DNA from: an uncultured virus (IMG/VR IMGVR_UViG_3300028393_000047)
Lineage: Duplodnaviria > Heunggongvirae > Uroviricota > Caudoviricetes
Length of the DNA stretch: 20,000 bases
IMG/VR virus record: IMGVR_UViG_3300028393_000047
Strand: one strand, 5' to 3'
This document shows positions 1 to 20,000 of this stretch, piece after piece (within the stretch, counting starts at the first letter, position 1; each line of letters starts with the position of its first letter). The translations under genes and the position numbers were made by a program. Under the pieces are notes generated by a model. That model did not search any database, was not told where the DNA came from, and saw nothing but the letters and a program-made list of their open reading frames with translations.

Positions 1-2
1 TA

Positions 3-191
3 ACAAATGCACCAACAGAAGTATTCGACATTAATTCTGATGCAGTCCGTTTGCGTACCGCTAGAACACCAGCAAGTTCAAACAATACAGCAGTTGGTTG
101 GGGAGTAGGTACAATTGCTTGGGATGCAAATTATCTTTACATTGCGGCAAATACGACACATATTAAGCGAGTGGCACTAAGCACGTTCTAA
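3..191 (+). CDS. C-terminal fragment of a probable virion/tail-fibre-type protein (5' truncated by window)
   Basis: Open frame from 3: TNAPTEVFDINSDAVRLRTARTPASSNNTAVGWGVGTIAWDANYLYIAANTTHIKRVALSTF*. The GTIAWDxNYLY...KRVALS ending resembles phage fibre C-termini. TAA overlaps the next ATG (TAATG 189-193). Confidence 0.6.
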   Translation, partial: TNAPTEVFDINSDAVRLRTARTPASSNNTAVGWGVGTIAWDANYLYIAANTTHIKRVALSTF

Positions 192-547
192 TGTCTACAT
201 TAAATGATGATAACTTTGATGAGTACGCAGTAAGCAACTACTTTAATCCTAATTGCATATCAGTTTTAGAGTTTTTAGATGATCTGAAAATTATCAAGTA
301 TATCAAAAGACTTATAAACAAATATGTAGATAAGAGTGAGTTGAAAGAGAGATTGATTTTGAATCACATAATTTCTCTTTCAAATGTGTTTGGTGCTGAA
401 GCGGCTGTCAATATGTTACGGTTCAAGATAGATATAAAAAACCATGATGTATTGAATGCATTTTTAGTTTATCTTGAGTATGTTAAATTAGAAGACGTAA
501 GAGTTTTAGATTTAGCATTGTACAACAAATTAAAGAAGAGTATATAA
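191..547 (+). CDS. Conserved T4-like phage hypothetical protein
   Basis: Motifs LNDDNF..YA...Y.NP.C....EF.DDLK..KYIKRL and LILNHII.L.NVFG, which I recognise from T4-like myophages. Translationally coupled on both sides. Confidence 0.75.
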   Translation: MSTLNDDNFDEYAVSNYFNPNCISVLEFLDDLKIIKYIKRLINKYVDKSELKERLILNHIISLSNVFGAEAAVNMLRFKIDIKNHDVLNAFLVYLEYVKLEDVRVLDLALYNKLKKSI

Positions 548-1588
548 GTGGCAAATTTAGTAGACTTATACTTAGTGTATAGAATTTTAAGATTGTTTAC
601 TACTCCGTTCGGAGAGTGGGAAGCATACAAAACTGGTGTTATTGATGACGAAGGAAACATTGTCGTACCTTCAGATAAAAGAACAATAGCACAAGATGAT
701 TCATTCACTAAGTTTGACTTATTGATTCTAAAACTTAAAAAAGTTTTGGAAAAATTGCCATTTGGTAAAACCAAACTTGCGTCCTATGCGGCCGCATTGT
801 TCCTTCTCAAAGAAGAAAAGAACATTAAAGAAGAAACGTTAGAAGAACAATTCTTAGACTATTACAATGGCAAGACATATTTGTCTGAAGGCGTAGAAGA
901 AGATGTTGCAAATGGAACTAGTGGCATTGCAGGCTTAGATGGTAATCCTCCAGCAAGCAGAACATTCTTACGTAGATTCGCAAAGAATGATGTATTTGTT
1001 GTTGACACAGAGCGTTTTAACAAAGCACGTACAGGTAAAAAGAAATATCTTAAGTATGAAAAGTATGTTGGTAGTGATGAAGTTGGAAATGCAATACGAA
1101 CCTACGGCAGAAAGTATCCTAAGAAGCCAATCATTCTACAAGATGAAAAGACTGGCTCAATGATTTTCTTACGACATGGGCGTAGTGGAATGTTTACAGA
1201 ACAATTTGAAAAAGAGCAATTAATTGAAGAAGTTTCTCAGGCGCAATTAAATGAATTAGAAAAATACCTAGATCAATTGTTCAAAGTGTTAAATGTTGAT
1301 GTTGCATTCACTAAACATTTTTTAGATAGAGTTAACGATTCACGCAATGGTAAACCTATCACAGTAGATGAATTGCAGTTGTTATTTAAAAAGACGATTC
1401 AAAAGTATGGTAAAAAGATTCCCGCATTGGGACCTGATGCTGAAGCAGTATTGAATGACATGAAGACGCAAATCAATTTGCCATTTGTATTGAAGTGGGA
1501 TAGAGATGCGGAAGAGTTAGATTTAGTAGCAAAGACAGTTATGCGTAAGAAAAACTTTATGACGCATAATCAGAAATTCACAGTATAA
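548..1588 (+). CDS. Conserved T4-like protein (possible internal head protein) with C-terminal RelE/RegB-like domain
   Basis: GTG start abutting the upstream TAA. N-terminal DLYLVYRILRLFTTPF..W.AYK.GVID..G and LASYAAALFLLKE motifs; acidic linkers with L/I-x-E motifs; C-terminal FTKHFLDRVND...LVAKTVMRK. Confidence 0.6.
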   Translation: MANLVDLYLVYRILRLFTTPFGEWEAYKTGVIDDEGNIVVPSDKRTIAQDDSFTKFDLLILKLKKVLEKLPFGKTKLASYAAALFLLKEEKNIKEETLEEQFLDYYNGKTYLSEGVEEDVANGTSGIAGLDGNPPASRTFLRRFAKNDVFVVDTERFNKARTGKKKYLKYEKYVGSDEVGNAIRTYGRKYPKKPIILQDEKTGSMIFLRHGRSGMFTEQFEKEQLIEEVSQAQLNELEKYLDQLFKVLNVDVAFTKHFLDRVNDSRNGKPITVDELQLLFKKTIQKYGKKIPALGPDAEAVLNDMKTQINLPFVLKWDRDAEELDLVAKTVMRKKNFMTHNQKFTV

Positions 1589-1597
1589 GGAAACAAT

Positions 1598-1717
1598 ATG
1601 TTAGAAACAATTTTTTGGATTTTAATCGGTGCATTTGTTGGTTGGCACTTTCCGCAACCTTCATGGGCGAAAACAATAGAAGCTAAAGTGCGTTCAGCAT
1701 TTGCAAGTAAAGAGTAA
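1598..1717 (+). CDS. Small membrane protein, 39 aa (not in ORF track)
   Basis: MLETIFWILIGAFVGWHFPQPSWAKTIEAKVRSAFASKE*; SD TAAGGA at 1586-1591; fills the gap between neighbouring genes. Confidence 0.7.
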   Translation: MLETIFWILIGAFVGWHFPQPSWAKTIEAKVRSAFASKE

Positions 1718-1722
1718 TTGTT

Positions 1723-2169
1723 ATGTGGATTTTGGAATGGCTTCCCAATTGGATATTCTATGCAATTTTCTTTGCAGGAATATTAGGAGTTATTGCAACA
1801 TACGTACTAGGATTCATTCCTTTTCTTTCTGCATATAAAATTCCTATTCAAGTAATATCTATTATTGCTATTGTTGTTGGCACATACATGGCTGGAGCAA
1901 TATCAAATGAAGAGTCATGGCTTGCTAAAGTAAAAGATGTTGAAGCAAAAGTAGCAGAAGTTCAAGTACAGTCTGCTAAAGAAAATATAAAGATAGTAGA
2001 AAAAGTTGTCAAGAAACTTGAAATTGTTAGAGTGCAAGGCAACGAAGTCATAAAATATGTTGACAGAGAAGTTGTCAAGTATGACATTAAATTTGCGCCA
2101 GGTGGTATATGTGAGATACCTAAAGAATTTTTCATAGCACATAATGATTCGGCTAAGGATTCAAGATGA
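1723..2169 (+). CDS. i-spanin (Rz-like)
   Basis: N-terminal TM segments, then a coiled-coil region with VEKVVKKLEIV..., ending C.IP..F...HN.SA; ATGA overlap with a downstream lipoprotein. Confidence 0.75.
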   Translation: MWILEWLPNWIFYAIFFAGILGVIATYVLGFIPFLSAYKIPIQVISIIAIVVGTYMAGAISNEESWLAKVKDVEAKVAEVQVQSAKENIKIVEKVVKKLEIVRVQGNEVIKYVDREVVKYDIKFAPGGICEIPKEFFIAHNDSAKDSR

Positions 2170-2435
2170 TTAAATACCTTGCACCTTTATTGCTTATATT
2201 AATAGCAGGCTGTTCAACTGTCGTTCCAGTGACAGTCAAGTTTCCTGATGCACCAGATAGAATAAAAATCAGATGCCCTCAGTTAAAAACTCTAAGCGAA
2301 GAGGCTAAGTTATCTGACATAGCCAAAACAATAACCGAAAACTATACAACGTATTACGAATGTGCAGTTAAACACGATGCTTGGACGGAATGGTACGAGA
2401 CCCAAAAAATAATTTTCGAGAAGTTAAACAAATGA
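2166..2435 (+). CDS. o-spanin (Rz1-like outer-membrane lipoprotein)
   Basis: Signal peptide with lipobox LIAG|C, Pro-rich N-region (VPVTVKFPDAP), CPQL and Y.ECAVKH Cys motifs. Confidence 0.82.
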   Translation: MIKYLAPLLLILIAGCSTVVPVTVKFPDAPDRIKIRCPQLKTLSEEAKLSDIAKTITENYTTYYECAVKHDAWTEWYETQKIIFEKLNK

Positions 2436-2863
2436 GTGATGCTACGGTAGAATTAAAAGTTGATGTGGAAGTCTTAAAGAATCAAGTATTGACTATCACA
2501 CAGCTTTGTGGTAAAATGGACTCAGTTATTGAGAAGCTGGTGGACAACCACGACCGCATGGTTAATCAAATCTATAACGATATGGAAAAAAGAAAAAACG
2601 ATACCAATACAGATATCAAGGAATTACATTCCAGAATTACTACAATTAGTCGTGAGGTATCGGATAAAGTTGAATTGACGGAACGTAGAATTATGGATGA
2701 GATTAAAGCACTCCGTGAAGAAATTCAAGAACATAATAAAAAAGAAGAAAATGATTTGCAAAAAATTCTTCAATGGAAATGGATGGTAGCTGGTGGTATG
2801 GTTGTTCTTGCTTGGGTAATCTCTAACGTAAACTTAACCGCACTATCAAAAATATTTAACTAA
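2432..2863 (+). CDS. Coiled-coil protein with C-terminal TM anchor (gp61.1-like position upstream of primase)
   Basis: Start reassigned to ATG 2432 (ATGA overlap with the o-spanin stop); long heptad region and hydrophobic WKWMVAGGMVVLAWVI. Confidence 0.65.
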   Translation: MSDATVELKVDVEVLKNQVLTITQLCGKMDSVIEKLVDNHDRMVNQIYNDMEKRKNDTNTDIKELHSRITTISREVSDKVELTERRIMDEIKALREEIQEHNKKEENDLQKILQWKWMVAGGMVVLAWVISNVNLTALSKIFN

Positions 2864-2892
2864 TTGACTTCCGTCTGAATGTCTGATATAAT
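2864..2892 (+). promoter_or_regulatory. sigma70-type promoter upstream of primase
   Basis: TTGACT (2864-2869), 17 bp spacer, TATAAT (2887-2892); -10 flanked by a 9-bp inverted repeat (2876-2884 / 2893-2901). Confidence 0.8.
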
Positions 2893-2930
2893 AGACATTC
2901 AATTGACATTGTATATTATGAGAAACATTT

Positions 2931-3953
2931 ATGAGTATTTGGATAGACCAAAAGTATATTGGTACACTTTCAGTTCGCTTGGACAAATTTGTTCGCAAAG
3001 GCGACTACACCTATAACTTCAGATGCCCTATCTGTGGTGATTCCCAAACAAATAGAAACAAGGCACGTGGATACATCTTTGCACAAAAAGGTGGGCTATT
3101 CTACAAGTGCCACAATTGTGCTGTCAGCATTTCGCTTGGCAGTCTAATCAAAGCAGTTGATCCCAATCTCTACAAAGAGTATTGCTTAGAGCGATACAAA
3201 GAAGGTGAGACTGGTCGTAAAGCACACAAAGAACACGGATTCGTTTTTAAGCCTGTTGTATTCGGTAGCAACAAAACGGACAATCTAAAAGGTGTTCTAA
3301 CTCCCCTATCTAAACTCAGCGATACGCATGAAGCGATTGTATATGCACGTTTACGAAAGATTCCTGAGGATAGATTAAAGTCGTTATACTATGTTGACAA
3401 TGTTCAAAAGTTAAAAGTTTTCTCGCCAGAGTATGAAGAGAAGATTGTAACTGACGAGCCTAGAATTGTATTGCCGTTCTATGATAGCGATGATGAATTG
3501 GTTGGACTAACGGCACGTGGTATTCGTGGTGAGAAGTTGCGATACATCGTGATGAAAATAAAAGATGATTCGCCTATGATTTTCAACATGAACGGGATAG
3601 ATATAACACAGACTATTTTTGTGACTGAAGGACCAATTGACAGTCTATTCTTACCCAATGCAGTTGCAGTTGGAAATTCAAATCTGAAGTATGCACTCAA
3701 TCACTTACCGAAAGATAAGTTGGTATTGATCTATGATAATGAACCACGTAATAAAGAAATCGTAAGAGAGATAGGTGACGCAATTAGTGCAGGTGCAAAT
3801 GTAGCAATCTGGCCTAAATCATATCAAGAAAAAGATATAAATGATATGATACTAGCCGGAAAAGCGCAGAATGAAATCTTGGATACAATAAATAAATTTA
3901 CCTTTCGTGGTCCTAAAGCACTACTTGAATTCAACATATGGAAGATGAGATGA
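2931..3953 (+). CDS. gp61: DNA primase, T4 gp61-like
   Basis: Zn-binding NFRCPICGDS...KARGY...YKCHNC; TOPRIM motifs VTEGPIDSLF, YDNEPRN, KDINDM. Confidence 0.95.
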   Translation: MSIWIDQKYIGTLSVRLDKFVRKGDYTYNFRCPICGDSQTNRNKARGYIFAQKGGLFYKCHNCAVSISLGSLIKAVDPNLYKEYCLERYKEGETGRKAHKEHGFVFKPVVFGSNKTDNLKGVLTPLSKLSDTHEAIVYARLRKIPEDRLKSLYYVDNVQKLKVFSPEYEEKIVTDEPRIVLPFYDSDDELVGLTARGIRGEKLRYIVMKIKDDSPMIFNMNGIDITQTIFVTEGPIDSLFLPNAVAVGNSNLKYALNHLPKDKLVLIYDNEPRNKEIVREIGDAISAGANVAIWPKSYQEKDINDMILAGKAQNEILDTINKFTFRGPKALLEFNIWKMR

Positions 3954-3980
3954 ACGTAAAATTAATAAGAAGGAATTTGA

Positions 3981-5780
3981 ATGTCAACTGATATTGTAAT
4001 TGACTACAGTAGAGACTCATTATTTGATGAGTTAGGTATTAAAAGATTGAAAGAAAGTTATATGAAGGAGGATGAAACCTCTCCACAAGAAAGGTTTGCT
4101 CATGTCTCAAAAGCATTTGGTTCCAATCCAGAACACGCACAGCGATTATACGAATACAGCAGTAAACATTGGTTGTCTTATTCTACTCCCATTCTTTCTT
4201 TTGGTCGCAGTAGCCGTGGGCTGCCTATTTCATGTTTTCTTCCATATCTACACGATAGCGCAGAAGGGCTTGTTAACTGTCTTGCGGAAGTAAATTGGTT
4301 GTCTATGTTGGGAGGTGGTGTCGGTATTGGTGTCAGCATTCGCAGTTCGGATGATAAGTCGGTTGGAGTCATGCCCCACCTTCGCACATATGACGCATCA
4401 AGTCTTGCATATCGTCAAGGGCGCACCCGCCGTGGTTCTTATGCTACATATCTTGATATCTCTCATCCTGATATTCTTCTATTTCTTGAAATGAGAAAGC
4501 CTACGGGCGATCCTAATCTGCGTACACTCAATCTACATCATGGCATCAACATTCCAGATTCATTTATGCAAATCGTTGAACGATGTATGCAAGACAAAGA
4601 TGCAGATGATTCTTGGGAATTAAAAGACCCACATAGTAATGAAGTGCGAGAAGTGGTTTCTGCAAAAGACTTGTGGCAACGTATACTTGACATCCGTATG
4701 CAGACTGGTGAGCCATATCTACATTTCATTGACGCAAGCAATCGTGCTATGCCACAGTTTCAAAAAGATTTGGGACTAAGTATTAAGCAGAGTAATCTTT
4801 GCTCTGAAATTATTTTACCTACAGATAAAGATAGAACAGCAGTATGTTGTTTGTCTTCAGTTAACTTGGAGTACTTTGATGATTGGAAAACTGATCCTTT
4901 ATTTCTTGCTGATATTGCTGAAATGCTCGACAATGTTCTTCAGTATTTTATTGATAATGCTCCTGCCGCCGTTGAACGTGCAAGGTTCTCTGCCATACGT
5001 GAGCGCAGTATTGGCATCGGTGCTTTGGGGTTTCATGCTTATCTACAACGAAATAACGTCCCATTTGAATCCGCACTTGCAGTCGGAAGAAACAAACAAA
5101 TCTTCTCACACATAAGGGAACAACTCAATGATGCGAATCTTAAATTGGGTAAAGAGCGAGGTGAAGCTATTGATGCTGTTGGCACTGGCCAACGTTTTAG
5201 TCATCTTATGGCTATTGCTCCAAATGCTTCTTCGTCTATCATCATGGGAAATACTAGCCCTAGTATCGAACCTTATCGTGCTAATGCTTATCGTCAGGAC
5301 ACTTTATCAGGGTCATCGTTAGCCAAAAACAAATGGTTAGATAGAGTTATTCAAAAATATCTTTCAGGTGATGGAGATACAGTATCACAAAATGATTACA
5401 ATGATATTTGGTCTTCAATCATTGCAAACGATGGTTCTGTACAACATCTAACATGGATGGACGATTGGACAAAAGATGTATTCAAGACTTCTATGGAGAT
5501 TGACCAACGTTGGTTAGTTAATCATGCCGCAGATAGACAAGTGTATATTGACCAAGCACAATCATTGAATCTATTTTTTCGACCTGATGTGAACATTATG
5601 TATCTACATGCAGTACACTTTCAAGCATGGAAGCAAGGACTCAAAACATTGTACTATTGTCGTTCAGAAAAGATTGGTAAAGCAGATAAAGTATCTAAAC
5701 GTATTGAACGTGAAGTAATTAAAGAACTAGATATGAAAGCACTTATTGATGGTGATGCATGTCTTGCATGTGAAGGATAA
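3981..5780 (+). CDS. nrdA: Ribonucleotide reductase class I alpha subunit (short form, no ATP cone)
   Basis: PISCF, SNLCSEI, AVCCLSS, APNASSS, KTLYYCRS, C-terminal CLACEG; SD AAGGA upstream. Confidence 0.96.
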   Translation: MSTDIVIDYSRDSLFDELGIKRLKESYMKEDETSPQERFAHVSKAFGSNPEHAQRLYEYSSKHWLSYSTPILSFGRSSRGLPISCFLPYLHDSAEGLVNCLAEVNWLSMLGGGVGIGVSIRSSDDKSVGVMPHLRTYDASSLAYRQGRTRRGSYATYLDISHPDILLFLEMRKPTGDPNLRTLNLHHGINIPDSFMQIVERCMQDKDADDSWELKDPHSNEVREVVSAKDLWQRILDIRMQTGEPYLHFIDASNRAMPQFQKDLGLSIKQSNLCSEIILPTDKDRTAVCCLSSVNLEYFDDWKTDPLFLADIAEMLDNVLQYFIDNAPAAVERARFSAIRERSIGIGALGFHAYLQRNNVPFESALAVGRNKQIFSHIREQLNDANLKLGKERGEAIDAVGTGQRFSHLMAIAPNASSSIIMGNTSPSIEPYRANAYRQDTLSGSSLAKNKWLDRVIQKYLSGDGDTVSQNDYNDIWSSIIANDGSVQHLTWMDDWTKDVFKTSMEIDQRWLVNHAADRQVYIDQAQSLNLFFRPDVNIMYLHAVHFQAWKQGLKTLYYCRSEKIGKADKVSKRIEREVIKELDMKALIDGDACLACEG

Positions 5781-5783
5781 AAA

Positions 5784-6026
5784 ATGAAAGTACTTAGATT
5801 TACAGCATCATGGTGTCAGCCATGTAAGATGTTAGCAAAAACATTAGAAGATGTTGATACTCAAATTCCAATTGAAGTTATTGACATTGATGAGAATCAA
5901 CAACTCGCAGTAGACTATGGCATTCGTGGTGTTCCCACTTTAGTCATGTTAGATGGTGACATTGAAGTTAAAAGATTTTCTGGCATGAAAATGAAAAATG
6001 AATTAACAGAATGGTTGGGTGCTTAA
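5784..6026 (+). CDS. Thioredoxin
   Basis: FTASWCQPCK active site and GVPTL cis-Pro motif; lies between nrdA and nrdB. Confidence 0.93.
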   Translation: MKVLRFTASWCQPCKMLAKTLEDVDTQIPIEVIDIDENQQLAVDYGIRGVPTLVMLDGDIEVKRFSGMKMKNELTEWLGA

Positions 6027-6326
6027 ATGGATTGGAATTTTGGTGTAATGGAATTAATTTTTCTTGTTAGTTGCATAATCATTTTCATTAGAAACAGAAT
6101 GCATAAAGCAGAAAATGAAATTGACAGAGTGATGAGAGAAGCTGAACAAGTCAAATATAAAAACATGGATATATTAATTTGTAAAACTGAAGTGCATGAT
6201 AACCAAATCTTTATTTACGAAAGAAAAACAAATGTGTTCATCACACAACAACCAACCATCGAAAGTACATTCACGTACTTTATGAATAACTATCCTGGCC
6301 AAAGAATACATTTCGGAGAAGAATAA
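6027..6326 (+). CDS. Hypothetical protein with N-terminal TM helix
   Basis: Abuts both neighbours; hydrophobic LIFLVSCIIIFI. Confidence 0.65.
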   Translation: MDWNFGVMELIFLVSCIIIFIRNRMHKAENEIDRVMREAEQVKYKNMDILICKTEVHDNQIFIYERKTNVFITQQPTIESTFTYFMNNYPGQRIHFGEE

Positions 6327-6329
6327 CAA

Positions 6330-7325
6330 ATGAGTATAACAAAAATAAAAAGTAATTTAATGGATAGCAGAGATGCATTCAAGCCATTCAACTATCCGTG
6401 GGCATATGATGCATGGTTAAAGCATGAACAGAGTCATTGGTTACATACAGAAGTTCCAATGGCTGAAGATGTAAAAGATTGGAAGAAAAAGTTAACAGCA
6501 GAAGAGAAACATTTTCTCACAAACATTTTTCGTTTCTTCACACAGGGTGACATTGACGTTGCTGGTGGTTATGTAAAGAACTATCTGCCATACTTCAAGC
6601 AACCAGAAGTGCGTATGATGTTGCTTGGCTTTGCCGCTAGAGAAGCGTTGCACGTTGCCGCATATTCGCATCTGATTGAAACATTAGGTCTACCAGATAC
6701 AACATACAATGAGTTCTTAGCATATCAAGAAATGAAAGACAAACACGATTATGTGTTAGACATTTCAAATGCAAATGGTGACTTGCAATCTACTGCTACA
6801 CACATTGCAGTATTCTCCGCATTCACAGAAGGTATGCAGTTGTTCTCTTCATTCATCATGCTTTTGAACTTTCCACGCATGGGTAAAATGAGAGGCATGG
6901 GACAGATCGTTACTTGGTCTATTGTAGATGAGACACAACATTGTGAATCTATGATTAAACTATTCAGATCATTCATTCAAGAAAACAATGAGATTTGGAA
7001 TGATGAATTGAAATCACGCATATATACTATAGCAGAACGAATGGTTGAACTTGAAGACAAGTTTATTGACTTAGCATTCGGCATCAATGAGATGGAAGGA
7101 CTTACTTCAGAAGAAGTTAAGAAATACATTCGTTATATTGCAGACAGGCGCCTTATCAGTCTTGGATTGAAAGGTATTTTTAAAGTAAAAAGAAATCCAT
7201 TACCTTGGGTTGAAGAAATGATTAATGCACCAACGCATACTAATTTCTTTGAGAACAGAGCAACCGACTATGCAAAGGGTGCTACAAAAGGTGATTGGGC
7301 AGATGTATGGGGGAAAGCGGCATGA
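6330..7325 (+). CDS. nrdB: Ribonucleotide reductase class I beta subunit
   Basis: FFTQGD, REALHVAAY (E/H ligands and radical Tyr), EGMQLFSSF, DETQH, NFFENRATDY. Confidence 0.96.
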   Translation: MSITKIKSNLMDSRDAFKPFNYPWAYDAWLKHEQSHWLHTEVPMAEDVKDWKKKLTAEEKHFLTNIFRFFTQGDIDVAGGYVKNYLPYFKQPEVRMMLLGFAAREALHVAAYSHLIETLGLPDTTYNEFLAYQEMKDKHDYVLDISNANGDLQSTATHIAVFSAFTEGMQLFSSFIMLLNFPRMGKMRGMGQIVTWSIVDETQHCESMIKLFRSFIQENNEIWNDELKSRIYTIAERMVELEDKFIDLAFGINEMEGLTSEEVKKYIRYIADRRLISLGLKGIFKVKRNPLPWVEEMINAPTHTNFFENRATDYAKGATKGDWADVWGKAA

Positions 7326-8122
7326 AAAAAATATTAGTATCGTTATTCATCTTATTATCATTTAATGCATTTGCATGGACTCAACGTGCGCCTTTATCAC
7401 CTCAAGCATGTGCGGTTCATGCGCCTTATGGATTCCCTGTTGTGCAAAATGTTCAGCCAATTTGCAGAGAAGCATATCTTGTTGGATATGATGAACAAGC
7501 AAAGATTCCAAAGTTTGTAACATACGAATTAACTCCTCCGAATGCATTGGGTTGTGTAGCACGTACTAATGCATTTGTTGCAGATCAATCAGTACCTAAT
7601 GGTCCACGTCCAGATGATTATGTTGGCACGGGTTACGACAAAGGTCATGCGGCACCAGATGGTGATTTGTCTTGGGATGTTCAAGTTGAATATGAATCTT
7701 TCCTAATGACAAACATGTATCCACAAGCAGGTTCACTAAATCGTGGTGTTTGGAAATTACTCGAAACTTCTGTTCGTGGTTGGGCAGTTCAGCTAAATCA
7801 ACCTTTTACTATATACGTTGGTGCATTTTATGGTGCTGGTGATAAAACAATTGGGAATGGTGTTGTTGTTCCACATGGTTATTATAAAATTGTAATCAAT
7901 AATACAACACATGAGGTTGCTGGATGGAAATTTCCGCATGTACCACCATATCCAAATCTCGGAAATGACATGCGTGTATATCGTGTGCCAATCTCAGAAA
8001 TAGAAAAACAAGCTGGTGTAAAGTACTTATTTCCATCTAAAGCAAAAGAGTTAGAACCTGGTCAAGAATGGCCAGTTGATTTTGGTGCACTAACTAATGC
8101 TAAACGTAAAAAGTGTGGATAA
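7322..8122 (+). CDS. Exported DNA/RNA non-specific endonuclease (NucA/EndA-type beta-beta-alpha-Me)
   Basis: Start reassigned to ATG 7322 (ATGA overlap with nrdB stop); Sec signal MKKILVSLFILLSFNAFA; YDKGH.AP, SFLMTNMYPQ..SLNRGVWKLLE, VP..YYKIV. Confidence 0.9.
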   Translation: MKKILVSLFILLSFNAFAWTQRAPLSPQACAVHAPYGFPVVQNVQPICREAYLVGYDEQAKIPKFVTYELTPPNALGCVARTNAFVADQSVPNGPRPDDYVGTGYDKGHAAPDGDLSWDVQVEYESFLMTNMYPQAGSLNRGVWKLLETSVRGWAVQLNQPFTIYVGAFYGAGDKTIGNGVVVPHGYYKIVINNTTHEVAGWKFPHVPPYPNLGNDMRVYRVPISEIEKQAGVKYLFPSKAKELEPGQEWPVDFGALTNAKRKKCG

Positions 8123-8134
8123 AAGGATTAACAA

Positions 8135-8431
8135 ATGAAAAAAATATTAACTGTATTTTTGTTAATGGTGTCTGCTTCATCATTTGCACAGCACCATGGT
8201 TATCATCACGGTTATGGACTTAGACCATATAATTGGATTGGACCTACAATCATAGGCGGTGTTATTGGATACGAAATTGCACGACAACAACCTATAATTG
8301 TTCAGCAACAGCCCGTATTTGTTCAACAGCAACCCGTTATAATTCAACAGTCGCCGCAAGTGTGTACTGATTGGAAAGAAATTCAATATCCTGATGGCAA
8401 ACTTTATCGTGAAAGAACTTGCACACAATAA
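8135..8431 (+). CDS. Small exported protein with Gly-rich hydrophobic segment and QQP repeats
   Basis: Signal peptide ending SSFA; PTIIGGVIGYEIA; QQPIIV-QQQPVFV-QQQPVII; two C-terminal Cys; SD AAGGA. Confidence 0.75.
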   Translation: MKKILTVFLLMVSASSFAQHHGYHHGYGLRPYNWIGPTIIGGVIGYEIARQQPIIVQQQPVFVQQQPVIIQQSPQVCTDWKEIQYPDGKLYRERTCTQ

Positions 8432-8433
8432 TC

Positions 8434-8583
8434 ATGTGGAGACTATGGGCAAAAGCACTAGGTGAAAAGGCTAGTGCATGTGATAAAGAGTCGGACAGAG
8501 TTGCAATTATCAGAACAATTATTGTGCTTTGCTATATAATAACAAACATATTCATCGTAGCAGGCGTTATAAGGCATTGGTAA
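8434..8583 (+). CDS. Small membrane protein, 49 aa (not in ORF track)
   Basis: MWRLWAKALGEKASACDKESDRVAIIRTIIVLCYIITNIFIVAGVIRHW*; fills the gap 8432-8586. Confidence 0.75.
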   Translation: MWRLWAKALGEKASACDKESDRVAIIRTIIVLCYIITNIFIVAGVIRHW

Positions 8584-8586
8584 AAC

Positions 8587-9210
8587 ATGGCACACATCGT
8601 AGCAAATCTTCCCGCAGTTAAGTGTTTTGTACGCAAAGAATTTCTCTATGACTTTGAAAAGGGTCATGGAGAATTAGTTCCTTGCTGGTGGATAAGTATA
8701 AAGAGTTTGAGGGGACAAGCATTTCGCATAGAAGCATATCTAAATGAATACGGCGCATTATATGACAAATTGCCATTACACGCATTCTGCTGGAAAGAAA
8801 TAACAAATGAAATGCCCCTCGACCAATTACAATTGTGGGATTGTTTGTCATATGACATTACTGTAATTAAAAAAGCACAGTTGCAATCTCAAAAATGTAA
8901 ATTCAAAACTAAGGCTGGTGATTGGAGATACGGCGAGTATATGTTTACTGTCGATTCTGCACATCCAGATTTTAATGTACTAGATACAGGATTCAGCGAA
9001 GATGTTGAAGATCATAAGTCTTACAACTTTATTAAGTGTGATAATGGGCAATTTGCCGCACAGCCCAACAATAGAATGCTGATTCTAGAACCTAGTAGCA
9101 ACCCTAAAGAACTTAAGATTCCAGATTTCAAAGTAGCAACAAAGCGTTGGTCTGTAGAGACTGAAGCAAAATGGGCACTTGGAAGTACCAGTACTGTAAT
9201 GTACGAATAA
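8587..9210 (+). CDS. Conserved phage hypothetical protein
   Basis: 207-aa ORF in operon context; motifs VRKEFLYD...GHGE, GALYDKLP.HAF, LQLWDC, YMFTVD, GQFAAQPNNR familiar from aquatic phages; function unknown. Confidence 0.75.
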   Translation: MAHIVANLPAVKCFVRKEFLYDFEKGHGELVPCWWISIKSLRGQAFRIEAYLNEYGALYDKLPLHAFCWKEITNEMPLDQLQLWDCLSYDITVIKKAQLQSQKCKFKTKAGDWRYGEYMFTVDSAHPDFNVLDTGFSEDVEDHKSYNFIKCDNGQFAAQPNNRMLILEPSSNPKELKIPDFKVATKRWSVETEAKWALGSTSTVMYE

Positions 9211-9219
9211 GGAGAAAAA

Positions 9220-9432
9220 ATGACAACATATAACGTATTCTGCGATACATGCGAAGCTGAGTATTCAGTAACACCATCGGCAGGAGTATCAGATTTAATT
9301 CCAACAAATTGTTCCTATTGTGGCTCTCATATAGCAGAAGAAACAATTACGGAATTAGAAGAAGAATGGACTGATGAAGATTGGGATAGTCTAATAGAAG
9401 ATGAATGGAACACGGAAGAAGACAATAGATGA
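9220..9432 (+). CDS. Small Zn-ribbon protein with acidic tail
   Basis: CDTC...CSYCG; D/E/W-rich C-terminus; SD TAAGGAG. Confidence 0.75.
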   Translation: MTTYNVFCDTCEAEYSVTPSAGVSDLIPTNCSYCGSHIAEETITELEEEWTDEDWDSLIEDEWNTEEDNR

Positions 9433-9998
9433 TCGTAGCAGGAATAGATTATTCCCTAACATGTCCTGCAATGTGCGTATTTGATGATGAAGACGGAGAG
9501 TTTAGTTTTGAAAAATGTCATTTTTATTTTCTGACACAATCTAGAAAATATGATGTACAATTTAAAAATATAACAGGTAGATTTTTTGACCACGAAGGAA
9601 TGACAGATGTATTGCGATATGATGGTATATCAAATTTCTTTATCGATAAGTTGTTAGATACAGACAAAGATTGCCACGTATTCCTAGAAGGTTATTCTAT
9701 GGGGTCAAAGGGCAGAGTGTTTAATATTGCAGAGAACGCTGGTATTCTAAAATACCGATTATGGTTGTTTGCCGTAGAATGTACAGAAGTGCCACCAACA
9801 GTACTTAAGAAATATGCTACTGGTAAAGGCAATGCAAATAAAGAACGAATGCAAGAAGTCTTTGAAGAATTTAATGATATTCGTCTAAAGGAAGAACTAC
9901 ATATGACTGAGAAGCAATGGAATCCTTCTTCCGACTTAATTGATGCATATTGGCTATGCAAATATGGAGTTGATAGGTTGACATCCCAAACAAAGTAG
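9429..9998 (+). CDS. RuvC-like Holliday junction resolvase/nuclease
   Basis: GIDYS (catalytic D), FLEGYS (E), KKYATGKGNANK, DLIDAY (DxxD). Confidence 0.82.
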   Translation: MIVAGIDYSLTCPAMCVFDDEDGEFSFEKCHFYFLTQSRKYDVQFKNITGRFFDHEGMTDVLRYDGISNFFIDKLLDTDKDCHVFLEGYSMGSKGRVFNIAENAGILKYRLWLFAVECTEVPPTVLKKYATGKGNANKERMQEVFEEFNDIRLKEELHMTEKQWNPSSDLIDAYWLCKYGVDRLTSQTK

Positions 9999-10009
9999 AG
10001 TATACTCTA
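9978..10009 (+). promoter_or_regulatory. sigma70-type promoter upstream of clpP-like gene
   Basis: TTGACA (9978-9983), 17 bp spacer, TATACT (10001-10006) inside the perfect palindrome TAGAGTATACTCTA (9996-10009). Confidence 0.78.
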
Positions 10010-10033
10010 TATTACTGTAGAAAGTGAGTGATT

Positions 10034-10708
10034 ATGGACGAAGAAGAAAACAAGCTAGAGTCGATATTCAAGGACGATTCAAAAAAACCTAGACAACCAA
10101 AAATACTAGGGCAACTATACACATTGTATTTGGTTGGAGAAATAACTTCTCCTGAAGAATATGTTGACTGGTATGAAACAATCAGAAATGCAACAGAGAA
10201 TGATGTGATTAAAATTCACATCAATTCTCCTGGCGGCAATTTATTTACTGCTATACAACTAATGCGTGTCATGGCAGAATCTCAAGCAAATATTTTAACA
10301 TCAGTAGAAGGCGCATGTATGTCTGCGGCTACGATGGTGTTCTTATCTGGTGATGGATTTGAAATCTCAGAACATTCTATGTTTATGTTCCACAATTATT
10401 CTGGTGGAACTGGCGGCAAAGGTGGTGAGATGTACGATAATATCATGTATGAGCGTAAGTGGTCGGATAAATTTATGCGTAGCATATATGATGGGTTCTT
10501 AACTGACATTGAAATCAAGTCAATGTTAGAGAACAAAGATATCTGGATGGAACCAGAAGAAGTCTTTAAGCGTTTGAACAAACGTGGTGAAGATAGATTG
10601 AAAGGCGCAGAGGTTAAAACTAGAAAACCTAGAGTAAAATCTGCGGTTAAAAAAACACCTGCTAAAAAAGTGAGAAACGCAAATGTCAGAAAACCAAAAG
10701 AGTCCTGA
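10034..10708 (+). CDS. clpP: ClpP-like serine protease (S14 family) with basic C-terminal tail
   Basis: INSPGG, CMSAAT (Ser), FMFH (His), KDIW (Asp). Start is ATG 10034 or GTG 10028. Confidence 0.85.
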   Translation: MDEEENKLESIFKDDSKKPRQPKILGQLYTLYLVGEITSPEEYVDWYETIRNATENDVIKIHINSPGGNLFTAIQLMRVMAESQANILTSVEGACMSAATMVFLSGDGFEISEHSMFMFHNYSGGTGGKGGEMYDNIMYERKWSDKFMRSIYDGFLTDIEIKSMLENKDIWMEPEEVFKRLNKRGEDRLKGAEVKTRKPRVKSAVKKTPAKKVRNANVRKPKES

Positions 10709-11411
10709 TGGATTATTTCTAGTATCTTCAGCTATACACACAAATCATGGAGTATATAATTCTGACCAGCGCCTAGAACAAACAATAAACACACTAAAGT
10801 CAATTAAAGAAAGATGCGATGCAGATATCGTTCTGCTTGATGGTGGCTTAAAATCTCCAACTGACGAAGAGCGAAAAGTTTTAGAAGAATACGCAAAAGG
10901 AATTGTTAGTTTTTCTGACGCACCTTCTATCAAAGATATCTTAGCTATCCCAAGTCAAGACATTGTAAAAAACATGGCAGAGATTGTTATGTTTGGTTCA
11001 ACGTTTCAAGACATTGGTGTTTCTGGCGACTACAAAAAATACAAACGAATTTTTAAGATGAGTGGAAGATATGTGTTAAATGATAACTTCAATTATCAAA
11101 CACACATTGATGCGAAGGATAAAATTATCATTCGTGGTCCTTTCACTAGTCAATTCACATCAGCACAAACTGGTGGAGTCATATTTCAGTACATGAGTAG
11201 ACTGTGGAGTTTTGATTCTGAAATGCTTCCTAACATTGCAGAAGCATATGGTAGAATGTTCAAAGACATAAATATGGTTTTGACTGGCGGTGGATACATT
11301 GACATAGAGCATTTATTGTTTGTGCATTTAGACCCATCAAAAATTCAGAAGATTGCAAAAATTGGAATTGAAGGAAACATTGCACCCAATGGAAATGGAA
11401 TTTCAGAATGA
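10683..11411 (+). CDS. Hypothetical protein, possibly glycosyltransferase-like
   Basis: FLVSSAI...RLEQTINTLKSI...VLLDG, FKMSGRY.L and DIEH motifs resemble phage GT-A-like proteins. Function inferred only. Confidence 0.5.
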   Translation: MSENQKSPDGLFLVSSAIHTNHGVYNSDQRLEQTINTLKSIKERCDADIVLLDGGLKSPTDEERKVLEEYAKGIVSFSDAPSIKDILAIPSQDIVKNMAEIVMFGSTFQDIGVSGDYKKYKRIFKMSGRYVLNDNFNYQTHIDAKDKIIIRGPFTSQFTSAQTGGVIFQYMSRLWSFDSEMLPNIAEAYGRMFKDINMVLTGGGYIDIEHLLFVHLDPSKIQKIAKIGIEGNIAPNGNGISE

Positions 11412-12229
11412 AGTATAAAATTTTTCAGATTTGTTTTGAACAAAATCAAATACCACAAGTTGATCCTCTGCTAACACCATTTGACAATACAAAGAATGAA
11501 CGCCCTGAATTGAGAGAGTTTCATTCGTTCAATCGTATTATTGATGAAGGCTTTGCAGATGACTTAGATGCATGGGGTGTATTTGGTCCACGTTGGCAAG
11601 ACAAGATGCGCCATTCATCACAAGTTATTGTTGATGCGATTAAAGACAATTCAGAAGCAGACGTTTGGATTTTTAATCACGCAAGAGTACAAGATGCATT
11701 CATGTATAACGTATGGGAACAAGGTGAATACTTTCACAAAGGAATTCGTAGCGTTACTGGAACCGCACTTCAGGCTGGAGGTTATGATACTACTGCGCTT
11801 GAAGTTGTAATGACGGATGCTACATGTTATTGCAGTTACTTTGTCGCAAGAAAAGAATTCTGGTTAGACTATATCGCTTTTGTTAAAGACGTTAAAACAC
11901 ATCTAGAAGCATTGACTGGACTTGAAGCCGACATTTATCATGGTAGTGCAAACTATGCTAGAGACCCGAATCTGAATATGTTTCCGTTCATTGTAGAAAG
12001 ATTGTTCTCAACATTCTTGCACATGAATGGAAAATACAAAATCTATAGCAGAAAATATGATTACAGCGTTTATAAGGATCAAGTAAATGATTTTTATAAA
12101 ATTATCGAATCGATGAATGAGTTGAAGCGATTGACGTTGACTCAAGATTCTCCAGATTTGTTTCATCATTGGAATCAACTGAGAGTATATTTTATTAAAA
12201 TGTATCCGCAATTATTTAACTTGGACTAA
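11408..12229 (+). CDS. Hypothetical protein, possibly glycosyltransferase-like (DUF4422-like)
   Basis: CSYFVARKEFWLDY and FIVERLFS motifs; ATGA coupled to the upstream gene. Confidence 0.5.
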   Translation: MKYKIFQICFEQNQIPQVDPLLTPFDNTKNERPELREFHSFNRIIDEGFADDLDAWGVFGPRWQDKMRHSSQVIVDAIKDNSEADVWIFNHARVQDAFMYNVWEQGEYFHKGIRSVTGTALQAGGYDTTALEVVMTDATCYCSYFVARKEFWLDYIAFVKDVKTHLEALTGLEADIYHGSANYARDPNLNMFPFIVERLFSTFLHMNGKYKIYSRKYDYSVYKDQVNDFYKIIESMNELKRLTLTQDSPDLFHHWNQLRVYFIKMYPQLFNLD

Positions 12230-12230
12230 T

Positions 12231-12524
12231 ATGATTATCGATTTGTTTCGACCTACTATAGAATGGATTAAAGATGATTTTAAATCTAACCGAATTCGCT
12301 TTGTTGTTGAGTTGCTTGCTTGGGCTATTAGCATTGGTTGTAGCATTACTATGGCGAGTACAGTCCCCAATCCTCCTCTTCTTACTTTATATCCTGTCTG
12401 GATCACTGGCTGTGCTTTGTATGCTTGGGCTTCTTGGACTAGGAAATCTTTTGGCATGTTGGCTAACTATCTACTGCTAACAACAATTGATACCATAGGA
12501 CTAGTGAGAATGCTTACCGCTTGA
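12231..12524 (+). CDS. Small multi-pass (about 3 TM) membrane protein
   Basis: Three hydrophobic segments; starts 1 nt after the upstream stop. Confidence 0.7.
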   Translation: MIIDLFRPTIEWIKDDFKSNRIRFVVELLAWAISIGCSITMASTVPNPPLLTLYPVWITGCALYAWASWTRKSFGMLANYLLLTTIDTIGLVRMLTA

Positions 12525-12549
12525 CTTTCCATAGAACATGAGTTATAAT
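12521..12549 (+). promoter_or_regulatory. sigma70-type promoter
   Basis: TTGACT (12521-12526), 17 bp spacer, TATAAT (12544-12549); SD TAAGGAG downstream. Confidence 0.8.
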
Positions 12550-12574
12550 GAATGTATTCGCTTAAGGAGTATGT

Positions 12575-13066
12575 ATGGCAAATAAAACTTGGACAATTTC
12601 ACTGGAAGAAGATCCTGAAACAGGAGACTTGATTCTTCCTTTAAATGATGAGATACTAGAAGGAACTGGTTGGAAAACTGGTGACACTATTGATTGGATT
12701 GACAATAAAGATGGAAGCTGGACTATGAAGAAAATTGAAACTCAATGGGTTCTTGTTGAAGCTGTATCTATGTTCCGTGAACGTTACATGGTAGAAGTGC
12801 CTGTTGGCACAGATTATTATGGTAAAGACAAAGCAGATTGGGCACTTGATACTGTAACATTAAGCGAGGCTAAAGAATTTTCACAAGAACACTTAGGCGA
12901 AACTATTGTATCGCATCGTGTTGTTACAAAAGAAGAAGCACTAGCAATGTGCGATAAAGATAATGACTATGCAAGAGTGTGGAATGATGAATTGAAAATT
13001 AAAACATTTTTCACCAAAAAGGAAGAACATATTCGTGATGGAGATTATAATGACTCTACCCGATGA
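12575..13066 (+). CDS. Protein with N-terminal AbrB/MazE-like domain fused to an unknown domain
   Basis: GDLILPLNDEILEGTGWKTGDTIDW fits the swapped-hairpin pattern; strong SD. Confidence 0.65.
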   Translation: MANKTWTISLEEDPETGDLILPLNDEILEGTGWKTGDTIDWIDNKDGSWTMKKIETQWVLVEAVSMFRERYMVEVPVGTDYYGKDKADWALDTVTLSEAKEFSQEHLGETIVSHRVVTKEEALAMCDKDNDYARVWNDELKIKTFFTKKEEHIRDGDYNDSTR

Positions 13067-13283
13067 AAGATATCGTGCGTTGCGTTGTGGACAACAATTA
13101 CTTTTAGATTTATTGAATCCTAAAGTAACGCCTAAAGTTCCAAAATACATTCGTCAACGTGCATTAGGTATTTTGCGACACTATCCAGATTCATATCACT
13201 TCACACGGATTGTAGAAAAGTTGCCTGAAGATTTTTCTGTTAATAGTCCATTTGTAAAGGTGACGAATGAAAACGGAAACTGA
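13050..13283 (+). CDS. Conserved hypothetical protein (BPSL0761-family-like)
   Basis: Start reassigned to ATG 13050 (SD GGAG 13040-13043); MTLPDERYRA...PKVP..IR..A..ILRHYP. Confidence 0.7.
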   Translation: MTLPDERYRALRCGQQLLLDLLNPKVTPKVPKYIRQRALGILRHYPDSYHFTRIVEKLPEDFSVNSPFVKVTNENGN

Positions 13284-13437
13284 AAATGAAGTTGTGCATT
13301 TTTTACAAGAGTTGCTACATCCTGAAGGTTTTGGATGGTCAGTAACTGCTGAGGTTCGTAAAGAATCAAAGCGCCTTTTAATTATGATAGAAAGTGAAAG
13401 TAATGAGCAAGATTCAACAATTCGGCAGAGTCTATGA
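13267..13437 (+). CDS. Hypothetical protein, 56 aa (not in ORF track)
   Basis: MKTETENEVVHFLQELLHPEGFGWSVTAEVRKESKRLLIMIESESNEQDSTIRQSL*; SD AAGGTG; fills the gap 13284-13402. Confidence 0.6.
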   Translation: MKTETENEVVHFLQELLHPEGFGWSVTAEVRKESKRLLIMIESESNEQDSTIRQSL

Positions 13438-13705
13438 AACGTTTGATCCCAGTAATAAAAAACATAGAAAAATTTTCCATGATGTTTTAAGATATCGTAC
13501 ATGGGGTAGGTCTCCGATTTGTTTTTGGGCAGAAGATGATTCTTCTGGTTCTAACAGTTTGATGGATCAATGTATCAAAGCAATGGGAAGATACTATATA
13601 GAAAAAGAGTTTGGTGTGTTACTAGATGACGATCCTTTTGGTGGCGGAGAACTAACTCGCACTAGACCGAATCCGTGTCCTCATTCTTGGAAGAAATTAA
13701 AATGA
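13403..13705 (+). CDS. Hypothetical protein
   Basis: MSKIQQFGRVYETFDPSNKKHR...TWGRSP; ATG 13403 preferred over GTG 13394. Confidence 0.65.
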   Translation: MSKIQQFGRVYETFDPSNKKHRKIFHDVLRYRTWGRSPICFWAEDDSSGSNSLMDQCIKAMGRYYIEKEFGVLLDDDPFGGGELTRTRPNPCPHSWKKLK

Positions 13706-14427
13706 AAGTTTATATCGGACCCTATAAAAATTGGATAGGACCATATCAGATTGCCGAAGCACTTTGTTTTTGGGCAAAGCCTGTCGAGGATGAATATCGA
13801 TACAAACGTAAACCTGATTGGGTGCATAACTTTGGCACTTGGCTTTCTCATGGAACTACAAAAGAAGAAATTGTAGAGTCGAAAAACGCACCAGAAACTT
13901 GGCTATTGAAATTATGTCGATGGATAGAGTCTAAGCGTAATCGTAGGTCTTATATCAAGATTGACAAATACGACACATGGTCAATGGACCATACACTTGC
14001 AATGATTGTCTTGCCTATGCTAAAACAACTGCAAGCAACAAAGCATGGGTCGCCTAATGTTGATGATGAAGATGTGCCAGAAGAATTAAAGTCAACTTCA
14101 GCGCCAGCAAAAGAAAATGAATGGGATACTGATGAAAATCATTTCAAGCGTTGGGATTGGGTATTAGATGAAATGATTTTTGCATTCACTTGCAAGAATG
14201 ATGATTCTTGGCAAGAAGCATTTCGTTCCGGCGAACATGAGTTGATTTGGAAACCTGTTGATAAAGATGGCAATGAAGTCCCAAAAAAAGACGCTAAGTT
14301 GTTTCGAATGGAACATGGTCCTAACGACACATACAAGTGTGACTATGAAGGCATGAAAGTTGTTGAGACACGAATTCAAAACGGATTCCGTTTGTTTGGC
14401 AAATACTATCAAGCACTTTGGGATTAA
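13702..14427 (+). CDS. Conserved phage hypothetical protein
   Basis: Start ATG 13702 (ATGA overlap); IKIDKYDTWSMDHTLA...KHGSP.VDDEDVP...RWDWVLDEMIFAF...GF.LFGKYYQALWD. Confidence 0.78.
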   Translation: MKVYIGPYKNWIGPYQIAEALCFWAKPVEDEYRYKRKPDWVHNFGTWLSHGTTKEEIVESKNAPETWLLKLCRWIESKRNRRSYIKIDKYDTWSMDHTLAMIVLPMLKQLQATKHGSPNVDDEDVPEELKSTSAPAKENEWDTDENHFKRWDWVLDEMIFAFTCKNDDSWQEAFRSGEHELIWKPVDKDGNEVPKKDAKLFRMEHGPNDTYKCDYEGMKVVETRIQNGFRLFGKYYQALWD

Positions 14428-14433
14428 ACTATG

Positions 14434-14461
14434 CTAAATACTCCTATGATAATCATAGGAG
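14434..14461 (+). promoter_or_regulatory. T4-type late-promoter motif plus SD-sequestering hairpin upstream of endolysin
   Basis: CTAAATA at 14434-14440; perfect stem CTCCTATGA (14441-14449) / TCATAGGAG (14453-14461) containing SD AGGAG. Confidence 0.7.
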
Positions 14462-14467
14462 ATGGCG

Positions 14468-15088
14468 ATGGATTTTTTCACACAAGAAGCGGTAAAACAA
14501 TTAATTCCAAAAGTTAAAAATTTTGATGAGTGGTATAGTAATTTAGTTGAAATTTTACCACAATATGATATAGATACGTCAGCTAGAGTTGCCGCATTTA
14601 TGGCTCAATGCGGGCATGAATCTGGTGGGTTTACTACTCTACAAGAGAATTTAAATTATTCTGCAAAAGGTTTAGTTGGCACTTTTAAGAAATACTTTCC
14701 TAATGAGGCGGTAGCAAAACAATACGAACGTAGACCAGAAATGATTGCGAATCGTGTTTATGCTAATCGTATGGGTAATGGAGATGAAGCATCTGGAGAA
14801 GGTTGGTATTTTCGTGGTAGAGGAATCGTACAAATTACTGGAAAAAACAACTATACTAAATGCTCTCAAGCATTGTTTGAAGACAATACACTTGTTGATG
14901 ATCCAGACTTATTGCTTGAAGCAGAATATGCTATTCACTCTGCATGTTGGTTTTGGTCTGCGGCAAGACTAAATGAATTAGCTGATATAGGCGATATCAA
15001 AACAATGACAAAACGAATCAATGGTGGATACCTTGGTTTAGAAGAAAGAATCAATCATTACAATCATGCGATTGAAATTTTAACTTAA
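14468..15088 (+). CDS. GH19 (chitinase-like) endolysin
   Basis: AAFMAQCGHESGGF, ENLNYS, ANRVYANRMGNG, RGRGIVQITGKNNY, SACWFW, TKRINGG. ATG 14468 is 6 nt from the SD; ATG 14462 abuts it. Confidence 0.92.
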   Translation: MDFFTQEAVKQLIPKVKNFDEWYSNLVEILPQYDIDTSARVAAFMAQCGHESGGFTTLQENLNYSAKGLVGTFKKYFPNEAVAKQYERRPEMIANRVYANRMGNGDEASGEGWYFRGRGIVQITGKNNYTKCSQALFEDNTLVDDPDLLLEAEYAIHSACWFWSAARLNELADIGDIKTMTKRINGGYLGLEERINHYNHAIEILT

Positions 15089-15100
15089 AGGGCGATAATT

Positions 15101-15400
15101 ATGTTCAAGAAAATTAAAGAATTTTTTACAAGTAGCAAACCAACAGTAGAGGTAACAAATCAAGAAGTTACTTTAACTGCGGCAGATGTTGCAATTAAAA
15201 ATATCAAAGAAACTACTGCGTCTTTGGATGCTAAAGTAGAGGTTGCGCCTGCAATAGTAGAAACACCAGAACCAGTAAAAGAGCAAGCATGGACCACAAA
15301 GCCAGCGCCACCTGTTACTAAAACTGCTAAACCAAAAAAACAACAATCGACTAAAGCGACTACTACTGCGCCTAAGAAGAGAAAGCCAGCACCAAAATAA
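15101..15400 (+). CDS. Low-complexity Pro/Thr/Lys-rich hypothetical protein
   Basis: MFKKIKEFF amphipathic start and basic tail (APKKRKPAPK). Confidence 0.7.
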   Translation: MFKKIKEFFTSSKPTVEVTNQEVTLTAADVAIKNIKETTASLDAKVEVAPAIVETPEPVKEQAWTTKPAPPVTKTAKPKKQQSTKATTTAPKKRKPAPK

Positions 15401-15520
15401 ATGTACTTCAATATCATTATAACGTTTAATGATATATTATTTTTATTATCTATGATGCCGTTAGTTGCGGTATTCTGTGTGATGTTTAGTGACTGGTTGA
15501 AAGATAAAGACAGGTATTAA
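15401..15520 (+). CDS. Small single-TM protein, 39 aa (not in ORF track)
   Basis: MYFNIIITFNDILFLLSMMPLVAVFCVMFSDWLKDKDRY*; starts right after the upstream TAA and ends 3 nt before the convergent gene. Confidence 0.55.
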   Translation: MYFNIIITFNDILFLLSMMPLVAVFCVMFSDWLKDKDRY

Positions 15521-15523
15521 AAT

Positions 15524-16297
15524 TTATCTACCCACATAGATTTGCGGTTCGGATTCTCTACGGCGTGTCTCTTCACTTTTTGGAAATAATCCATCCCCGT
15601 ATTGAGGATATTTTTGTTGCCTATCATGTGCGACCCACATAAACATTCCACCCATGGTGAATATCACTATTAAAATAAACACACCTACTATAGCCTCTTG
15701 TTTTAATTGTCTCATACGTGCGGCTCTTCTTTTTGCTTGCACTTCTTCTGCTCTTATTTTATTCACCAAAAGAACTTTTTGTTCTTTACCCATCTCTTTC
15801 ATCATCTCTTCTACTTCAGTATACAAAGCACCTAACTCAGGAGGGCTTTGATAGACCATCAACTCACGCAATTCAGTTCCCATTTGTTCTAATTGTTTTT
15901 TCATTAGAACACGTTGTAGCGCACGTTTGCCTAAACTGTCATCACCCTCATATAATTTTGTTTTGCTTTTACGTTCTTCTTCTGCAAAGATAGCCATACA
16001 TTTGTGTAAATTATCATAGTATGTGCCGAGATGATTTCCAATTTCAGTATAAATGCCAACGGTCTCACCATCACGTTTGTTTAATTCTATAACACGATTC
16101 TTCTCTTCAATGTATGCATTACGTTGTGTGACTGTTGCTGGTTTGTCTTTATGATTATTTGCAAATTGTTCATCTAAATCTTTGAGTACTGCTTTAACGT
16201 CACCTGCCGCACCTTTAATGTCTTTATATAACTGGCACCCCTTTTTAACAGCCGCAACGGCGCCGTTAGCTAATGCAAAAAGGGTAATTGGATCCAT
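15524..16297 (-). CDS. Helical membrane-anchored protein, MDPIT paralog 2
   Basis: MDPITLFALA start, coiled coil, TM IVGVFILIVIFTMGGMFMWV; TAATG coupling to paralog 1. Confidence 0.78.
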   Translation of the reverse strand: MDPITLFALANGAVAAVKKGCQLYKDIKGAAGDVKAVLKDLDEQFANNHKDKPATVTQRNAYIEEKNRVIELNKRDGETVGIYTEIGNHLGTYYDNLHKCMAIFAEEERKSKTKLYEGDDSLGKRALQRVLMKKQLEQMGTELRELMVYQSPPELGALYTEVEEMMKEMGKEQKVLLVNKIRAEEVQAKRRAARMRQLKQEAIVGVFILIVIFTMGGMFMWVAHDRQQKYPQYGDGLFPKSEETRRRESEPQIYVGR

Positions 16298-16908
16298 TAT
16301 TGTATCGCTTTATCTCTTTCTTCACGTTCTCTTTGTTCTCTCTCTTTATGCTGACGCCTTACTAATGCGGCTCTCTCAGCAACTTTTTGTTCATAAATTC
16401 GTTTTTCTTCCATTGCACCATATACACCTATACCACCCATAACAATTGCAAAAAGAATAGCACCAAATCCAATAAAATACATTCCAAACATAAACATGTC
16501 TGCCATTTTCTTTTTATGCTCTAATCTTTTTTTCTCAGCGGCGGCTTCTGCTTCTGCACGTTCTTTAAATAAACGTGTGCGTTCTTTAATCATCTGTTCC
16601 CAAATTTGAGGTTTACCCAATTGCCAGATAATCATATCCTTAAGTTCACGTTCTTGTTCACGTAATGCATCACTATGCATAGCAATTTGAAGTGCTTCTT
16701 TACCTAATTCAGCATCAGTTTTACCTAGGCTTTGCGCCTTTGCTCTTTGTTTTGTTTTTTCACGATGAATAGCATCTGAGGATTCAAAGAATTTGCTGAA
16801 TTGCCCGACAAGACTATTAACGTCTTTGCCTAATGCGATTGCCTGCTTGATGTGACTGACTGCACTCTGGGCGGCTGAGAATGCAAGTCCTATTGTAATT
16901 GGATCCAT
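16297..16908 (-). CDS. Helical membrane-anchored protein, MDPIT paralog 1
   Basis: MDPITIGLAFSAA start, coiled coil, TM MFGMYFIGFGAILFAIVMGGIGVYG. Confidence 0.78.
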   Translation of the reverse strand: MDPITIGLAFSAAQSAVSHIKQAIALGKDVNSLVGQFSKFFESSDAIHREKTKQRAKAQSLGKTDAELGKEALQIAMHSDALREQERELKDMIIWQLGKPQIWEQMIKERTRLFKERAEAEAAAEKKRLEHKKKMADMFMFGMYFIGFGAILFAIVMGGIGVYGAMEEKRIYEQKVAERAALVRRQHKEREQREREERDKAIQ

Positions 16909-16913
16909 GACTA

Positions 16914-17111
16914 TTAGCCGCCAAGTTTACATATATCTTTATGTAATCGTTGAGAACAATCTTTCTTAGCCCATTCTATGCATTGGACTTTTCTATCATA
17001 AACATCGCCCGTCCACTTCCATCTGATACAAATATCAACGGATTCTTCTTTTTTTTCAGCACTTGCAGTCAAAATAATTAAACATAATATCGAAAGGATA
17101 TATGTTCTCAT
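16914..17111 (-). CDS. Small exported Cys-containing protein
   Basis: Signal peptide ending TASA; four Cys in the mature part; ATGA overlap with the GT stop. Confidence 0.68.
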   Translation of the reverse strand: MRTYILSILCLIILTASAEKKEESVDICIRWKWTGDVYDRKVQCIEWAKKDCSQRLHKDICKLGG

Positions 17112-18106
17112 TTTGCGCCTACCAAGTTATCCTTAAAAATTTTCCAAGCATTATCCCAAGTCCAACGTTTGCTTCCCTCAAATACGTTAATCCTATTTAA
17201 TTTTAATGCGGCATCTACAGCATCTTTTAAATTGTCACGCATACATCCAGTAATATCTTCATCTATAACATCTTTAGGACCTTGAACAGGATATGCGGCA
17301 ACAGGTGTGCCACATGCCATGGCTTCAATCATTACGATACCAAACGTTTCCCATTGACTAGGAAATACAAATACTTCTGCGTTAGCATAGTAACGTGCTA
17401 GATCAACACCAGTCTTGAATCCTGTAAATGTTACATCTGGATAACGCTTCTTATAAGTTTCTAACATAGGACCATCGCCTACCATGATCTTCAAGTATCC
17501 GGGATAATCCAATTCAAAAAACTTTTCAAGATTCTTTTCTTTACTAACACGACTAACACATAAGAGGTACTTGCCAGGAAAGTCTTCTCTCAACTCTGGT
17601 TTAAAAATTTCTCTATCAACACCTCTAGTCCAAGAGATAACCTCACCATCGAATCCATGTGATTTTAATTCTTTAACCATGCTGTCTGTGGTTGTCAATA
17701 CTTTACCAGAATGCTTATGAAACCAACGAACAAAGCGCCATGTTATGCTTTCCGGAATGCCAAACAGCTTCTTCAACCCTTCAGGAAACTTAGTATGATA
17801 AGCGGTATTGTGAGGAATATCAGCCAATGAAAGATATGCTCTAGCCCACAGACCAAGAGGACCCTCTGTGGCGACATGGATATAATCCGGAGATATCTCC
17901 TTAATCTTCTCGCCCAAGTTCCTCGGATAGGCAATCTTGACTTCGTTGTAGCCAGGGCAATTAATGTAGCTGAACCTCCTGGGATCCAACACCACAATGT
18001 TATAACCATCACTAGCCGCACAAATCTGAATGTTTTTGTAAGTTGTGACAACGCCATTTATTTGATCTGGTAGATTATCCGTTACTATTAATATTGTCTT
18101 TGTCAT
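17108..18106 (-). CDS. agt: GT4 glycosyltransferase, Agt-like (diacylglycerol glucosyl/glucuronosyl transferase)
   Basis: ILIVTD...QINGVVTT, HVATEGPLG, YHTKFPE, WTRGVD, SRVSKEKN, VFPSQWETFGIVMIEAMACGTPVAAYPV; directly downstream of a PlcP-like gene. Confidence 0.82.
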   Translation of the reverse strand: MTKTILIVTDNLPDQINGVVTTYKNIQICAASDGYNIVVLDPRRFSYINCPGYNEVKIAYPRNLGEKIKEISPDYIHVATEGPLGLWARAYLSLADIPHNTAYHTKFPEGLKKLFGIPESITWRFVRWFHKHSGKVLTTTDSMVKELKSHGFDGEVISWTRGVDREIFKPELREDFPGKYLLCVSRVSKEKNLEKFFELDYPGYLKIMVGDGPMLETYKKRYPDVTFTGFKTGVDLARYYANAEVFVFPSQWETFGIVMIEAMACGTPVAAYPVQGPKDVIDEDITGCMRDNLKDAVDAALKLNRINVFEGSKRWTWDNAWKIFKDNLVGAK

Positions 18107-18866
18107 TAATTTTTATCCATGTGATTATTTCCCAACGACCGTCCCAATGTTCTACAAGTGCTGTACAGGATTCTACCCAATCACCATCATTCATATAAAT
18201 GACACCATCTATTTCTTTAATTTCTGCGTGGTGTATATGCCCACATATAACACCATCATATCCACGCTTCTTACAGTATCCAGCTAGATTTTTTTCAAAG
18301 TGGAATATAAAGTCTACTGCTTTCTTTACTCTTGTTTTGAGATATTTACTAATACTAAAATACCCAAAACCAAAGCGGTGACGTATCCAATTGAATTTGC
18401 TATTAACCGATAAAATGAAATCATATGCTTTATCTCCCAAAAACGCTAGCCATGGAGCCAATCTTGTAATGCCATCAAACAAGTCACCATGCGTAACTAA
18501 GTAATGTTTACCATCTGCACCTATATGTTCTATTTGGTTGTGTATTTCTATTAACCCAAAACTAAATCCATATGGTATCATTGGTCTTAAAAATTCATCG
18601 TGGTTACCTGCTATGTAAATAACACGGGTACCACGCCTTGCATGTCCTAGAACACGCCTAACTACACCAGTATGACTTTGTTTCCAACGCCACTTGTTTT
18701 GCTGTATGCGCCATGCATCTATAATGTCACCCACCAAATATAAAGTATCGCAAGAATTATGTTTTAAAAAATTGTTAAGACTATCCGCTTTACAATCTTT
18801 TGTTCCCAAATGAACATCACTAATAAAGATACTTCGATACTTTTTTATATCGGAAGCCAAAGCCAT
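18075..18866 (-). CDS. plcP: Metallophosphoesterase, PlcP/LpxH2-type phospholipase C
   Basis: FISDVHLG, LVGDIID, GNHD, HGDLFD, CGHIH, NDGDWVESCTALVE; amphipathic LGDKAYD...R..FGFGYFSISKYLK.RVKKAV insertion. Confidence 0.82.
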   Translation of the reverse strand: MALASDIKKYRSIFISDVHLGTKDCKADSLNNFLKHNSCDTLYLVGDIIDAWRIQQNKWRWKQSHTGVVRRVLGHARRGTRVIYIAGNHDEFLRPMIPYGFSFGLIEIHNQIEHIGADGKHYLVTHGDLFDGITRLAPWLAFLGDKAYDFILSVNSKFNWIRHRFGFGYFSISKYLKTRVKKAVDFIFHFEKNLAGYCKKRGYDGVICGHIHHAEIKEIDGVIYMNDGDWVESCTALVEHWDGRWEIITWIKINDKDNINSNG

Positions 18867-19396
18867 AATCCTTGACTCATGAATATTCCTGCAAATAATC
18901 CAACAACAATACTAGCCCAATACAATGATATACTAACAGATAAGATACTAGCAGTTAATAATACGATTGCAATTTGAAATGCAGAACTAGCAAATGTTAA
19001 CCAAGGACTTGATTTGCGAATTTCATCACGTTCAGCTTCAAGTGCTTTTGCTTTAATAAACAATTCTTTTTTACCTTCACCCGTAGTTGGATCAGATTCA
19101 TACTTATCAATTTTAACCTTTAGTGCTTCAGCCTTTTTAAAATCTTTTTGTGCAATAGCATCATCCATACGCATTTCTGCTAGAGTTTGTTTAATACTCT
19201 TAGCTTGATAAAATGCCCAAGTATCATTTGCTCGGATTGTGTTATTTAAAACTTTACTGCTGTTACCATTTGATATATAAGTGTTAATTGCAAGCAAAGC
19301 GGCTAAAACAGTAATCAGCCATCCTGCTTTATCTTTAATTTGTGCTTCACGTTCACTACGTGACAATGGTTTCTGCTGTAATACTACTTCTGCCAT
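18845..19396 (-). CDS. DUF4337-like membrane protein
   Basis: TM ITVLAALLAI, DTWAFYQAKSIKQ, coiled coil, QIAIVLLTASIL plus a terminal TM. Confidence 0.72.
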   Translation of the reverse strand: MAEVVLQQKPLSRSEREAQIKDKAGWLITVLAALLAINTYISNGNSSKVLNNTIRANDTWAFYQAKSIKQTLAEMRMDDAIAQKDFKKAEALKVKIDKYESDPTTGEGKKELFIKAKALEAERDEIRKSSPWLTFASSAFQIAIVLLTASILSVSISLYWASIVVGLFAGIFMSQGLWLWLPI

Positions 19397-19397
19397 T

Positions 19398-19748
19398 TTA
19401 GTTTTCCTTCATTGGTCCAATTTTTTTCGTTACACCTGCTCTGTCTTCAAGAATAGCAATGTGTGTTCTATTCTCCATAATAGCATCACGATTTTTTTGA
19501 ATTTCTTTTTCTAAATCTTGACGTAATTTTTCACGTGCTAATTCAGCACCGCTATTGCTAGCCTGCTTATTATCTGTAGTAACAACTAAACTCACTTTTT
19601 GATTCAGAATGGTTACGTCATGTTGGATAGAACCTAATGCTTGAATTAAATATCCAACTGAACCAACTAATAAAGGTAATAGAGCAAATAATAATTTCTC
19701 TATAAACGCACCTTTTTCATGTGCTTGTTCTGCTGTTTTTTCTGCCAT
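19398..19748 (-). CDS. Single-TM coiled-coil protein
   Basis: LLFALLPLLVGSVGYLI followed by a heptad region; SD AGAGGA; 1-nt gaps to both neighbours. Confidence 0.75.
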   Translation of the reverse strand: MAEKTAEQAHEKGAFIEKLLFALLPLLVGSVGYLIQALGSIQHDVTILNQKVSLVVTTDNKQASNSGAELAREKLRQDLEKEIQKNRDAIMENRTHIAILEDRAGVTKKIGPMKEN

Positions 19749-19749
19749 T

Positions 19750-19899
19750 TTATTTTCCTCTGTTATGTAAATCGAATAATGATTTGACTTTTTCTTCTAA
19801 TACCCCGATTCGCACGTCCATTTTAGCCAAAACTATGACTAAAGTAATGAATGCTAAGAATACTGGCCATGCTTTTAAAAGTATCTCTATAATGTCCAT
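19750..19899 (-). CDS. Small single-TM protein, 49 aa (not in ORF track)
   Basis: MDIIEILLKAWPVFLAFITLVIVLAKMDVRIGVLEEKVKSLFDLHNRGK*; SD GGGAGG (complement of 19909-19914). Confidence 0.75.
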   Translation of the reverse strand: MDIIEILLKAWPVFLAFITLVIVLAKMDVRIGVLEEKVKSLFDLHNRGK

Positions 19900-19929
19900 A
19901 ACTATTATCCTCCCTAGGACTTGACAACA

Positions 19930-19937
19930 TATTTATG
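19930..19937 (-). promoter_or_regulatory. T4-type late-promoter motif heading the minus-strand operon
   Basis: CATAAATA on the - strand, about 30 nt upstream of ATG 19899 (T4 consensus TATAAATA). Confidence 0.6.
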
Positions 19938-20000
19938 GTAAACCGAGTTTTTGATGCGTTTCAGAGGGGGATTTTTGTTGTTTTTGAGCAACAAAGCCAA

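What the first reader, a model, noticed from the sequence alone, without database searches (positions are those of the whole stretch)
17108..18866. Phage-encoded PlcP + Agt membrane lipid-remodelling module
Seen: an overlapping (32 nt) metallophosphoesterase + GT4 pair with intact motifs inside a T4-like phage genome. The phosphoesterase has GNHD rather than the GNRD of E. coli-type LpxH, plus NDGDWVESCTALVE. Established: in bacteria (Sinorhizobium PlcP, Agrobacterium Agt, SAR11 and other marine heterotrophs) PlcP cleaves phospholipids to diacylglycerol and Agt converts it to phosphorus-free glucosyl/glucuronosyl-DAG under P starvation. Inference: the phage may replace host phospholipid with glycolipid, either freeing P for DNA synthesis or changing the envelope (superinfection, lysis timing). 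I do not know of this as a characterised phage auxiliary system, but cannot confirm novelty.
Basis: partly seen in the sequence, partly recalled or inferred. Interest (0 to 1): 0.88.

Follow-up and report, generated by a model that had tools for sequence, protein, structure and literature searches.

The report
Phage membrane-lipid swapping gene pair
This freshwater bacterial virus carries two genes that, in bacteria, strip phosphorus out of membrane lipids and replace them with sugar lipids, and many related viruses place them under a phosphate-starvation switch, which suggests that viruses can mine their host's membrane for phosphorus.

Summary
Confirmed and extended. The window is a freshwater T4-like phage. 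18075-18866(-) is a PlcP-type phosphoesterase: all six PlcP motifs including GNHD, 51-56% identical to S. meliloti and P. aeruginosa PlcP, 23% over 120 residues to E. coli LpxH. 17108-18106(-) is an Agt-clade GT4: 13 of 14 mutationally tested Pelagibacter residues are kept, but the Agt signature Asp is Glu in 76 of 76 phage-clade copies. It is no chimera: complete phage genomes carry it, and at least 594 viral stretches encode the phosphoesterase. New here: the glycosyltransferase slot is swappable (GT4 or a GT2 that sits beside plcP, phoX and phoD in SAR86). Pho boxes lie at a fixed distance before 41 of 111 related phage plcP genes (12 of 1619 other genes, mostly pstS). The window's own copy lacks that box and sits in a late-type operon. 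Cultured pelagiphage Mosig carries plcP beside pstS and grows on HTCC1062, which lacks plcP. No paper on phage plcP was found; databases label it lpxH. Activity and product are untested.

The parts
18075..18866 (-). PlcP-type metallophosphoesterase (phospholipase C), 263 aa; annotated elsewhere as UDP-2,3-diacylglucosamine hydrolase/LpxH
   Evidence: Motifs; 51% to S. meliloti and 56% to P. aeruginosa PlcP-type proteins, 23% over 120 aa to E. coli LpxH; trees; LpxH-like fold, model pLDDT 76.6; median dN/dS 0.045 in 50 unsaturated of 118 pairs
17108..18106 (-). Agt-clade GT4 glycosyltransferase, 332 aa, phage variant with WETFG (Glu253) in place of TDTFG
   Evidence: 38% to P. aeruginosa Agt1, 27% to Agt2; 13 of 14 residues tested in Pelagibacter GTcp kept; trees; GT-B fold, pLDDT 96.5; median dN/dS 0.118 in 74 of 75 pairs
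18845..19396 (-). DUF4337 membrane protein, 183 aa, overlapping the plcP start by 22 nt; a frequent but not obligatory neighbour
   Evidence: Pfam PF14235; hydrophobic segments and overlap; neighbour clusters
19398..19748 (-). 116-aa ORF with one hydrophobic segment, same run of genes
   Evidence: no Pfam or PHROG match
19750..19899 (-). 49-aa ORF with N-terminal hydrophobic segment and a GGAGG ribosome-binding site, first gene of the run
   Evidence: translation and upstream sequence; hydrophobicity
19930..19936 (-). ATAAATA, T4-late-type promoter element ahead of the minus-strand gene run (function inferred)
   Evidence: one of 3 matches in the window; the same element lies 4-8 nt before the ATG of many related plcP genes; the T4 late consensus TATAAATA is recalled
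15524..17111 (-). Three co-oriented downstream ORFs (65, 203, 257 aa; the last two with a hydrophobic segment); probably the same transcript, not shown to belong to the lipid module
   Evidence: common in related phages with variable position

Best explanation
The pair is a phage auxiliary metabolic module for phosphorus economy. The PlcP homologue, a dimetal phosphoesterase acting at the inner membrane, cuts the phosphate-bearing head group from host PG/PE and leaves diacylglycerol. The adjacent glycosyltransferase caps the diacylglycerol with a sugar from a UDP-sugar, so the membrane stays a sealed bilayer while the head-group phosphorus returns to the cytoplasm for nucleotide and genome synthesis. 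Across the family the host PhoB system switches the module on through a Pho box before plcP, as it does for phage pstS; this genome's copy has moved into a late-type operon without a box and is probably expressed regardless of phosphate. Shown: gene identity by sequence and tree, viral origin, fixed gene order, purifying selection, Pho-box enrichment in relatives. Inferred: enzyme activities, the lipid made, PhoB binding, timing, and any gain in burst size.
For: PlcP motifs DXH, GDXXD, GNHD, HGD, GHIH in 112 of 112 distinct phage copies and GDW in 110, matching the PlcP definition in the PMC9239053 Fig. S5 legend. Identity and trees place it with PlcP. A glycosyltransferase follows plcP within three genes in 107 of 112 distinct copies (GT4 67, GT2 40; 4 at contig ends; the one 'no GT' locus, L155, has a GT4 running off the contig) while upstream neighbours vary. 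Pho box (at most 1 mismatch) in 41 of 111 upstream regions against 1 antisense, 2 further upstream, 0 inside the gene and 12 of 1619 other ORFs, of which 8 are pstS; pstS 9 of 9. In 5 near-complete phage genomes, 5 of 6 exact boxes precede plcP or one unknown gene that follows the module. The alternative GT2 partner sits beside plcP and phoX in 3 of 3 SAR86 genomes found, with phoD beyond in one. Phage Mosig has plcP divergent from pstS. Host-PhoB control of cyanophage pstS is reported (passage).
Against: No activity or expression data. The window's own plcP has no Pho box with 2 or fewer mismatches on its strand in 3.5 kb upstream, and 0 of 9 DUF4337-preceded copies have one; 70 of 111 upstream regions lack it. 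The relaxed pattern and the offset were chosen after seeing the data and the phages are related, so the Fisher p of 7e-42 is inflated; the fixed literature consensus gives 12 of 111 sense against 0 antisense at 3 or fewer mismatches. Genome-wide the exact pattern is not enriched in number (6 against 4 for the reversed control), and before bacterial plcP it is met at 1 mismatch in only 5 of 46 against 2 antisense. D256E cut GTcp activity by more than 90% and the phage GT4 has that Glu. The AU test did not reject a tree with the window clade next to LpxH (p 0.19), which only shows that the root inside the PlcP group is unresolved. pstS is within 5 kb in just 8 of 112 loci. The host is unknown.
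Confidence: 0.72

Rival explanations
1. Same chemistry, different purpose: late in infection the phage changes membrane charge and packing (glycolipid for PG/PE) to time lysis, stabilise the infected cell, or block superinfection. This may be the main role of the window's own copy.
For: The window copy lies in a run of small membrane proteins behind an ATAAATA element with no Pho box. ATAAATA lies within 200 nt upstream in 36 of 111 relatives, 35 of them just before the ATG, against 7 antisense and 249 of 1737 other ORFs. Host lipid composition affects phage attachment in Ruegeria (abstract).
Against: A box shared specifically with pstS is explained by phosphorus stress, not by lysis timing. 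ATAAATA sits where the -10 element of a PhoB promoter would be, so it need not mean late expression. The membrane-protein neighbours are not conserved next to plcP.
Confidence: 0.15
2. The enzymes act on another substrate, such as a lipid A or LPS precursor or a polyprenyl-linked sugar, as the database label lpxH implies, and modify the host surface.
For: The nearest solved structures are all LpxH. Public annotations read 'UDP-2,3-diacylglucosamine hydrolase'. The GT4 active-site loop differs from Agt and the GT2 partner has no characterised close relative. The same phage carries sugar-nucleotide genes.
Against: No PlcP structure appeared among the hits, so LpxH is the default match; identity is about 20% against 51-56% to PlcP. 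The LpxH Arg is His in 112 of 112. The same lpxH label is given to the P. aeruginosa and S. meliloti PlcP records.
Confidence: 0.08
3. plcP is functional but this GT4 is weak or dispensable because of the Asp-to-Glu change; the host recycles the diacylglycerol.
For: D256E lost more than 90% of GTcp activity; 128 of 150 nearest cluster representatives have Asp, 3 Glu, 19 unparsed; Mosig has no GT match and 10 of 63 distinct loci of the Mosig-query set have none nearby.
Against: Glu is invariant in 76 of 76 under purifying selection; P. aeruginosa Agt2, which makes glucuronosyl-DAG, has Glu there; Asp and Glu alternate among close phage relatives that share the preceding Trp.
Confidence: 0.04
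4. Assembly chimera or host DNA in a viral contig.
For: No single Logan contig spans the 8-kb stretch.
Against: Three separate IMG/VR records match at 99.9-100%; contigs of run X1 bridge 16168-17483, 17932-18314 and 18558-19524 at about equal depth; GC3 of 0.26 and 0.34 lies inside the 0.18-0.35 range of the other window genes; terminal-repeat genomes with gp23 carry the module.
Confidence: 0.01

Closest known systems
Bacterial PlcP-Agt lipid remodelling (S. meliloti SMc00171, Phaeobacter MED193, Pelagibacter HTCC7211 PB7211_983/960, A. tumefaciens Atu2297, P. aeruginosa PA3219/PA3218/PA0842, M. trichosporium OB3b)
   Same: Same two families, same gene order and strand, all PlcP motifs, 13 of 14 tested GTcp residues, and a Pho box upstream in many relatives.
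   Different: Virus-encoded; forms its own clade (100/99) at most about 61% identical to any cellular copy examined; GT4 has WETFG; the partner slot is often a GT2; an ATAAATA element abuts the start codon; this copy has no Pho box.
Host-PhoB-controlled cyanophage pstS/phoA (Zeng and Chisholm 2012, seen through passages of bioRxiv 10.1101/2021.07.20.453049)
   Same: Phage phosphorus genes wired to the host phosphate-starvation regulator; pstS in these phages carries the same box (9 of 9).
   Different: PstS and PhoA bring in outside phosphate; this module would recycle phosphorus already in the host membrane, and the hosts appear to be heterotrophs (host not identified).
LpxH, UDP-2,3-diacylglucosamine hydrolase (TIGR01854, PRK05340, KEGG K03269)
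   Same: Same calcineurin-like fold with helical lid and dimetal site; nearest solved structures.
   Different: GNHD for GNRD; 30.7 and 42.7 bits against cut-offs of 190 and 134; separated by a 3.5 changes-per-site branch.

Membership tests
PlcP phospholipase C | Motifs DXH, GDXX(D/H), GNHD, HGD, GHIH, GDW with His in the third motif | tested here: met
   Definition from PMC9239053 Fig. S5 legend; all present; 112 of 112 phage copies have GNHD
PlcP phospholipase C | Sequence similarity and grouping with characterised PlcP (46-51% among characterised members) | tested here: met
   51% and 56% to S. meliloti and P. aeruginosa copies (orthologues from other strains, identified by gene order, locus tags recalled); trees
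PlcP phospholipase C | Next to a non-phosphorus lipid synthesis gene | tested here: met
   Overlapping Agt-clade GT4
PlcP phospholipase C | Pho box upstream | tested here: inconclusive
   Not met for the window's copy; met in 41 of 111 relatives
PlcP phospholipase C | Mn-dependent release of diacylglycerol from PG/PE | not testable with these tools
   Needs an enzyme assay
Agt (GTcp/Atu2297 clade of GT4) | His104, Thr162, Arg163, Trp320 (acceptor side) and Gly16, Gly82, Gly85, Arg190, Lys195, Thr257, Phe258, Gly259, Glu264 (donor side) | tested here: met
   All 13 present, mapped through the motifs given in the paper because the GTcp sequence itself was not in hand
Agt (GTcp/Atu2297 clade of GT4) | Signature Asp256 in FPSXTDTFG | tested here: not met
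   Glu253 in FPSQWETFG; 76 of 76 phage-clade copies. It is therefore filed as an Agt-clade variant, not as Agt
Agt (GTcp/Atu2297 clade of GT4) | Groups with plcP-linked GT4 and away from other GT4 | tested here: met
   37-44% to plcP-adjacent bacterial GT4, nested among Asp-type proteins with Agt1 inside and Agt2 outside
Agt (GTcp/Atu2297 clade of GT4) | Makes glucosyl- or glucuronosyl-diacylglycerol | not testable with these tools
   Needs lipidomics
LpxH (lipid A) | GNRD motif and family cut-off score | tested here: not met
   GNHD; far below cut-offs
Viral auxiliary metabolic gene | Lies in phage DNA among phage genes, conserved across phages, under purifying selection | tested here: met
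Viral auxiliary metabolic gene | Expressed in infection and raises phage yield | not testable with these tools
   Needs infection experiments

The most novel reading that the evidence does not exclude
Large T4-like phages of lakes and seas carry their own small Pho regulon (plcP with a swappable glycosyltransferase, pstS, and an unknown acidic protein) through which they use the host PhoB signal to strip phosphorus from host membrane phospholipids for genome synthesis, even in hosts that cannot remodel lipids themselves, and they make glycolipids with phage-specific enzymes (a Trp-Glu GT4 and an uncharacterised GT2). The module has been overlooked because it is annotated as the lipid A gene lpxH.
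Probability: 0.5. Interest if true: 0.86.

Novelty: new variant of a known kind. Interest (0 to 1): 0.74.

Why it matters
Phage yield falls under phosphorus limitation, and the known viral answers (PstS, PhoA) take phosphate from outside. This would be a viral route to an internal pool, the host membrane. A rough estimate from recalled cell dimensions (a few million phospholipids in a small planktonic cell; 3.2e5 P atoms in a 160-kb genome) puts that pool at several to about ten virions. It would also mean that some 'lpxH' entries in viral gene catalogues are phosphorus genes, that plcP counts used as a phosphorus-stress marker include viral copies, and that part of the glycolipid in P-poor water may be made by infected cells. 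A cultured test pair exists: phage Mosig has plcP and pstS and its host HTCC1062 lacks plcP (PMC4796936).

Tried and rejected
No whole genome is held for the window, so completeness and pstS/phoH content of this phage are open; G001 is about 35% complete. Wei et al. 2018 on PlcP residues is not held; its key result was taken from the Fig. S5 legend of PMC9239053. A primer scan for the OB3b plcP-agt locus returned 34 loci, none from OB3b; some held other plcP-agt pairs that entered the trees. A guessed PHROG family found nothing. Strict Pho-box and TATAAATA scans of the window were at chance or empty, as was the sigma-70 scan (17 against 17.6 expected). The TGTMAY pattern found nothing in the Mosig pstS-plcP spacer; TTAAC repeats 11 nt apart are visible there by eye, and a YTTAAY pattern was met at 1 mismatch in 15 of 60 against 4 antisense and 0 in the gene: a lead only. 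Host assignment failed: primase at most 43% and nrdA at most 61% to any cultured phage; phage PstS at most 55% to named plasmid records and its 120 best hits carry no organism. No RNA holder was listed. AU tests settled neither the root (p 0.19) nor a single viral origin (p 0.066). The careful mixture-model tree did not finish; one search is the quick tree. No complex prediction was run. Literature: searches showed no paper on a phage plcP or plcP-agt; (plcP + viral + auxiliary metabolic gene) gave 0, and none of the 30 listed of 2,696 contained plcP, a weak test. Subscription papers and bioRxiv supplements (for example AMG tables of 10.1101/2024.02.06.579183) could not be seen and may list the gene.

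Full report
Observation. The two ORFs are real and at the stated places: 18075-18866(-), 263 aa, and 17108-18106(-), 332 aa, overlapping by 32 nt. Pfam calls them a calcineurin-like phosphoesterase and a GT4. The window is a T4-like phage (primase, nrdA/B, resolvase, ClpP-like protease, GH19 endolysin). Record G001 matches window 7363-20000 at 99.87% and carries gp32, gp59 and RNase H; L002 matches 11,923 nt at 99.98%. Of 20 listed sequencing runs, 9 hold at least half of the sampled words; 6 of these are labelled freshwater metagenome and 3 metagenome.

Not a chimera. Contigs of run X1 bridge the GT4 to downstream genes (16168-17483), the GT4/plcP junction (17932-18314) and plcP to upstream genes (18558-19524) at about equal depth, though none spans the whole 8 kb. 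GC3 is 0.26 and 0.34, inside the 0.18-0.35 range of eight other window genes and far from 0.79-0.93 in the bacterial references. Five of 5 large records tested have gp23, two with terminal repeats: G016 (162 kb, plcP+GT4) and G014 (203 kb, plcP+GT2).

The phosphoesterase is PlcP-type. The PlcP motifs as defined in the Fig. S5 legend of PMC9239053 (supplement passage), including the His that LpxH lacks, are all present and hold in 112 of 112 distinct phage copies (GDW in 110). It is 51% identical to S. meliloti and 56% to P. aeruginosa PlcP-type proteins and 23% over 120 residues to E. coli LpxH. The references are copies from other strains, identified by gene order; their locus tags are recalled. 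Characterised PlcPs share 46-51% with each other (passages). In the careful 28-row tree a 100/100 branch of 3.5 changes per site separates four LpxH from all 24 others; the window clade has 100/99. The AU test did not reject placing the window clade next to LpxH (p 0.19), so the root inside the PlcP group is open, and a single viral origin is neither shown nor rejected (p 0.066). GNHD alone is not diagnostic: a Bacteroidota LpxH-like protein has it. Sampling 300 and 301 genomes of two proteobacterial classes gave 82 and 108 with a match, the best cellular ones at 55-59% (the tallies include four unpublished genomes, on which no claim rests). Matches of 70-86% in bacterial bins (L161-L165, L210) fall in the phage clade or share its neighbours and are read as mis-binned phage contigs. 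No donor or host could be named.

The GT4 is an Agt-clade variant. Section 9 of bioRxiv 10.1101/2021.03.25.437072 lists the residues tested in Pelagibacter GTcp. Thirteen of 14 are kept, including the acceptor-side His, Thr-Arg and Trp; the signature Asp256 is Glu, preceded by Trp, in 76 of 76 distinct phage-clade copies, against Asp in 19 of 24 others. D256E cost GTcp more than 90% of its activity, which counts against plain Agt function. But P. aeruginosa Agt2, which makes glucuronosyl-DAG (passages), has Glu there; Asp and Glu alternate among close phage relatives; and median dN/dS is 0.118 (74 of 75 pairs). Trees nest it among plcP-adjacent Asp-type GT4. I file it as a variant whose sugar is unknown.

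Spread and gene order. Of the 80 GT4 loci, 73 hold plcP and the other 7 have the contig end within 1.1 kb upstream. Of the 80 plcP loci, 14 have the GT4, 60 an unrelated 235-253-aa GT2 in the same slot, and 6 end at the contig edge or were not called. Upstream neighbours vary freely. A scan with the Mosig protein gave 80 more loci; of 63 distinct ones, 35 have GT4, 11 GT2, 10 none nearby, 7 end. The only cellular close relatives of the GT2 among 12 loci found were three SAR86 single-cell genomes (60-62%), where it overlaps plcP and neighbours phoX, with phoD beyond in one. Among cultured phages the phosphoesterase matched Pelagibacter phage Mosig (49%), where it is divergent from pstS, and Synechococcus phage S-SRM01 (35%); both are annotated as UDP-2,3-diacylglucosamine hydrolase and have no GT beside it.

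Regulation. Aligning upstream regions showed direct repeats 11 nt apart, YTGTMAY, starting about 69-92 nt before the DxH codon, followed by a TAAATA element just before the ATG. With at most one mismatch the box occurs in 41 of 111 distinct regions, against 1 antisense, 2 further upstream, 0 inside the gene and 12 of 1619 other ORFs; 8 of those 12 are pstS and 2 an unknown gene that follows the module. By family: pstS 9 of 9, the unknown gene 12 of 13, and 0 for eleven other neighbour families. It occurs with both partners (GT4 26 of 66, GT2 12 of 40) and in 7 of 60 of the Mosig-query set. In five near-complete genomes 5 of 6 exact boxes precede plcP or the unknown gene. Cautions: pattern and offset were fitted after looking; the phages are kin; the literature consensus CTGTCAT gives 12 of 111 against 0 at three mismatches; the exact pattern is no commoner genome-wide than its reversed control (6 against 4); bacterial plcP meet it less often (5 of 46 against 2). 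The window's own copy has no box, like all 9 DUF4337-preceded copies; it is the fourth gene behind an ATAAATA at 19930-19936, after three small membrane proteins.

Mechanism. Most likely PlcP cuts PG/PE to diacylglycerol and a phosphorylated head group, the GT caps the diacylglycerol so that the bilayer holds, and the phosphorus goes to phage nucleotides beside the nrdA/B supply; across the family host PhoB turns this on, as reported for cyanophage pstS (passage). The chemistry follows from the bacterial pathway (PMC4796936 passages and section 16); purpose and timing are inferred. Confidence 0.72. The main rival, a late envelope or lysis role, fits this genome's copy and is not exclusive.

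Novelty. Ten searches showed no description of a phage plcP or plcP-agt. The Mosig announcement (part 1 of 2 read) does not discuss the gene; a Baikal study lists lpxH as an LPS-pathway viral gene (table passage; sequence not seen, so its identity is unverified); PMC10653327 names lpxH once (passage not shown); PMC12379486 treats pelagimyophage pstS only (passages); the review PMC9804370 treats host remodelling and phage receptors (passages); PMC9938194 was seen as abstract; PMC13691135 and 10.1101/2024.02.06.579183 gave nothing relevant in the passages seen. Wei et al. 2018 and Zeng and Chisholm 2012 were seen only through other papers. The enzymes are a known kind; a viral, PhoB-wired, partner-swapping form appears undescribed. 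Verdict: new variant of a known kind, interest 0.74.

Noticed in passing
L043:11709-12356(+), L420-L422: An unknown 215-230-aa Ala/Val/Glu-rich phage protein with similar coiled-coil-like ends often follows the module and has a Pho box in 12 of 13 copies. No Pfam match; only viral hypothetical clusters in the Atlas. A candidate new phage phosphate-starvation gene.
   Followed up: partly
P0003, P0004, P0335-P0346: The nearest named non-viral relatives of the phage GT4 are from freshwater oomycetes (Saprolegnia, Achlya, Thraustotheca, Aphanomyces; 47-51% identity, two paralogues), nested 99/99 with the phage clade and unnamed environmental proteins. Possible old gene transfer; direction not tested.
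   Followed up: partly
L412-L414: SAR86 single-cell genomes carry GT2-plcP next to phoX (and phoD in L412): an uncharacterised candidate lipid glycosyltransferase in an abundant marine clade.
   Followed up: partly
L092:9111-10001(+) and 11 other loci: A RimK-like ATP-grasp ligase is inserted between plcP and the GT4 in 12 loci; a BPL_N-domain protein (46 viral loci) and a fatty acid desaturase (18) are frequent neighbours. None has a Pho box.
   Followed up: no
G010 (L026 and L106): One 525-kb record holds two modules, plcP+GT2 and plcP+GT4, about 100 kb apart; jumbo phage or merged contig not resolved.
   Followed up: no
L161-L165, L210, L411: Contigs inside bacterial bins (Haliscomenobacter, Polynucleobacter, Fischerella, Bacteroidia, Crocinitomicaceae) carry the phage-clade module among phage-like genes; probably mis-binned phage DNA.
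   Followed up: partly
window 10028-12229(+): ClpP-like protease followed by two ORFs (242 and 273 aa) without family match that look like glycosyltransferase-related proteins by eye.
   Followed up: no
window 15524-16908(-): Two ORFs (257 and 203 aa) with similar MDPIT starts and a hydrophobic segment, common in these phages, function unknown.
   Followed up: no
L160:4995-5699: Cyanophage S-SRM01 has a divergent copy with GNHE and no glycosyltransferase beside it, although PlcP is largely absent from cyanobacteria.
   Followed up: no
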